NCBI GenBank assembly: GCA_903843285.1
Contig: CAIMPC010000010.1
Location: forward strand, 968-64,967
Direction of reading: 5' to 3'
Source of the DNA: Candidatus Omnitrophota bacterium
Lineage (GTDB): Bacteria > Omnitrophota > Gorgyraeia > 2-01-FULL-45-10
Length of the DNA: 64,000 nt
This document shows positions 1-64,000 of the stretch, piece by piece. Both the position numbers and the translations under genes were made by a program. How positions within the stretch are numbered: the stretch's first letter is position 1; every line of letters starts with the position of its first letter. Below the pieces are notes generated by a model, which made no database searches, was not told the origin of the DNA, and saw only the letters and a program-made list of their open reading frames with translations.

Positions 1-1
1 G

Positions 2-1246
2 CCGCCGATCGCTAATCCGGATCTTCCCTTTCAGATGCTCGTGACGATGCTCGACCATAATTCGTATTTTGGCCGCATCGCGATCGGGCGCATAGTTCAT
101 GGCGCTATCCATGTCGGAGATCCCGTCGCCCTTGTGAAACGCGATGGCACGATCACCACGAATAAGGTGACCAAGATAATGAAGTATAAGGGCCTGACTC
201 CCATCGAGGCGAACGATGCGATGGCGGGCGATATTATTCTAATAACCGGCATCGAGGGCGTCTCGATCGGTGAAACGCTCGCAAGTGTTGATAACCCGAA
301 GGCTCTGCCCGCCGTAAAGATCGATGAGCCGACGATATCCATGAATTTTTCCCATAACACGAGTCCGCTTGCCGGTAAAGACGGAGGTGTATTTCTGACA
401 TCACGCCATATCCGCGAATATCTCGAACATGAGGCGATGGTGAATGTCGGCATAAAGGTCGAGGAGGTTGACCGGGGCGAGAGGTTTAAGGTCTCAGGCA
501 GGGGCGAACTCCATCTCGAGATCCTTATAGAGACGATGCGGCGTAAGGGGTATGAACTGGAAGTTTCACGCCCACAGGTTATCTTAAAGAAGATGGGTGA
601 TCAGATCCTTGAACCTGTAGAGGTGGTGGTTATAGAAGTGGATAGCGCGTATCAGGGCGCGGTTATGCAGTCGCTCGGAGAGCGCAAAGCCGAGATGAAA
701 GATCTGAAGGTCATATCCTCGGGAGCCATGCGGATGGAATTTATCATTACCTCCAGGGCGCTGATAGGATTCAGGAGCGAATTTCTGTTGATTACCCGTG
801 GCACCGGCGTCATGTGCCAGAATTTTCTCGAGCACCAGATATATAAAGGCGAAATGCCGTCGCGTCAAAGAGGCGTCCAGGTCTCCAACGGCGACGGAAA
901 AGTGGTCGCGTTCGCCCTGTGGAACCTGCAGGAGCGCGGGGAGATGTTTGTCGGCCCCGGAGATATTGTATACGAGGGTATGATCGTGGGCATATATAAT
1001 AAAGGCGTCGATATAGTGGTGAATCCGCAAAAGGAAAAGAAATTAACCAACATGCGCTCTTCGAACTGCGACATGGCGATTCAGTTGGTGCCTCCGAGAA
1101 AGATCAACCTTGAATTTGCGCTCGTCTTCATTGACGACGATGAACTGGTCGAGATCACCCCTCTCAATATACGGCTAAGAAAGATGCAATTAAGAGAGAT
1201 AGATAGAACGCGTACTAACAGGAAAAGCAGAGTGGAGATCGCGTAG
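2..1246 (+). CDS. typA: GTP-binding protein TypA/BipA, C-terminal ~415 aa; 5' end lies outside the window
   Basis: ORF is open to the window start in frame 2. The translation has translational-GTPase domain II/III-like segments (RGELHLEILIETMRRKGYEL) and a BipA-type C-terminal domain. Confidence 0.8.
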   Translation, partial: PPIANPDLPFQMLVTMLDHNSYFGRIAIGRIVHGAIHVGDPVALVKRDGTITTNKVTKIMKYKGLTPIEANDAMAGDIILITGIEGVSIGETLASVDNPKALPAVKIDEPTISMNFSHNTSPLAGKDGGVFLTSRHIREYLEHEAMVNVGIKVEEVDRGERFKVSGRGELHLEILIETMRRKGYELEVSRPQVILKKMGDQILEPVEVVVIEVDSAYQGAVMQSLGERKAEMKDLKVISSGAMRMEFIITSRALIGFRSEFLLITRGTGVMCQNFLEHQIYKGEMPSRQRGVQVSNGDGKVVAFALWNLQERGEMFVGPGDIVYEGMIVGIYNKGVDIVVNPQKEKKLTNMRSSNCDMAIQLVPPRKINLEFALVFIDDDELVEITPLNIRLRKMQLREIDRTRTNRKSRVEIA

Positions 1247-1269
1247 TAGACCGTGATTTAGTTAAACAT

Positions 1270-1509
1270 ATGACCAGCGATATAAAAAGAGACCTCGGCG
1301 AACAGCCAATAGCGAAGATCATAGCTATCCACGGATTAAAGGCCTCAGACTTAGTGGCGAGCTCGACCAGGCAAATCACCTATAAGATGATAAGCCGTGC
1401 AGTTAAGGGCAGACGGTTGACACCGAATGTCCAATCCAAGATTCTTAATGCCCTTAATAATGCTGTCGGCAAACAGTACCGGATTCAGGATATTTTTAAC
1501 TACAAATAA
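1270..1509 (+). CDS. hypothetical small protein (79 aa)
   Basis: Intact ORF in an intergenic slot, co-oriented with neighbours. No recognisable motif. Confidence 0.4.
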   Translation: MTSDIKRDLGEQPIAKIIAIHGLKASDLVASSTRQITYKMISRAVKGRRLTPNVQSKILNALNNAVGKQYRIQDIFNYK

Positions 1510-1518
1510 AAGGAACAT

Positions 1519-3147
1519 ATGCCTTTAGTAAGTTTGCAGGAGATCACGCTTGCGTTCGGCGGGCCCAGCCTATTCGACCGGTTGAGTCTTCAGGTGGAGC
1601 CGAATGAGAGAATAGCGCTACTCGGCCGTAATGGCGCGGGTAAGACTACTCTGATGAAGGTCATCTCCGGAGCGCTCGGCGTAGATGAAGGCATAGTCTA
1701 TGTCCAGAAGGGGATGAGGGTAGCTTATCTTCCCCAGGAAGTGCCGCTCGATATTAAAGGAAACGTATTTGATATCGTCCTGTCGGGACTCGGCACTCGC
1801 GCTAAGCTATTAAGCGATTACCATCATGTTGCGAAGCTTCTCCAGACAGAACACACACCTGAATTAATGCGAAAGCTCGACGTTCTTCAGTCGGAGCTCG
1901 ACCATACGGGCGGTTGGGATATGAGCCACGAAGTAGATAATGTCATCACGCGCATGAAGCTCGATCCGGATCTGGACTTCGCGACTTTATCCGGCGGACA
2001 GAAGCGGCGCGTTCTGCTTGCGCGGGCGCTTGTCCTGAAACCCGAGCTTCTCCTTCTCGACGAACCTACGAACCATCTGGATGTCGATTCGATGATCTGG
2101 CTCGAGGGATTTTTAAAGGATTATCCGGGAGCCGTATTTTTCGTTACGCATGATAGGGTCTTTATGTCCCATCTGGCGACCAGGATCGTTGAACTTGATC
2201 GAGGCAAGATCTGCAGTTGGGCGTGCGACTATAAGACGTTTCTGGAGCGCCGACAGGCGATGCTCGATAATGAGGCCTCCGCAAGAGAAGAATTTGAAAA
2301 GAAATTGGCTCAGGAGGAGATCTGGATAAGAAGGGGCGTCGAGGCCAGACGCTGTCGGAGCGAAGGCCGGGTCAAGGCCCTGGAGCGTTTACGCGAAGAA
2401 AAGAAGGCTCAGCGCCAGGAGGTCGGCCAGGTCAGAATGCATGCGCAGAAAGCGGCTATCTCAGGGCACCAGGTAATAAAGGCGATCGGATTGAGTTTTA
2501 GTTACGGAGATAATTGCCTCGTAGACGATTATTCTACTCAGATCATGCGTGGAGACAAAATAGGTGTGATAGGGCCGAACGGTAGCGGTAAGACGACATT
2601 GTTGAAGTTACTCCTGGGATCTCTCACCCCACAAAAAGGCAAAGTGAAGCTGGGGACTAATCTGGAGATTGCATACTATGACCAGCTTCGCGAACAACTG
2701 GATGAGGGCCTGACGGTCGCGCAAAATATATGCGGGGGAAGCGACACTATTACTATAAATGGTCAACCCAGGCACATAATCGGTTACCTTCAGGAGTTTC
2801 TGTTTTCCCCGAGCCGCGCCAGGACACCGGTCAAAGTTCTCTCGGGAGGCGAGCGTAATCGTCTCTTACTTGCCCGGCTCTTTACTAAACCGTCCAATGT
2901 GCTCGTGATGGACGAACCAACTAACGACCTGGACATAGAGACCCTGGAACTCCTGGAGGAGCTACTGCTGACATATCAGGGGACGCTTCTTCTGGTTAGT
3001 CACGATAGGGCGTTTCTTAATAATGTCGTGACCTCCACAATAGTCCTGGAGGGTGATGGTATAATTAATGAATATCCGGGCGGCTATGATGACTGGATAC
3101 GACAGCGCCCGACAAGAGTTCTGCCGGTAAAGTTTAAAGCGAGATAA
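1519..3147 (+). CDS. ABC-F family ATPase (Uup/YheS-like, two ABC domains, no TMD)
   Basis: Two Walker A motifs (GRNGAGKTT, GPNGSGKTT), two LSGG signatures (LSGGQKRR, LSGGERNR), and a Lys/Glu/Arg-rich inter-domain linker typical of ABC-F. AGGAAC RBS lies upstream. Confidence 0.85.
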   Translation: MPLVSLQEITLAFGGPSLFDRLSLQVEPNERIALLGRNGAGKTTLMKVISGALGVDEGIVYVQKGMRVAYLPQEVPLDIKGNVFDIVLSGLGTRAKLLSDYHHVAKLLQTEHTPELMRKLDVLQSELDHTGGWDMSHEVDNVITRMKLDPDLDFATLSGGQKRRVLLARALVLKPELLLLDEPTNHLDVDSMIWLEGFLKDYPGAVFFVTHDRVFMSHLATRIVELDRGKICSWACDYKTFLERRQAMLDNEASAREEFEKKLAQEEIWIRRGVEARRCRSEGRVKALERLREEKKAQRQEVGQVRMHAQKAAISGHQVIKAIGLSFSYGDNCLVDDYSTQIMRGDKIGVIGPNGSGKTTLLKLLLGSLTPQKGKVKLGTNLEIAYYDQLREQLDEGLTVAQNICGGSDTITINGQPRHIIGYLQEFLFSPSRARTPVKVLSGGERNRLLLARLFTKPSNVLVMDEPTNDLDIETLELLEELLLTYQGTLLLVSHDRAFLNNVVTSTIVLEGDGIINEYPGGYDDWIRQRPTRVLPVKFKAR

Positions 3148-3199
3148 TAAGGACGGGTGCAATGCGTAACGACAATAAAATTATAGGAATATAAGAACA

Positions 3200-4042
3200 A
3201 TGGCCGCTGTTTTTATGTCGGGATTTGTCGCTATCCGGGATCCGGATGATGCTCGCTTATCGCCGTACCGGTCCCTTAAGGGAAAAGAGCTGGAAAGAGA
3301 CGGTATCTTCATAGCCGAGGGAGAGAAGGTAGTCAGGAGCATAGCAGAAAGCGGATGCCGTATAGCTTCGTGCCTGACTGCCGGCGGCGCTGTCGCCAGA
3401 TATAAATCCCTCCTTAAAATAATGGTGAAAAAGGGAGCTACAATCTACGTTGCCCCCGATGAGTTGATAGAGGAGATTATAGGTTTTCGTTTTCATAGGG
3501 GGATCATGGCCGTAGGGCATTGTCCCAAAAAACTTTCGGTCTCTGAAGCTCTGAAAACGTCCGGGCGACCGCTATTTATAGCCGCGCTTAATGCCATTAA
3601 TGATCCGCAAAACGTAGGCTTAATAGTGCGTAGCGCCGTGGCATTCGGTGTCCAGGCGCTTATAATCGATAATGCCACATATGACCCGTATTATCGAAAA
3701 GCTGTCCGCGTCTCTATGGGTACGATATTTGAACTGCCTGTCTGCTATGAAGACGATCTCGCCTCGAGCCTCGTCGGGATCAGGAAAAAATATGGAACAC
3801 GCATTATTGCCGCCACTCTCGGGAGAGGCGCGGGTGATATAGCTGATGTCGAACTCTCCGGTGATATCTGTTTTGTTTTTGGCAATGAAGATAAAGGTGT
3901 ATCACGTAAAGTGTTAAGTATCGCTGATTCCAAAGTTCGCATACCGATCTCGAGGACCGTAGATTCATTAAATGTTGCAAGCGCCAGCGCTATTTGTCTT
4001 TATGAAGCGTCGCGCTATAGATCTCCGCTAAAGTCAGGATAA
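3200..4042 (+). CDS. SpoU/TrmH-family RNA 2'-O-methyltransferase (SPOUT class)
   Basis: C-terminal SPOUT motifs: NDPQNVGLIVRSA, VFGNEDKGVS, IPISRTVDSLNVASASAICLYE. Has an N-terminal ~100 aa extension. Confidence 0.8.
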   Translation: MAAVFMSGFVAIRDPDDARLSPYRSLKGKELERDGIFIAEGEKVVRSIAESGCRIASCLTAGGAVARYKSLLKIMVKKGATIYVAPDELIEEIIGFRFHRGIMAVGHCPKKLSVSEALKTSGRPLFIAALNAINDPQNVGLIVRSAVAFGVQALIIDNATYDPYYRKAVRVSMGTIFELPVCYEDDLASSLVGIRKKYGTRIIAATLGRGAGDIADVELSGDICFVFGNEDKGVSRKVLSIADSKVRIPISRTVDSLNVASASAICLYEASRYRSPLKSG

Positions 4043-4044
4043 CC

Positions 4045-5541
4045 ATGATATCTGTAAAGAACGTGACTAAACAATATGCCGGCCGAGAGCTATTCTCCGA
4101 TGTGAGTTTCGATGTCCTCGCCGGTGAAAAGATCGGACTCGTGGGCCGTAACGGCCACGGGAAGACCACGCTCTTTAGAATTATTACCGGCGAAGAAGAG
4201 CCCGATGAAGGCAAGATTTTTCAGCCGAACAATTATTCCATAGGATATCTCGGCCAGCATCTTAAATTTACCAAGCCCACCGTACTGGAGGAGGGGTGCC
4301 AAGGGTTGGGCCCGGACGAGATAGGCTCCGAATGGAAGGTGGAGAAAGTCCTGTCCGGATTGGGTTTCCGCGAAGAAGATTTTAATCGTAACCCTTCGGA
4401 ATTTTCCGGAGGGTTTCAGATGCGCATTGCTCTAACTAAGACTCTGGTATCCGAACCCAACATGCTCCTCCTGGATGAGCCTACAAACTTCCTCGATATA
4501 GTATCGATACGCTGGCTCGAGAAGTTCCTGCGATCGTGGAAGCAAGAGCTGATCGTTATAAGCCACGACAGGGATCTCGTCGATAGCGTTACTACACATA
4601 TCGTAGGCATACACCGCGGGACTGTAAGGAAGATAAAAGGACCGACCGCTAAATATTACTCCCAGCTCCATGCGGACGAGGAGCTGTATGAGAAACAACG
4701 TGTACAGGATGAGAAGAAGCGTAAAGAGGTTATGGAGTATGTGAACACATTCCGCTCGAAGGCAAGCCATGCCAAAGGCGTCCAGTCGAGCATTAAGAAG
4801 CTCGAAAAGATGGGGAAGCTGGACAAGCTCGAAAATATTCGAACGCTTTCATTCTCATTTAATTATGAGCAGTTTCGCGCTCAGCAGATCATGGATGTGA
4901 ATGACCTCACTTTCTCATACGATGGCAAAGAACCCTACCTGATCAATGGCCTGAATTTTACCGTAAATAGACACGACAAGATCTGCGTTGTAGGTAAGAA
5001 CGGTAAAGGCAAGACCACATTATTGAAGTTACTTTCCGGCCATCTTAAGCCTGTAAGCGGCAGTGTTAAGATTCACCCTGCGGCGGTTCCGGATTATTAC
5101 GAACAGGCAAATACAGCCGATCTTAATGATGAGCTTACCGTGGAAGAGGAGATATCCCGGGGATGCGCTTATATTGATAAATCTCGCGTGCGCGGTATAT
5201 GCGGGGCGATGATGTTCTCGGGAGATGATGCCGAGAAGAAGATTAAGGTCCTTTCCGGAGGCGAGCGCAGTCGCGTCCTTCTGGGGAAGCTTCTCGTAGC
5301 GCCGTCCAACATCCTTTTCCTGGATGAGCCGACACACCATCTGGACATTGAATCCTGTCAGGCGATGATGGATGCCGTAAGAGATTTCGAGGGCGCGGCC
5401 CTCGTGGTAGCGCATGACGAACATTTTCTGCGCGAAGTGGCGACGAAGCTCATCGTGTTTAAGAGCGGCAGAGTCTTTCTATATTCGGGTAATTATCAGG
5501 AATTCCTGGACAACATCGGATGGGAAGAAGACGAAGAATAA
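4045..5541 (+). CDS. ABC-F family ATPase (498 aa, tandem ABC domains)
   Basis: Walker A GRNGHGKTT and GKNGKGKTT, LSGGERSR signature, charged linker (EELYEKQRVQDEKKRKE). No transmembrane segments. Confidence 0.85.
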   Translation: MISVKNVTKQYAGRELFSDVSFDVLAGEKIGLVGRNGHGKTTLFRIITGEEEPDEGKIFQPNNYSIGYLGQHLKFTKPTVLEEGCQGLGPDEIGSEWKVEKVLSGLGFREEDFNRNPSEFSGGFQMRIALTKTLVSEPNMLLLDEPTNFLDIVSIRWLEKFLRSWKQELIVISHDRDLVDSVTTHIVGIHRGTVRKIKGPTAKYYSQLHADEELYEKQRVQDEKKRKEVMEYVNTFRSKASHAKGVQSSIKKLEKMGKLDKLENIRTLSFSFNYEQFRAQQIMDVNDLTFSYDGKEPYLINGLNFTVNRHDKICVVGKNGKGKTTLLKLLSGHLKPVSGSVKIHPAAVPDYYEQANTADLNDELTVEEEISRGCAYIDKSRVRGICGAMMFSGDDAEKKIKVLSGGERSRVLLGKLLVAPSNILFLDEPTHHLDIESCQAMMDAVRDFEGAALVVAHDEHFLREVATKLIVFKSGRVFLYSGNYQEFLDNIGWEEDEE

Positions 5542-5641
5542 CAAAATAGTAGCTAATTTCACATATCTCTGATATACTGCTACACGAACAAAAACTCTTC
5601 AACAGGCTTGGAGCTTGAGTGAAGACCGAAAAAGGAGTAAC

Positions 5642-5797
5642 ATGGGATATCAAGGTGGTGGGTTTAGCAGCGGGCCAAGAGAGATGCATAAGGCTACCTG
5701 CGCGGAGTGCAAGAAAGAATGCGAAGTACCTTTCAAGCCCAGAGAGGATCGTCCGGTGTATTGCAAGGACTGTTTCTCAAAACGCAAAGACAGATAA
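5642..5797 (+). CDS. small CxxC-x17-CxxC zinc-ribbon protein with Gly-rich N-terminus (51 aa)
   Basis: MGYQGGGFSSGPREMHKATCAECKKECEVPFKPREDRPVYCKDCF. GGAG RBS 8 nt upstream of this ATG. The ORF-track start at 5615 is probably too far upstream. Confidence 0.7.
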   Translation: MGYQGGGFSSGPREMHKATCAECKKECEVPFKPREDRPVYCKDCFSKRKDR

Positions 5798-5828
5798 CCG
5801 ACGTTAAATAATCGAGTTACCGATAGTT

Positions 5829-5874
5829 GAATGGGGACGTAGACAATAGTTTGCACGTCCCCATTCTCTTTTTA
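5829..5874 (+). terminator. rho-independent terminator
   Basis: Perfect 12-bp stem GAATGGGGACGT / ACGTCCCCATTC with a 14-nt loop, followed by TCTTTTT. Lies 30 nt after the stop of the zinc-ribbon gene. Confidence 0.75.
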
Positions 5875-5942
5875 ACATCAAATATTCACATCCGAAATCC
5901 TATGGCCCACATCTATCGAAGTGATTACAATAAAAAGGAAAT

Positions 5943-7382
5943 ATGAAATATAAACATGCTCTATTTTTAAACCCTTATATCGAAAACACAGCGACAAGCG
6001 TCATGGGGTTATTTCCGCCCACAGGCCTTGAGTATGTGGCCACCAGCGCCGAAGGCTTCGTGGATAAAATAACGCTTCTCGACCTGCGATATGAAACGGA
6101 TCTGCGCGATACCGGAAAACTGATCGATTTTATACTTAAGGAGATCGACATCATATGTGTCAGCGTAGGATGGGATCGCCAGTATGAAGAGATTTGTAAA
6201 TTATTGAACCTACTACCGGATAACATACCTTTAGTGGTGGGCGGATATAAAGCTACGGTGGAAGTCGATGAGCTATTTCGCGCGGTGCCAAAAATAGATA
6301 TTATCATCAGGGGAGAGGGTGAAGAGACGATAAAAGAGGTATTAAAAGGTGTGCCGTATGAAAATATTCTGGGCATCTCATACCGAAACGGCCGGGAGAT
6401 AATCCATAATGCCAATAGGCCGTTACCCGATGTAGATGTCATAGGCTCACCGGATCGGTCCTTAAGGAGAAATAAGTATTTCATGAGGGTAAACGGTATC
6501 GGCGTGGCAGACCTGACGTTCGATTCGGTCTTAAGCGCCAGAGGCTGTCCTTTTAACTGCAAATTTTGCACGTTTAATTTAAATCCGCTGGGCCAAAAGA
6601 GGGATTATGCGGCGCGTGGCGTAGAATCCGTCGTAACCGAGATAGGCCAGATCCGTGCCAACACCATATTGTTTAGTGACGACAACTTTTTTACGGACGT
6701 AAAACGATCGGAAGAGATTTGCGACCTGATAATCGCGCGCAAAATAAAAAAGCGCTTCCTGGCGCAGGCTCGTATCGACATTGCCAAGCACCCGAGGCTT
6801 CTGGAGAAAATGGTGAAGGCGGGATTTAAGATGCTATTCATCGGCATAGAATCTCCGCATGACCGCATACTGGCCGAACTCAATAAGGGTTTTGATTCGG
6901 CTGAGATAAGAAAATGTTTTGCTGTATTGAATAGATACCCCATCTATTGTCACGGCTATTTTATTTACGGTAACATCGGCGAGGTCGAAAGCGAAATGCT
7001 ATATATAGCGAAGTTCGCAAAAGAGATAGGCGTCGATTCCATAACGTTCCAGAAGCTAAGGATAGAGAAATTCTCGCCGCTCAGAAAGATCGCTGAAAAT
7101 ACGCCCGGTTATCACGTTACTTCCAGGGGCGAACTTTATTCGGATACCTATAGCCATGCGGCTCTTAAAAAAATAGGCAGACAGATCAAATTTTCATTCT
7201 ATACACCGCTTCAGATAGTAAAAATACTCAGGAAATTCGCCGTAGTGAGGTTCTTTACCATTAAAGAGATCTTCGTATTCATGATGGCCGGACCGAGCCT
7301 GTTATGGAGTGTATTGGCGCGGGAGGTGAAGAAAAAACGTCTTGGCGACTCTCTGAAGCGCATATTTGTAAAAAATGCGTAA
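5943..7382 (+). CDS. B12-binding domain radical SAM protein
   Basis: Rossmann-like cobalamin-binding N-domain (IICVSVGWDRQ...PLVVGGYKAT) followed by a radical SAM CxxxCxxC motif (RGCPFNCKFCTF). Confidence 0.8.
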   Translation: MKYKHALFLNPYIENTATSVMGLFPPTGLEYVATSAEGFVDKITLLDLRYETDLRDTGKLIDFILKEIDIICVSVGWDRQYEEICKLLNLLPDNIPLVVGGYKATVEVDELFRAVPKIDIIIRGEGEETIKEVLKGVPYENILGISYRNGREIIHNANRPLPDVDVIGSPDRSLRRNKYFMRVNGIGVADLTFDSVLSARGCPFNCKFCTFNLNPLGQKRDYAARGVESVVTEIGQIRANTILFSDDNFFTDVKRSEEICDLIIARKIKKRFLAQARIDIAKHPRLLEKMVKAGFKMLFIGIESPHDRILAELNKGFDSAEIRKCFAVLNRYPIYCHGYFIYGNIGEVESEMLYIAKFAKEIGVDSITFQKLRIEKFSPLRKIAENTPGYHVTSRGELYSDTYSHAALKKIGRQIKFSFYTPLQIVKILRKFAVVRFFTIKEIFVFMMAGPSLLWSVLAREVKKKRLGDSLKRIFVKNA

Positions 7383-7461
7383 GAATTTTAGTGCCTGTCA
7401 GTAGCGCACTGGAAAAGCAAGAAGTAATCGACTACGACAAAAAATAAAAGAGGAGGCGGAT

Positions 7462-8337
7462 ATGATGATTTTGGCTTTAGCAGTTGCGATTGCAGCGTTT
7501 ATGTTTCTTATGGGTATCAGGATCGTGCGTCCGACGCACAGGGGTTTGATCGAAAGGTTTGGAAAGTATAATCGCTTTGCTAACCCGGGATTTAACTGGG
7601 TCCTCCCGGTAGTCGAAAACCTGTATCAGATTAACATCACTGAGCAGATGGTGGATGCCGAACCGCAGGAAATTATTACGAATGATAACCTAAACGCCAA
7701 AGTGGACGCGCAGGTCTATTTCAAAGTAAAAGCGACCGAGACCGATGTCAAGAGCACACAGTATAATGTAAATAATTATCAGTGGCAGATTGTGAATTTG
7801 GCGCGCACTACCCTAAGAAATATTATCGGCACCCTGACATTAAAATCCGCCAATAGTGAAAGAGGCAAGATTAATGCGGAATTGCATAAAACGCTTTGTG
7901 AAGAGACAGCCAGCTGGGGGCTAGAGATTGTGAGGACTGAGTTAAAAGAGATCGATCCTCCGAAAGACGTGCAGGAGACGATGAATAAGGTGGTGAAGGC
8001 TGAAAATGAGAAGATCGCGGCCATCGATTATGCTACGGCGACAGAGACCGTTGCCGACGGTCAAAAGAGAGCGGAGATTAAAAAGGCCGAAGGTATAAAA
8101 CAGGCGCGCATTCTGGAAGCAGAGGGCGAATCGGCGGCGATAAAATTAGTTAATCAGGCGGCGGAGGAGTATTTTGTAGGCAATGCGCAGGTACTGCGCA
8201 AGCTGGAGGCAGTGGAGAAGTGCTTACAGAATAATGCGAAGATTGTGATTCCGGCAAATACTGAGCTGGTAAACGTAATCGGTGAAATGGCCGGTTTTTT
8301 ACCTATAAAAAATAAGGAAGACAAGCAGGCGAAGTAG
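7462..8337 (+). CDS. SPFH/band-7 (stomatin/prohibitin-like) membrane protein
   Basis: N-terminal TM helix, then SPFH core (IVRPTHRGLIERFGKY...PQEIITNDNLNAKVDAQVYFKV) and a coiled-coil Ala/Glu-rich C-terminus. Strong AGAGGAGG RBS. Confidence 0.85.
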   Translation: MMILALAVAIAAFMFLMGIRIVRPTHRGLIERFGKYNRFANPGFNWVLPVVENLYQINITEQMVDAEPQEIITNDNLNAKVDAQVYFKVKATETDVKSTQYNVNNYQWQIVNLARTTLRNIIGTLTLKSANSERGKINAELHKTLCEETASWGLEIVRTELKEIDPPKDVQETMNKVVKAENEKIAAIDYATATETVADGQKRAEIKKAEGIKQARILEAEGESAAIKLVNQAAEEYFVGNAQVLRKLEAVEKCLQNNAKIVIPANTELVNVIGEMAGFLPIKNKEDKQAK

Positions 8338-8381
8338 GTAATGTAATTTGCATTTTGCTATAGTTCCATAGCGAGGATTTT

Positions 8382-9554
8382 ATGATACGAAAGACAATGT
8401 TTTTACTCATCGCTGTCATTTCGATAGTATATTCTGACTCCTGGGCTATTTCCTGGCAGAACGATATGACGCTTGCAATCGAAAAGGCTAAGAGCGAAGG
8501 TAAACCGGTAATGGCCGACTTCTACACCTCCTGGTGCGGATGGTGTAAAAAACTCGATAAAGATGTTTACGAAGACCCCGAGGTGAATACGCTCTCCGAA
8601 AGGTTTGTATGCGTGAAAGTGGATTGCGGCATACATAAGGACGCATCCATTAAATATGGGGTAAGAGGATACCCTACGATCGTATTCTTTAATTCCGACG
8701 GTGGTGTAGAGGAAACAGTTGTCGGGTATAGAGGGGCGCAGGCTTTTGCTGAAATCATGAAAAAAGTTATTTACAAGATTCCGAAGCCGGAAATCAGGCA
8801 GGTTCAGTCTGCCAATGAGCCTGTTATTAAGAAGCATATCACCGAAGGCGAATTTGAGCTTACGGGCATAATGGGCTCTAAGGCTATCATAAATGACGTA
8901 ACGGTATCGGTTGGAGATAACATTAATGGCGCGAAGATCATTGAAATTACCAGCGAGCGCGTTAGGCTGTTGTATAAAGATAAAGAGATCACATTGAGTT
9001 TAGCTGGATCATCAGGCACCGACTCGCACCGTTCCATGGATATCGTAGCGCGGGAGGCCGCATCTTATGATGATCGTGAAAAACGTTTTAAGGGATATAG
9101 TGAGTGGATAAAAGAGACTGCCGGTAACAAGTCTAAAGTTAACGAAAAAGGCGAGGTTGCTATAAAGCGTGACCCGCAATCGCATAGCGTCCTTGTCGAA
9201 GCCGTTTTAAATGATGGGACAAAGGCAATCCTTATTGTCGATACGGGTGCCGATATGGTAGTATTATCAAAGAGGATCGGAGAAAAGTTAGGCGTCGATG
9301 TATCTACGGACACGGGTAATGACATTGCCGAGATGCGCCTTGCCGGAGGAAAATCGGCCAAGGTAAGGATGACGATTCTAAAGAGGGTGAGCATTGAGGC
9401 TGTAGAGGAGAAAGACGTGAAGGCGGCCGTGTTACTCGAAGATGAAGACGGAAGCGGGTTTAAAGATGGTCTCCTGGGAAGATCTTTTTTAAACAGGTAT
9501 AATATCAGTATAGACTTACAAAAAATGAAGATGCTGATGGAGAAGATAAAGTAG
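8382..9554 (+). CDS. secreted thioredoxin-like domain fused to retropepsin-like (clan AA) aspartic protease
   Basis: Signal peptide, then a thioredoxin fold with WCGWC. C-terminal region has ILIVDTGADMVVLS and LLGRSFL, typical of bacterial retropepsin-like proteases. Confidence 0.7.
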   Translation: MIRKTMFLLIAVISIVYSDSWAISWQNDMTLAIEKAKSEGKPVMADFYTSWCGWCKKLDKDVYEDPEVNTLSERFVCVKVDCGIHKDASIKYGVRGYPTIVFFNSDGGVEETVVGYRGAQAFAEIMKKVIYKIPKPEIRQVQSANEPVIKKHITEGEFELTGIMGSKAIINDVTVSVGDNINGAKIIEITSERVRLLYKDKEITLSLAGSSGTDSHRSMDIVAREAASYDDREKRFKGYSEWIKETAGNKSKVNEKGEVAIKRDPQSHSVLVEAVLNDGTKAILIVDTGADMVVLSKRIGEKLGVDVSTDTGNDIAEMRLAGGKSAKVRMTILKRVSIEAVEEKDVKAAVLLEDEDGSGFKDGLLGRSFLNRYNISIDLQKMKMLMEKIK

Positions 9555-9595
9555 TCACTCGTATCCGGGATAGAGCGCGAGGTATCGACTGAACA

Positions 9596-9838
9596 ATGGG
9601 GGGGGCTCACGTGAATAAAGCGCGATTATTTAAGGTAGTGAATGCAGCACTTATATTATCGGCCATCGTACAATTTACGACAGTAGTTATGATCATGGCG
9701 CATATAAAAACACCTAACGCGCGTATGGTTTTCGAAATCCATGAACATAACGGCATTGTTATGTGTGTGCTCATCATGATGCACGTCATGCTTAATTGGG
9801 GATGGATCAAGGCGAATTTCTTAAAGGTACATAAATAA
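9596..9838 (+). CDS. small membrane protein, DUF4405-like (80 aa)
   Basis: Two hydrophobic helices with a His-rich segment and LNWGWI, resembling DUF4405. Weak call. Confidence 0.4.
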   Translation: MGGAHVNKARLFKVVNAALILSAIVQFTTVVMIMAHIKTPNARMVFEIHEHNGIVMCVLIMMHVMLNWGWIKANFLKVHK

Positions 9839-9850
9839 GGGATAGAGATC

Positions 9851-10213
9851 ATGAGCGTAGAGAAAGCGAAAGCGTACTATACCGACAGAAGCGGTCCAGG
9901 AAAACTCAATTGCGGCCAGGCTGTGATAGCCGCATTCAAGGAAAAATTCTCCCTCAGCGATGATAGCGTTAATCTTTTTGCCGCATACGGCAGTGGCAGG
10001 GCTCCTGAGAACGTCTGCGGAACACTTTATGCCGCGCAGTATCTATTGAAGGGTAAAGATCAGGAGAAGCTCGCTCAGTGTGAGAAAATATTTATAGCTA
10101 AGGCCGGATCGACCAAGTGCAAAGAGATAAGGAAACTGAATAAGCTTTCGTGCGTAGGGTGCGTGGAGACGATAGCGGAATTTTTAGATAATATAGAGAC
10201 TAAAGTTTTATGA
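9851..10213 (+). CDS. C_GCAxxG_C_C family putative redox protein
   Basis: Motifs NCGQAVIAAF, CGTLYAA and CKEI match the C_GCAxxG_C_C family pattern. 120 aa. Confidence 0.6.
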   Translation: MSVEKAKAYYTDRSGPGKLNCGQAVIAAFKEKFSLSDDSVNLFAAYGSGRAPENVCGTLYAAQYLLKGKDQEKLAQCEKIFIAKAGSTKCKEIRKLNKLSCVGCVETIAEFLDNIETKVL

Positions 10214-10629
10214 TGAGCATGTTACTAATGAAGCTTCCGTACAATAATATTAAGCGATCTAAGGTAATAATTATTGCAATATTACTTAGCGCCTGGACGC
10301 CGTTCGGAATATTGCAGATTTTGCGCGCCGATACGACCAATAAGATCAGCGCTTCAATAGTTACGCACGATGAGGGCGTTAAGGGCAAGATCATTGCGGA
10401 TAAAGCTAAGATAGACGAGGAGCGGAATGCGATACTGGCCGCCGATAAGAGACTGCAAGAGGCAAAAAAGACTCATGATAAGGCAAAGATAGAGCAGGTG
10501 AGTAAGGAAGTGGAACAGGAGATTAAGACAAGGAAAGATACCATTAAAAATATCAAGGCGGATATAAGAAATAAGGAGAATGGCGCTGGATCATTTGGGC
10601 AGGGAAGTAAGCGACATCGCGTAAAATGA
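10210..10629 (+). CDS. hypothetical membrane-anchored coiled-coil protein (139 aa)
   Basis: N-terminal hydrophobic helix, then a Lys/Glu-rich helical segment. Overlaps neighbours by 4 nt, so likely translationally coupled. Confidence 0.4.
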   Translation: MMSMLLMKLPYNNIKRSKVIIIAILLSAWTPFGILQILRADTTNKISASIVTHDEGVKGKIIADKAKIDEERNAILAADKRLQEAKKTHDKAKIEQVSKEVEQEIKTRKDTIKNIKADIRNKENGAGSFGQGSKRHRVK

Positions 10630-10940
10630 TAAAGGGGGCTTACGTGAATAAAGGTATAGTTTTATTAATAGGAGCGATATTGTTATTGGCAGGTTTATTA
10701 TATGCGTCTGATGAATATGCAGGCTCTGCTAAATCAGAGTTCGGTAGAAAGACGGTTGATACTGTGACCGACACTACGAAATCAGCTGTAAGCGGGACAG
10801 AAAAGATAGCGACGACTTCAGTCAGTGACACTATAGCGATGCCCGGAACTGCCATTCAGGCCATTAAGAATACCGCGAATACAGCGTTAAAAGGTACTGA
10901 TGCGGCGATGAAGACGCTTACGGGTGAGGACAAACAATAA
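10626..10940 (+). CDS. hypothetical secreted Thr/Ala-rich protein (104 aa)
   Basis: Signal-peptide-like N-terminus (VLLIGAILLLAGLLYA) followed by low-complexity sequence. Confidence 0.4.
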   Translation: MIKGAYVNKGIVLLIGAILLLAGLLYASDEYAGSAKSEFGRKTVDTVTDTTKSAVSGTEKIATTSVSDTIAMPGTAIQAIKNTANTALKGTDAAMKTLTGEDKQ

Positions 10941-11020
10941 TTAATCTACCCTATTAACAGGATGTCAAAGATATTCCCAATAGTTAGCCATATGGCCAAT
11001 ATGGCACCACCTATAATAAT

Positions 11021-12217
11021 ATGAAGAGTCATATATTGAGAAATACCATCGTAGTAATTATTTATAATCTGGCAATAATTGCGACCTTCTTGTTGGCCTG
11101 TGAGCTATACGCGCGGCATGTTTATAATTATCCCGGAGCCGCCGGCTTCATGACGAGGGATTCCATATTCCATCATATTCCACCGCCTTACTGTAAAGGC
11201 CGCATGGCCAGTAAAGATGACTTCGACATTCCGTTTACGCTCAATAATAAAGGCATGCGTGGTCCGTCGGACTACGTATACGATAAAAATAAAGATACCT
11301 TCAGGGTTGCGATTCTGGGAGATTCTTTCACTTTTGGTATGGGTGTAGATAGTAGGCAGACCGCATCTGTTATTTTGAACAAGCTGCTTAATTCATCGGG
11401 TAAGAATAGATATGAGGCATTGAATTTTGGAGTATGCAGTTATTCGCCGCTTCTGGAGTATATATATCTTACGCATGAGGCGGTGAAATATAATCCGGAT
11501 CTCGTAGTATTGATGCTGGACGAGAGTGACGTGCAGGATGACTATTTTTATGAGCCTCACATCGTTCGCGACCGGGAAGGCAATATTGCAGGATGCGATC
11601 CCATGGTCAGAAACGGCCGAGCGGATATCTGGGAGTGGTGCCTTAAACATTCACGCCTTCTCTATATATTAGACCAGAAGATGTTTGAATCCCTCAGAAA
11701 GGTTCAGGCCATAGGTTTCGGTAATTATATAAAGAATAAATTAAGGAAGAAACGTAATAAGCAGGAGATCATCCTTAATAAAGATATAGATAATGTCAGG
11801 TTCGATAAATTTATCATGCATAGGGAAGGCAAAAATAAAGACGTAGTAATGCGCCACTGGTCGAGGACCGCAAATTATATAAAGATGATAAAGGAATATC
11901 TGGATCGTAAGGGAATAAGGATGGTGCTTGTCGTATATCCTTATGGGCATCAGGTTTCGGAAAATCAATGGGCGAAGGGACGATCCTATTGGGCGTTTGA
12001 ACGTAATAAGGTATATGATCCGACCGAAGGGTTCAATATAATCGCCGATTTTGCCAGACTGAATAATATCGATTTCATAAATCTATACAGCGCATTTCGA
12101 CTTCATAAGGACGAACCGCTCTTCTTTAACACAGACGGCCACTGGACCGTTCGGGCCCATGAGGTGGCCGCTGATGCCATATTTGCCGATGATGTATTTA
12201 AGCGGAACCTGCAGTAG
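11021..12217 (+). CDS. membrane-anchored SGNH/GDSL-like hydrolase (AlgX/AlgJ/DltD-like fold)
   Basis: N-terminal TM anchor, then a GDSL block VAILGDSFTFGMGV. Confidence 0.55.
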   Translation: MKSHILRNTIVVIIYNLAIIATFLLACELYARHVYNYPGAAGFMTRDSIFHHIPPPYCKGRMASKDDFDIPFTLNNKGMRGPSDYVYDKNKDTFRVAILGDSFTFGMGVDSRQTASVILNKLLNSSGKNRYEALNFGVCSYSPLLEYIYLTHEAVKYNPDLVVLMLDESDVQDDYFYEPHIVRDREGNIAGCDPMVRNGRADIWEWCLKHSRLLYILDQKMFESLRKVQAIGFGNYIKNKLRKKRNKQEIILNKDIDNVRFDKFIMHREGKNKDVVMRHWSRTANYIKMIKEYLDRKGIRMVLVVYPYGHQVSENQWAKGRSYWAFERNKVYDPTEGFNIIADFARLNNIDFINLYSAFRLHKDEPLFFNTDGHWTVRAHEVAADAIFADDVFKRNLQ

Positions 12218-12325
12218 TAATCTTAACGGGAACTTTTTACTAAGTATCTTTGTCTAAGTATGGCGGCGGCACATGCGTGTCAAGTTAGACTCGTCTTTTC
12301 GAATCATTACTGGATAATCGGTATA

Positions 12326-13648
12326 ATGCATATTCGCAGGTGGATATTTACGTTCATAATAATTACGCTTCTATTTGCCAATAACGTTATGGCAGAGGAA
12401 TCGGTTATCTGGTTAAAGTGTGTCAATGAGGCGAAGAATAACCATCCCGATCTGGTATCGGCCTTGGAAAAGGTGAGCCAATATAAGGCGGCCAAAGAGG
12501 TTACCAGGAGCGCATATCTGCCGCAGATAACGGGAAATGCCAGCGAAGTTACCTCTAAAGGCGCTACCTTCGGAAGCACCGGCGGCGATAATGCCCAGAG
12601 CGATGTCCAGGTAGGCGCCTCCCGCAGGCAATCCACGTCATACGATTACAGCGTAACGGGCCAACAGCTCATGTTCGATGGCTTTAAGACGTCATTTAAT
12701 CTCTCCACCGCCGAAAGAAACATAGTAGCTTCGAAATATAATTACGATGTTACTTCATCCAATGTGCGGCTCAGGCTGAGGACGGCGTTTGTTAATTTAT
12801 TGACCGCTCAGGAACTGCTGAAAATCTCAGAGGATATACGTGATCGGCGAAAACAAAATCTGGATCTGGTCAGACTGCGATACGAGGGAGGCAGGGAGCA
12901 TAAGGGATCGCTCCTTACTTCCGATGCGGATCTGGCGCAGGCGATATATGATGTGAATTCGGCCGTGCGCAGTATATACCTTTCCGAAAGGCAGCTTACC
13001 AAAGAGCTCGGTCGCAGTAAGTTCATACCTATGATCGCTCAGGGCGACTTCGAGATACATGACGCCGCCAGACAGCGGCCGGATTTCGACATGCTTTGCA
13101 ATACCAATCCGCTATTACAACAGCTTGTAGCCCAAAAGGAGGCCGCGAAGTATGGAGTGCAATCGGCCAAGGCGATGTTCTTTCCTCAAATATATGCCTC
13201 CGGGACTTTAGGCAATACGAATGTGAACGCATTTCCGGATAAGAATGAATGGTCGGTCGGGACTAACCTTACGTTCCCATTCTTTGATGGTGGCAATACG
13301 ATAGCCACTGTCGCCAAGTCCAGGGCTGCCCTCGGCCAGGCTGAGGCGGACGAGCGTAGCGGCCGAGACGGCGTGATCTTCACGCTTTCGAACACATGGA
13401 CGGTTATGCAGGATGCCATCGATAAAGTATTTGTGGCGAAGAAGTCGCTGGAGGCCTCTCTGGAGCGCGCCAGGATTGCGGAGGCAGAATATTCTATCGG
13501 ACTTTTAATATATGATAACTGGATAATAATAGAGAATAACCTGGTTACGGCAAAGAGAACTTATCTGGCCGCCGAGCGCGATGCTTTAATTGCGGAAGCC
13601 AACTGGGTGCAGGCAAAAGGGGGGACATTAGATTATGATCAGAAATAA
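12326..13648 (+). CDS. TolC-like outer membrane efflux protein (OEP family)
   Basis: Signal peptide MHIRRWIFTFIIITLLFANNVMA-EE and two OEP repeats. The ORF-track start at 12260 is upstream of the signal peptide. Sits directly upstream of macAB. Confidence 0.8.
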   Translation: MHIRRWIFTFIIITLLFANNVMAEESVIWLKCVNEAKNNHPDLVSALEKVSQYKAAKEVTRSAYLPQITGNASEVTSKGATFGSTGGDNAQSDVQVGASRRQSTSYDYSVTGQQLMFDGFKTSFNLSTAERNIVASKYNYDVTSSNVRLRLRTAFVNLLTAQELLKISEDIRDRRKQNLDLVRLRYEGGREHKGSLLTSDADLAQAIYDVNSAVRSIYLSERQLTKELGRSKFIPMIAQGDFEIHDAARQRPDFDMLCNTNPLLQQLVAQKEAAKYGVQSAKAMFFPQIYASGTLGNTNVNAFPDKNEWSVGTNLTFPFFDGGNTIATVAKSRAALGQAEADERSGRDGVIFTLSNTWTVMQDAIDKVFVAKKSLEASLERARIAEAEYSIGLLIYDNWIIIENNLVTAKRTYLAAERDALIAEANWVQAKGGTLDYDQK

Positions 13649-14591
13649 GCGGCTGATTTTCATCGGTGTATTTATCGTTATCATAGGAGCCGTTATCTTA
13701 ATAAAAGTTAGCAATAAACCTTCGGCAGAGATCGTGCAGGAGATAAGCCCCGTCTATGGAGATATTCAGACCGTTGTAACCGCTACCGCTACGGTACAGC
13801 CCCAGAACAGACTGGAGATAAAATCGCCGATAAATGGAAGGATAGAGAAGATATTGGTAAAAGAAGGCGATATGGTAAAAGCGGGGCAGATGCTGGCGTT
13901 GATGAGCTCTACCGAGAGAGCGGCCCTTCTGGATGCGGCCAAGTCGCAGGGCCCGGATGTCATAAAATATTGGGAAGACGTCTACAAACCGACACCGCTC
14001 CTATCTCCCATAGATGGAGAGGTGATTGTGAGTAAAGATTATCCGGGGCAGACGATCACATCTAATGATGCCGTAGTGGCTTTGTCCGATCACCTCATAG
14101 TCCAGGCGCAGGTCGACGAGACGGACATAGGCAAGATCAGGCTTGGCCAGGAGGCGACTTTAAGTTTGGATGCATACCCTCAGATAAAGATAAAAGGCAA
14201 GATAAACCATATATATTATGAATCGCTTATTGTGAATAATGTAACTATTTATCAGGTGGATATATTGCCGGAAAGCGTGCCGGGTACATTTCGTTCCGGT
14301 ATGAGCGCTACGGTTAATATATTAGTGGAGGCCAAAGATAATGTGCTGGTCCTGCCGGTCAAGGCGGTCAGGCGAGGCAGTCAGGGGGCATATGTTCTTT
14401 TGAGCCAGGCACCGGGTAAAAAACCGATCGAACGTGTGGTAGGGCTCGGCAGTAGCGACGATAAAAATGTGGAGATAGCGTCGGGGTTAACTACCGAAGA
14501 TAGAGTAATATCAGTTACTCAAAAGTATAAGGCAAGTACAGCTAAGACCAATGTCAATCCCCTAAGTCCGATGTCGAGGAAAAAGCAGTAA
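13635..14591 (+). CDS. macA: MacA-like periplasmic adaptor (HlyD/membrane fusion protein family)
   Basis: N-terminal TM anchor plus biotinyl-lipoyl-like and beta-barrel MFP segments. Overlaps tolC by 14 nt and precedes macB. Confidence 0.8.
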   Translation: MIRNKRLIFIGVFIVIIGAVILIKVSNKPSAEIVQEISPVYGDIQTVVTATATVQPQNRLEIKSPINGRIEKILVKEGDMVKAGQMLALMSSTERAALLDAAKSQGPDVIKYWEDVYKPTPLLSPIDGEVIVSKDYPGQTITSNDAVVALSDHLIVQAQVDETDIGKIRLGQEATLSLDAYPQIKIKGKINHIYYESLIVNNVTIYQVDILPESVPGTFRSGMSATVNILVEAKDNVLVLPVKAVRRGSQGAYVLLSQAPGKKPIERVVGLGSSDDKNVEIASGLTTEDRVISVTQKYKASTAKTNVNPLSPMSRKKQ

Positions 14592-14603
14592 GCCGGGAAT
14601 AAG

Positions 14604-16580
14604 ATGAGCATCATAGAACTGAAAAATATAAAAAAGACCTACTCTACCGGTAAAGCGGCTGTGGCAGCATTGCAGGGTGTATCCATAACGATCGAGCAGG
14701 GAGAGTTTGTAGCGATCATGGGCCCTTCCGGTTCCGGAAAATCAACGCTTTTACATTTACTGGGATTTTTAGACAGGCCCGATTCCGGAGAATTTATTTT
14801 AGGCGGCACAGATGTAACCAGCCTTACGAATAATCAACTGGCTTTACTCAGGAATAATCTGATGGGATTCGTTTTTCAGCAGTTTCATTTACTTCCCCGG
14901 ATAACTTCGCTGGAAAACGCGGAACTGCCTTTAATATATGCCGGCAAAAGGCACATGAAGTCCGATGCAATGGCCAGAATAACCGAAGTGGGCCTCGCCC
15001 AGAGGGCCCTGCACAGGTCGAACGAGCTTTCCGGCGGTGAACAGCAGCGCGTAGCTATCGCCAGGGCCCTTGTGAACGATCCGCTGGTCATATTTGCGGA
15101 TGAGCCGACAGGCAACCTCGATACTAAAAGCCAGAATGAGATAATGGCGATCATTGCCGAATTAAACAGAAAAGGCAAGACCGTTGTTATGGTCACCCAC
15201 GAGGAAGAGGTCGCGGAATACGCCAAACGAATTATACGTATGAGGGATGGTAAGATCATTGCTGACGAAAAGAAGCCGGGACGCCCGGCAGAGGTGATCG
15301 CGAAACCTGTAAAGATATCTATCGATAGTATAATATCCGCCTCCCACACCGAAATAAAACGCGCCGAACTTACAGACCATTTTCGGCAGGCCTTTTTTGC
15401 CATAGTCTCGCATAAGATGCGGGCACTGCTTTCCATGCTGGGTATACTCATAGGCGTAGCCGCGGTAATAGCTATGCTTGCGCTGGGCTCAGGCGCCCAG
15501 GAGTCTATTCAAAAGCAGTTGGCTTCTCTGGGGTCGAATCTTCTTATGGTGCGTCCGGGTTCCCAGCAGCTGCATGGTGTGTCGCTCGGGGCCGGATCGG
15601 TTACGCGGTTTACATTTCAGGACGTAGATGCGATAGCGAAGCTGAATGGTGTGGCGCGCGTCTCACCTTCAGTCAGCGGCGGCGGCCAATTAGTCTATGC
15701 GAATAAAAACTGGAGTTCTCAGATCCAGGGCCAGGGCGTGAACTATGCCCCGATACATGCGGCAGTGCCGACCATCGGCCGCTTCTTTGCGGAAGAAGAT
15801 GTGAGGATGCGCACCAGAGTCGCCTTGCTGGGAGCGACCGTATTAAAACAACTTTACGGAGACGTCGATCCGTTAGACACGTATATTAAGATAAACCGTA
15901 TAAGTTTTAAAGTGATAGGCATTCTTCCCGAGAAAGGCGCGACCGGCTGGCGTGACCAGGATGACGTAGTGGTGATACCGGTGACAACGGGCATGTATCG
16001 GCTTTTTGGAAAACAATATATCGATTCCATCGATGTGGAAGTTACGGATCTTTCTTTAATGGATGATGTGCAAAAATCTATAATGGACGTGCTTATTAAG
16101 CGTCACCGCCTGTCACCGACCAAGGAGTCCGAAAATACTTTCGAGATCCGGAATATGGCCGATATTAAAAATACTTTAGAGGCCACTACGAAGACCATGT
16201 CATGGCTATTGGGATCGATCGCGGCCATTTCGCTTCTCGTAGGAGGTATAGGTATTATGAATATCATGCTCGTTTCGGTCACGGAACGGACAAGAGAGAT
16301 TGGCCTCAGAAAGGCCATAGGCGCGCGAGAGTCCGACATTATGGCGCAGTTTCTTATAGAGGCGGTTACGTTGACATTTGTGGGCGGCATTGTAGGCGTG
16401 ATATTTGGCGCCAGCATCGCGCTTCTCCTAGCCCTGATAGCTAATTGGACGATAAGGATATCGATATTTTCAATCCTTTTGGCAACCATCTTCTCGATTG
16501 TGGTAGGAATAATTTTTGGATTATGGCCGGCCCGCCAGGCCGCAAAGCTTAACCCGATAGAAGCGCTCAGATATGAGTAG
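14604..16580 (+). CDS. macB: MacB-type ABC transporter (ATPase fused to FtsX-like permease)
   Basis: Walker A GPSGSGKST, LSGGEQQRVAIARAL and Walker B IFADEPTGNLD. Followed by a 4-TM FtsX domain with a large periplasmic loop. Confidence 0.85.
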   Translation: MSIIELKNIKKTYSTGKAAVAALQGVSITIEQGEFVAIMGPSGSGKSTLLHLLGFLDRPDSGEFILGGTDVTSLTNNQLALLRNNLMGFVFQQFHLLPRITSLENAELPLIYAGKRHMKSDAMARITEVGLAQRALHRSNELSGGEQQRVAIARALVNDPLVIFADEPTGNLDTKSQNEIMAIIAELNRKGKTVVMVTHEEEVAEYAKRIIRMRDGKIIADEKKPGRPAEVIAKPVKISIDSIISASHTEIKRAELTDHFRQAFFAIVSHKMRALLSMLGILIGVAAVIAMLALGSGAQESIQKQLASLGSNLLMVRPGSQQLHGVSLGAGSVTRFTFQDVDAIAKLNGVARVSPSVSGGGQLVYANKNWSSQIQGQGVNYAPIHAAVPTIGRFFAEEDVRMRTRVALLGATVLKQLYGDVDPLDTYIKINRISFKVIGILPEKGATGWRDQDDVVVIPVTTGMYRLFGKQYIDSIDVEVTDLSLMDDVQKSIMDVLIKRHRLSPTKESENTFEIRNMADIKNTLEATTKTMSWLLGSIAAISLLVGGIGIMNIMLVSVTERTREIGLRKAIGARESDIMAQFLIEAVTLTFVGGIVGVIFGASIALLLALIANWTIRISIFSILLATIFSIVVGIIFGLWPARQAAKLNPIEALRYE

Positions 16581-16643
16581 TCCAAATATGCGTAAGTATG
16601 TTACAATAGATCTTCTTTCATTGATTGATATACCGTCGAGGAG

Positions 16644-17546
16644 ATGATGGAAATATTTTTAAATGCCTTTTTTGAGACCGCGCAACTATTACCGATACTT
16701 GCGCTGGTATATTTTCTTATAGGATTTCTCGAATATAAATTCGGATCTCATATAAACCAGTTCATGGCGCATATGGGAAATCTGGGGCCTGTAGTCGGAG
16801 CGTTATTTGGCTGTATACCTCAGTGCGGGTTCTCGATAGTGGCGTCGGCTTTATATGTTAAGCGCGTGATATCTGTCGGAACTCTATTATCGGTATTTTT
16901 ATCAACTTCGGATGAAGCGGTTCCCATTTTATTATCGATGCCCAACAGGACCGGTATGGTGGGGCTTCTTATAGCGATTAAGATATTCGTAGCTATAGTT
17001 GCCGGCGTTATGGTTGATTATATAATACGCCGATATAACACGCATAAACAAAATCAACAAAACGCATCAGATGGAGCTTGTGGATGCGATATTGTTAATG
17101 CGCATGAAGGATGCTGTGCTCACGGGGTATATGGTGAGCAATCGAAGCTAAAAGTATTGCTTCTACATCCCCTAAAGCATACGCTCAAGATTTTTTTATT
17201 TCTACTATTTTTGACCATGGCGTTTGATTATGCGATAGTGAGAATGGGGGTACAGAAGATATCCTATGTCCTCATGAAAGGCACTCTATTTCAGCCGGTT
17301 CTGGCTTCTCTGATAGGACTAATTCCTAATTGTTTTGCTTCAGCCCTGCTTGTAGAGCTATTTGACAAGACGGTGATCAGCTTCGGATCCATGATGGCGG
17401 GGCTTTGCGCAGGTACGGGGCTCGGACTTCTGGTCCTTATAAAAGAAAATAAAGATTATAAAGATACTCTGCGCGTGATAGGGCTACTTATGGCAGTAAG
17501 TATTTTTGTCGGAGTTGTAATTCAGTTTATCGGACTACCGCGGTAA
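16644..17546 (+). CDS. polytopic membrane protein with paired Cys motifs and a Cys/His-rich loop; putative metal(loid) permease
   Basis: Multiple TM helices, GCIPQCGFS, and a loop DGACGCDIVNAHEGCCAHG. Family assignment (ArsP-like?) is tentative. Confidence 0.45.
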   Translation: MMEIFLNAFFETAQLLPILALVYFLIGFLEYKFGSHINQFMAHMGNLGPVVGALFGCIPQCGFSIVASALYVKRVISVGTLLSVFLSTSDEAVPILLSMPNRTGMVGLLIAIKIFVAIVAGVMVDYIIRRYNTHKQNQQNASDGACGCDIVNAHEGCCAHGVYGEQSKLKVLLLHPLKHTLKIFLFLLFLTMAFDYAIVRMGVQKISYVLMKGTLFQPVLASLIGLIPNCFASALLVELFDKTVISFGSMMAGLCAGTGLGLLVLIKENKDYKDTLRVIGLLMAVSIFVGVVIQFIGLPR

Positions 17547-17579
17547 TTAAATTTTAATTTTATTTATGGAGACAGGCAA

Positions 17580-18350
17580 ATGTTAAGATCAAATATAGTT
17601 CAGATAGTATCTCTTTTAGGAATACCCGGAATATACCTATATATCTGCAGACGTCTTAAGATTAGTCCGATGCGCATAAAAATTCCAATATTCGGATATG
17701 TGAAGACATTTCATGAGGTAAGAAATATATTTGATAACTTTGGCGGTTCGGGGGAATTAAGGGACAAGTCGGTGGAACGCTTCATCTCGAAGAAAGCCGA
17801 GCCATGCGTGATAGATTGCGGTGTAAATGTGGGTATCACGGTAAGATGGTGGTTTCATCTTAATCGCGGGGCGAAAGTATATGGGGTAGATATGATGAAA
17901 GAGGCGCAGGAATTTACGGTGAAAGCTATAGGATCGATCGGCGTGTCCGAGGACAACTATACTCCGATTGTGGCCGCGCTATGGAGCGAAGATGGTAAGC
18001 AGTTTAAGGTCGGCATAGGTGATCCTCTATACGGCGATCACGGCTTATATCGTAAAGGTAAGGAAATATCGGAAAGGACCTTTATTACAAATAGGCTGGA
18101 TACGATCTTCGACCATAAAAATATTATCTGTGTGGATCTTTTAAAGATTGATATTGAAGGCGCCGGGGGCGAGGCGTTAAAGGGCGCGGGTAATCTGCTA
18201 AAGAAGACCGGTAACATTTTTCTCGAGACCCACTCTATAGAGGAAAGTAATCTGGCAGGAGATATCCTTAAGGAAAATGATTTTATCCTAAGACGAAGCT
18301 CGGCCAGACATCAATGGTGGGCTCGGGCATCACAGCGGGAGATTATATGA
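17580..18350 (+). CDS. FkbM-family SAM-dependent methyltransferase
   Basis: VIDCGVNVGIT matches the SAM-binding Gly motif. LLKIDIEGAGGEAL matches the FkbM hallmark KIDxEGxE. Confidence 0.7.
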   Translation: MLRSNIVQIVSLLGIPGIYLYICRRLKISPMRIKIPIFGYVKTFHEVRNIFDNFGGSGELRDKSVERFISKKAEPCVIDCGVNVGITVRWWFHLNRGAKVYGVDMMKEAQEFTVKAIGSIGVSEDNYTPIVAALWSEDGKQFKVGIGDPLYGDHGLYRKGKEISERTFITNRLDTIFDHKNIICVDLLKIDIEGAGGEALKGAGNLLKKTGNIFLETHSIEESNLAGDILKENDFILRRSSARHQWWARASQREII

Positions 18351-18505
18351 TAACAGCATTGTGGGCGATAGCTATTCTATTGATATTGAGTGTAATATAC
18401 CTGCAGAAATTCATGCGTGATATGGCGGTAGTGGAGAGCGAGCTTATTAAAGAGCTTAAAGAGATGAAACAGTACTTAAAAAAGATAAGCGAGAAGCAGC
18501 TATAA
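18314..18505 (+). CDS. hypothetical small membrane protein (63 aa)
   Basis: One TM helix plus a charged helix. Overlaps the FkbM gene end. Weak. Confidence 0.3.
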   Translation: MVGSGITAGDYMITALWAIAILLILSVIYLQKFMRDMAVVESELIKELKEMKQYLKKISEKQL

Positions 18506-18602
18506 ATAGTTTTGTGACAATTTTAATCATAATTAAATTGATACGTAGACAATAAGGTGATATGATTCAACTATAACAAAACAGAAAGGGAGGGCGGAAG
18601 TA

Positions 18603-18944
18603 ATGAAGAAGATAGTAATGATTTTGTTGGCGCTGGCATTTATTGGTTCGGTCTCTTTTGCCGAGGGCGGAGATGTAGTTAAGTCTATTACGGAAAAGAC
18701 AAAGACAGTTATTGGCAAAGTGGTCAATGTCACAGTGGCAGAACCCGCAAAGGGTATTAATGCCGGGGCTGTAACAATTACTGACGATGTGGGAAAGGCC
18801 ACCACCTACACGGTAACCTCATCGGCAAAGATTCTCGGTACCTCTTTGGATGTCATTACCCTGAATCAGCTTAAGATAGGCGATAAGATTAAAATAAAGC
18901 CTACGGAAACGAATGAAGCTAAGTCGATAAAAGTCGTAAAGTAG
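18603..18944 (+). CDS. hypothetical secreted protein (113 aa)
   Basis: Signal peptide MKKIVMILLALAFIGSVSFA. GGAGGG RBS. Followed by a strong terminator. Confidence 0.55.
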   Translation: MKKIVMILLALAFIGSVSFAEGGDVVKSITEKTKTVIGKVVNVTVAEPAKGINAGAVTITDDVGKATTYTVTSSAKILGTSLDVITLNQLKIGDKIKIKPTETNEAKSIKVVK

Positions 18945-18964
18945 AGAAGATAGCAGTACATGAA

Positions 18965-19001
18965 ATCCCCGCACTCAATGAATCGAGTGCGGGGATTTTT
19001 A
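18965..19001 (+). terminator. rho-independent terminator
   Basis: Perfect 12-bp stem ATCCCCGCACTC / GAGTGCGGGGAT with an 8-nt loop, followed by TTTTT. Confidence 0.8.
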
Positions 19002-19113
19002 ATAGACCGCGCGCGAATAAATTTACTTCTATCTTATTGATTTGCAGAGTATAATGAAGGAGTTTAGCAGGCCTTTTCGAGAATAGGGATTTCCAAGCAA
19101 TAGCGGGGTTATA

Positions 19114-19578
19114 TTGAACAATAAGTTAATAGCTGTAGCGCTTAGCATAGTACTCTTATTATCAGGGTATTGCATGCCTTCTTTCGGTCAGACTGCTAAA
19201 ATCCCGGATGATATTAATGGGGGATGCTTAAGCCTGAGTAATGATATGCAGTATTATAAAATCATATCGACACTTTCGAACCAGGAAGATTACGCCGCTT
19301 ACTCCCAGATGGTGCGCGATAGGATAAAGCAGAAGCTCGAATCACATTATAAGCATTACCGCAAGAATGGCGACATCAGCTTATTCTTTGTAATCGGACC
19401 CGATGGCAAATTAGTCCGCACCGATATTGATCTTCAGAATTCCACGAACGATAAGAAGCTTCTCGACATAGCGATAGCCAGCCTGGAGGCCTCATCGCCG
19501 TTCCCTCCCATACCGCAGCGGTTATCCAGTGAAGAGCTTCCTTTTTCCGTTACGATATCGTTTCAGGAAAAGAGATGA
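19114..19578 (+). CDS. secreted TonB C-terminal-domain-like protein
   Basis: Signal peptide. The C-terminal segment (LFFVIGPDGKLVRTDIDLQ...SSPFPPIP) resembles the TonB_C fold. Confidence 0.5.
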   Translation: MNNKLIAVALSIVLLLSGYCMPSFGQTAKIPDDINGGCLSLSNDMQYYKIISTLSNQEDYAAYSQMVRDRIKQKLESHYKHYRKNGDISLFFVIGPDGKLVRTDIDLQNSTNDKKLLDIAIASLEASSPFPPIPQRLSSEELPFSVTISFQEKR

Positions 19579-19688
19579 CGCCCGCTCGATAGTCGCTCAA
19601 AATATCTATTCCGTTTACCCCATACAGCATAGTATAATATTGTTTTAGCCAGTATTGTTGCATAACACGTAAAAAGGGGTTATTCATA

Positions 19689-20852
19689 ATGTCTAAAATT
19701 AGAGTTGCGATAATCGGTGTCGGCAATTGCGCCTCATCGCTTGTGCAGGGCGTTGAATATTATAAGAATGCAAAGGACGGTGATTTCATTCCGGGATTGA
19801 TGCATGCTAACCTGGGTGGATATCGCATAAGTGATATTGAATTTTCTGCCGCCTTTGACATAGATAAGAATAAAGTGGGTAAGGACCTGAGCGAGGCCAT
19901 ATACACCAAACCAAACAATACCAAGGTGTTTGCGAAGGTGCCTTTTCTCGGCGTGAAGGTCCATCGTGGGATGACGCATGACAGCCTCGGAAAATATCTA
20001 TCGAAGGTGATCACCAAGGCTTCCGGCAAGACTGACGATGTAGCCGGGATATTGAAGAAGACTAAGACGGATGTAGTTATTAACTATCTTCCGGTCGGAT
20101 CGGAAGAAGCTACTAAGTGGTATGTCGAGCAGATTCTGAATGCCGGATGCGCGTTTGTTAATTGTATTCCCGTTTTCATTGCCCGCGAAGAATATTGGCA
20201 AAAACGTTTTAAGGATAGAGGCCTGCCTATAATAGGCGATGATATTAAATCTCAGGTTGGAGCTACCATACTTCATAGAGTCCTGACGAACTTGTTTCTG
20301 GATAGAGGGATGCCGGTAGTCCATACCTATCAGCTAAACACCGGAGGAAACACAGACTTTCTTAATATGAAGGAAGAAGAGCGATTGGTCTCGAAAAAGA
20401 TATCTAAGACAAACGCCGTGGTCTCCCAGATACAAAATAGGGGCCTCAGCATCGACAAGGAAAACGTGCATATCGGCCCTAGCGACTACGTTCCATGGCA
20501 GAAGGATAATAAGATCTGTTTCCTGCGCATAGAGAGCAAGCATTTCGGAGATGTGCCAATGAACCTGGAATGCCGGCTATCGGTAGAGGACTCGCCTAAC
20601 TCGGCCGGCGTGGTGGTGGATGCTATAAGGTTGATTAAGATAGCCCTCGATAACGGCATCTCGGGAGTCCTCCTGGGGCCGAGCGCATATCTTAAAAAAT
20701 CTCCCCCGGTACAATATGACGATAACGTCGCCCAGAAGATGGTGGAAGATTTTATCGCAACCTACGGATGGAAAAAGGGATTGGGAAATAAGAAGGCGCG
20801 TTCATGGAAATTTAATTCTAAGAACAAAAAGCGCTCTAAGAATCGATCTTAA
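19689..20852 (+). CDS. ino1: myo-inositol-1-phosphate synthase (MIPS, archaeal/bacterial short type)
   Basis: N-terminal NAD-binding [17 protein letters not shown] and conserved MIPS blocks ([28 protein letters not shown]). Lys-rich C-terminal tail. GGGG RBS. TAGTATAAT -10-like box at ~19631. Confidence 0.8.
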
Positions 20853-20853
20853 G

Positions 20854-21435
20854 ATGGCCGATCCGTTAGGTAAAACTATCCGTTTCATGGCACGATATCC
20901 GGGACGTCTCCTGGCAAAATCTAAGATATCTCCAAATCAAATAACGGTTTTCGGTTTGTTAATAAACTGTGCCGTCGCTTATTTTATAGCTTCGGGGCGT
21001 ATTAATTATTTAGCCTCCGGTATGCTCATATGGGCGGCCGGTTTCTTTGATGCGCTGGACGGCAGTGTGGCTCGGATAAACGGGCAGGTTACAGTTTTTG
21101 GCGACTTTCTGGATTCGGTCCTGGATAGATATTCGGACTCGGTCATATATTTAGGCATAATGGTATATTTCTTAAGAGCGGGAAGATCGGATTGTGTAAT
21201 ATTGGCCGTTATCGCGACCATCGGGTCGTTGGCTGTAAGTTACGTCAGGGCTAAGGCAGAGAGCCTGGGCCGGAAGTGCGAAGTGGGACTACTGCCGCGC
21301 ACCGCGCGCATAGTTATACTGGGGCTATCATTCTGCGTATCCCAGCCATTTTGGGGTCTTTTGATAATCGCAGTGCTCTCAAACCTGACGGTTCTGCAGA
21401 GAATCATCTATGTACGAAAAAACATCTCAGAATAA
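20854..21435 (+). CDS. CDP-alcohol phosphatidyltransferase (phosphatidylinositol-phosphate / archaetidylinositol-phosphate synthase-like)
   Basis: The CDP-OH transferase signature DG(x)2AR(x)8G(x)3D(x)3D is present as DALDGSVARINGQVTVFGDFLDSVLDRYSD. Start taken at MADPLG, 1 nt after the MIPS stop; the ORF-track start at 20716 overlaps MIPS. Confidence 0.75.
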   Translation: MADPLGKTIRFMARYPGRLLAKSKISPNQITVFGLLINCAVAYFIASGRINYLASGMLIWAAGFFDALDGSVARINGQVTVFGDFLDSVLDRYSDSVIYLGIMVYFLRAGRSDCVILAVIATIGSLAVSYVRAKAESLGRKCEVGLLPRTARIVILGLSFCVSQPFWGLLIIAVLSNLTVLQRIIYVRKNISE

Positions 21436-21441
21436 ACGACT

Positions 21442-22020
21442 ATGAAACTGATATTCTCCTGTCTTTGGTATCTTCTCCCCGCCGCGCTGGGGAATCACAA
21501 TGCCTCATGCGGTAACCGCCTTTGGATTCCGGGAATATTTAAACGCGCATTAGCTAAGATGGCCGTGCCGATCGATGGCGGCAATAAGTGGCGTGGCAGA
21601 GAGATATTAGGGAAGAATAAGACGTGGAGAGGGCTTTTGGTCGGCAGTATAACCGGAGTTCTGGTCGCTCTCGCTCAGGCGCTCTTATATTTCAATTTTG
21701 ATTTCTTCAGGCAGAATACATTCATCGATTATGGAAAAATAAACTTTGCGGTATTCGGATTTCTGATGGGCGGCGGCGCCCTGGTCGGCGATGTGGTGAA
21801 GAGCCTTATAAAGCGGATGCTCGATAAGCCGTCCGGTAAACCGTGGTTCCCGTGGGACCAGCTCGACTGGATAATGGGCGCTATGATCCTAAGTTCATTG
21901 GTCTACATTCCATCGGCCAAATCGGCCGTGGTCACAGCGATATTATATGTTGGAGTTCACCTTTGTTCCGACAGAGCAGTGGTTAAGATGGGCATCAAGA
22001 CCAGGAAGGAAGTTAATTAA
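21442..22020 (+). CDS. small membrane CTP-transferase-family protein (CDP-archaeol synthase CarS-like / CdsA-like)
   Basis: 192 aa, polytopic, with GKNKTWRG resembling the K(T/S)WEG box of CTP_transf_1/CarS and a C-terminal GDVVKSLIKR segment. Confidence 0.5.
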   Translation: MKLIFSCLWYLLPAALGNHNASCGNRLWIPGIFKRALAKMAVPIDGGNKWRGREILGKNKTWRGLLVGSITGVLVALAQALLYFNFDFFRQNTFIDYGKINFAVFGFLMGGGALVGDVVKSLIKRMLDKPSGKPWFPWDQLDWIMGAMILSSLVYIPSAKSAVVTAILYVGVHLCSDRAVVKMGIKTRKEVN

Positions 22021-22025
22021 GAGAG

Positions 22026-22757
22026 ATGTTTGGACTCCTCCACAGCGTGGTATTCTGGATATTAGCCTTAGTCTATAGCGTCATCATAGGTATGTACTCA
22101 AACGTCGCGGGACTATTTATTAAAGATGCCGGTAAGAAGGAAGCGTTTTACCGCGCCAACGCGAAATTATGGGGGCGCCTTCTGATGAATGCATCGCTTA
22201 TAAAAGTGAATATAGATGGGCTTGAAAATATCCCGCCCGATACAAACGTAATATATACACCTAATCACCAGAGTTACATCGACATATTTATTCTGCTTAA
22301 GTACCTGCCGGGCACCTATAAATTTGTAATAATGAGAAAATTATTTAAGGTCCCTGTGATCGGTAGTCATATAGCGCGCTCAGGATATATATCTTTGGAC
22401 CGGAAAGACAGAAAGAGATCGGTTAAGACGATTCATGCCATTATAGATGATCTTGCCGCCGGTGAGTCGTTCGTAATATTTCCTGAGGGGAAGTTGACGC
22501 CCGATGGTGAGATAGGGCAGTTTAGCCGGGGGGCATCTATAATTATTCAGCGCAGTAGAAAGCCCGTGGTTCCGATAGCGATCGATGGAACATTCGAGGC
22601 CATGCCTAAGGGGGCGTGGCGGATTAAACGAACGGCGGTTAAGGTAAAGATCGGTAGGCCTATCATCTTTGATGAACATTTCGGGGATATGGACAAGGAT
22701 GGTTCTTACAAGCTCGGCCAGCGGCTTCGTGAAATAGTCGTCGATCTCAAAGGGTAG
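22026..22757 (+). CDS. lysophospholipid acyltransferase (PlsC family)
   Basis: HX4D motif NHQSYIDIF and FPEGKLT motif. N-terminal TM segment. Confidence 0.8.
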   Translation: MFGLLHSVVFWILALVYSVIIGMYSNVAGLFIKDAGKKEAFYRANAKLWGRLLMNASLIKVNIDGLENIPPDTNVIYTPNHQSYIDIFILLKYLPGTYKFVIMRKLFKVPVIGSHIARSGYISLDRKDRKRSVKTIHAIIDDLAAGESFVIFPEGKLTPDGEIGQFSRGASIIIQRSRKPVVPIAIDGTFEAMPKGAWRIKRTAVKVKIGRPIIFDEHFGDMDKDGSYKLGQRLREIVVDLKG

Positions 22758-22772
22758 GGATAAAACAGTACC

Positions 22773-23504
22773 ATGTGGAATAGAACAGCCAGGATAATAC
22801 ATTCTACGATATGGTGGGCAAATTGGATATTGATATTGCTATTGGGCCTGATATTTGATTCCGTCATCTGGCCCGGCAATAGAAAGATGTACAGGAAGAG
22901 CGAATATTTCTGGGCCTGGACGCTCATGAAGATAGGCGGCATAAAATTAAAGATAACCGGAGGGCATAATTTACCTGAGAATGAGACGGTTGTCTACATG
23001 GCAAATCACCAAAGCGATCTGGACTGGCCGATTATATTTATGGCGGTTCCGGGATATTACCTGTTTTTGGCTAAGAAGGAGTTATTCGATGTTCCGGTCT
23101 TCGGAACATACATGAAGCTTCAGAATTACATTCCGATTGAGAGGACAAGCCTCAGGAGATCGCTGAGGACTTACGATAAGGTGGCAGATCTTATTAAGAA
23201 GGGCAATTCGATCGTTATCTATCCGGAGGGCACACGTTCCCGGGACAGGGATCTGCAGAAATTTAAATCTTTCAGCTTCTCATTCCTTCAGGAGGCAAGA
23301 GTCAGGGTCGTCCCGATAGCTATTGATGGCAGTATAAATATTCAAAAGAAGGGAAGCGGGCTTATAAGTCCGGGAGAGGTGAGCGTAAATATTTTACCCC
23401 CCATAAGTTTCGATGATATATATGATCTGGAGGCTAAGGATTTCTGCCGGAAGGCATCGGATAGAGTAAGGGAGTCATTGCTTAAAATTTTAAAGAAAAT
23501 ATAG
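22773..23504 (+). CDS. lysophospholipid acyltransferase (PlsC family), second copy
   Basis: NHQSDLDWPII (HX4D) and YPEGTRS. Confidence 0.8.
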   Translation: MWNRTARIIHSTIWWANWILILLLGLIFDSVIWPGNRKMYRKSEYFWAWTLMKIGGIKLKITGGHNLPENETVVYMANHQSDLDWPIIFMAVPGYYLFLAKKELFDVPVFGTYMKLQNYIPIERTSLRRSLRTYDKVADLIKKGNSIVIYPEGTRSRDRDLQKFKSFSFSFLQEARVRVVPIAIDGSINIQKKGSGLISPGEVSVNILPPISFDDIYDLEAKDFCRKASDRVRESLLKILKKI

Positions 23505-23511
23505 GAGAATC

Positions 23512-23922
23512 GTGATAGGAAGATTATTTAAAGAGACCTCCGACACGGTGCATGTGCAGGTCTTCCGTTATATTTTAGCAGGTACTGCGGCATACGCACT
23601 TGACTACAGCGCGCTGGTCGTCTTTACGGAAATAATAGGGTTATATTATCTGACGTCCGCAGCATTGGCATTTCTGTTGGGTGCCATTGCAAGTTACATT
23701 ATGAATGTAACGTGGGTATTTAATGATAGGGCATTTAAGAACAGGCGACTGGAGTTCACCATATTTATATCAATAAGCATAGCGGGGCTATTTTTAAACC
23801 ACTACTGCATCAAATTTTTCACAGAGAGCGTTAATATGCACTACCTGACATCGAAACTCATATCTTCCGTCTTAGTCTCTGCGGTCAATTTTTCCGCGAG
23901 AAAATATATACTGTTCAGGTAA
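23512..23922 (+). CDS. GtrA-family membrane protein (polyisoprenoid-linked sugar translocase-like)
   Basis: 136 aa, four predicted TM helices. N-terminal FRYILAGTAAYALDYSALVVF is typical of GtrA-like proteins. Confidence 0.65.
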   Translation: MIGRLFKETSDTVHVQVFRYILAGTAAYALDYSALVVFTEIIGLYYLTSAALAFLLGAIASYIMNVTWVFNDRAFKNRRLEFTIFISISIAGLFLNHYCIKFFTESVNMHYLTSKLISSVLVSAVNFSARKYILFR

Positions 23923-23941
23923 TGGCTCGTCGCATTTTAGT

Positions 23942-23970
23942 TTGACATACCATAATCGTTCATATAGAAT
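23942..23970 (+). promoter_or_regulatory. sigma70-like promoter TTGACA-17-TAGAAT
   Basis: TTGACA at 23942-23947, a 17-nt spacer, then TAGAAT at 23965-23970. Lies about 50 nt upstream of the 24020 operon, whose first gene has a GGAGG RBS. Confidence 0.45.
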
Positions 23971-24019
23971 AATTTTACTATAATAGTTACATCAAAATAA
24001 AGCGTGCGGAGGTAGTATT

Positions 24020-24400
24020 ATGTCGGGATTTGGTGCTGGAGAACTCATATGGCTGGTAGTGGCGGTCCTTTTGGCGTTGGGAGTGGTTATAACCTGGATA
24101 ATGAAGGCCGAATCGAGCCGTAATGTGTTTCGGGCAGAAGTTAATAGACTTAAATCGCAACTTGATGAGCTTGAACGCGAAAAGATGGCCATGGTGGAAG
24201 AGGTTGAGGCATTTAAAGACTTCATGGATTCGTCTTCGGTTACACCAGGCCAGTCAGGAGCTTCCTCCGGAAATGCGATAGTGGCCAAGATGGCCGAGAA
24301 GGTCGGTGAGCTCGGGAAAGAGAACGAGAGACTTAAGAAGGATCTCAATGAAGCCAGAAGCTCCCTGGAAGAAGTTTATAAAGCGATGTGCAGTAAATAA
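24020..24400 (+). CDS. small TM + coiled-coil protein (126 aa)
   Basis: TM helix LIWLVVAVLLALGVVITWIM, then heptad-rich sequence. First gene of the ParA-associated operon. Confidence 0.5.
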   Translation: MSGFGAGELIWLVVAVLLALGVVITWIMKAESSRNVFRAEVNRLKSQLDELEREKMAMVEEVEAFKDFMDSSSVTPGQSGASSGNAIVAKMAEKVGELGKENERLKKDLNEARSSLEEVYKAMCSK

Positions 24401-24403
24401 TGT

Positions 24404-26623
24404 TTGAGTACTAAGGATAATCGTATGAACGAAATATTCGATAAGATGAAAAAGACGGATGTGGTAGGCGCCTCTGGTACGGTAAAAGAGGGCGTGTGTA
24501 TGGATATAAGCGATATGAAGAGACAGATCCTCGAGAGGCTGAGGGAGAAGAAGGCCTTGGCCTCTGTATCAACCGAAACCCTTAGACCATCAGTGAATAA
24601 AGAGGATCTGCTAAAGGCCGTTAATAAAGGCGAGACATCTACGGTCGTAGTGGAAAAGATCGTGGAAAAAATTGTTGTAAAGCAGGACGAGGAGGTTGTG
24701 AGACAGCGGGATTCGCTTAAGACAGAGCTTGCCGATAAGGAGGCTGTCCTTCAGGATATACGGAAAAAATTTGCCGAGGCTAAACAGACATTGTCGGTCC
24801 AGGAAGGTGTTTTAAGAGCCAGGGATAGCGCCTCTTCCGATGCCCCCAGGATATTGCGCGAACTCGATGCGGCAAGGAAGAAAGCCTCCGATCTTCAGAC
24901 ACGGGCCGAAACTCTCCAGGTTGAGCATAAGAAGATGTCCACCGAACGAGATGAGGCTCTTAAGCAGTTCGAAAAGATGCGCAGAGATTTCGAATCAAAA
25001 GATAGGGCCACACAGGATCTCGATAGACGGCTTAAGGAGGAGCGGGACAGATCCTCTTCGATGAATGAACAGCTTAAGTCCAGGGATAAGGGGATAGCCG
25101 AGGCACAGAAGATAGCCAGAGAGCTCGATGTGGCTAAGAAGGCCACAGAGACAGAGCATGCCAAATACGAGAATCTCACTATTGAACACAGGAAGGCATT
25201 ATCTGACAGAGACGAATCGGCAAAACTTCTTAAAATACTGAGAGCGGAAGATGATAAGAGGGAGAGGTTGATCAGCGACCTGCAGAAGAAGGTTGCCAGG
25301 ACGAGCGAGCTTGAGGCCGCCCTGCGCATAAGGGATACCAGAGCAAGTGAGATCGATAAATTATCTAAAGAGCTGAGCTCTTCCAGGAATTTATGCGAGG
25401 AATACCGCTTGAAGTTCGAGGATGTGCAGGCTGAAATTAAGCGGCTCATCGCAATGCAGGCCGAAGCGGCGGGCCATCACGGCAAGCTTAAAGATGAATT
25501 TGCCGCCAGGGAAGCGTCTTTACGACAGGAGCAGAAAAAGCTTACGATAGAATTGGACGAAGCGATTAAGGATCGCGATAGGGTTACATCTAATGTAGAG
25601 TCGCTCAGATCTAAGCTGTATACTGTGACCAAAGAGACTAAAGAGCAATCTTCCAGGATCACGACCCTGGAAGAGTCATTGAGAGGAAAAGATAAGAAGA
25701 TTCAGGAGCTCGAAAAGCTGAACACCGATATAGCGGCATCGAAGACAGCCGTAGAATCAAAGTTGATTGCAGTCGGGGGCGAGCATAAAGCCCTCAGTGA
25801 AAATCATGCGAGGCTTAACGATGAATTGGCCGGCGCCAGAACTAAGATCGCAGAGATTGATAAATCTCGTAAAGAGATAGAGGTATCCCTCGGCGAAAAA
25901 GATCTTCAGTTGCAAGCGAGCCTGCGTGACAAGAAGGAGCTCGAAGCTAAACTGGGACAGATACGTCTGGAGCTGGAGGCGAAGGCCGGCCGAATGTCCC
26001 AGGCCGATAAGTTATATAAGGAGCTGGAGGCCGCGGCGCAGGACATGACTTCCAAGCTACAGGTAAGTCAGCGGGATGCCAAGGAGCTCGAGGCTTCTAA
26101 GGGTGATCTCACATTACAGCTATCGAATGTTCATCGGGACAAGAGAGACCTGGAGATGCGGATCTCCGAATTAGGAATGGAGATAGAGGCGAAGTCCATA
26201 CGGCTGGAGGATGCGGATAAGCTTTATAAAGAGACAGAGACGCTATTGAGCGACCTTGCGTCTAAACTTCAGGTAAGCCAGCGCAGGACGGAAGCCTTAG
26301 AAAAAGAGGTCTCCGGCCTTACAGAGTCGCTTAAGAGCACAACGCATAAACTGAAAGAGACCGAAGACCTCTCGAAGAGCGAGATTGAAAGGTTAAGTTC
26401 TGAGCTTGCCCTGGCAAAGGGCACCGTGAAGGATAAAGAAAGAAAAGAGCTTGAACTGAGAAACACGGTCGAGCATCTCGAGACCGAGATACAGGTAAGG
26501 GACGAAAAGATCGAAGGAGATATCAGGTATACTGACAAGGTTGTGAAGGAGGTCGGGGAGCTTCGTAAAAAAATGGCATCCCTGGATCGCCATAGCGACA
26601 GGACTAAGAGTGCAGGCGCTTAA
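24404..26623 (+). CDS. long coiled-coil protein (739 aa) with internal ~70-aa sequence repeats
   Basis: Almost entirely E/K/R/L/A heptad-like sequence. Repeated blocks DKLYKELEAAAQDMTSKLQVSQRDAKELEA and DKLYKETETLLSDLASKLQVSQRRTEALE. Its stop overlaps the ParA start. Confidence 0.7.
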   Translation: MSTKDNRMNEIFDKMKKTDVVGASGTVKEGVCMDISDMKRQILERLREKKALASVSTETLRPSVNKEDLLKAVNKGETSTVVVEKIVEKIVVKQDEEVVRQRDSLKTELADKEAVLQDIRKKFAEAKQTLSVQEGVLRARDSASSDAPRILRELDAARKKASDLQTRAETLQVEHKKMSTERDEALKQFEKMRRDFESKDRATQDLDRRLKEERDRSSSMNEQLKSRDKGIAEAQKIARELDVAKKATETEHAKYENLTIEHRKALSDRDESAKLLKILRAEDDKRERLISDLQKKVARTSELEAALRIRDTRASEIDKLSKELSSSRNLCEEYRLKFEDVQAEIKRLIAMQAEAAGHHGKLKDEFAAREASLRQEQKKLTIELDEAIKDRDRVTSNVESLRSKLYTVTKETKEQSSRITTLEESLRGKDKKIQELEKLNTDIAASKTAVESKLIAVGGEHKALSENHARLNDELAGARTKIAEIDKSRKEIEVSLGEKDLQLQASLRDKKELEAKLGQIRLELEAKAGRMSQADKLYKELEAAAQDMTSKLQVSQRDAKELEASKGDLTLQLSNVHRDKRDLEMRISELGMEIEAKSIRLEDADKLYKETETLLSDLASKLQVSQRRTEALEKEVSGLTESLKSTTHKLKETEDLSKSEIERLSSELALAKGTVKDKERKELELRNTVEHLETEIQVRDEKIEGDIRYTDKVVKEVGELRKKMASLDRHSDRTKSAGA

Positions 26624-27446
26624 TGATAGAGTAGAGAAGATGTTCGGATGGCTTAGAACCCAGGGCGCCACCGCCATAAAAGGGAAGACCGCCAGAAAAC
26701 AGCTCTTTCTGAACTATAAGGGCGGAACCGGAAAGACCTCTATATCTGCCGCATATGGATACTATCTGGCAATGACGGGTAAGCGGGTGCTTATGATAGA
26801 TCTGGATGCGCAGGCGCATCTGACCACATGCTTTAATCACGAAACCGTCAGACATGAAAAGAGCCTGTATAGCGTACTGATACGTTCCGCGCGCTTGTCG
26901 GAGGTCATCGTCGGAACGTCTCTTCCCACATTAAAACTGGCCCCATCGTCGATATCTCTCTCAGCCCTCGAGATGCCTTTATTTAAAATGCCATACAGAG
27001 AATTCAGATTGCGCCGCGCCCTGCGAGAGGTCGAGGGAGATTTCGATTTCATAATAATAGATTCGGCTCCAAATATAGGCCTTGTAAGCCTTAATGCGAT
27101 ACTCGCTTCAGACGAGATATTAGTGCCGCTACTGGCGGATTTCCTGTCATTCCACGGGCTTAAGATATTGATGGAGACCATATCGTCGGTCCAATCAGAT
27201 TTCAATTTCTATTTCAAGAAGATCAATATTTTCCTGAACAAGTTTAATCCGGAATACTCTATATGTAGAGAGTGCCTCGAAGCCGTCCGTAAACACTACC
27301 CAAGCTATGCGCTTAAGACCGTAATTAAAGAGTCGCACGAAATAATGGATGCAACCAGCGTGGGTAAATCGATATTTGAGTTCAGCCCTGATTCAAAGGC
27401 CGCGCAGGATATTAAAGACCTGGTGAAGGAAGTCAACGGTATTTGA
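26610..27446 (+). CDS. ParA/MinD-family P-loop ATPase (orphan ParA-like)
   Basis: Deviant Walker A NYKGGTGKTS. Also has LMIDLDAQAHLT, FIIIDSAPNIG and a ParA-like C-terminal helix. Start may be the GTG at 26610 or the ATG at 26640. Confidence 0.8.
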   Translation: MQALNDRVEKMFGWLRTQGATAIKGKTARKQLFLNYKGGTGKTSISAAYGYYLAMTGKRVLMIDLDAQAHLTTCFNHETVRHEKSLYSVLIRSARLSEVIVGTSLPTLKLAPSSISLSALEMPLFKMPYREFRLRRALREVEGDFDFIIIDSAPNIGLVSLNAILASDEILVPLLADFLSFHGLKILMETISSVQSDFNFYFKKINIFLNKFNPEYSICRECLEAVRKHYPSYALKTVIKESHEIMDATSVGKSIFEFSPDSKAAQDIKDLVKEVNGI

Positions 27447-27485
27447 TAAATAAGAAGGCTCATCCCGAGCTTAAGGAGGATTTAC

Positions 27486-27938
27486 ATGAAGACCAAGTTC
27501 GACGAAAATGTAGCGCATGATATACCTGTTACAAAAAATTCATCCGAACCCGAGCTTCCGTGGAAATTATCCGAATCTGAGCTTACAAAGCTAGAGGCCG
27601 CCGAGGAGGGTTTAAAAGATGCGGTATCCGCGCCTCCGCTTCACGTCAGAGCAATATTTGTGGTACTGCTTGTAGCCACTATATTCGTTGTTATATTGAA
27701 TAACATGGTTAATATGGCTATAGACAATAATCGTATGCAGATCGATATATCTAAAAAAGAGAAGCAGGTATCTACGGTTCAGACCCAACTGGCTACCGTT
27801 AAGAATGAAAAAGAGGCCCTGACTGATAATGCCTCGAAGATGGAGAAGCGCATAAATGACCTGAGCGCCCAGAAAGAGCTCTACAGCGCTGTCATTGAGA
27901 CGCTGACGAAGAAGACGGACGACGCCCCGGGTAGTTAA
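27486..27938 (+). CDS. small TM + coiled-coil protein (150 aa)
   Basis: Single TM helix AIFVVLLVATIFVVIL followed by a coiled-coil (FtsB/FtsL-like architecture). AGGAGG RBS. Confidence 0.5.
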   Translation: MKTKFDENVAHDIPVTKNSSEPELPWKLSESELTKLEAAEEGLKDAVSAPPLHVRAIFVVLLVATIFVVILNNMVNMAIDNNRMQIDISKKEKQVSTVQTQLATVKNEKEALTDNASKMEKRINDLSAQKELYSAVIETLTKKTDDAPGS

Positions 27939-27944
27939 AGAGAG

Positions 27945-30557
27945 ATGAAGAAATCGATATTTATGCCATTCATTAGACATGCGGTGCTTGTAGTAGCGTT
28001 AGTTTTATTGCCCTCGGCGGTATCCTGCCAAAACCTTTCATGGGAAGACCTGAGCAAGCAGTCGTGGGAATTAAACAAACAGGGTAACTTCTCCGGAGCC
28101 ATCAGCACGGCCAAAAAAGCGCTCGAAGCGGCTACGGAACAATTTGGCCCAAAACATGCAAATGTGGTGATATCCCTTAACTCCATAGCGGCCATGTACA
28201 AAACCCATGAGAAGTATAAGGAATCGGAAGCCTACTATAAGAAGGCGCTTGCTATGCGGACTCTCTCAATAAGCTGTCCCGTTATAAAACAGGATTACCT
28301 GGACATATACACGGCGATGAAAAACCTCTATTCCGTATACAAGATTCAAAATAAATTACCTCAGGCCGGAAAAGTATTGAGACGCGCGTTAACTATTGAA
28401 GAAAAAGTGACGGGGAAAGATTCTCCGGAAGTAGAGAGAGACATCAGAGACCTGATCTCCATATATGAGGCCCAGGACAAACCTCAGCGGACGGAGCCAT
28501 TATATAAGAGGATTATAGAGATCGAAGAGAAGCGCCATGGGCCAAACAGCGCTGAGGTGGCCAATACCATGAATAGCCTCGCCGCCGCATATCGGTCGAT
28601 GAAACGATATGATGAGGCCGAGCCGCTATTAAAGAAGATAATAACCCTGGCCGAAAGCACGCATGGCGCCCAGGATGGCACTTTACCGACATTTCTGAAT
28701 AATCTGGGTACCGTACACTTCTACCGGGGGAAATATCAGGAGGCCGAGGAGCTATTTAAGAGAGCGCTGGCTATGGATGAAAAGATGTTCGGGGTAAATA
28801 GTCCCGAGATTGTCACCGATCTTAATAATCTCGCGACACTGTATTCTTATGAAAAGAGATATCAGGAGGCCGAGGAGCGCTACCATAGGGTGCTGGATAT
28901 AAATGAAAAGTCATTCGGACCCGAAAGCGTTAATTCTATAAAGTATATGAATAATCTTGCGGCTATATTTGCATATCAGCGAAAGTATAATGATGCAGAG
29001 AGCCTTTACAACAGAGTGATAGCTATAAGCGAGAAAGCGTATGGGCCGGATCATCCGGCTATGGCATCCGCTCTTAATAATCTGGCGTTTCTATACCAAA
29101 AACAGGCCGATTATGCAAGAGCCGAACAGCTCTATTTACGCTCCGCGCTGATATGCGAGAAGGATCTGGATAAAAATTATTCTATAATGAAGACCGCTAT
29201 AAATAACCTGGTAGCCATATACAGGATTCAGGACAGGCAGGCCGAAACGGCACAGGCGCTAAAAAGATTGATAGATATGAGCGATAACGCAAAAAAAAAA
29301 GAAAACCCTGACTCGATCCCCGCACTAAAAGATCTTATAACGATATATACCACCCAGAATAATTTTAAGATGATGGAGGAAGTGTACCTCAGGCTGATCC
29401 TGGTGGAGGAGAATGTATTCGGCACCGATAGCGCGGAGCTGGCCGATACTATGAATAAGTTGGCCGGCATTTATAGATCCCAGCGAAAGTTATCGCAGGC
29501 CGAGCCGCTCTTAAAAAGAGTGGTTCAGATAGCGGAGAGCGTAGACGGCCTGTACAGCACAAGCCTTTCCAGCTACCTCAATAATTTAGGGGTCCTATAT
29601 TTTTATCAGGGAAAGTTTACAGAGGCCGAGCCGCTCCTAAGAAAAGCGCTTACCATAGACGAGAAAGCGCTGGGAAAGAATGATCCGGGGATAGTAGAAG
29701 ATCTGAATAATCTTGCCGTAGTCTATTCGTTCCTTAAGAAGTATAAGGAAGCAGAGATCCTTTATGGTCGTGTTATAGGGATATCTTCGAAGGTATCCGG
29801 CGAGGATAGCTTAGCGGCGATATCGGCGACCAACAAGCTGGCGTACGTCTACGAGTCGGAAGAAAAATATGAAGAGGCGGCAAAGCTTTACACCAAGGTT
29901 ATAGAGATATGCGCTAAGGATGAGGCCAAGAACTATCCTGAGCTCAGGATTTCGCTAAACAGCCTCGCTAATATTTACAGCGGTATGGGTAAGCATGAAG
30001 AGGCTGAGCCATACCTTAAGAGGGCGCTCGCTCTCGAGGAGAAGATTGCCGGTAAAGGCAGTATGGATTATGCCGAGACGCTGAACTATTTGGCCAGGAT
30101 CTACAGGGCCCAGGGGCGATATTCGGAGGCGGAGGCGGCATTAAAGCAAGTTATAGAAACCGGGGAAAAGATGATCGGTTCAGATAACCCGGTGATGAGG
30201 CCATATTTGGATAATCTGGCTACAGTATATTTTTATCAGAAAAGATATGAAGAAGCCCAGCCGCTTATGGAAAAGATATTGAGTATAGATGAAAAGATTG
30301 GTGGGAAGGAGAATCCTGAGCTGGTAAAAGATTTGAATAATCTGGCTACGTTATATTCAAAGTTAAATAGACTCGAGGATGCAGAGTTGTTATATTCCCG
30401 AGCCGCATACCTATGCCAAAACTTTAGCAGTGATCCTAAGGAACTCGCAAATATTCTCGAAAATATGGCAAACATGTACGAAATGGTAAATAATTCTGAA
30501 AGAGCCGAAAATTTACGTTTGCAAGCAGAATCAATTCGTAAACCAGCCAAGCCTTGA
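27945..30557 (+). CDS. tetratricopeptide-repeat protein (TPR_12 / kinesin-light-chain-type repeats), secreted or lipoprotein
   Basis: Signal peptide with possible lipobox (LLPSAVSC). About 17 tandem ~42-aa units of form NNLAxLYxxxGxYxEAEPLxKRALxIxEKxxG. Confidence 0.85.
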   Translation: MKKSIFMPFIRHAVLVVALVLLPSAVSCQNLSWEDLSKQSWELNKQGNFSGAISTAKKALEAATEQFGPKHANVVISLNSIAAMYKTHEKYKESEAYYKKALAMRTLSISCPVIKQDYLDIYTAMKNLYSVYKIQNKLPQAGKVLRRALTIEEKVTGKDSPEVERDIRDLISIYEAQDKPQRTEPLYKRIIEIEEKRHGPNSAEVANTMNSLAAAYRSMKRYDEAEPLLKKIITLAESTHGAQDGTLPTFLNNLGTVHFYRGKYQEAEELFKRALAMDEKMFGVNSPEIVTDLNNLATLYSYEKRYQEAEERYHRVLDINEKSFGPESVNSIKYMNNLAAIFAYQRKYNDAESLYNRVIAISEKAYGPDHPAMASALNNLAFLYQKQADYARAEQLYLRSALICEKDLDKNYSIMKTAINNLVAIYRIQDRQAETAQALKRLIDMSDNAKKKENPDSIPALKDLITIYTTQNNFKMMEEVYLRLILVEENVFGTDSAELADTMNKLAGIYRSQRKLSQAEPLLKRVVQIAESVDGLYSTSLSSYLNNLGVLYFYQGKFTEAEPLLRKALTIDEKALGKNDPGIVEDLNNLAVVYSFLKKYKEAEILYGRVIGISSKVSGEDSLAAISATNKLAYVYESEEKYEEAAKLYTKVIEICAKDEAKNYPELRISLNSLANIYSGMGKHEEAEPYLKRALALEEKIAGKGSMDYAETLNYLARIYRAQGRYSEAEAALKQVIETGEKMIGSDNPVMRPYLDNLATVYFYQKRYEEAQPLMEKILSIDEKIGGKENPELVKDLNNLATLYSKLNRLEDAELLYSRAAYLCQNFSSDPKELANILENMANMYEMVNNSERAENLRLQAESIRKPAKP

Positions 30558-30593
30558 CAATAGTATAATCATTAGGTATACTCGGTAACAAAA

Positions 30594-30606
30594 GTTAGTT
30601 ACTAAC
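30594..30606 (+). promoter_or_regulatory. perfect palindrome GTTAGT-T-ACTAAC, candidate operator
   Basis: Lies about 20-40 nt upstream of the ROK-like regulator gene. The half-site AAGTTAGT recurs twice around the promoter of the giant gene (41602-41609 and 41665-41672). Confidence 0.35.
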
Positions 30607-30627
30607 GTTACGGCATTATTTCTTTAT

Positions 30628-31770
30628 ATGTATGATGGGGTTAAGAAAATGAAAATAGAGAGAAATTTTATATTTACCTGCCACACATTAAATGATAAAG
30701 AGAAGAGAAGTCTTTTGATTTATGATTTAATAAGGAAAAGAGGAATTATATCGAGATCGGAAATAACGAAAGCCACCGGGATAAACGCCGTATCAGTCTC
30801 TAACTATATAAATAATTTTATAGAAAAGAAGATGGTGCTGGAGAAGGGATTTGATATTTCGACGGGTGGTAGAAAACCTGAGCTTATTGAGCTTAATACT
30901 GAGGCGAACCATGTAATAGGTATCGATATCGGTAAAAGAGAAATAAGAGGAGCGATCGCGGATCTGGGGATTAATATAAAGGTAAGGAAACAGATCCATA
31001 GGCCTGCCGACAGAGAAGTTTCATCCGAGGTAGTTCGTTTAGTGGAGGATATGATAGCGGCATCGAAGATCAATATCACCGATATAAAGGCTGTCGGGCT
31101 GGGGCTATCCGATGAGAAATTCATTAATGTAGTGGCGGCTATAAAAAAGAAGACCGGAATCGATGCGTTTTACGGCCCGTCCGCCGCATGCGCAGCGTTT
31201 GCCGAGAGACGTATTAATCAAAGCGCGGATGTGGATAACCTTCTCTACATATATTCTGATGTCGGCGAGGGCGTCATGATGCACCAGGATATATATCTGA
31301 GCGCTTCGGAAGACGAGAGCCTCATGGAAGGCAAGCTCAGATACTTAAGGCCGTGGGACGACTATCTTAGTATTGCTGAGAGCGCCAGACGGGAAGTGGC
31401 CAGAGGCGTAGGGACAAAGATGGTGAGCCTCGCTAAGGGCAATGTTAATAATATCACCAGAGAAGATGTCATGGCGTGCGCCAGGGCAGACGACGAAGTT
31501 GCTCTTAATATAGTGCTTAGCGCCGGCATTAACCTTGGGCTCAGGATAGCATACCTGGTGAATCTTTTTGCTCCGGAAATAGTAGTTATAGGCGGCGGGG
31601 CGCAGGACGCCGGTGATATAATATTGATGCCGCTTAAAAAGACGGTGGACAGACTTGCGTTCCGCGACCATCTTAAGGGATTAAAGATAATTACCAGCAC
31701 GCTGGGAGAGGACGCAGTCGATATCGGCGCGGCTTCTCTGGCCATAAGAGAAGTATTTATTAAAGCATAG
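30628..31770 (+). CDS. ROK-like transcriptional regulator (N-terminal winged HTH + ASKHA sugar-kinase fold; Zn-Cys motif absent)
   Basis: HTH region LIRKRGIISRSEITKATGINAVSVSNYIN. Kinase-fold glycine loop VIGIDIGKREIRGAI. No CxCGxxGC motif, so probably a non-kinase regulator. Confidence 0.55.
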   Translation: MYDGVKKMKIERNFIFTCHTLNDKEKRSLLIYDLIRKRGIISRSEITKATGINAVSVSNYINNFIEKKMVLEKGFDISTGGRKPELIELNTEANHVIGIDIGKREIRGAIADLGINIKVRKQIHRPADREVSSEVVRLVEDMIAASKINITDIKAVGLGLSDEKFINVVAAIKKKTGIDAFYGPSAACAAFAERRINQSADVDNLLYIYSDVGEGVMMHQDIYLSASEDESLMEGKLRYLRPWDDYLSIAESARREVARGVGTKMVSLAKGNVNNITREDVMACARADDEVALNIVLSAGINLGLRIAYLVNLFAPEIVVIGGGAQDAGDIILMPLKKTVDRLAFRDHLKGLKIITSTLGEDAVDIGAASLAIREVFIKA

Positions 31771-31781
31771 GGGGGAGTGTC

Positions 31782-32135
31782 ATGTCAGAAGAGAAGATGT
31801 GTAAGTTATGTGGAAAACCGTTTCTTGCAAACAAGTACAGGCCAAACCAATCGATCTGCTCTTCTTTAGAATGTCAGTATCAGAGACAGCTCGAGAATAT
31901 GAAGCAGTGGCGTGATCGCAACCCTCAATATTTCAAATATAAAGCGAGTCAGGACTCATCATGGAAAGAGACATGCAGACAGCGTTCTCTCGAGTGGCGC
32001 AGGAGTCACATGGAATATCTGAAGCTATATAGAGAGGAACATAGAGAACGCCATAGAAATTACATGAGGGATTATATGAGACAGTATAGAAAGACGAGTA
32101 GTGCGAGTGAGACGGCGGAGCCGGGAGTAATATAA
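31782..32135 (+). CDS. hypothetical zinc-ribbon protein (117 aa), Arg/Tyr-rich C-terminus
   Basis: CKLCGKP...CSSLEC (4 Cys) N-terminal ribbon. GGGGGAG RBS. Confidence 0.45.
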   Translation: MSEEKMCKLCGKPFLANKYRPNQSICSSLECQYQRQLENMKQWRDRNPQYFKYKASQDSSWKETCRQRSLEWRRSHMEYLKLYREEHRERHRNYMRDYMRQYRKTSSASETAEPGVI

Positions 32136-32143
32136 GTCTACGT

Positions 32144-33994
32144 ATGCGTTCACTTAAGCCTATAGGCAAGATTTTTTTAGTGGCGGTATTTATCTTTGGT
32201 TTCACGGCAGGCGGCATAGCTATAGCCGAAGCGCTTGGGACCAAGGATGAGCTGAATTTTGAATTTAATCCGGCTGAAGGTTACGGCACTGCCCCGGAGA
32301 AGCCTACCACCCAACCAGAGATACCCGCAAAAGAGACTAAGAGTACGACGGCTCGACAGATAAAGACGTACCCAATAAAGGTTGAAGATAAGACCGCCTT
32401 GCCGGCTAATAAGCCCGAAGAGAAGAAAGCCCAGCCGCCGAAATTATTGGAAGTGAAGAAAGAAGTGATTAAGCTTCCTGAGTCCGCCGGGGCCGCGCGG
32501 CCTTCCGGTAAGGATGTCAGTGTGCTTAACAGATGGTTTGGCCTCGAGACCGGCGTGGAGAGCATGAAGATGCGGCGCAAGGCAGGGACCGAAACAATAT
32601 CAGGTAGCGGCCCGGGAGGTATCTTTAGTCTGGATGACTGCATAAATATTGCCATAAGAAACAACATACCTTTACAGATAGCTGAGAAGAATGTGAAGCT
32701 TGCCCAGATGAGGATTATGGAGGCCAGGCGCAATATGCTTCCATCAGCTACGGTGGTCTGGGAGCCCTATACAGGAGTTATGAACGAGCAGAGATATTAT
32801 GGCAGAAAACAATATATCGAGGGCAAACAGCCTGTGTTTCACGGAGGTGAATTATTCTTCACTCTGAAACAGGCTGAGGTTAATCTCGAGATCTCGAGAA
32901 ATGAATCAAATAAGACTAAGAATGAGCTAATCCTTCAGGTTAAGAAGGCATACTATTCGCTGGCGAAATCTGAGGATAACCTGAAATTGCAGTCGGAACT
33001 CTCAGTAGAGGTTGAACATATATTCAATATGGTAAATGAGCAGTATGACGCAAAGATCGCTTCTAAGTTGGAGCTTTTAAATGTGAGCTCTCAGGCCAGC
33101 CAGACAAAGTATCAGCTCGCCTCAGCTGATGGCGATGTGGGCGTCGCCGAGTTAATATTGAAACAGGCTATGAATATAGACCCTGAGGCAACGATTAAGG
33201 TAAGGCCTAAACTCGAATTTAACAGAGTGGAAGTAAAATACGCAGATGCGCTAAAGGCCGCGTTTGCGAACAGGCCAGAGGTTATCATAAATACTCTGAT
33301 GATAGATTATTATATCTACGGAAAGAAGGTGGCTTTATCTAAGGGTTTGCCAAAAGTGGATCTCATGGGAAGCTGGGGTCTGGCCAAAGAAACATATGTG
33401 CTGGAGGATAACGCGTTTAGCAATACTGGCGCGACCAACGCCCCGGGGTTTAATACACCGACCATAGCTGATGAAAAAGTGAAGGCACAATGGTATGCGG
33501 GGCTTAAAGCGTCCGTACCGGCCTGGGGATCTACAGGTGAATACTCATTCACCAGAGAACAGTGGGTGCCCACTGTGGCAACTTTCCAGGGCACCGAGGC
33601 AAAGACGAACTCGTTTAAATTTAAAATCCTGGATAATCTGGCCATGTATTCCGAAAAGCAGTCCGCCGAAATCGATTTCGATAGGGCGCGGCAGGAGCTT
33701 AATAAGATAAGGCAGGACGTTAATCTCGAAGTCAAAGAGGGATGTTTTAATTATCAGAAGGCGCTGATTCAGCTCGACACAGCGGTGTATAAAGTGAAAT
33801 ATCAGGAAAAGGATCTCGAATTTACTAAGATGAAACGGTCGCTCGACGAAGCGCAGGATTCGAGCGTAATCGAAAGCATGATAAAGCTTTCCCAGGAGAG
33901 GTTTGGATATGTGCAGGCCCTGACGGACTGCCACACGGCCGTCGCCAGTATAAATAAAGCTATCGGAGTAAAAGATTATATTAAGGACGAATAG
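32144..33994 (+). CDS. outer membrane efflux protein (TolC/OEP family) with long Pro/Lys-rich N-terminal extension
   Basis: Signal peptide, ~130-aa low-complexity P/K/E/T linker, then two OEP repeats. First gene of the OEP-MFP-RND-RND operon. Confidence 0.75.
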   Translation: MRSLKPIGKIFLVAVFIFGFTAGGIAIAEALGTKDELNFEFNPAEGYGTAPEKPTTQPEIPAKETKSTTARQIKTYPIKVEDKTALPANKPEEKKAQPPKLLEVKKEVIKLPESAGAARPSGKDVSVLNRWFGLETGVESMKMRRKAGTETISGSGPGGIFSLDDCINIAIRNNIPLQIAEKNVKLAQMRIMEARRNMLPSATVVWEPYTGVMNEQRYYGRKQYIEGKQPVFHGGELFFTLKQAEVNLEISRNESNKTKNELILQVKKAYYSLAKSEDNLKLQSELSVEVEHIFNMVNEQYDAKIASKLELLNVSSQASQTKYQLASADGDVGVAELILKQAMNIDPEATIKVRPKLEFNRVEVKYADALKAAFANRPEVIINTLMIDYYIYGKKVALSKGLPKVDLMGSWGLAKETYVLEDNAFSNTGATNAPGFNTPTIADEKVKAQWYAGLKASVPAWGSTGEYSFTREQWVPTVATFQGTEAKTNSFKFKILDNLAMYSEKQSAEIDFDRARQELNKIRQDVNLEVKEGCFNYQKALIQLDTAVYKVKYQEKDLEFTKMKRSLDEAQDSSVIESMIKLSQERFGYVQALTDCHTAVASINKAIGVKDYIKDE

Positions 33995-34025
33995 GTCTCG
34001 ACGATAAAAAAGGGGCATTGAATTT

Positions 34026-35225
34026 ATGGATATAAAAGCCAAGAGAAAATTTATTATTATCGGCATCATAGCAGTGGTGGTGGTGCTCATCCTGGTAAAG
34101 ACGACCGAGAATATTCAAAAGGCTATATTTAAGAAGAAGCCGGCGGCGGGAGCCAAGATCCCGGGCGTGACGTTAGAGGAAGAGGCGGTCCCGGTGAAAG
34201 TAATAAAGGCTAAAAAGATAGACTTTAAAGACACTTTACCATCGATCGGAAATGTTAAAGGTTTTAAAGAGGTCGATCTGCGTTTTCAGGCGGCCGGTGT
34301 CATAGAGAGCATGAACTTTGAAGATGGAGAGAAGGTCCAGGAGGGGGATATAATAGCGAGTCTCGTACAGAGGGATGCGCTTCTTAAATTAAAGTATGCC
34401 GAGGTGGAATTAAATAAGAATAAGAAACTCTTTGAAATAGGGGCTATAGCTCCCATGAAGATGGATCAGGCCAAATTAGAATACGAGTCGGCCAAATCAG
34501 ATCTCGATAAGACTAATATATACGCGATGTTTAACGGGCTCATGGGGCCGCGGACGCTGGATGTGGGTAGCTACGTTAACCCGAGCACGAACGATAAGGT
34601 GGCGACGTTTGTGGTTACGGATAAGGTTTATGCCGAGTTCAATATAATCGAAAAGGATATGCCGAACGTGGTTCTGGGCCAGAAGGTAGAGATATTTGCG
34701 GATGCTTATCCCGGAAGGTCGTTCAATGGAACCGTGGATAGGATCTCTCCTATTATAGAGGGACGCTCGCGCACAATGAATATTAAGGCCGAGCTTGAAA
34801 ATAAGGACGGGGCGTTGAAGCCGGGACTCTTTGTGCGGGCGCTGATATATACGTACGATAAGAAAGATGCCATCGTATTGCCAACATCCGCGATGAAGAA
34901 GAAGGATGCGGATATATTTGTGTACGTCGTTAATAAGGAAGAACCGAAGAAAGATATAGTCCAGGAGAAGCCGGCGAAGAAGGGCGGGCTGTTCGGGTTC
35001 GGTAAGAAGAAAGAGGAGCCTAAAAAGGAACCTACCGTGAAAGAAAAAGAGGCCCAATACGGCACCATTGAGATTAGGAAGATTAAGCTGGGGCACACGA
35101 CGGCCGATATGATGGAAATAAATGAAGGTATAAAAGAAGATGAGCTTGTTATTGTAGAGGTCCAGGAAGAATTTAAGGATAAGGCCCGCGTCGAGATAGC
35201 CGAAATACAAGAAGGACTGTTATGA
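34026..35225 (+). CDS. RND efflux periplasmic adaptor (AcrA/HlyD-type MFP)
   Basis: TM anchor, lipoyl-like hairpin (GDIIASLVQRD...YAEVELNK) and beta-barrel MFP domains. Lys/Glu-rich C-terminal insertion. Confidence 0.8.
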   Translation: MDIKAKRKFIIIGIIAVVVVLILVKTTENIQKAIFKKKPAAGAKIPGVTLEEEAVPVKVIKAKKIDFKDTLPSIGNVKGFKEVDLRFQAAGVIESMNFEDGEKVQEGDIIASLVQRDALLKLKYAEVELNKNKKLFEIGAIAPMKMDQAKLEYESAKSDLDKTNIYAMFNGLMGPRTLDVGSYVNPSTNDKVATFVVTDKVYAEFNIIEKDMPNVVLGQKVEIFADAYPGRSFNGTVDRISPIIEGRSRTMNIKAELENKDGALKPGLFVRALIYTYDKKDAIVLPTSAMKKKDADIFVYVVNKEEPKKDIVQEKPAKKGGLFGFGKKKEEPKKEPTVKEKEAQYGTIEIRKIKLGHTTADMMEINEGIKEDELVIVEVQEEFKDKARVEIAEIQEGLL

Positions 35226-35266
35226 CAGCAGACAGCATATCGTGATAGGAAGCGAATGATTAATTT

Positions 35267-38200
35267 ATGAGTTTACCGCAACTCTCCGTAAATAGGCCCG
35301 TTACCGTTATGATGGTGGTAGCGGCCGTTTTGATATTTGGCACAGTCTCATTAGGGCTGCTGCCACAGGAACTATTCCCGCAGATAGTATTTCCACAGCT
35401 TACGGTTGTAACCCCTTATGAGAACGCCGCCCCGGAAGAGATAGAGACCCTTATCACAAAACCTATAGAGGAAGCGATAGGCACCGTATCGGGTATTAAG
35501 AAGATAAGCTCTATATCTAAAGAAGGCTTATCGATGGTCATAGCCGAATTCGGCTGGGGTCAGAATATAAATTTTGCCGCCCTCGGAATGAGGGAGAAGA
35601 TAGACCTGGTAAAAGAGCGCCTTCCCAGGGAGGCCGAGGAACCGATAGTTCTGCCATTCAATCCTTTTGATAAACCTATCCTTATACTTAGCGTGACCAG
35701 TTCAAAAGATCGCCAGCCGGTAATTTTCCGGGAACTGGTACGTAAGATGATAAAAGATTCGCTCGAAAAGGTGGACGGAGTAGCATCCGCAAATATATCG
35801 GGTGGAATGGAGCGCGAGATCCAGGTGGAAGTCGATCAGGATAAGCTTCGCGCAAGAGATATCCCAATACTGGATATCTCTAAAGCCATCTCCAATTCTA
35901 ATATCAATTATCCGGCCGGCACTATAAAAGAGAGCTTCTATGAATACCTGATAAGAACGCTTGGCGAGTTTTCCGCTGTTCGCGATATAGAAGAGACGGT
36001 CATAAATACGGGCGCAGATCAGGAAGGCGCCCAGGGTGGAGGCCAGGGCAGCGCGATAGCCAGAAATAATAACCTCATATATCTGAAGGATGTGGCTAAG
36101 GTAACAGATGGCCTGAAGGAGAGGACGAGCTACTCCCGATATAACGGAAAAGATAATATATCTATTCTTGTGCAAAAACAGGCGATGGGCAATACCGTCA
36201 GGATAATCGACAGAGTTAAGCAAAGGATCCGCGAACTTAAAGATGACTTACCCAAAGATATAAATATCGCCATAGTTTATGATCAATCCGAATTTATAAA
36301 GAGCTCTATTAACGGTGTCTGGGAGGCCGCATGGCAGGGAGCGGTGCTGGTATTTCTGGTGCTCTATTTCTTCCTGCGAAATATCTGGAGCGCGCTGATA
36401 GTCACCCTGACTATTCCGATTTCCGTAATAACTACATTCTCGCTTATGTTCTTCTTTGGAATATCGATAAATATGATGTCACTGGGAGGCCTTGCATTTG
36501 GTGTCGGACATCTCGTAGATTACGCGATAGTTGTAGTGGAAAACATATTCAGGCATACGCAGATGGGTGAGGATCAGAAAAAAGCGGCAGTCATCGGAAC
36601 CGATGAGGTCTTCATCGCGGTAACAGGATCGGTGCTTACGAATATCGTCGTCTTCCTGCCTCTCATATTCATCGTCGGTATATTCGGACAGATAATTAAA
36701 GATTTTGCCCTGACGCTTACATTTTCGTTCCTTGCCGCATTAATAGCTTCCATGACTTTTATACCGCTTCTTGCTTCACGCGGTAAGAGCCTCAGTATCG
36801 GAGAGTCGGAGGGCAGTGCGGCGAAGTCCGGAGGAAAAGGGTTCTCCTTAGATAAGGTAGCGAAATTCTATGAGAACCTTCTGGAAAAATACATTCATCA
36901 GAAGGGCAAGTATCTGGCCTATACACTGCTTCTCTTTTTAGTTTCGGTAAGCGTATTTATATTTCTCGACAAAGAGCTGATGCCAAAGGTTGATCAGGGA
37001 CAGTTTACGATTAAGATAGATATGCCCGCCGGCACGAGGCTCGATGTCACAAATTCGATATCCGAAAAAATAGAAGGCTTCCTTTTATCTATACCTGATG
37101 TTTCGTCCCTGAGCGTTACGGTGGGATCTACGAAAGAATCTACCACGAAGAGCGTCATTGAACGTCTGAGCGCTAACCAGGCGGAGATAATCATTACTCT
37201 TAAAAAGAAGAGAAAGATTAAGAGCTCAGAAATAGTTCAGATAGTTAAGGGTAAGATATCGTCGATGAATCTGGGAGGCGCCAGGACCGAATATGTCCTG
37301 CAGGAGAATGTCTTGTCGACCGGCGGAACAGTGCAAGCACCTGTAACTATCGAAGTCAAAGGCAATGACCTGGCAGCCCTCGAGAGATTGACTCGCGACA
37401 TACAGAAAGGGCTCGAGAAGGTTAAGGGAGTGTATGGCATAAAGAACAATCTTGCGGAGCCGTCTCCCGAGGCCAAAGTATTTATAGATAAGGATAAGTC
37501 CTCGATATACAACCTATCGGTTACAGATATCGCACAGACTTCTTTGATCGGATTGAAAGGCTACATCTCTACAAAGTTTAAAGAAAAGGGCGAGGAGTTT
37601 GATGTAAGGGTCCGGCTCAGGAAGCAGGATAGGGATAGTTTCGATAAACTCGGCAGGCTGGAGCTTCAATCCCCGGGTGGCATGAAAGTTCAGCTATCCA
37701 GCGTTGCGAATTTCGGTAAAGGTAAGGGGCCGAGCGAAATAAAGAGATTGAACCAGGAGAGGGTGGTGCTCGTCTACGCCAATATCTATAACAGGCCCCT
37801 TAAGGACATAGTTTCCGACGTTACGGGGATGCTGAAATCACTCAAGACGCCGAAGGATTATTCCGTTAAGCTTACGGGTGAGACGGAAGACATGAAGAGC
37901 TCTTTCGAAAGCATGAGAAATGCCATCATAGCCGCCTTCTTGTTGGTCTACATGATCATGGCTGCGCTATTCGAATCCCTATGGCAGCCGTTTATAATAA
38001 TGTTCACTATACCTCTTGCTGTAATAGGCGTGGGTTGGAGCCTTCTGATAACCCGCACGAGCGTTAACGCGTATGTTCTGATGGGGTTTGTTATGCTCTG
38101 CGGTATAGTCGTTAATAATGCCATAGTGCTTATAGACTGTATAAACCTATTCCTTTCTAAAGGCATGAAGCTCGAAGAAGCTGTCGTAAAAGCAAGCAAT

Positions 38201-38419
38201 GTAAGATTAAGGCCGATACTCATGACGGCCCTTACCACTATATTAGGCCTTGCGCCAATGGCATTTCTCGGCGGCGAGGGGGCGGAACTGCGCGCGCCTA
38301 TGGCGATCACCGTAATGGGCGGACTTCTCGTGGCTACATTTCTCACGCTGGTCGTTATTCCGGCCCTATATCTGATGTTCGTCGAGACCGCAGAGAAGAT
38401 TTTCAAACGAAAAAAATAA
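35267..38419 (+). CDS. RND efflux permease (AcrB/HAE1-like), 1050 aa
   Basis: 12-TM AcrB architecture with two large periplasmic loops. N-terminus RPVTVMMVVAAVLIFG matches the RND consensus. Confidence 0.9.
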   Translation: MSLPQLSVNRPVTVMMVVAAVLIFGTVSLGLLPQELFPQIVFPQLTVVTPYENAAPEEIETLITKPIEEAIGTVSGIKKISSISKEGLSMVIAEFGWGQNINFAALGMREKIDLVKERLPREAEEPIVLPFNPFDKPILILSVTSSKDRQPVIFRELVRKMIKDSLEKVDGVASANISGGMEREIQVEVDQDKLRARDIPILDISKAISNSNINYPAGTIKESFYEYLIRTLGEFSAVRDIEETVINTGADQEGAQGGGQGSAIARNNNLIYLKDVAKVTDGLKERTSYSRYNGKDNISILVQKQAMGNTVRIIDRVKQRIRELKDDLPKDINIAIVYDQSEFIKSSINGVWEAAWQGAVLVFLVLYFFLRNIWSALIVTLTIPISVITTFSLMFFFGISINMMSLGGLAFGVGHLVDYAIVVVENIFRHTQMGEDQKKAAVIGTDEVFIAVTGSVLTNIVVFLPLIFIVGIFGQIIKDFALTLTFSFLAALIASMTFIPLLASRGKSLSIGESEGSAAKSGGKGFSLDKVAKFYENLLEKYIHQKGKYLAYTLLLFLVSVSVFIFLDKELMPKVDQGQFTIKIDMPAGTRLDVTNSISEKIEGFLLSIPDVSSLSVTVGSTKESTTKSVIERLSANQAEIIITLKKKRKIKSSEIVQIVKGKISSMNLGGARTEYVLQENVLSTGGTVQAPVTIEVKGNDLAALERLTRDIQKGLEKVKGVYGIKNNLAEPSPEAKVFIDKDKSSIYNLSVTDIAQTSLIGLKGYISTKFKEKGEEFDVRVRLRKQDRDSFDKLGRLELQSPGGMKVQLSSVANFGKGKGPSEIKRLNQERVVLVYANIYNRPLKDIVSDVTGMLKSLKTPKDYSVKLTGETEDMKSSFESMRNAIIAAFLLVYMIMAALFESLWQPFIIMFTIPLAVIGVGWSLLITRTSVNAYVLMGFVMLCGIVVNNAIVLIDCINLFLSKGMKLEEAVVKASNVRLRPILMTALTTILGLAPMAFLGGEGAELRAPMAITVMGGLLVATFLTLVVIPALYLMFVETAEKIFKRKK

Positions 38420-38420
38420 G

Positions 38421-41400
38421 ATGAGCCTTCCATCTTTTTCCATAAAAAGACCTGTATTCATGCTCATGGTCTATTCCGTGCTGATCATGTCCGGCGTGAT
38501 CTCCTTGACCCGTCTTCCGGTCGAACTGTACCCTAATATAAGCTTCGGCGAGATAAGCGTAATAATATCGGTGCGCGGCGGTATGCCGCCCACGGAAGTG
38601 GAATCGCTTGTCTCTAAGCCCGTGGAGGATGCTGTCGGAACAGTCAGTCATCTTCAGGAGATGCTCTCCATCTCTAAGGAGGGTGAATCTACCGTAGTCC
38701 TCAGTTTCGATCCCGGAATCAATATGAACTTCGCCGCCCTCGATGTGCGCGAAAAATTTGCCCGCGTAAAGAATAAGCTCCCGAAAGAGATAGAGAAACC
38801 TGTCATAGCGCAGTTTAAGCGTTCCGACGTGCCGATCATGATTCTCGCCGTAACCAGCTTAAGACGAACCACAGAAGATATCCGTAAGATCGTAGACGAG
38901 AGCGTCAGAGAGGCTATAAAGCGTATATCGGGTGTCGCTGATGTCGAGGTTGCCGGCGGCAGGGAGCGTAAGATACTTATAGAGGCCGATCAGAGGAAGA
39001 TGGCCGCATGCAATCTTTCGCTCGACAGGGTCATATCGATGGTGGGCGCCAATAATCTTAACCTGCTCTCCGGCGATATAGAGCGCGTTAAAGATAAGTA
39101 CCTGATAAGGACCATCGGATTATATAAGACGGTCGACGATATAAAGAGCATCCCTGTTTCGAGCTCGCCCGACGGGACTATAGTGCGCCTTAGGGATGTG
39201 GCGACCGTGCTCGATTCATATCTCGAGCCTGCAGGCTATGCCCGCGTTAATGTGCGGCCGGTCGTCTCCATATACGTGCAGAAAGAATCGAATGCCAATA
39301 CCATTAAGGTCGCAAAGGCAGTGGAAGATGAGGTCGAGAAGATTAAAGAGCGCCTGCCAAAAGATATCCAGGTGGCTACGACGAGCAATCAGGCTAATTT
39401 TATAAAGAGCGCTATTGAGAATCTGAAGGATGCGCTCTTAAAGGGCGCGGCCCTGGTCATGATGGTTTTAATACTCTTCCTGATACGCCTAACCAATAAA
39501 CAGATAGCGTTGATGGTGGCCGCGCTGGTGGCTATTGCCCTGATGCCGGTCATCTTGCTTTACCCGGTCCTCATCATAGTCATTATAGCGTTTATACTTG
39601 TACACAGGATACGGTCTGTCGCGATAGTGTCGTCGGCCATCCCGATATCCGTTATCATAACATTTACCTTCATGCTTGCCATGAAACTTACGCTGAATTT
39701 CATGACGCTCTTTGGCCTTGCCCTCGGAGTGGGAATGTTGGTCGACAACGCCATCGTAGTATACGAAAATATAGTGCGTAAGCACGAACAGGGACTGAGG
39801 GGCATTCCTGCGGCTATCGCAGGCACCGAAGAGGTTTGGGTAGCGATCCTGGCCGGCACGCTTACGCATGTGTGCGTATTCTTCCCCATGGTATTCGTAG
39901 GGTCCGAGATAAAACTTTTGTACGGGGGCGTGGCATGGACCGTTACGCTATCATTGCTGGTCTCTCTCTTCGTAGCCATAACCGTAGTGCCGTTATTCTC
40001 TTCCAGAATCCCGATATCGATAGAGCACATAAGCTTTCTCGAACATGTATACCGGATACAGCGCAAAGGCGTTATCTATTTTATGAGAAATTCAAGACGC
40101 ATATTTATTTGCGCCATAGCGTTATTTCTTGTTGCGCTATTTTTCTTTACAAAGCTCGGAATGGAATTCCTCGGCACGACAGAGCAGGGTAAATTTACAA
40201 TATTCATAGAACTGCCTACGGGCGCAAAACTTGACGCTACGGATGTCGTAGTGAAAAAAGTAGAAGCTATCGTTAAAGAGATTCCCGAGGTTAAGACATT
40301 CTCGTCCAGGGTAGAACCGTGGTCGAGTAAGGTCTACGTGGAATTGGTCGACGTCAATAAGAGAAAGAGGTCTGTGGCAGAGGTCATCGAGAGCCTTCGT
40401 CCTAAGACCGAGAAGCTTAGGCCGGCATTCATCTATTTTGAAGAAGAGCAGGAGGTCGGCACTAAGGAGATCATAGTGGAGCTCTTCGGTTACGATTACA
40501 CCACACTAAGAGAGGCCGCGATATCGATCGCCACCCGTCTGGGTTCAGTGAAAGGTTTCGCGGACACTAAGATAAGGATGAGAGAGGGGCGTCCGGAACT
40601 CGGATTGAAGGTCGACAGAAAGAAGACCGGAATATTCGATATGACAGTTACCGATGTCGCAGATATGGTGCATGCGCAGATGAGGGGCCTGCGGGCAACA
40701 TTGTTCCATACGGCATCCAGCGAGGTCGAGACGATCGCCAGGCTGGACGAGAAATATAGAAAGACATTTAAGGATCTGCACAAGCTCATACTTAATAATA
40801 AGAACGGCGACAGAGTGTACCTGGACCAGGTGACGGAATTTAAATACGGCCTCGGTCCCAGCGAAGTATGGAGGAAGAACAAGGCCAGGATGATACAGGT
40901 GAGCGCTACCATCGGAAAGATCCCTCTCAGTAAAGCCGCCGAGGAGGCTAAGAAAGCATTGGGCGACCTGAAACTGCCGGAAGGTTATTACTACAGGTTC
41001 GGTGGTAATTATCCTACAATGGTAGCCACCCAAAAACAGATATATCCGATACTATTACTCACAGTGGTGTTGATCTATCTGGTATTGGCGTCTCTGTTTG
41101 AATCATACTACCAGCCATTTATTATCATGGTGGCAGTGCCGCTGGCGCTTATAGGGGTGGTCATAGCGTTGTATGCCACCGGAAAATCTGTAGGTATGGG
41201 CGTCTTTGTGGGCATGATAATGTTGGGAGGAATTGTCGTCAATAATTCGATTCTATTGATAGATCATGCCAATAACCTACGCAAAGAGAAGATGAATCAC
41301 ATTAAAGCCATTATCCTCGCCTCGCGAGACCGCCTACGACCTATACTCATGACAACTTGCACGACCCTATTTGGTTTACTCCCAATGGCTATAAGCACTT

Positions 41401-41579
41401 CTGAAGGATCCAACCTGTGGAGTCCGCTCGCGATAACGGTTATGGGCGGGCTTATAAGCTCGACAATATTAACGCTTCTAATTGTTCCCAGTGTTTACGT
41501 GGCATCCGAGAACGCCGGGGCCCGCCTCAAAGCATTTATGGAGAAAGTTCGGATATTTCCCCGCCGTCCGAAGGGATGA
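38421..41579 (+). CDS. RND efflux permease (AcrB/HAE1-like), second tandem copy, 1052 aa
   Basis: Same architecture as the first copy (RPVFMLMVYSVLIMSG). Starts 2 nt after the previous stop; MdtBC-like tandem arrangement. Confidence 0.9.
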   Translation: MSLPSFSIKRPVFMLMVYSVLIMSGVISLTRLPVELYPNISFGEISVIISVRGGMPPTEVESLVSKPVEDAVGTVSHLQEMLSISKEGESTVVLSFDPGINMNFAALDVREKFARVKNKLPKEIEKPVIAQFKRSDVPIMILAVTSLRRTTEDIRKIVDESVREAIKRISGVADVEVAGGRERKILIEADQRKMAACNLSLDRVISMVGANNLNLLSGDIERVKDKYLIRTIGLYKTVDDIKSIPVSSSPDGTIVRLRDVATVLDSYLEPAGYARVNVRPVVSIYVQKESNANTIKVAKAVEDEVEKIKERLPKDIQVATTSNQANFIKSAIENLKDALLKGAALVMMVLILFLIRLTNKQIALMVAALVAIALMPVILLYPVLIIVIIAFILVHRIRSVAIVSSAIPISVIITFTFMLAMKLTLNFMTLFGLALGVGMLVDNAIVVYENIVRKHEQGLRGIPAAIAGTEEVWVAILAGTLTHVCVFFPMVFVGSEIKLLYGGVAWTVTLSLLVSLFVAITVVPLFSSRIPISIEHISFLEHVYRIQRKGVIYFMRNSRRIFICAIALFLVALFFFTKLGMEFLGTTEQGKFTIFIELPTGAKLDATDVVVKKVEAIVKEIPEVKTFSSRVEPWSSKVYVELVDVNKRKRSVAEVIESLRPKTEKLRPAFIYFEEEQEVGTKEIIVELFGYDYTTLREAAISIATRLGSVKGFADTKIRMREGRPELGLKVDRKKTGIFDMTVTDVADMVHAQMRGLRATLFHTASSEVETIARLDEKYRKTFKDLHKLILNNKNGDRVYLDQVTEFKYGLGPSEVWRKNKARMIQVSATIGKIPLSKAAEEAKKALGDLKLPEGYYYRFGGNYPTMVATQKQIYPILLLTVVLIYLVLASLFESYYQPFIIMVAVPLALIGVVIALYATGKSVGMGVFVGMIMLGGIVVNNSILLIDHANNLRKEKMNHIKAIILASRDRLRPILMTTCTTLFGLLPMAISTSEGSNLWSPLAITVMGGLISSTILTLLIVPSVYVASENAGARLKAFMEKVRIFPRRPKG

Positions 41580-41618
41580 TTCACTCATGTTAAGCACAAA
41601 AAAGTTAGTCAAATAGTA

Positions 41619-41647
41619 TTGACATCCCCTGCACAATATGGTATCAT
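41619..41647 (+). promoter_or_regulatory. strong sigma70-like promoter TTGACA-17-(TGg)TATCAT
   Basis: TTGACA at 41619-41624, exact 17-nt spacer, TATCAT at 41642-41647 preceded by TGG (extended -10). About 70 nt upstream of the giant ORF start. Confidence 0.55.
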
Positions 41648-41715
41648 CCACCTAATACAATAGAAAGTTAGTAGCGATATTAACCATGTTCGCAAAATAT
41701 TCCCAAGGAGAAAAC

Positions 41716-44700
41716 ATGAGATTCTGGAAAAAGACCGTTTCGATTCTTTTGGTTCATGCCTTTTTGCTGTCTGGTATTACGACCGGTTTGATGCCATCCG
41801 CTATTGCCACAACTCTCGACAAAACTTCCCCTATAATAGAGGTAGCTACAACCCCCGATAGCATCGTCATTCCTAAAGATTGCGGTATGATTAAGTCCAA
41901 ATTTATCGGTAAGGGCGACAAGCTCATAGTTCATATCCAGGATGCCCACTGTAATTACGAAGCCCAGTCCAATATAGCCGGTATCATAGAGAATCTGGTG
42001 AAGAACAATGGTTTGAGCCTCGTATCGGTGGAAGGCGCAGATGGCATGATCGATACTTCGTGGTTTAAAGCATTTCCTGACGCTGAGGTTCGAAAAGAAG
42101 TAGCCAACTACTTCATGAAGAAGGGCGAGATCACAGGCCCGGAATTTCTTTCAATAACCACAGACTATCCGATAAAACTTTTTGGCGCAGAAACGCGCGA
42201 TTATTATATTCAGAACCTCAATGCATTTACGACCAGCTACCCCCTTAAAGGCGAGACCGAGAAGTATCTTAATAATATCAAGGCCGCATTAACTAAACTC
42301 CAGGCACTCATCTACAATGCCGATCTTAAAGCTATGGCCGCCAAGTCAAATGAATATGAAGCTAAGAAAATGCAGTTCAACGACTACGTACGTTTTTTGC
42401 AGGATGAGGCTCAGAAGCATAAAATTAACTTAAGGCAGTACGAAGACCTGTTTAAGCTGATCAACGTCCTGATATATGAAAAGAAGATAGATTTCAGTGT
42501 AACGGATAAAGAGAGAAGCGCTCTCATAGATGAGATGAGTAAGGCCGTCTCAAAGGATGTGCTCACAGAGCTTGTAAATAAATCCATAGCTTTTAAAGTT
42601 AATAAGATTTCATCTGCGGAATATTATGCTTACGTCAGAGGTCTCGCCCAGAAGAATAAAGTGGATTTACTCGAGAAGTATCCCAACCTCTACAACTACA
42701 TCATATATAATTCAGTCTACTCCAGGATCAACAACGAAGGCCTGTTTAACGATATAAAGAAGCTCGAGATCGCGATAAAAGAGAAGCTCTTTGAGAACGA
42801 AGACCAGAGAACCCTCGAGAAGCTCTCCCGCCACATAGATACGTTAATAGGTCTGGTAAATATAAAGCTTCTTAACGATGACTTTGACTATTACAAAGCG
42901 AATAAGGCCGAATTTGCCCCAGAGGCATTCTCAGATTTTATAAAGGCAAAGACGATACAGTTTGGACTTGCCTACGAGATGGATCCTCCAGCCGATGCTA
43001 TCGCTAAAAATATTGACAGACTCGAAGATTTCTATGCCATCGCGATAAAGCGTGATAAGGCGATGGTCGATAACACTCTCGAAGCTATGAATAAGACGGG
43101 GAGTAAGATAGCGGTGCTGGTCACCGGAGGCTTTCACTCGGAAGGCATGATGAAGCTCCTCGAGAGGCAGGGCGTCTCCCATATGGTCGTATGCCCGAGC
43201 ATAACTAAGGAAGCGCAGACGCCGTATATCCAGATACTTATGAACCAGCGGACATCGTTCGAGGATATTCTGACCACCCCGAAAGAGGCTGTGAAAAAGA
43301 ATATGCTGGCGCCTCTGCCGCGTACATGGGCGACGGGAGAAGTTTACGCCGAATTAAAGGGAAAATCGGATATTTTGAATGATGGAGATTTGGAGAATTT
43401 CAGAAACGAATGGATAGAAAGAAACGTTTCGGAATGGCTTAGTGCCCGCCGCAATATTGTATTTGGAAACAGGGCTTCTACCAGGAGTGTTTTAGAAGAT
43501 GCCTTTAAGCTGGATTTCATGAAATCCGCCACGGAAGTCTACGGAGTAGACAGAACTGCAGAGGCCCAGGCACAAAGACTTTGCGCGGAAGTAATGAAGT
43601 CTTCGGCATTCGAGAGAGTATTTAACAGCATGATGCCCGCTACCGGCGTTATAGGCGTAATGCCGCCGACACGGCCGACCAGCGCTCAGGGTGCTGTGAT
43701 GGTGGTAAACGGAGAGCTTAGCCCGGAACAGACAGCTCTCGTTAATCAGGCGATAAGAGATGACTTTGAAACAGTCCTTGTTAATGCGAATGAACCAACG
43801 TATACGTATAAAATTCCATCAAGTGAAATTACGGTCGAGATTTTTAGAATACCATCTCTCGAAGCTTGCGATAATTTTCTTTTTGCTCACCCCGGTCACG
43901 GCGGGGCCGTGCGCGCCATCGGTAGGAATCGTATATATATGTCTCCTTTAAACTATGAGAGACTTCGAAGACTCAAAGAGTTCGCGCCAGAGGCCTATTC
44001 GTCGTTCTTTAACCATGAGGCATATCATCTCGTGAATCCTAATGCCACCGAAGCGGCCGCAGAAGCAGCGTCTAAAACAAATAATGTCAGAGTGGCGCTT
44101 GAGAATATGGCGAAAGCTGATGTCGCAGCGGTAAGAATGAATTTAGGGCAGACCCCTATCGGTGAGACGATCTACAGATTCTCTAATGCGTTAGTGCCTT
44201 CGGCCAGAGGGCTTATAGGCCCCACCAACACCAGGGAAGAACTCCCGCGGCGTTTATCGGCTCTCTTCATAGGTGCTAATGGTCGAGGAACCGATAGCTT
44301 ATATAAAGCTTTAATGGTCCTTGAATCGCAAGGTGAAGTTAAAATAGAGATGCTTAAAAGCGGCACTGCTATATTCAGCAAATCGACGCCTGTCTCGCTC
44401 GCGGAAGCGTACTCTTCACCCGAATCATTCGAAGCTTATATGACACAGCATCTGGCCAGATTAAGTGTGGCCATACCGGAACTATCACAGCTCATGGAAG
44501 GTTATAATAGCTGGAGAAATGAAATGATAGCGCCCAAAGAAGCGCAACTTAACCTCCTGCAAATACAGCCGGGCAAAGAGCAGGCAGTAAAGGAACTAAG
44601 AGACGAGATTGACAATCTGATAAAACCAAAAGTTGCGGCAATGGAAGACCTTATTGCGACGCGTTTTAACCAACCACTCGCCGAAGGATATGTTGGTTTG

Positions 44701-47400
44701 CTCAAAGGCATTACCAGTGAAAGAAACTTCCTTAGAGAGATCCCAACCCTTGAAGAGTTTATGAAGTCACCAGCATATACGGAAACTCTCGATAGAGCCC
44801 GGGAACTATTCTTGAGTCCTACATGTGGAGACCTCGATGTGTACGCAGGCGCGGCCTCAAGACTTTTTGGTGAAGGTCAAAGAGCTGATACGACCAGGTC
44901 TTTTGCCGCTCATGATGTTTATCAGATGGCGGCATCCATGGGCAAGGCGATACCTTCGCATGCCATTTTGGGTGAGAGCATCATGACGCGCATGGCTGTA
45001 CAGAAATGGATCGATATCGAAGCTGATTTGAAGGAAAAGTATAATGGATCCAAAACTCCTGAGGCTATTGTAGCTCAGAGGCAGGCTATTATTGCTACGA
45101 AGCCCTGGATAATAGTGATCAATGATGAAAGCGGTGTTCCGCTATTAAAAGAAATGGTCGAGAATAACCATTATGGGTATAATCCTGAAAATGTTGTATT
45201 TGTGGTTCAACCTACTTTTAATGGATACGGATACGATAATAACGGAAAGCCGGTGATGCTTAAAAACACGAAGCCGAATCCGGCAGGTCACGGATCTGCC
45301 ACTCTGCAGTCCATGGCTCCGGGGAGGGCATTCTGGGTAGGTTCGAATGGAGCGATTCATAATATAGAGGAAGATGCCGAGGCCTATCTTAAAGGAAGGA
45401 CTGGTGCAAACTTTTGGATACAGGGGCGAGTTAACGATATGATAAAACTCGGATACACTACCAGGCCCCACCAGCTATTTTCTTCAACTCACGAACTTGA
45501 CATGGGTGTTATGGCTTTGGCCTTGAGTAGAATGGGAAACATTGACAAGCTGGAGGAAGGTAAAAATGCAATACTGGAACAGGTAGCCCCCGATAGCAGA
45601 ATAAAAGGCGGCACACCTTTAGTCACTACCTCACGATCTGATGGGTTTTTAATAGAAGGTGTGGCTATGAATCCGGAGACTAAGAAGGTAGTTCTGATTC
45701 CAGATAATCCGCAGAACAGGTTCTATATTTATTATAAGGGCCTTGCGCTACGGGAGATGAAGAAGCAGGGCCTACCTGTATATTTCAGGTTCCGCGATGG
45801 AGCTATTTACCCTGAGACTGTTACCGGGGATCTGACTATGCTGAAGCGCGTTAATCCGGGCTATGTTATGGCTAAACGTCCGCTCGACGACTATAAAAAT
45901 GAGGCGACAATAGATAATGGCCTTAACGCGGCGGACCACCAGGATAAGAATCCCAAATTTCGGGCCGCCACAGAAGAGCTCAAAACATCCAGAAAGAAAG
46001 ATGTGACTATAACGGGCCTTAATAAGGTTCCAGACTTTGCTAAACATCTTGAACCGGCTCCTGAAGCTCCATCTGCGCGCGCGAAAGTTAATGCCCAGAA
46101 TCGCGTCGCCTTAAAGGCTGTAGAAAAACCGGCGTCCGGACTTACGCGAGAAAAAACCGCTGTTCTTGTCCCGCCCTCGTCAGGGACTTTGGAGGCGGAA
46201 GTATACGCGGCATATATGGCCTTCGAGAGACCGTATGATGTTACGGTAAATGCGTTTAGGGGTAGCATAAATAAGCCAGAGCTCCTGAGGGCCCTTATTG
46301 CAAAATTTCCAGGAACAAATAATGTCAGCACTTTAAACAATATGGAGAGATCAGGTATTGCCGTTGTTACAAATATGAATGAAAGTAGCTATGATCTCAC
46401 CGACAACTTCTTCAAATCTGATGTATTAAATAGGTTCGTAATGCTTCAGGCCGGCAGGGAGCAAATAACGGATATTAAGGCTCAAGCTTCTTCCATGTCG
46501 GATGTAGAACGGATAATAGTTGATTCTATGAATGCGGAGCTCTTTGTAAATGCATTTATGCCGGAAGGCGCTAATGTATTGCCGCCATCTGAGAAGATAG
46601 AGACTCAATATGAAGTGGTCATCGCTTTAAGCGAGGGTTTTAGGGATAAGGGCGGTAGCTCAGAACATTCCGTATTCCCATCGGTAATAGATAGATGGCT
46701 ACAAGCCAATAACCCCGAAGAGTATTGGAAATATAGAAATATAGGAAGATACACGAAAGAATTAAGGCAGAGGCTTGAGGCGCTCAGGGTCAGCGGCAAT
46801 GCCATGGAAAATAAGGCTATAGTTATTCTCCATGATAGAATGATTGACTCTACAGGCGTAGCTCAGGCCGCAGAATTTGCCGTGGAGAGATACCTTGGTG
46901 GTTCGGTTATCGTGGTTCGCGGGTCCGGAAGCATGCTCATTAGTCACGGCATAGAAGAGTATAATAACCTGATCAGAAATACTAATGCGCCTAAGAATGC
47001 CGCCATAATCGCCCTCACCGGTACCAATAGAACATCGATCACAGGAAAAGATAGGGCAGATCTGTTGAGGGTAATGATGGCCGGTAATGCGGCGGCTGAG
47101 AAGATCGGCGGCCTTCGGCCTCTAAGCGTCTTACTGCAGGTGGACGACTCAGAGGGTGAGATGTCTACGATAGAATTATATAATGCGGCCGTGACAATAG
47201 GATTCAATCTGGGAGCTCAAAATATTTTGGATTGCCTGAGGCGCATAGCGTTGACAGATAGCGGAGAGAGATTTACCGATGCCGTTATGGATGAGATAAT
47301 CAAAACAGGTTTTATCAGGCTGAAACCGATAGCACCGATCAATCCTAACCAGATTGACGAAGTCCGCCGAGCGGAGGCTGTGGCATTAAGATCGCTGTAA
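41716..47400 (+). CDS. giant multidomain protein (1,894 aa): N-terminal signal/anchor, TraB/GumN/Tiki-like domain, HExxH motif, degenerate UDPGP-like nucleotidyltransferase domain, uncharacterised C-terminal region
   Basis: Start at MRFWKK with a GGAG RBS 8 nt upstream. The ORF-track start at 41686 has no RBS. Uninterrupted 5.7-kb ORF. Motifs are detailed in the findings. Confidence 0.8.
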   Translation: MRFWKKTVSILLVHAFLLSGITTGLMPSAIATTLDKTSPIIEVATTPDSIVIPKDCGMIKSKFIGKGDKLIVHIQDAHCNYEAQSNIAGIIENLVKNNGLSLVSVEGADGMIDTSWFKAFPDAEVRKEVANYFMKKGEITGPEFLSITTDYPIKLFGAETRDYYIQNLNAFTTSYPLKGETEKYLNNIKAALTKLQALIYNADLKAMAAKSNEYEAKKMQFNDYVRFLQDEAQKHKINLRQYEDLFKLINVLIYEKKIDFSVTDKERSALIDEMSKAVSKDVLTELVNKSIAFKVNKISSAEYYAYVRGLAQKNKVDLLEKYPNLYNYIIYNSVYSRINNEGLFNDIKKLEIAIKEKLFENEDQRTLEKLSRHIDTLIGLVNIKLLNDDFDYYKANKAEFAPEAFSDFIKAKTIQFGLAYEMDPPADAIAKNIDRLEDFYAIAIKRDKAMVDNTLEAMNKTGSKIAVLVTGGFHSEGMMKLLERQGVSHMVVCPSITKEAQTPYIQILMNQRTSFEDILTTPKEAVKKNMLAPLPRTWATGEVYAELKGKSDILNDGDLENFRNEWIERNVSEWLSARRNIVFGNRASTRSVLEDAFKLDFMKSATEVYGVDRTAEAQAQRLCAEVMKSSAFERVFNSMMPATGVIGVMPPTRPTSAQGAVMVVNGELSPEQTALVNQAIRDDFETVLVNANEPTYTYKIPSSEITVEIFRIPSLEACDNFLFAHPGHGGAVRAIGRNRIYMSPLNYERLRRLKEFAPEAYSSFFNHEAYHLVNPNATEAAAEAASKTNNVRVALENMAKADVAAVRMNLGQTPIGETIYRFSNALVPSARGLIGPTNTREELPRRLSALFIGANGRGTDSLYKALMVLESQGEVKIEMLKSGTAIFSKSTPVSLAEAYSSPESFEAYMTQHLARLSVAIPELSQLMEGYNSWRNEMIAPKEAQLNLLQIQPGKEQAVKELRDEIDNLIKPKVAAMEDLIATRFNQPLAEGYVGLLKGITSERNFLREIPTLEEFMKSPAYTETLDRARELFLSPTCGDLDVYAGAASRLFGEGQRADTTRSFAAHDVYQMAASMGKAIPSHAILGESIMTRMAVQKWIDIEADLKEKYNGSKTPEAIVAQRQAIIATKPWIIVINDESGVPLLKEMVENNHYGYNPENVVFVVQPTFNGYGYDNNGKPVMLKNTKPNPAGHGSATLQSMAPGRAFWVGSNGAIHNIEEDAEAYLKGRTGANFWIQGRVNDMIKLGYTTRPHQLFSSTHELDMGVMALALSRMGNIDKLEEGKNAILEQVAPDSRIKGGTPLVTTSRSDGFLIEGVAMNPETKKVVLIPDNPQNRFYIYYKGLALREMKKQGLPVYFRFRDGAIYPETVTGDLTMLKRVNPGYVMAKRPLDDYKNEATIDNGLNAADHQDKNPKFRAATEELKTSRKKDVTITGLNKVPDFAKHLEPAPEAPSARAKVNAQNRVALKAVEKPASGLTREKTAVLVPPSSGTLEAEVYAAYMAFERPYDVTVNAFRGSINKPELLRALIAKFPGTNNVSTLNNMERSGIAVVTNMNESSYDLTDNFFKSDVLNRFVMLQAGREQITDIKAQASSMSDVERIIVDSMNAELFVNAFMPEGANVLPPSEKIETQYEVVIALSEGFRDKGGSSEHSVFPSVIDRWLQANNPEEYWKYRNIGRYTKELRQRLEALRVSGNAMENKAIVILHDRMIDSTGVAQAAEFAVERYLGGSVIVVRGSGSMLISHGIEEYNNLIRNTNAPKNAAIIALTGTNRTSITGKDRADLLRVMMAGNAAAEKIGGLRPLSVLLQVDDSEGEMSTIELYNAAVTIGFNLGAQNILDCLRRIALTDSGERFTDAVMDEIIKTGFIRLKPIAPINPNQIDEVRRAEAVALRSL

Positions 47401-47493
47401 AAAAATGGGGGTCATGTCTTCACACTTCACACTTGACAGTTGCTATTTATTTTGATACCCTCTCCTCACGGCCCTATTAATAAGGAACATAAC

Positions 47494-47640
47494 ATGCTAT
47501 TGGCATTAAGAACATTCTTCGGATCCAGGCTTGGTATATATCTGTTTTTATCGGTAGTTTTATCCTGCCTTTGGTATATAGCAAAGCATCTTGATTTGAT
47601 TGAAGTTTCGGAAAATTTATCGGAAAAGCAGGACGTATAG
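47494..47640 (+). CDS. possible small membrane peptide (49 aa)
   Basis: MLLALRTFFGSRLGIYLFLSVVLSCLWYIAK, with AAGGA 7 nt upstream. May be spurious. Confidence 0.3.
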   Translation: MLLALRTFFGSRLGIYLFLSVVLSCLWYIAKHLDLIEVSENLSEKQDV

Positions 47641-47651
47641 AAGAACCATTG

Positions 47652-47660
47652 TGGTATAAT
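47652..47660 (+). promoter_or_regulatory. extended -10 element TGGTATAAT
   Basis: Ends 6 nt before the ATG at 47667, implying a leaderless or very short-leader transcript for the ferredoxin-nitroreductase gene. Confidence 0.3.
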
Positions 47661-47666
47661 CTTCCC

Positions 47667-48488
47667 ATGATTAAATTCACTGTCGATATTTCGGAATGCG
47701 TTAGTTGCGGTTCGTGCGTAGCGATATGTCCGATCAAAATACTGGAGCTCGATGCCGAGAAACATCCTAAGGCTATCGAGGGACGTGAAGAGTATTGTAT
47801 TAATTGTGGCCATTGTGCATGCGTTTGCCCGAAGGGCGCGCTGTCGCTCGAATCGATGCCTATAGACGAGCTTAAGGAACTGCCCGAAGGCTGGCGCCTC
47901 TCACCGAAAGAGATAGAGCCATTCTTTAAAGGCCGCAGATCTATTCGTGCTTACAAAGAAGACCTGGTCGAGAAACCCGTAATAGAGAAGATTATAGATA
48001 TCGCCAGATATGCACCGTCCGGTATAAACCGTCAGTCGGTATATTGGGCTGTTGTTCACGATCCTAAGAAAGTCCAGGAGCTATCAGGGCTCACTATGGA
48101 GTGGGTGAAGACGTTTATAAATGAGAAGTCACCGATCGCCGAGTCACTGCGATTCGAGGGATTGGTTAAGTCTTGGGAGTCGGGTGAGGATCCTATCTGC
48201 CGCCACGCACCGCATGTGGCTATGGTATATGGCCTTAAGGAAGATATGCTTGCGCATGCGGCGTGCACCATCGCTATGGCCCACTTTGAACTGGTAGCGC
48301 TGCCGTTTGGGTTAGGTGCTTGCTGGGCGGGATATCTTCAGATGGCTTTGAGCGCGTATGCGCCGGCGCGAAAATCGGCCGGGCTATCATCTAAGATTAC
48401 CTGTCACGGTGCGATGTTATTTGGAAGACCGAAATACGAATTCAACTGCATACCCTCGAGAAACGACCCCAGAATTATCTGGCGCTGA
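47667..48488 (+). CDS. 4Fe-4S ferredoxin domain fused to nitroreductase-family domain
   Basis: Two CxxCxxCxxxCP clusters (CVSCGSCVAICP, CINCGHCACVCP), then the nitroreductase fold (RRSIRAYKED...APSGINRQS). The TTG start at 47649 in the ORF track was rejected in favour of the ATG. Confidence 0.8.
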   Translation: MIKFTVDISECVSCGSCVAICPIKILELDAEKHPKAIEGREEYCINCGHCACVCPKGALSLESMPIDELKELPEGWRLSPKEIEPFFKGRRSIRAYKEDLVEKPVIEKIIDIARYAPSGINRQSVYWAVVHDPKKVQELSGLTMEWVKTFINEKSPIAESLRFEGLVKSWESGEDPICRHAPHVAMVYGLKEDMLAHAACTIAMAHFELVALPFGLGACWAGYLQMALSAYAPARKSAGLSSKITCHGAMLFGRPKYEFNCIPSRNDPRIIWR

Positions 48489-48554
48489 CAAAAGCGGGAT
48501 GTAATCCTTGTCAGATATGCTGTAAGAGTAAGTAGTGGCAATTCAATATAAAAG

Positions 48555-48589
48555 ACCCTTACGTTATTTCGTGTGAGGGTTTTTTGTTT
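48555..48589 (+). terminator. probable rho-independent terminator
   Basis: Stem ACCCTTAC / GTGAGGGT (one mismatch), ~10-nt loop, then TTTTTGTTT. Lies 67 nt after the nitroreductase stop. Confidence 0.55.
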
Positions 48590-48866
48590 ACGAAATGGTT
48601 GAGACTATGATCCCGGCGCTATTGATTTAATGAACTGCTGTGTTATACTTAGCTCATGCCGAATATAATCACCAATAGTTATAAGATATTTGAAGAGAGT
48701 CTTCTTATTTTTCTCCTGGCGATTGTATATAACGTGATTAACAGCATATATGTTGCCTCACTATATCATTTTAAGACCACCGGAGAAGTGAGTGGCGGCT
48801 ATTCTGAAGAGACCATCCGGAATGCCGGATTATCTCGAAGATCTCGAGATTAAACAATGGGGGTAT

Positions 48867-50417
48867 ATGAAGAAATTATTTGCGCTCCTAATAGTATTGT
48901 CAATACTTCAGTCTGGCGCGATCTGCGCTGAGATTGCTTCTCCATCGGAGAAGGTAATGCAGCCGACAGCGGAGGAGTTTAGAAAGATATTATCTGATTT
49001 CGACGGATATGCGGCGAAGGCGATGGTCGATTGGAAGGTTCCGGGAATGGCTATCGGGATAGTCAGGGATGGTAATCTCGTATTTGCCAAAGGTTATGGC
49101 GTAAAGAGATCGGGCGGCAAAGATCCCGTTACGGAAAATACCATCTTCCAGATAGGTTCGACCACGAAAGCATTTACCGCGGTGCTGGCCTCCATGCTCG
49201 TTGATGAAAAGAAGTTTAAATGGGAAGATAAGGTCGTCGATCTCACGCCTGATTTCATGATGTACGATCCCTGGGTGACCAGGGAGTTCCAGGTCATCGA
49301 CCTGATGTCTCAACACAGCGGTATGCCGGCGTACGCAGCCGATTCACTGTATATGATGGGGTTTGACCGCGCATATGTAAGGAAGTCGGTACGCTATATC
49401 AAACCCGTAAGCAGTTTTCGTTCTAAGTTCGCTTATGTGAACAACTTATGGCTTGTGGCGGAAGAGATAATCGAAAAATACAGCGGCAAACCCTGGGAAC
49501 AGCTGCTCAAAGAGCGCATCTTCAATCCGTTAAAAATGACAAATTCCTCTGCGGATATGCAATCTTTTCTTAATGCGAAAGATGTCTCTTCACTGCATGA
49601 GTTGTCCGGTGATAAGGTGGCGGCCCTGCCTAAAAATTGGGAATTTCTTAGCTGGAGCTATGTCGCCGGACCAGCGGGATCGATCAACTCAAACATCGTC
49701 GACATGGCAAAATGGCTGATCTTCCAGATGAATAACGGAAAAGCCGACGATAAACAGCTCGTCTCCGTAGAGAATATGAACGTGATCCATTCGCCGAAGA
49801 CTGTGATAGGCCTGGGCGGTGAGGTGCAAAAGAATATATATTATTGCATGGGGTGGATATATCACGAGCACTCGCCGTATCCGATCATCTGGCATGACGG
49901 CGGCACCACTATGAGGACGATGATCGCATACGTCCCCGAACAAAAGATAGGTATAATAGTGCTCTCAAACTATGTTACGAATCTGCCGAATCTTCTGGCC
50001 TTCAGGTTTATCGACCAATATGCGCTAAAAAACCCGAAAGATTATAGCTCTGAAGGATTGGCCGAGATGGAGAAGATGAAGAGGGAAGAAAAGGCAAAGA
50101 GTCCTGTCCCGCCGAAAAGACGCATTGCACCAATAGCGCTGGAAAAGTATGCCGGAGCGTATTCCAGCGATATCTACGGTGATATAAATATCTCAGTCGT
50201 TGAAGGAAAACTGAACCTGGTTATTGGCCCCAAAAAGGTAACGGCGGTCCTCGCGCCATGGAATAAGGATATCTTTGCTGCAAAATGGCCGTTCTCCGAA
50301 TCGGATACCGAAACAGCATTCGCGATCTTTCATGTCGATCTGTGGGGCAATGTAACAGGTGTTACCCTCGATTCTTTAAATCAGGACGACGATCTCGGAG
50401 TCTTTAGACGAAAATAA
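48867..50417 (+). CDS. secreted serine hydrolase of the beta-lactamase/transpeptidase (class C / PBP-like) superfamily with C-terminal extension
   Basis: Signal peptide MKKLFALLIVLSILQSGAICA. SxxK motif FQIGSTTKAF. C-terminal ~120 aa lipocalin-like extension. Confidence 0.8.
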   Translation: MKKLFALLIVLSILQSGAICAEIASPSEKVMQPTAEEFRKILSDFDGYAAKAMVDWKVPGMAIGIVRDGNLVFAKGYGVKRSGGKDPVTENTIFQIGSTTKAFTAVLASMLVDEKKFKWEDKVVDLTPDFMMYDPWVTREFQVIDLMSQHSGMPAYAADSLYMMGFDRAYVRKSVRYIKPVSSFRSKFAYVNNLWLVAEEIIEKYSGKPWEQLLKERIFNPLKMTNSSADMQSFLNAKDVSSLHELSGDKVAALPKNWEFLSWSYVAGPAGSINSNIVDMAKWLIFQMNNGKADDKQLVSVENMNVIHSPKTVIGLGGEVQKNIYYCMGWIYHEHSPYPIIWHDGGTTMRTMIAYVPEQKIGIIVLSNYVTNLPNLLAFRFIDQYALKNPKDYSSEGLAEMEKMKREEKAKSPVPPKRRIAPIALEKYAGAYSSDIYGDINISVVEGKLNLVIGPKKVTAVLAPWNKDIFAAKWPFSESDTETAFAIFHVDLWGNVTGVTLDSLNQDDDLGVFRRK

Positions 50418-50467
50418 AAAAGGGTCTTAGAAGTTAGATAAAATAATCAACGAAAGAGGTAACATCA

Positions 50468-50605
50468 ATGTCAGATTGGCAACCCCGAGTTCAATGTCCT
50501 AAATGTGGGAGCACCGATACCCGTTTTATAGAGCCTCACCATGAAATATCCGTATACGAATGCAATGTTTGCGGGTGTAGATTTGAGGTCGAGGAAGAGC
50601 AGTAG
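50468..50605 (+). CDS. small zinc-ribbon protein (45 aa), not in ORF track
   Basis: MSDWQPRVQCPKCGSTDTRFIEPHHEISVYECNVCGCRFEVEEEQ. Two CxxC pairs. AAGAGG RBS 7 nt upstream. Confidence 0.5.
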   Translation: MSDWQPRVQCPKCGSTDTRFIEPHHEISVYECNVCGCRFEVEEEQ

Positions 50606-50679
50606 ATAAGGCTATTCTTAGGATGGCGGGTTGGCAAAAAAACCACCCCCAAATACCAAACTGAAAAAATAGATACATC

Positions 50680-51438
50680 ATGAAGAAACTGGCAATATTT
50701 TTATTGTGCATCTCCCTCCTCGCGTGGCCGACTGTCCTATTTTCAGCCGAAGAAGTTGTAAATATGAGTTACGCATGCCGAGATCTGAAAGGGGTCATCA
50801 GGTGGCGGGCCGAGGCCCAGATAAAAAATATCAGCCCCGGCATTTATCTTATGACCGAGAAGGTCCAGGGGATTTATTCTTCCTTTAATGGACAGATATC
50901 GTGGGTGGCCGAGATGAAGTTCGAACGTACGAAAGACAAGGTCAGGCCTATCAGCCTGGACAAGCGCATCTTCGATCAAAAAGGCAATGTGATCAGGCGC
51001 GAGAAACAGGATTTCGATCTCGCCGACAATACAGGCACCTGTACTCATGATGAGCCCCTCAGAAATATCTCTCGCACGAGAAAGTTTAAATTTAATAAGG
51101 ATGTCGTAACGCGACTGTCTTTAGGGTTTTACGCCCAGAAATTTCTCGAAAACGGTAAGACGAGTGAAAAGCTCCAGATGGTGAGTGAGGAACCAAATCT
51201 TTATAATATCGAGCTTAAGCGTATAGGAAAAGAGACTATAGAAGTTAAGGGCCGTAAAGTAGAGGCATATCGGCTATGTGTTGATCCGGATCTCGGGGCG
51301 CTTAGTTTTGTTAAAGTATTTCTGCCCAAATCTTATGCATGGCATTCGGCCGTGCCGAAATATGAATGGTTGGGTTACGCGGGGTTGGAGGGCGGCATCA
51401 ACTCCGAAAAAGTGGAAATATTTATAGAGAAATTATAG
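50680..51438 (+). CDS. hypothetical secreted protein (252 aa)
   Basis: Signal peptide MKKLAIFLLCISLLAWPTVLFSA. Beta-rich composition. No catalytic motif recognised. Confidence 0.55.
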   Translation: MKKLAIFLLCISLLAWPTVLFSAEEVVNMSYACRDLKGVIRWRAEAQIKNISPGIYLMTEKVQGIYSSFNGQISWVAEMKFERTKDKVRPISLDKRIFDQKGNVIRREKQDFDLADNTGTCTHDEPLRNISRTRKFKFNKDVVTRLSLGFYAQKFLENGKTSEKLQMVSEEPNLYNIELKRIGKETIEVKGRKVEAYRLCVDPDLGALSFVKVFLPKSYAWHSAVPKYEWLGYAGLEGGINSEKVEIFIEKL

Positions 51439-51617
51439 TAGAAAAACTTTCTGATATAATGGCGCCCTGCAAGATAGCGTAACGTCGTCAATCGTTATAT
51501 AGATGCCCGCCAAATAAATCAATAATAAGAACCAAATTTTAATCATAATCTCCTTGCAAATTTCCGGTATAGAGTATATACTTATTGGCAACAAGCTAAA
51601 AAAGGGGGTACGCAATT

Positions 51618-51911
51618 ATGAAGAAGATAGCAGTGGTGTTAGCAATAGCGGTGCTCGTAGCATACGCGATGCCGGTGTTTGCGGATGACGCATCAGGCGC
51701 GAAAAAGGTGAAGGAAAAGTCATTGTTCCAGATTTTCAGTAACGAGATCAATAGCAGTAAGATGCCCACCAGATTCGCTGTGAAGCCTGTCGCAAAAGAT
51801 ACGACAGAAGCAGCCAAGTACATCAGCGATAAAAAGGTAGGAGTGTTCCAGGATACGGCTAAAGCAATAGATGAACAATCTGTAAAAGCGAAGAACGAGT
51901 CGGCTCGGTAA
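51618..51911 (+). CDS. hypothetical small secreted protein (97 aa)
   Basis: Signal peptide MKKIAVVLAIAVLVAYAMPVFA. GGGGG RBS. Upstream TTGCAA-17-TATACT promoter-like box at ~51563-51591. Confidence 0.5.
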   Translation: MKKIAVVLAIAVLVAYAMPVFADDASGAKKVKEKSLFQIFSNEINSSKMPTRFAVKPVAKDTTEAAKYISDKKVGVFQDTAKAIDEQSVKAKNESAR

Positions 51912-51934
51912 CGGTAATTTTAATAATTAATCTT

Positions 51935-51973
51935 ATAAGGGCTCTGCCTATAATATTTAGACAGGGCCCTTAT
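51935..51973 (+). other. strong hairpin (possible terminator lacking a U-tract)
   Basis: ATAAGGGCTCTG / CAGGGCCCTTAT, a 12-bp stem with one mismatch and a 15-nt loop. Lies 24 nt after the stop of the 51618 gene. No T-run follows. Confidence 0.35.
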
Positions 51974-52034
51974 CTATACGACTAAAGAGGGGACGTATTA
52001 GCTTATGAGGAGACCGTTGCGAAATACAACTTCC

Positions 52035-52111
52035 GTCATTCTGAGGGAGGCTATCTGCCGACCGAAGAATCTAAAAGCGAGATCCTTCGTCGCTTCGCTC
52101 CTCAGGATGAC
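52035..52111 (+). repeat. hairpin repeat element copy 1 (77 bp) with terminal inverted repeats GTCATTCTGAGG...CCTCAGGATGAC
   Basis: Its first 40 nt are 39/40 identical to 56159-56198, and both copies end in CAGGATGAC. The ends are mutual reverse complements. Confidence 0.7.
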
Positions 52112-52175
52112 AATGGTCGCTTCTATCGTCATATTTACGTTGATTAGCACTAATTATTATGGAGATATTCAGGCA

Positions 52176-52655
52176 ATGGAAAACACGGTAGTAGTATTAG
52201 ATACCACCCAAGGCGCCATAGAGCTAACCCTTATGCCGGATGTCGCGCCGAAGGCTTGTGAGAATTTCGTAAAGCTGGTAGATAAGGGTTATTACAATGG
52301 CATTATATTCCACCGCGTAATTCCCGAGTTCATGATACAAGGCGGGGATCCCACCGGAACGGGTAGGGGAGGATCGTCGGTCTGGGGAAAACCATTCGTC
52401 GATGAGGTGCGAAAAGACGTACAGTTTGAAAGAGCCGGCGTCCTGGCCATGGCTAACTCCGGGCCGAGCACGAACGGCAGTCAGTTCTTCATTACCACAG
52501 CCGAGACCTCGTGGTTAAATATGCGTCACACGATATTCGGACGCGTTACAGCAGGCTACGATGTGGTGCAGAAGATAGAGAATACTCCGACCGGTCCCGG
52601 GGATAAACCTTTAGCCGAGCAAAAGATAATAAAGGCGCACGTCAAGACGAAGTAG
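52176..52655 (+). CDS. ppiB: cyclophilin-type peptidyl-prolyl cis-trans isomerase
   Basis: FHRVIPEFMIQGGDP, SVWGKPF, LAMANSGPSTNGSQFFIT. Start taken at MENTVVV with GGAG 12 nt upstream. The ORF-track start at 52005 runs through the repeat element and was rejected. Confidence 0.85.
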   Translation: MENTVVVLDTTQGAIELTLMPDVAPKACENFVKLVDKGYYNGIIFHRVIPEFMIQGGDPTGTGRGGSSVWGKPFVDEVRKDVQFERAGVLAMANSGPSTNGSQFFITTAETSWLNMRHTIFGRVTAGYDVVQKIENTPTGPGDKPLAEQKIIKAHVKTK

Positions 52656-52660
52656 GATCA

Positions 52661-54727
52661 ATGGATATTAAGCTGTCTAAAGAAAAGGCCGCTATCTTAG
52701 ATACCATCTTGACCTGTATGCGCATTGCGGTAAAGAACAGCTCTCTATTTCCTCCCGGCCACCCATCCTTCGATTCCTCTATGAAGTCCTTCAAATCCGC
52801 AATTGACAAATGGCTTATTTCTGAAGAGAGATTTACCATAGGGGTATCTTCGGATAATATTCTGTTAAACGGCGAGTTTGTAAAAGAGGGTAGTGATCTC
52901 TATGGAGAGATAGCGAGTTATCTCCATCCGAGGGGAATAATCGCCATCTCGTTTTTAAGAAATATAGATATCGACGAGATTTCACAATTCTTCGCCTTCC
53001 TTAAGAATGATGTTGAAGTGCTCTCCAGAAGGGGTGGCGTGGCAAAGAATATTCCGGCCTCCCCCCACCTGATCATTAAGGAGATAGATTACAGCTCCAT
53101 TCTTACGAGCGCTAAATCAGACAGTGGATTAGATGAGAAGGGGATGTGGAGGGCGCTTACCGGTATAGATCAAGGCCTTAAGGGTGGTAGTCTTCCTGAA
53201 TCAAAAGTCGAATTCATAAAAGATTTCTTAAAGGATCCTAAGGCCTCCGCGCATGTTATCAATAAAATTTACAGGCAGGCTATCGCCGGGCTTAATGAGA
53301 GATCGTCTGCCGATGAGATTAAGGGTGTCCTGGCCCGGATAAACAGGTATTTTGAGGCGCATCCTAAGGATGGTCTGGAGGATGCAAAGAAAGGAATCGC
53401 CGGTATAATATCGAAGCTCGATCCTATGCTTGTGGCCGGCCTATTTAAAGAGTCCGGTAACAGTGAAGACACGGGTGAACTATCGGAGGAGCTTTTTAGG
53501 GGAATGGGCGATGAAGGCATAGCCGACTTCATAGTGTCGCTTATCCAGAGTGAAAATACGGTTAACGAAAATTTTATAAAATTGTTCAATAAATTATCGT
53601 CGAAGAAAGAAGCTCCGAGTGCCGTGGCCGGACTGGTGGCGGACAAGATGTTCGATAAGGGGCTTATCAATCCGGGCATGCTATTGGCTCTTCAATTATC
53701 GATTAAGGATCTCTTCGAAGATCATCCCGAAAATGATTTCATCTCGCAGATATATAAGATGACTGTGAGTGCACTGGTCGATGATGGGGTCTCCGCCGGC
53801 GAGCGCTCATCGACATATTCTCAGATGGCTAAAGAGTATGAGGCATTTATTCAGGATGAGAATTTAAAATGCGAAAGAATAAGGCTCCTGCTTAATATCT
53901 TATGGTACGAGAACGATCTGTCGGGATTTCAAAAGATTTGCGCGATGATTAAAGATTGTTTATATGAAATAATCGATATTAAACATACCCGTTACCTGCG
54001 TGAGATGTTCGAGCTATTTACCGAAAAGTTAAGACCCGAGCAGTTAAACGATAGTGCGATAGGCTCGGAAGTGAAGAAAATATTAGATGAGATAGGTGAT
54101 GCCAAGGTTATAGACAGATTAATTTCGTTTATTCCCAATGCGGAACATGACGCGATAAAGAACATAGGATTTATTCTTAGCAAAGCCGAAGATCGAGCTA
54201 TAGAGCCGCTATTGGACTTATTTTTTGCCCCGGAGGGAGTTGAATGCAAAGAGAAGATAGCGCAACTTTTATTCAGCTTAGGTGAAAAGGCAAGATCGGC
54301 ATTCACTGGTAGGGTCGGTAATATAGTGGCCGGTAAGCCGGTATCAATTATGGTGCAGGAGATGAAAGATATATTAAAGATGATGGATGCGCAGTCGGCT
54401 TGCGCTTTGAGTTCTGAGACGATTGATAAATTATTCAATAAGTTGGACAAAACTTTTGGCGGCAGGGCGCATATGCGTGACCTGATAAAATTATGCGGAG
54501 ATTTTAAGATCCCGGCGTCAATACCCCATCTCGGAAAGATGGTCGCAAAAAGACATTTCTTCAATACAAAAGCCGTCGATCGGATACGTCTCGAGGCTGT
54601 CATCAGCCTGGGCAGGATAGGAACTCCCGAGGCATTGGAATATGTGAAGAAGGCATCCGGCGACAGAAGTCGATCGGTAAGGGCGATGTGCAGTGTAGTA
54701 TTAAGATCGTTTCAAAAAGGTTTATAG
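52661..54727 (+). CDS. DUF3391-like N-terminal domain protein with C-terminal HEAT repeats
   Basis: N-terminus is paralogous to that of the downstream HD-GYP protein (FTIGVSSDNILLNGEF...IAISFL versus ITIGVIGNEIAFDKEP...KISFL). C-terminal PBS-lyase-type HEAT repeats (EAVISLGRIGTPEALEYVKKASGDRSRSVRAMCSVVL). Confidence 0.6.
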   Translation: MDIKLSKEKAAILDTILTCMRIAVKNSSLFPPGHPSFDSSMKSFKSAIDKWLISEERFTIGVSSDNILLNGEFVKEGSDLYGEIASYLHPRGIIAISFLRNIDIDEISQFFAFLKNDVEVLSRRGGVAKNIPASPHLIIKEIDYSSILTSAKSDSGLDEKGMWRALTGIDQGLKGGSLPESKVEFIKDFLKDPKASAHVINKIYRQAIAGLNERSSADEIKGVLARINRYFEAHPKDGLEDAKKGIAGIISKLDPMLVAGLFKESGNSEDTGELSEELFRGMGDEGIADFIVSLIQSENTVNENFIKLFNKLSSKKEAPSAVAGLVADKMFDKGLINPGMLLALQLSIKDLFEDHPENDFISQIYKMTVSALVDDGVSAGERSSTYSQMAKEYEAFIQDENLKCERIRLLLNILWYENDLSGFQKICAMIKDCLYEIIDIKHTRYLREMFELFTEKLRPEQLNDSAIGSEVKKILDEIGDAKVIDRLISFIPNAEHDAIKNIGFILSKAEDRAIEPLLDLFFAPEGVECKEKIAQLLFSLGEKARSAFTGRVGNIVAGKPVSIMVQEMKDILKMMDAQSACALSSETIDKLFNKLDKTFGGRAHMRDLIKLCGDFKIPASIPHLGKMVAKRHFFNTKAVDRIRLEAVISLGRIGTPEALEYVKKASGDRSRSVRAMCSVVLRSFQKGL

Positions 54728-56125
54728 ATGGAACGAGATGATGTAAGGACGATAGTCGGGGATTTCATAAAAGAGCTGGTAGGCGCTATACAGAAGAGAG
54801 GCTTGTATGGCGAGCGCCACGATCTGACTAAGGCCGCTATGGCTGAGCTTTATGTAAAATTACGGGAAGCATTGTCGCTTATGCCGGAGATAACTATAGG
54901 TGTAATAGGTAATGAGATAGCCTTCGATAAAGAACCGTTTTACGAGGATAGTAAAAATATTTCCGGCCTGATCGGACGTTTTCAGAAGATGAAGATTGAG
55001 AAGATCAGCTTCCTGAATGCCGTAGAGAAGAGCGAGCTCGCATCCTTCGTTGAAATAATTGCCGAGCCCGCCGATGGCATAACGAAATCCGTATCCTTAA
55101 CGGAGGTTTTCGGATCTAAAGGAATAGTCAATATAGTTATCGGGGTGATAGGCGAAGGGGATAAAACAGCGGAGGAGACGCACACAGAAAATATATACGA
55201 GGCGGTTAAGGACAATTTTCGCGATGGCATAGATTATTTAAAGAGAACAATGGATGACATCAGTAATAACCGGTCCATCGATATAAGGGCGGCGCGTTTC
55301 TTTGTGAATAAACTCGTAGGCAACCTGCTAAAGAATAAGAACCTGCTTTTAATCCTTACCACGCTTAAGAAGAGGGACGATTTAACGTTTGTACACTGCA
55401 TGAATGTTTCCATACTTACGCTGGCCCAGGCCGAGACGCTGGGCATAGATCAGTCGCTATTGCCGGACATAGGAGTGGCGGGGCTTCTGCATGATACCGG
55501 AAAGCTGGCCGTAGAGGCGAGTATATTAAAAAAGGGCGGGAAGCTCGATTCCGATGAGATCGAAAAGATGCATTCTCACTCTATTGACGGGGCAAAGATA
55601 TTGCTCGAGACCTCGGGGCTTTCTACAATGGCCGCAATATCTGCATTTGAGCACCATGTACGTTACGATATGCAGGGGTATCCTACCAAACTATTCGGCA
55701 AAAAAATTAACCTCGCAAGCATGATGATAGCGATAGCCGACGTATACGATGCGATCAGAAATAAGAGGCATTATCATGTGGCGCGCGCACCTGAAGAGGT
55801 GTATGATGAAATGATTAAACTCTCCGGCACCCATTTTCATCCGGGACTCCTGGAGATGTTCTTTAAGACCGTTGGCGTGTATCCTCCCGGGACATTAGTA
55901 GAGCTGGATACGAGTGAGACGGGCATAGTCATTAAAGAAAGTTTTGTAGATATTATAAGGCCGCAGGTGGAAATATTGTATAATAGGCAAGGAAGAAAAG
56001 AGCTCGCGCCTTATATCGTTAATCTATTGGAAAAGGGTACCGGAAGCGCATATAAGAGGACAATAATCAGATCTGTGGCAATCTCTGATGAGCATCAGAT
56101 TCCGGCGAACTATAATCCAAATTAA
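54728..56125 (+). CDS. HD-GYP domain c-di-GMP phosphodiesterase with DUF3391-like N-domain
   Basis: HD motif GLLHDTGKL. HD-GYP signature HHVRYDMQGYP. Starts 1 nt after the previous stop. Confidence 0.8.
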   Translation: MERDDVRTIVGDFIKELVGAIQKRGLYGERHDLTKAAMAELYVKLREALSLMPEITIGVIGNEIAFDKEPFYEDSKNISGLIGRFQKMKIEKISFLNAVEKSELASFVEIIAEPADGITKSVSLTEVFGSKGIVNIVIGVIGEGDKTAEETHTENIYEAVKDNFRDGIDYLKRTMDDISNNRSIDIRAARFFVNKLVGNLLKNKNLLLILTTLKKRDDLTFVHCMNVSILTLAQAETLGIDQSLLPDIGVAGLLHDTGKLAVEASILKKGGKLDSDEIEKMHSHSIDGAKILLETSGLSTMAAISAFEHHVRYDMQGYPTKLFGKKINLASMMIAIADVYDAIRNKRHYHVARAPEEVYDEMIKLSGTHFHPGLLEMFFKTVGVYPPGTLVELDTSETGIVIKESFVDIIRPQVEILYNRQGRKELAPYIVNLLEKGTGSAYKRTIIRSVAISDEHQIPANYNPN

Positions 56126-56158
56126 GTGTAATGGATTATCATAAGAAAGGACCAATTT

Positions 56159-56248
56159 GTCATTCTGAGGGAGGCTATCGGCCGACCGAAGAATCTAAGC
56201 ATTCAGATCCTTCACCCGCCACTAAAGCTTAGGCGGGTTCAGGATGAC
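56159..56248 (+). repeat. hairpin repeat element copy 2 (90 bp)
   Basis: Begins GTCATTCTGAGGGAGGCTATCGGCCGACCGAAGAATCTAA and ends TTCAGGATGAC. Contains an inner perfect 7-bp hairpin ACCCGCC...GGCGGGT. Confidence 0.7.
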
Positions 56249-56282
56249 GTAATTTGGGCGGTAGTGAAAATAATTTTAACTC

Positions 56283-57020
56283 ATGAAGGGGGTTATGAAA
56301 TTACTATTATCATTATGGATATGGGCCGCAGGCATATGCGTGACCATAGTTACATTTCTCGTTAGCCTGATTCTTTCGATAGCGCTCTGCAGGCATCCGG
56401 ATAAGGAGAAGATAGTACACGCCCAATGTTACTGGTGGTCGGATTGGCTAGTGGTCCTAAATCCTTTCTGGAAGATAAACGTGAAAGGGCTTGAGAATAT
56501 AGATAAATCCGAGACTTATGTAATGGTTGCCAATCATCAGAGTCTTGCCGATATAGTATTAATATATCAGATACGCACGTATTTTAAATGGGTAGCGAAG
56601 GAAGAGCTGTTAAAAGTACCGTTTATCGGCGGGCTTCTAAGAATTAATAACCACATAATGCTTGCCAGAGGAGATTTTGGAAGCATAAAGATTGCCTACC
56701 GTAAAGCCGCCGAATATCTGCGCTCAGGCATATCCATGATCTTCTTTCCCGAGGGGACACGAAGTGAAACGAACCAGATGGGTGAGTTTCAGAACGGGGC
56801 ATTCAAGCTTGCCATACGAGAGCGGAAGAGGGTTTTGCCGATATACATAGGCGGGTGCAGAGAGGCTATTCCAAAGGGCGGATTTATCTTCAATTCTAAT
56901 GTCGTCGGAAGGGTAGAGGTCCTGCCTCCTATAGATACGGCGACTTTAGATATATCAGAGTACGGTGCATTAAGGGACCGTGTACGTAGCGAGCTATTGA
57001 AGGCCGCCTCAGCCAAATAA
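56283..57020 (+). CDS. lysophospholipid acyltransferase (PlsC family), third copy in window
   Basis: ANHQSLADIVLIY (HX4D) and FPEGTRS. The internal ATG at 56295 has the better RBS (GAAGGGGG) and may be the true start. Confidence 0.75.
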   Translation: MKGVMKLLLSLWIWAAGICVTIVTFLVSLILSIALCRHPDKEKIVHAQCYWWSDWLVVLNPFWKINVKGLENIDKSETYVMVANHQSLADIVLIYQIRTYFKWVAKEELLKVPFIGGLLRINNHIMLARGDFGSIKIAYRKAAEYLRSGISMIFFPEGTRSETNQMGEFQNGAFKLAIRERKRVLPIYIGGCREAIPKGGFIFNSNVVGRVEVLPPIDTATLDISEYGALRDRVRSELLKAASAK

Positions 57021-57118
57021 GAGAGAAGAAAATTTTTCTCTTGAGGGTGGATTTAAAAAAAGCTATTATAAGTGTCTCGAGGCACTGATAATAATATAAA
57101 TTCGAAGGAGCGACGAAG

Positions 57119-57868
57119 ATGAAGAAGTTGGTTTTGCTGCGTCATGGCGAGAGTACATGGAACAAAGAGAATAGATTCACCGGCTGGACCGATGTCGACC
57201 TGTCTGATAAGGGTAGGGACGAGGCGGTGAAGGCGGGAGAGGTGTTGAAGAAGGAAGGTTTCGTATTTGATGTGGCTTATACATCGGTATTAAAGAGAGC
57301 GATATTTACGCTATGGTCGGTGCTTGGCAAGATGGATCTCATGTGGGTGCCTATTTACAATTCGTGGAGGCTTAATGAACGGCACTACGGCGCTTTGCAA
57401 GGACTCAATAAGGCGGAGACAGCAGCAAAGTTCGGTGAGGGCCAGGTATTAATATGGAGAAGGAGCTATGATGTACCGCCGCCGCCGTTGGAGAATAACG
57501 ACCCGAGAAATCCACGCAATGATCCGCGCTATAAGGGATTATCGGATAAGGATCTTCCGCTTACCGAGTGTTTAAAAGATACTGTGGCAAGATTTCTGCC
57601 TTACTGGCATGAGACTATTGCGCCCATGGTTCTTAGCGGGAAGAGAGTGATCATAGCCGCTCACGGTAATAGCCTCAGGGCGCTGGTTAAGTATCTCGAC
57701 AATATTCCGGACGATAAGATCGTGAGCTTGAATATTCCTACGGGGCTTCCTCTGGTATACGAACTGACGGATGATCTGAAGCCGATAAAGAGCTATTATT
57801 TGGGTGATCCCGAAGAAGTGAAGAAGGCGATGGAGGCAGTTGCTAATCAGGGGAAAGCGAAGAAATGA
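57119..57868 (+). CDS. gpmA: 2,3-bisphosphoglycerate-dependent phosphoglycerate mutase
   Basis: [27 protein letters not shown] catalytic His motif. RHYG and [10 protein letters not shown] present. Confidence 0.9.
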
Positions 57869-59436
57869 AGATAAGAAGGGCTCTTATAAGCGTATCCGAT
57901 AAGACAGGGCTGGAAGAGCTTGTGAGGGTATTAAATAAATTTGGAGTGGAGATACTCTCCACCGGAGGTACGTCTAAGGCGATAGCCGCCCTCGGCATAC
58001 CGGTTAAGGATGTCTCGAGCTATACGGGTTTTCCGGAGATGTTGGATGGGCGAGTAAAGACGCTTCACCCTAAGATACACGGCGGTATATTAGCCTTACG
58101 CGATGATAAAGAGCATATGGACACCGTCCGAAAATACGACATAGGGCTTATAGATATGGTAGTCGTTAATCTGTATCCGTTTGAAAAGATCGTGTCGAAG
58201 CCATCCGTAAAACTGGAAGAGGCCATAGAGAATATCGATATCGGCGGGCCTTCGATGCTGAGGAGCGCGGCTAAGAATTGCAGGTCTGTATGCGTTATAT
58301 GCGATATAGGTGATTATAAGAGAGTTATTGAAAATATGGAGAATACATCCGGTAGCGTGGCGGAGGAGCTCCTCGCAGAGCTCGGAGCGAAAGTATTTGC
58401 CAGGACCTCATCATACGATGCGGCTATTTACGATTATCTGAAGCCGCATACCGCATGCGCCCGGACGCTTACGGATGGTTTTCCTTTGGAACTCAAGCTG
58501 GATTATAAGAAACTGCAGGATCTTCGTTACGGCGAAAATCCCCACCAAAAGGCGGCGTTCTATAAGGACGTTACGTCCGATGAGCCCGGGATGGCCTCTG
58601 CTGTTCAGTTGCATGGAAAAGAGCTCTCGTTCAATAATATCATAGATCTTAATGCCGCCATGGAAGTGGTTAAGGAATTTGATCGGCCTGCCGCAGTTAT
58701 TATAAAACACACAAACCCCTGCGGCGCAGCCTCGGCGGATACTTTGAAACAGGCTTACCTCGACGCGCTCGATTGTGACCGGCAGAGCGCATTCGGGAGT
58801 ATCGTAGGATTTAATGGGCCGGTGGATATGACGCTGGCTAAAACCATACTCGAGGAAGCCGATTTTGTGGAATGCATAATCGCGCCTTCTTACGATGCCG
58901 ATGCGGTCGAGGCATTTAAGAAAAAGAAGAATCTGAGATTGATCGAAGTGAAAAATTTTGGCCGAAAAGAGGCTAACTCATCTCCTGATATGAAGAAAGT
59001 GACGGGCGGGCTTCTGATACAGGATCGGGATATGCGTGGGATTGAAGAATCGGACCTTAAGGTCGTTACTAAAAAGAAGCCGACTAAAGACGAACTCAAT
59101 TCGCTTCTCTTCGGATGGCTTATTGCAAAACACGTGAAGTCGAACGCCATAGTCCTGTGTCGTGGTACCAAGACTATCGGTATCGGCGCAGGCCAGATGT
59201 CCAGGGTGGGTTCGGTTAAGATAGCCGCCGATAAAGCGGGCGGGCGGTCGAACGGTTCGACCCTTGCAAGCGACGCTTTCTTCCCGAAAGATGATGGCAT
59301 CGCTACAGCCGCGCGCGCAGGTGTCACGGCTATAATACAGCCTGGCGGATCGATAAGGGACCCTGAGGTTATCGGGAAGGCCGATGAACTCGGCATCTCG
59401 ATGATATTTACCGGAGTCAGGCACTTCAAACACTAA
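57865..59436 (+). CDS. purH: bifunctional AICAR transformylase / IMP cyclohydrolase
   Basis: N-terminal MGS-like domain ([12 protein letters not shown]...LSTGGT) and C-terminal AICARFT domain. Overlaps gpmA stop by 4 nt. Confidence 0.9.
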
Positions 59437-59439
59437 TGC

Positions 59440-60756
59440 ATGACCTACCAAGAAGCTTTACAATATCTTAGCCAATTCATAGATTTCGAAAAGAAAGATA
59501 GCTACTCATATAACCTTTCCTTCAAGCTCGACAGGATGAGAATGTTGTGCTCTCTTCTGGGCGATCCTCAGGTCGGGATGAAGTCCATACATGTCGCGGG
59601 CACTAAGGGTAAGGGTTCCACCGCCGCAATAATTCAATCGATTCTTATGGTTTCAGGATTCCGTGTCGGGCTCTATACATCTCCGCACCTTGTATCGTTC
59701 CGCGAGAGGATAAGAATAGGAGACGAAATAATATCCGAGGAAGATGTCTGCGCCCACCTGGGCACAGTGAGGATCGCTGTGGATAAGATGGGCCAGGATA
59801 AACCCTCATTCTTCGAGGTGTATACTGCGCTGGCATTCCTTTATTTCAAAGACAAAGATATCGATTTTGCCGTTTATGAAACCGGCCTGGGGGGAAGATT
59901 AGATGCAACCAACGTTATAGACCCGTTGGTATCGGCAATTACCCCTATAAGTTTTGATCATACGCAAATCCTGGGGGATAGCCTTGCAAAGATAGCCATG
60001 GAGAAGGCCGGAATTATTAAAGAAGATGGTATATGCGTCTCGGCTCCGCAGGAGGATGAGGCGCTGAAAGTTATAGATGACGTATGCGCCGAGAAAGGTT
60101 CCCAGCTGATATTGGTCGGCCGCGACATAATTTTTAAAGACCTGAGTGCCAGCGACGAAGAGATGGTATTTAATCTGACAGGATTGTTCGGTAAGCATGC
60201 AAACCTGCATCTGAAACTTCTCGGATTTCATCAGATGGTAAATGCCGCGGTGGCTATAGGAGTGGTCGATTCACTCCGCCTGAGCGGGATATCGGTAGGG
60301 GATGACGCGATAAGGAAGGGCATCGAGTCCGCCAGATGGCCGGGCAGGCTCGAGGTGGTGAGAAAGAGAAGCCCGCGCATTATACTCGATGGCGCCCAGA
60401 ATAAGGCCAGCGCCGATCAGCTGTCGCGATCAGTCAGGAGATTGTTCAAGTATAAGAGATTGATCCTCGTCCTGGGAGTATCCAAAGATAAAGACATTAA
60501 GGGTATATTGAAAGAGCTTGTGCCGATAGCAGATTCTATAGTACTGACAAAATCGAAACTAATCGAGCGCGCTATGGAGCCCGAGCGGATAAAAGATTTG
60601 ATAACACCAAAAACGAAAGATGTCGCTGTCACTATGAGCACTAAAGAAGCGCTCGATAAGGCGATGTCTCAGGCAAGCCCGTCGGATCTTATTCTGGTGA
60701 CGGGATCGCTATTTGTGGTGGGTGAGGCGCGGGAAATTCTGGTGAAGAATGAGTAG
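59440..60756 (+). CDS. folC: folylpolyglutamate synthase / dihydrofolate synthase
   Basis: Mur-ligase P-loop HVAGTKGKGSTAA, ARWPGRLE, and C-terminal Mur ligase domain. Confidence 0.85.
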   Translation: MTYQEALQYLSQFIDFEKKDSYSYNLSFKLDRMRMLCSLLGDPQVGMKSIHVAGTKGKGSTAAIIQSILMVSGFRVGLYTSPHLVSFRERIRIGDEIISEEDVCAHLGTVRIAVDKMGQDKPSFFEVYTALAFLYFKDKDIDFAVYETGLGGRLDATNVIDPLVSAITPISFDHTQILGDSLAKIAMEKAGIIKEDGICVSAPQEDEALKVIDDVCAEKGSQLILVGRDIIFKDLSASDEEMVFNLTGLFGKHANLHLKLLGFHQMVNAAVAIGVVDSLRLSGISVGDDAIRKGIESARWPGRLEVVRKRSPRIILDGAQNKASADQLSRSVRRLFKYKRLILVLGVSKDKDIKGILKELVPIADSIVLTKSKLIERAMEPERIKDLITPKTKDVAVTMSTKEALDKAMSQASPSDLILVTGSLFVVGEAREILVKNE

Positions 60757-62152
60757 CGCAAAGAATATGATAATGGACCGGACCATAGTGGCGATATCCA
60801 CGCCCATCGGCGAAGGCGGTATAGGCATAGTCCGCTTAAGCGGTCCGTCGAGCTTCGCGATAGCCGATGAGATATTCTCACCCAGCTCCGGCAATAAGCC
60901 GTCAGAATGCCCGACGCATACGATCCATTATGGCAGGATCAAAGATCCCGGGACATCCGAGGTCCTGGATGAAGTGATAGTTACGTTAATGCGCGCGCCT
61001 AAGAGCTATACGAAAGAAGACGTTGTAGAGATAAATTGCCACGGGGGGATCCAGTCGGTTAAGAAGATCCTGGACCTTACGGTAAAGTGCGGCGCCAAAA
61101 TGGCCGAGCCGGGCGAGTTCACTAAGAGGGCATTTCTAAACGGCAGGATAGACCTGGCCCAGGCGGAAGCAGTCCTCGACGTCATACGCTCGAAAACCGA
61201 TGGCTCTCTGAAGGTTGCCATGGCTCAGCTCGATGGAGAGCTCTCCAGAAATATAAATGAGATAAGAGATCAAATATTGGATATCACATCGGAGATCGAA
61301 GCCGCGATAGATTTTCCGGAGGAAGAGATTAAAGATACCGAGCGAACGACGATATCGGAGGCCATAGATAAGGCTATAGCGCAACTGCACAAATTGATCA
61401 GTACTTACGACGAGGGCCAGATATTCAGAGAGGGAGTGCTTGCAGTAATATGCGGCAGGCCGAATGCGGGCAAGTCGAGCCTGATGAATCTTTTACTCAA
61501 AAGAGACAGGGTTATAGTCTCCGCCATACCAGGTACGACGCGTGACGCGGTCGAAGAGATGATCAGTCTGAGAGGTATCCCGATAAGGCTCGTAGATACA
61601 GCAGGTATAATAGATACTAAGGATCCTCTCGAGAGGGAGGGTATAATCCGCAGTAAAAGATATCTTGCCCGGGCGGATATAGTCATACTGCTTCTTGATT
61701 CCTCGGTCTATATGGAAGAGGCAGACAGGGATATCATAAAGATATGTGAAGGTAAGAAGGTCGTGGCGGTGTTGAATAAGACGGACCTTCCGAGAAAGAT
61801 AGATATTAAATCCGTTTGGGATATTTTACCGGGAAGCAAATTGATCGAGATATCGGTCGAGAAACGAAAAAATATAGAGATGCTCGAGAAAGAGATAGCT
61901 GACGTGATATGGTCCGGCGATTTCACGCAGGGGCAAGGCGCGATATTGAACAATGCCCGCCATAAGGAGCTCCTTGACAAAGCTCTTTCAAATATGCTAT
62001 CTGTTAAAAAGGCTTTTAAAGAGGACCAGCCTGAAGAGACATTGTCTATCGACCTGAAGGAAGCGATAACGGCCTTGGGGCTTGTGATAGGTAAGTCAAT
62101 TTCAGACGATATACTGGATAGGATTTTCGAACGATTTTGCATAGGGAAGTGA
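60749..62152 (+). CDS. mnmE: tRNA modification GTPase MnmE (TrmE)
   Basis: N-terminal THF-binding domain (IVAISTPIGEGGIGIVRLSG), G domain (GRPNAGKSSLMN, DTAG) and C-terminal CIGK motif. Overlaps folC by 8 nt. Confidence 0.85.
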   Translation: MSSAKNMIMDRTIVAISTPIGEGGIGIVRLSGPSSFAIADEIFSPSSGNKPSECPTHTIHYGRIKDPGTSEVLDEVIVTLMRAPKSYTKEDVVEINCHGGIQSVKKILDLTVKCGAKMAEPGEFTKRAFLNGRIDLAQAEAVLDVIRSKTDGSLKVAMAQLDGELSRNINEIRDQILDITSEIEAAIDFPEEEIKDTERTTISEAIDKAIAQLHKLISTYDEGQIFREGVLAVICGRPNAGKSSLMNLLLKRDRVIVSAIPGTTRDAVEEMISLRGIPIRLVDTAGIIDTKDPLEREGIIRSKRYLARADIVILLLDSSVYMEEADRDIIKICEGKKVVAVLNKTDLPRKIDIKSVWDILPGSKLIEISVEKRKNIEMLEKEIADVIWSGDFTQGQGAILNNARHKELLDKALSNMLSVKKAFKEDQPEETLSIDLKEAITALGLVIGKSISDDILDRIFERFCIGK

Positions 62153-62164
62153 CAGGAGAATATA

Positions 62165-62722
62165 ATGGATAAGAAGCGAATTGAAAAAGCTGTCAGGGAG
62201 ATACTTTTGGCCGTAGGAGAGGATGTCACGCGGCATGATATAAAGGATACGCCGAGCAGGGTTGCAGATATGTATGAGGAGATACTCGGCGGCACTAAGG
62301 TTAATCCTGAGAAAGAGCTCGAGGTGGTCTTTGAGAAAGAACACGACGAGATAGTGCTCTTAAAAGGCATTCCGCTATATTCCATGTGTGAACATCATAT
62401 GCTGCCATTTATCGGTACCGCGCATGTGGCGTATATACCCAGCCATAATCGCGTAACCGGTTTAAGTAAGATAGTAAGGGTGGTCGATACGTTCTCCAGG
62501 CGCCTACAGGTACAGGAGCGGCTCACCACCGACATCGCGGATCTTATCATGAGGAAGCTGAAGCCGAAAGGCGTACTGGTGGTCATCGAGGCCGAACATC
62601 TCTGCATGAGCATGAGAGGTGTCAATAAGCCGGGCGTTATGACCGTAACCAGCGCTGTGCGCGGAATATTCCTGAAGAGCGATAAGACCAGATCCGAAGC
62701 CCTCGCGCTAATTCGCAGTTGA
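62165..62722 (+). CDS. folE: GTP cyclohydrolase I
   Basis: Conserved [24 protein letters not shown] and RVQERLT motifs. Confidence 0.9.
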
Positions 62723-62795
62723 TGAGGGGCGATTGCGCCCGATATTAGTATTGAATTACCCCGCACCATATAATATAATATCCGTATTATAATAT

Positions 62796-63242
62796 ATGGA
62801 CCCATTTTTCGAATTCAGCAAAAATTATATATTTTTCACGTCCTTGGCGGCCTGGGCGATAGCTCAGACCATAAAGGTCGCGCTTGGCGTGATCAGGGAG
62901 AAGCGCTTTAACTTCAGGTGGTTTGTCGGGACCGGAGGTATGCCCAGCGCGCATGCCGCAAGTGTCGCATCCCTATCCACTTCGATCGGAATAACCTACG
63001 GTTTCGATTCCGCGTTATTCGCAGTAACCTTAGCGTTCACCCTTATAGTTATGTTCGATGCCCAGAGTCTTAGATACTCCTCGGGCAGACAGGCCGAGAT
63101 ATTGAATAAGATGCTCGACGATATATATTGGAAACATAAGCTGGACGATGAGAAACTCAAGGAATTTTTAGGCCATACGCCGATACAGGTATTTGTCGGG
63201 GCGGGCCTTGGGATAGTCGTATCGTTACTGCTTTATAAATAG
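62796..63242 (+). CDS. divergent PAP2 family (DUF212) membrane phosphatase-like protein
   Basis: GGMPSAHAASVASL and FDAQSLRYSSGRQ match the acid-phosphatase/vanadium-haloperoxidase-related family pattern. Confidence 0.7.
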   Translation: MDPFFEFSKNYIFFTSLAAWAIAQTIKVALGVIREKRFNFRWFVGTGGMPSAHAASVASLSTSIGITYGFDSALFAVTLAFTLIVMFDAQSLRYSSGRQAEILNKMLDDIYWKHKLDDEKLKEFLGHTPIQVFVGAGLGIVVSLLLYK

Positions 63243-63250
63243 GATACATT

Positions 63251-64000
63251 GTGCCTGACCTGAATTTAAATAAGAAGATCACGATAATCGTAATAGGCGT
63301 CATTCTCCTATTAATAGCATCCATTGCGCTATATCAGATAGTGGCCAATATCGTATCTCCTTACCATGGGCCGCACGTGACTATTCCGGAGCCGCCAAAA
63401 ATAATCCAGAAAGTCGCAGACCAGCCATCCGATGATACCGTTATTAAGTCCTCCGAAGCCGTCATAGCCGCCAATCCCGAATCGGTTAAGGCCGAAGACG
63501 CCTACTGGCGCCTGGCCTCCACGTATGAGAAGAAGCAGGATCTGTTAAAATCGAGAGAGATATATCAGAAGCTGGTCGAGAAGTTTCCATCTTCTGTGAA
63601 TGTTGCGAAGGCGCAAAATGCCCTGGAAGAGATCAATGTAAGGCTGTTGTTTTCCGGAATACCTACAGAGGATTCTATCGTTTACGAAGTCCAGAAGGGT
63701 GATAACCTGGCCAGGATAGCTAAAAAGTTTAATACGACAGTGGAGCTTATTTCGAAATCAAATGCCCTTAAGGCGGACTTCTTACGATACGGTAAAAGAC
63801 TTAAGATCGCAAAGCATAAATTCAGCATAGTGGTAGATAAGTCTCAGAATATTCTGACGCTTAAGGCAGATGGCAACCTCTTTAAGACGTATAATGTATC
63901 CACCGGGAAGAATTCTTGTACCCCAGTTGGTACGTTTACGATTATCACAAAGATCGTCGATCCTCCATGGTATCCCCCTAAAGGGAAGGTCATAATGCCG
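63251..64000 (+). CDS. LysM domain + L,D-transpeptidase (YkuD) protein, 3' end outside the window
   Basis: GTG start with TM anchor. LysM (YEVQKGDNLARIAKKFNTTVELISKSN). YkuD-like beginning (FSIVVDKSQNILTLKADGNLFKTYNVSTGK). ORF is open to the window end. Confidence 0.65.
   Translation, partial: MPDLNLNKKITIIVIGVILLLIASIALYQIVANIVSPYHGPHVTIPEPPKIIQKVADQPSDDTVIKSSEAVIAANPESVKAEDAYWRLASTYEKKQDLLKSREIYQKLVEKFPSSVNVAKAQNALEEINVRLLFSGIPTEDSIVYEVQKGDNLARIAKKFNTTVELISKSNALKADFLRYGKRLKIAKHKFSIVVDKSQNILTLKADGNLFKTYNVSTGKNSCTPVGTFTIITKIVDPPWYPPKGKVIMP

Follow-up and report, generated by a model that had tools for sequence, protein, structure and literature searches.

Two hairpin repeats in an Omnitrophota genome are probably gene-less doublets of SRM-type modules

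The repeats and their gene setting

The window, a stretch of 64,000 nucleotides from a Candidatus Omnitrophota contig, contains two copies of a short repeat, at positions 52035–52111 (copy 1) and 56159–56248 (copy 2). Their first 40 nt agree at 39 of 40 positions, as a first-pass annotation of the same DNA had reported, and this shared start defines the only such repeat family in the window (family D3). The motif GTCATYCTGAGG occurs three times in the window against 0.45 occurrences expected, and both copies share the 3′ end CAGGATGAC. In copy 1 the terminal inverted repeat spans 12 nt, one T.G position included; in copy 2 it spans 10 nt (GTCATYCTGA). The inner hairpin ACCCGCC/GGCGGGT of copy 2 was confirmed.

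Both copies fall between genes. An ORF of 97 codons with a signal peptide ends 124 nt ahead of copy 1, and the cyclophilin ATG (52176) follows 65 nt after it; copy 2 lies 34 nt past the HD-GYP stop codon and 35 nt before the ATG of a plsC-like gene. The 4.1 kb between them hold the cyclophilin, HEAT and HD-GYP genes, as had been claimed. The suspicion that copy 1 spuriously extends the cyclophilin ORF is likewise borne out: the ORF from 52005 reads through copy 1, and the database gene call on the same contig starts at 52113, directly after it. The repeats therefore mislead gene callers into over-long cyclophilin starts (52005 and 52113).

The 4.1-kb block itself finds no support as a unit or as a mobile segment. 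Relatives keep only the HEAT and HD-GYP pair, in other contexts and without the repeats. Furthermore, the proximity of the copies fits chance (P about 0.13), given that two random points in 64 kb fall within 4.1 kb of each other with P = 1-(1-4124/64000)^2 = 0.125.

Two opposed hairpin modules

The conserved element consists of two oppositely oriented hairpin modules with the consensus 5′-(C/T)GTC ATYCT-GA-(variable stem-loop)-GA-AGRAT C-3′, where spaces set off the 5′ tag and the 3′ cytosine from the stem. The two GTC tags of a doublet point outwards. In copy 1, the SRM-like left module (52035–52071, plus strand) reads GTC ATTCT-GA-GG-GA-GGC-TATCT-GCC-GA-CC-GA-AGAAT C, and the right module (52081–52111) reads GTC ATCCT-GA-G-GA-GCGAAGC-GA-C-GA-AGGAT C on the minus strand. 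The left module of copy 2 (56159–56195, plus strand) belongs to the same subfamily, with the apical loop TATCG in place of TATCT, and the right module (56206–56248) reads GTC ATCCT-GA-ACCCGCC-TAAGCTTTAGT-GGCGGGT-GA-AGGAT C on the minus strand, thereby holding the inner hairpin. The modules are joined by TAAAAGCGA in copy 1 (52072–52080) and by TAAGCATTCA in copy 2 (56196–56205), at the position where full-length relatives carry the Ssn ORF, a GIY-YIG gene of 96–97 codons.

The tags of the four window modules are cGTC, tGTC, tGTC and cGTC, each followed by AT. A cytosine stands directly 3′ of the stem (AGAAT-C or AGGAT-C) in all four and in every family member collected. Modules of this GTCATYCTGAG type range from 25 to 46 nt in length.

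The first-pass annotation described a hairpin closed by terminal inverted repeats. Those repeats are present, but the conserved unit is a pair of separate modules and not a single hairpin. Among 150 distinct doublets, the variable pyrimidine Y6 forms a Watson–Crick pair with the purine of its own arm in 296 of 300 arms, the remainder being four T-G pairs and no C-A (left arms, 147 Watson–Crick and 3 T-G; right arms, 149 and 1). Across arms the pairing is random, the four combinations being about equally frequent (46/37/34/33). Further stem triplets in neighbouring modules are likewise matched by their complement (TGC 34, TCC 30, TTC 10, CGC 7 and CCC 7, against about 1–3 for mismatched controls), and seven or more triplets of the stem show compensatory change. 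Of 437 distinct modules, 93% have a Watson–Crick pair inside the GA/GA step, and four pair types are represented.

The folding check proposed with the first-pass annotation showed both copies folding far better than shuffled sequences with RNA parameters (z -3.7 for copy 1 and -5.3 for copy 2) and with DNA parameters (z -2.4 and -4.1). For whole doublets, energy models favour a long hairpin between the arms, and with DNA parameters no more than two of the four window modules take up the single-module fold proposed here.

Good RNA folding, together with the position of both copies between co-directional genes, invites a reading as an RNA element common to the cyclophilin and plsC-like upstream regions and selected at the transcript level, whether as intercistronic terminator, mRNA stabiliser or regulatory hairpin. 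REP-type hairpins stabilise upstream mRNA, as the E. coli REPs do, and a generic hairpin role would also fit phage relatives, in which the same intergenic slots are occupied by either the doublet or a GTAG-type hairpin. Nevertheless, a shared regulatory RNA is unlikely and the earlier suggestion of one is unsupported. Rfam yielded no match in the window at gathering thresholds, and at E ≤ 10 only chance-level matches elsewhere in 51800–56500. No T-run follows the hairpin, and terminator-like sites are not enriched. Every doublet carries the motif on both strands, one module on each, which argues against a strand-specific transcript function, and the genes beside which the same sequence stands, across more than 20 phyla and also in phages, are unrelated. 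T-G pairs, which RNA tolerates, are rare (4/300 arms), and the characterised partner protein binds ssDNA and not RNA (PMC11893778). The doublets may nonetheless affect transcripts in a secondary, incidental way.

A widespread family around a small nuclease gene

The repeats belong to a family that has already been described, under the names CGTC-tagged REPs and Ssn-related motifs (SRM), is very widespread and normally flanks a small gene for a GIY-YIG single-stranded DNA (ssDNA) nuclease. Clearly, both further copies and conserved structure exist. The doublet pattern matches 53 viral contigs and, among the matches listed, at least 120 genome contigs from more than 20 bacterial phyla. The modules lie in long stop-free stretches in 45% of cases, compared with 88% of random positions, and so avoid long open reading frames. 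The earlier description of a REP/MITE-like mobile hairpin is accurate in that the family is dispersed, multi-copy, palindromic and cross-phylum; its mobility is an interpretation.

This dispersal bears on whether the two copies are a local duplication scar, derived from one another at the locus and of no wider meaning. Their left modules are 39/40 identical and lie only 4.1 kb apart, as such a scar would have it, but the variable parts of the right modules differ completely between the copies. In addition, the subfamily-specific left module occurs at 88 unrelated metagenome loci, and copy 1 is 94% identical to copies on other contigs over 69–83 nt, outer flank included. Local duplication is the least probable of the explanations weighed here.

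A single-domain GIY-YIG gene of 96–97 codons lies exactly between two modules at L188, L256, L106, L274/L277 and L278, five gene-carrying loci that represent three or four distinct sites, mostly from Omnitrophota. The gene–module boundaries read GAAGRATCTgaagATG ... TAGATYCTTC, and the ORFs match Pfam PF01541 (GIY-YIG) with E-values of 1e-17 to 4e-18. In the 1.9 Mb of sequence from these and other loci, each of the five GIY-YIG ORFs found has a module no more than 62 nt away. Aligned with a 94-residue ORF of Neisseria gonorrhoeae, the Omnitrophota protein shows 47% identity over 93 residues (E 7e-33). Nine canonical NTS repeats surround the gonococcal ORF within 1.5 kb, and together these findings assign the Omnitrophota protein to the Ssn family. 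Many Omnitrophota encode homologues of Ssn; a tblastn search of the 64 kb of the window found neither an Ssn nor any other GIY-YIG gene.

Chenal et al. (Nat Commun 2025, PMC11893778) described the Ssn family as site-specific ssDNA nucleases and offered the idea of an insertion sequence-like role only as a hypothesis. SsnA of N. meningitidis is a nuclease of 94 residues that is specific for ssDNA; it binds the hairpin of NTS, CGTCATTCCCGCG..GCGGGAATC, and does not bind RNA. Members of this class would be expected to bind and cut ssDNA, but neither dsDNA nor RNA, in a strand-specific manner a few nt 5′ of the motif, and their ssn genes are of the cd10448 type. Cleavage in Neisseria requires the unpaired 5′ (H)GTC tag, and the cytosine directly 3′ of the palindrome is the most critical base for SsnA binding (PMC11893778). 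The NTS/SRM repeats share with the present family a (C/T)GTC tag directly 5′ of the hairpin, AT as the first two bases of the stem and a C immediately 3′ of it, as well as hundreds of mostly intergenic copies and a motif on both sides of a single-domain GIY-YIG gene of about 94–97 codons. The stems differ: the stem here comprises 5 bp, a tandem G.A step and a variable stem-loop, in contrast with 8–9 continuous pairs and a 3–5 nt loop in NTS/SRM. So does the orientation, the tags here facing outwards from the gene and those of the NTS copies closest to the Neisseria gene facing inwards. Unlike NTS/SRM-flanked ssn, the window copies have no gene between their modules.

The published SRM search expression, HGTCWYN(0-2)YYVSBRHN(0-5)WNVSBRGN(0-2)RNCYNB, finds 9 sites in a Neisseria locus (L272) and none among the four modules of the window or at L188, L256 and L106. 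The modules that it misses have longer stems, interrupted by G.A steps; as the expression is limited to short stems, the mismatch marks a different subfamily and is compatible with membership of the class. The GTCATYCTGAG-type module is a very widespread SRM subfamily, and surveys based on the expression would undercount these repeats in phyla such as Omnitrophota, Acidobacteriota, Chloroflexota, CPR and Bacteroidota.

Di Nocera, De Gregorio and Rocco (BMC Genomics 2013, PMC3733652) described CGTC-tagged REPs, among them Neisseria dRS3 and Rickettsia RPE-4 and RPE-6. These repeats likewise have an unpaired CGTC or TGTC tag, have a stem that opens with complementary AT, form mostly oppositely oriented dimers and have no associated transposase. 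Their dimers are nested in longer palindromes in one species; here, 18% of doublets are. The four described families have 8–9 bp stems and 4–5 nt loops and have been reported in five phyla, compared with a longer, interrupted stem and more than 20 phyla plus viral contigs for the GTCATYCTGAG type.

Taken with the short junctions, these likenesses make it very probable that the window elements are orphan, gene-less doublets of SRM / CGTC-tagged REP modules. Since they keep the module ends and have 9–10 nt at the position of the GIY-YIG gene, the relation of the window copies to the Ssn cassette resembles that of a MITE to its insertion sequence. For the window the value of this assignment lies mainly in annotation: the repeats would be dispersed selfish or genome-maintenance DNA and not a regulator of the cyclophilin, HEAT and HD-GYP genes.

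Possible mechanism and mobility

The REPIN/RAYT system, reportedly set out by Bertels and Rainey in 2011 and by Nunvar in 2010, resembles the present one in having an inverted-palindrome doublet as its unit, a non-autonomous relation to a single-copy gene between the same palindromes and presumed recognition of ssDNA hairpins. The doublets might accordingly be REPINs, their arms being REPs recognised as hairpins by a RAYT, a domesticated IS200-like Y1 tyrosine transposase. The architecture is indeed REPIN-like, with two imperfect opposed palindromes, intergenic position, many copies and an unpaired tag at one end, and Di Nocera et al. classed CGTC-tagged repeats as REPs (PMC3733652). However, the tag is GTC or CGTC and not GTAG, and the sole recurring partner gene is GIY-YIG, whereas RAYTs are HUH/Y1 transposases; no transposase family recurs beside the modules. 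REPIN sequences are also lineage-specific, whereas the module here is nearly the same across phyla. An association of RAYT with CGTC repeats was sought by Di Nocera et al. and none was found (PMC3733652), and movement by RAYT is very unlikely here.

IS200/IS605 elements and their PATE/MITE derivatives offer a further parallel, as their ends are recognised as subterminal ssDNA hairpins and not as inverted repeats in duplex form, and they too have short derivatives that lack a gene. They differ in that their ends are not mutual inverted copies and that they use a Y1 HUH transposase; transposition of Ssn cassettes is only hypothetical.

For the orphan SRM-type doublets, we infer binding, cleavage and mobility, as well as any influence on the neighbouring cyclophilin, HEAT, HD-GYP and plsC genes; the mechanism follows the analogy with Neisseria SsnA and NTS. 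When the DNA is single-stranded, during replication, repair or entry of incoming DNA, each module would fold in whichever strand carries it as GTCAT...ATC. A cognate Ssn nuclease whose gene lies elsewhere in the genome would then bind the folded module. It would nick the ssDNA a few nt on the 5′ side of the GTC tag, so that on either strand the nick falls immediately outside the doublet. The repeats may subsequently spread as selfish non-autonomous elements or may mark their neighbourhood for ssDNA cleavage.

It is a tentative proposal, with the balance tilted against it, that the gene-less doublets are genuinely mobile but non-autonomous, the 97-residue Ssn moving them in trans by recognising ssDNA hairpins. 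It is compatible with the exchange of a gene for a short junction, with the constancy across phyla and with the nesting in palindromes. No insertion of a doublet was seen in the loci compared, and mobility is not demonstrated because a search for empty sites and target-site duplications of the doublets found none. If true, the system would be a GIY-YIG counterpart of REPIN/RAYT, with one near-invariant module across most bacterial phyla and phages, and the mobile doublets would tend to insert at the apex of palindromes already present. Because cassettes with the gene and doublets without it correspond exactly, they provide a concrete set of substrates for the question of Ssn mobilisation. They also offer a new Ssn/motif pair to the applications in ssDNA cutting that have been proposed for these enzymes.

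Classical MITEs, which are internally deleted DDE insertion sequences and would here have GTCATYCTGAG ends and move by cut-and-paste with target-site duplication, share with the doublets short terminal inverted repeats (10–12 nt), small size and many dispersed copies. This origin is nonetheless highly improbable, as the ends covary with their own arm and not with each other, the full-length form encodes the 97-residue GIY-YIG nuclease and no DDE transposase, and no direct duplication was found flanking the doublets themselves. In one population, the doublet lies within a larger unit that has its own inverted ends and apparent 5–7 bp direct duplications, but these duplications belong to the outer unit. 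In related metagenome copies, the outer repeat stands on both sides of the doublet (GGGACTGTTGCGAAATGC ... GCATTTCGCAACAGTCCC); the window has only its left half, GAGACCGTTGCGAAATACAACTTCC (52010–52034, plus strand), and no recognisable right partner. The duplications of the outer unit read CAAATTT at L220, ATTAC at L267 and TCAGAA at L254.

Architecture of the paired hairpin repeats

The two related repeats lie where the first-pass annotation had placed them, at 52035–52111 (copy 1; 77 nt) and 56159–56248 (copy 2; 90 nt). As described, they agree at 39 of their first 40 nt and both close with CAGGATGAC; their shared start is the sole repeat family of such kind within the 64 kb (family D3). 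Both copies are intergenic, with co-directional genes on either side. Their hairpin potential was borne out by folding relative to shuffled sequences, with z-scores of −3.7 (copy 1) and −5.3 (copy 2) as RNA, and −2.4 and −4.1, respectively, as DNA. The terminal inverted repeat is also present (copy 1, 12 nt; copy 2, 10 nt), but the unit that is conserved is a single GTC-tagged hairpin, or module.

Sequence comparison across loci indicates that this conserved unit has the form 5′-GTC-ATYCT-GA-(variable stem-loop)-GA-AGRAT-C-3′, and that an element, or doublet, comprises two modules in opposite orientation with their GTC ends facing out. Copy 1 is thus read as a left module at 52035–52071 (+ strand) and a right module at 52081–52111 (− strand), and copy 2 as a left module at 56159–56195 (+) and a right module at 56206–56248 (−). 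The 'inner perfect hairpin' annotated in copy 2 exists, but it is the variable stem-loop of the right module rather than a separate feature. The order '+ then −' occurred 190 times vs 18 for the reverse.

The module model is drawn from three sets of covarying pairs. In 150 distinct doublets, two positions per arm (Y and R) were unconstrained in the scan pattern. The Y of GTCATYCT in the left arm paired with its own R of GAAGRATC in 147 Watson–Crick, three T-G and no C-A combinations, and the right arm gave 149 Watson–Crick and one T-G. Y and the R of the opposite arm, by comparison, fell into four about equal classes (46/37/34/33). Stem triplets in other modules of the fetched loci were compensatory (TGC/GCA 34, TCC/GGA 30, TTC/GAA 10, CGC/GCG 7 and CCC/GGG 7), the complement following much more often than in mismatched controls. 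Finally, the pair immediately inside the GA/GA step was Watson–Crick in 93% of 437 distinct modules (G-C 342, A-T 37, C-G 24, T-A 2). The absence of covariation between the two ends argues against a classical MITE.

In whole doublets, energy models favour a long hairpin between the arms, and DNA energy parameters recover the module fold in only two of the four window modules, so this fold rests on covariation. The apical unit most often seen in modules is GCGAAGC, a DNA mini-hairpin well known for its very high stability; the copy 1 right module has it. Sheared tandem G·A pairs are favoured by a 5′-YGAR-3′ context.

Relation to Ssn nucleases and CGTC-tagged REPs

Chenal et al. (2025, PMC11893778) characterised SsnA of Neisseria meningitidis, a 94-aa single-domain GIY-YIG protein (CDD cd10448) that binds the NTS hairpin repeat (CGTCATTCCCGCGMAVGCGGGAATCYRG) solely as single-stranded DNA, on one strand only, and cleaves a few nucleotides upstream of it. 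Cleavage depends on the three bases preceding the palindrome, and binding depends most on the C following it. Ssn homologues across bacteria have Ssn-related motifs (SRMs) on their flanks, and the NTS-ssnA-NTS layout resembles an insertion sequence (PMC11893778). The same repeat class had earlier been named 'CGTC-tagged REPs' by Di Nocera et al. (2013, PMC3733652), who described stems beginning with AT, found mainly as dimers in opposite orientation, with no associated transposase, and including Neisseria dRS3 and Rickettsia RPE-4/-6.

The window modules have the same frame as NTS: (C/T)GTC, AT..., ...AT, C. In contrast, the published degenerate SRM expression matches neither these modules nor those flanking Omnitrophota Ssn genes, whose stems are longer and broken by G·A steps. 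Because the NTS frame is common to them but the SRM expression finds no match, the window elements are best placed in a known class, of which they are a new subfamily member, and are not regarded as new in kind. A very widespread subfamily thus slips past the published search expression.

At several of the 88 metagenome loci with the subfamily's left module, the ATG of a small ORF lies 5–6 nt after the module. A motif search of 1.9 Mb of fetched loci returned five GIY-YIG ORFs, all five at most 62 nt from a module. The ORF fills the space between modules exactly (...GAAGRATCTgaagATG ... ORF ... TAGATYCTTC...TCAGRATGAC), with a stop codon that runs into the beginning of the right module. The cassette layout is seen in L188, L256 and L106, and also in contigs L274/L277 and L278. 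As L188, L234 and L269 (three of the five motif-search loci) have common flanks, and L256 is the orthologue of L188, about three or four of the ORF-carrying sites are independent. The ORFs encode 96–97-aa single-domain proteins (Pfam GIY-YIG, E 1e-17 and 4e-18). A tblastn search of a plasmid collection with the Omnitrophota protein matched two chromosome-sized N. gonorrhoeae records, in which a 94-aa ORF shows 47% identity across 93 residues (E 7e-33) and has nine copies of the published NTS expression within 1.5 kb. When the PDB was searched with the Omnitrophota Ssn, a UPF0213 GIY-YIG protein was the only match, and a marginal one.

The junctions between the window modules can be read against this cassette. 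Copy 1 has GAAGAATC-TAAAAGCGA-GATCCTTC and copy 2 has GAAGAATC-TAAGCATTCA-GATCCTTC, with module ends as in the cassette and 9 or 10 nt, respectively, at the position of the ORF. Some relatives of the window doublets have no spacer at all between modules (GAAGGATCTAGATCCTTC). Since the module ends of the cassette are kept with 9–10 nt in place of the ORF, the doublets are gene-less derivatives relative to the cassette, the gene having been either lost from a cassette or gained by a doublet. A REPIN/RAYT system is opposed by the tag, which does not fit, and by the GIY-YIG gene being the sole recurring partner. Clustering of ORFs within 400 nt of elements revealed phage-genome relatedness only, and no common partner. 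The window elements are instead interpreted as doublets of Ssn-related hairpin motifs (CGTC-tagged REPs) that are orphans, with no gene between their modules. The cassette/doublet relation offers a concrete test for a possible movement of the repeats by Ssn nucleases.

The 64-kb window holds no Ssn gene, and Omnitrophota are rich in Ssn homologues in the protein database. The ORF at 51618–51911, a short distance upstream of copy 1, was considered as a candidate. At 97 aa it equals Ssn in length, yet its product is unrelated, begins with a clear signal peptide (MKKIAVVLAIAVLVAYAMPVFA) and matches no Pfam family. A strong hairpin (AAGGGCTCTG...CAGGGCCCTT) lies downstream of it, at ~51925–51975. 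Elsewhere, on contig L274 (1–12424), an Ssn cassette sits inside an apparent integrated mobile island with genes for type I restriction-modification, a SIR2-like protein, a D5-type primase-helicase, an HTH protein and a large serine recombinase. A plasmid of Planktothrix agardhii (L273, 1507–1791) encodes an Ssn homologue with 62% identity to the Omnitrophota protein; its gene is flanked on one side by an MmeI-type restriction-modification gene and on the other by drmA, the DISARM helicase gene. The expressions applied detected no module there.

Distribution, nesting and mobility

The relaxed doublet pattern GTCATYCTGAG..GAAGRATC..GATYCTTC matched 83 elements at 53 loci in viral contigs, and at least 120 loci in one-genome-per-species contigs. 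The matches listed include Acidobacteriota, Omnitrophota, Chloroflexota, Patescibacteria, Bacteroidota, Bacillota, Planctomycetota, Verrucomicrobiota, Nitrospirota, Cyanobacteriota, Actinomycetota, Synergistota, Campylobacterota and every class of Pseudomonadota, among others. The subfamily-specific left module (GTCATYCTGAGGGAGGC-N3-9-GCCGACCGAAGRATC) was found in metagenomes at 88 loci whose contexts are unrelated. These loci contradict a local duplication scar, one of the cases that the first-pass annotation had set against its own reading. A metagenome scan for the window-copy sequence gave matches confined to the repeat and no other contig of the source organism, and full-text literature searches for the sequence gave unrelated primers or nothing.

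The annotation had proposed a REP/MITE-like mobile hairpin or a shared regulatory RNA. Its placement among dispersed REP-type hairpins holds, but nothing found supports a regulatory RNA or the 4.1-kb segment as a unit. The copies do fold as RNA, and an incidental effect on transcripts is possible. However, Rfam gave no relevant match at gathering thresholds and at E ≤ 10, a promoter and terminator scan found neither enrichment nor any terminator at the repeats, every doublet shows the motif on both strands, and the characterised partner protein does not bind RNA. The bracketing of the segment is compatible with chance, as two random points in 64 kb would be no more than 4.1 kb apart with P ~0.13. 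In a synteny check, the nearest HD-GYP homologues were at most 62% identical, with different flanks and without the repeats; relatives keep only the HEAT and HD-GYP pair, in other neighbourhoods.

It is proposed, by analogy with SsnA, that each module would fold in single-stranded DNA on the strand reading GTCAT...ATC and would then serve as a binding site for a cognate Ssn. Since both tags point outward, the nick would fall just outside the doublet. Target-site duplications are absent around the doublets themselves, a further point against a classical MITE. The 170-nt spacer between HD-GYP and plsC is identical in every assembly of this organism, so no empty site is available there, and both empty-site scans of viral contigs with flank-junction patterns gave 0 matches. 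Among syntenic phage contigs with 73–79% nucleotide identity, L280 has SRM doublets at two intergenic spots (1335–1431 and 2678–2768), whereas L283 has GTAG-tagged hairpins (TGTAGGGGCGGGCATTGCCCGTCC, GTAGGGGAGGCGTTTCGCCTCCC) at the matching spots (~1330–1400 and 2625–2670). As these hairpins occupy the same two spots, L283 shows a replacement rather than a clean empty site. SRM doublets and GTAG-tagged hairpins seem to be interchangeable at such positions.

Nesting inside a longer locus-specific palindrome was seen, across all loci, for 28 of 155 doublets whose flanks are non-redundant, vs 2.3% in controls; Halothiobacillus CGTC-1 dimers are likewise nested (Di Nocera et al. 2013, PMC3733652). 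In a group of metagenome contigs (L190, L200, L220, L230, L233, L244, L249, L254, L259, L264, L267 and L146), the doublet forms the centre of a ~165-nt unit with its own inverted ends (GGGACTGTTGCGAAATGC ... GCATTTCGCAACAGTCCC). Apparent 5–7 bp direct duplications accompany this unit in L220 (CAAATTT), L267 (ATTAC) and L254 (TCAGAA). Window copy 1 has only its left outer half (52010–52034). Tandem arrays of 4–5 doublets occur at viral contig ends in L023 (8519–8969; period ~87 nt) and L042 (8924–9429; period 65–130 nt).

These repeats fragment metagenome assemblies. L001, a contig from short-read data of this organism, is 4124 nt long, exactly the repeat spacing, so its assembly breaks at both copies; two copies suffice to cause such a break, so it is not a sign of further ones. 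In the protein database, too, many of the contigs that carry Ssn are very short.

Genes around the window copies

Pfam searches agreed with the annotated gene order of cyclophilin, HEAT-repeat protein and HD-GYP protein, followed by a plsC-like acyltransferase. The cyclophilin ORF had rightly been called over-long: its frame (52005–52655) passes through copy 1. The true start is probably at 52176, given a GGAGA 8 nt upstream and a Pfam domain from residue 6. The database gene call begins at 52113, immediately past copy 1, and the AGGAT of the copy 1 module resembles a ribosome-binding site ahead of it. A 126-nt periodic direct repeat within a coding region at 28714–30265 (families D1 and D2) is consistent with 42-residue protein repeats such as TPR, unrelated to the doublets.
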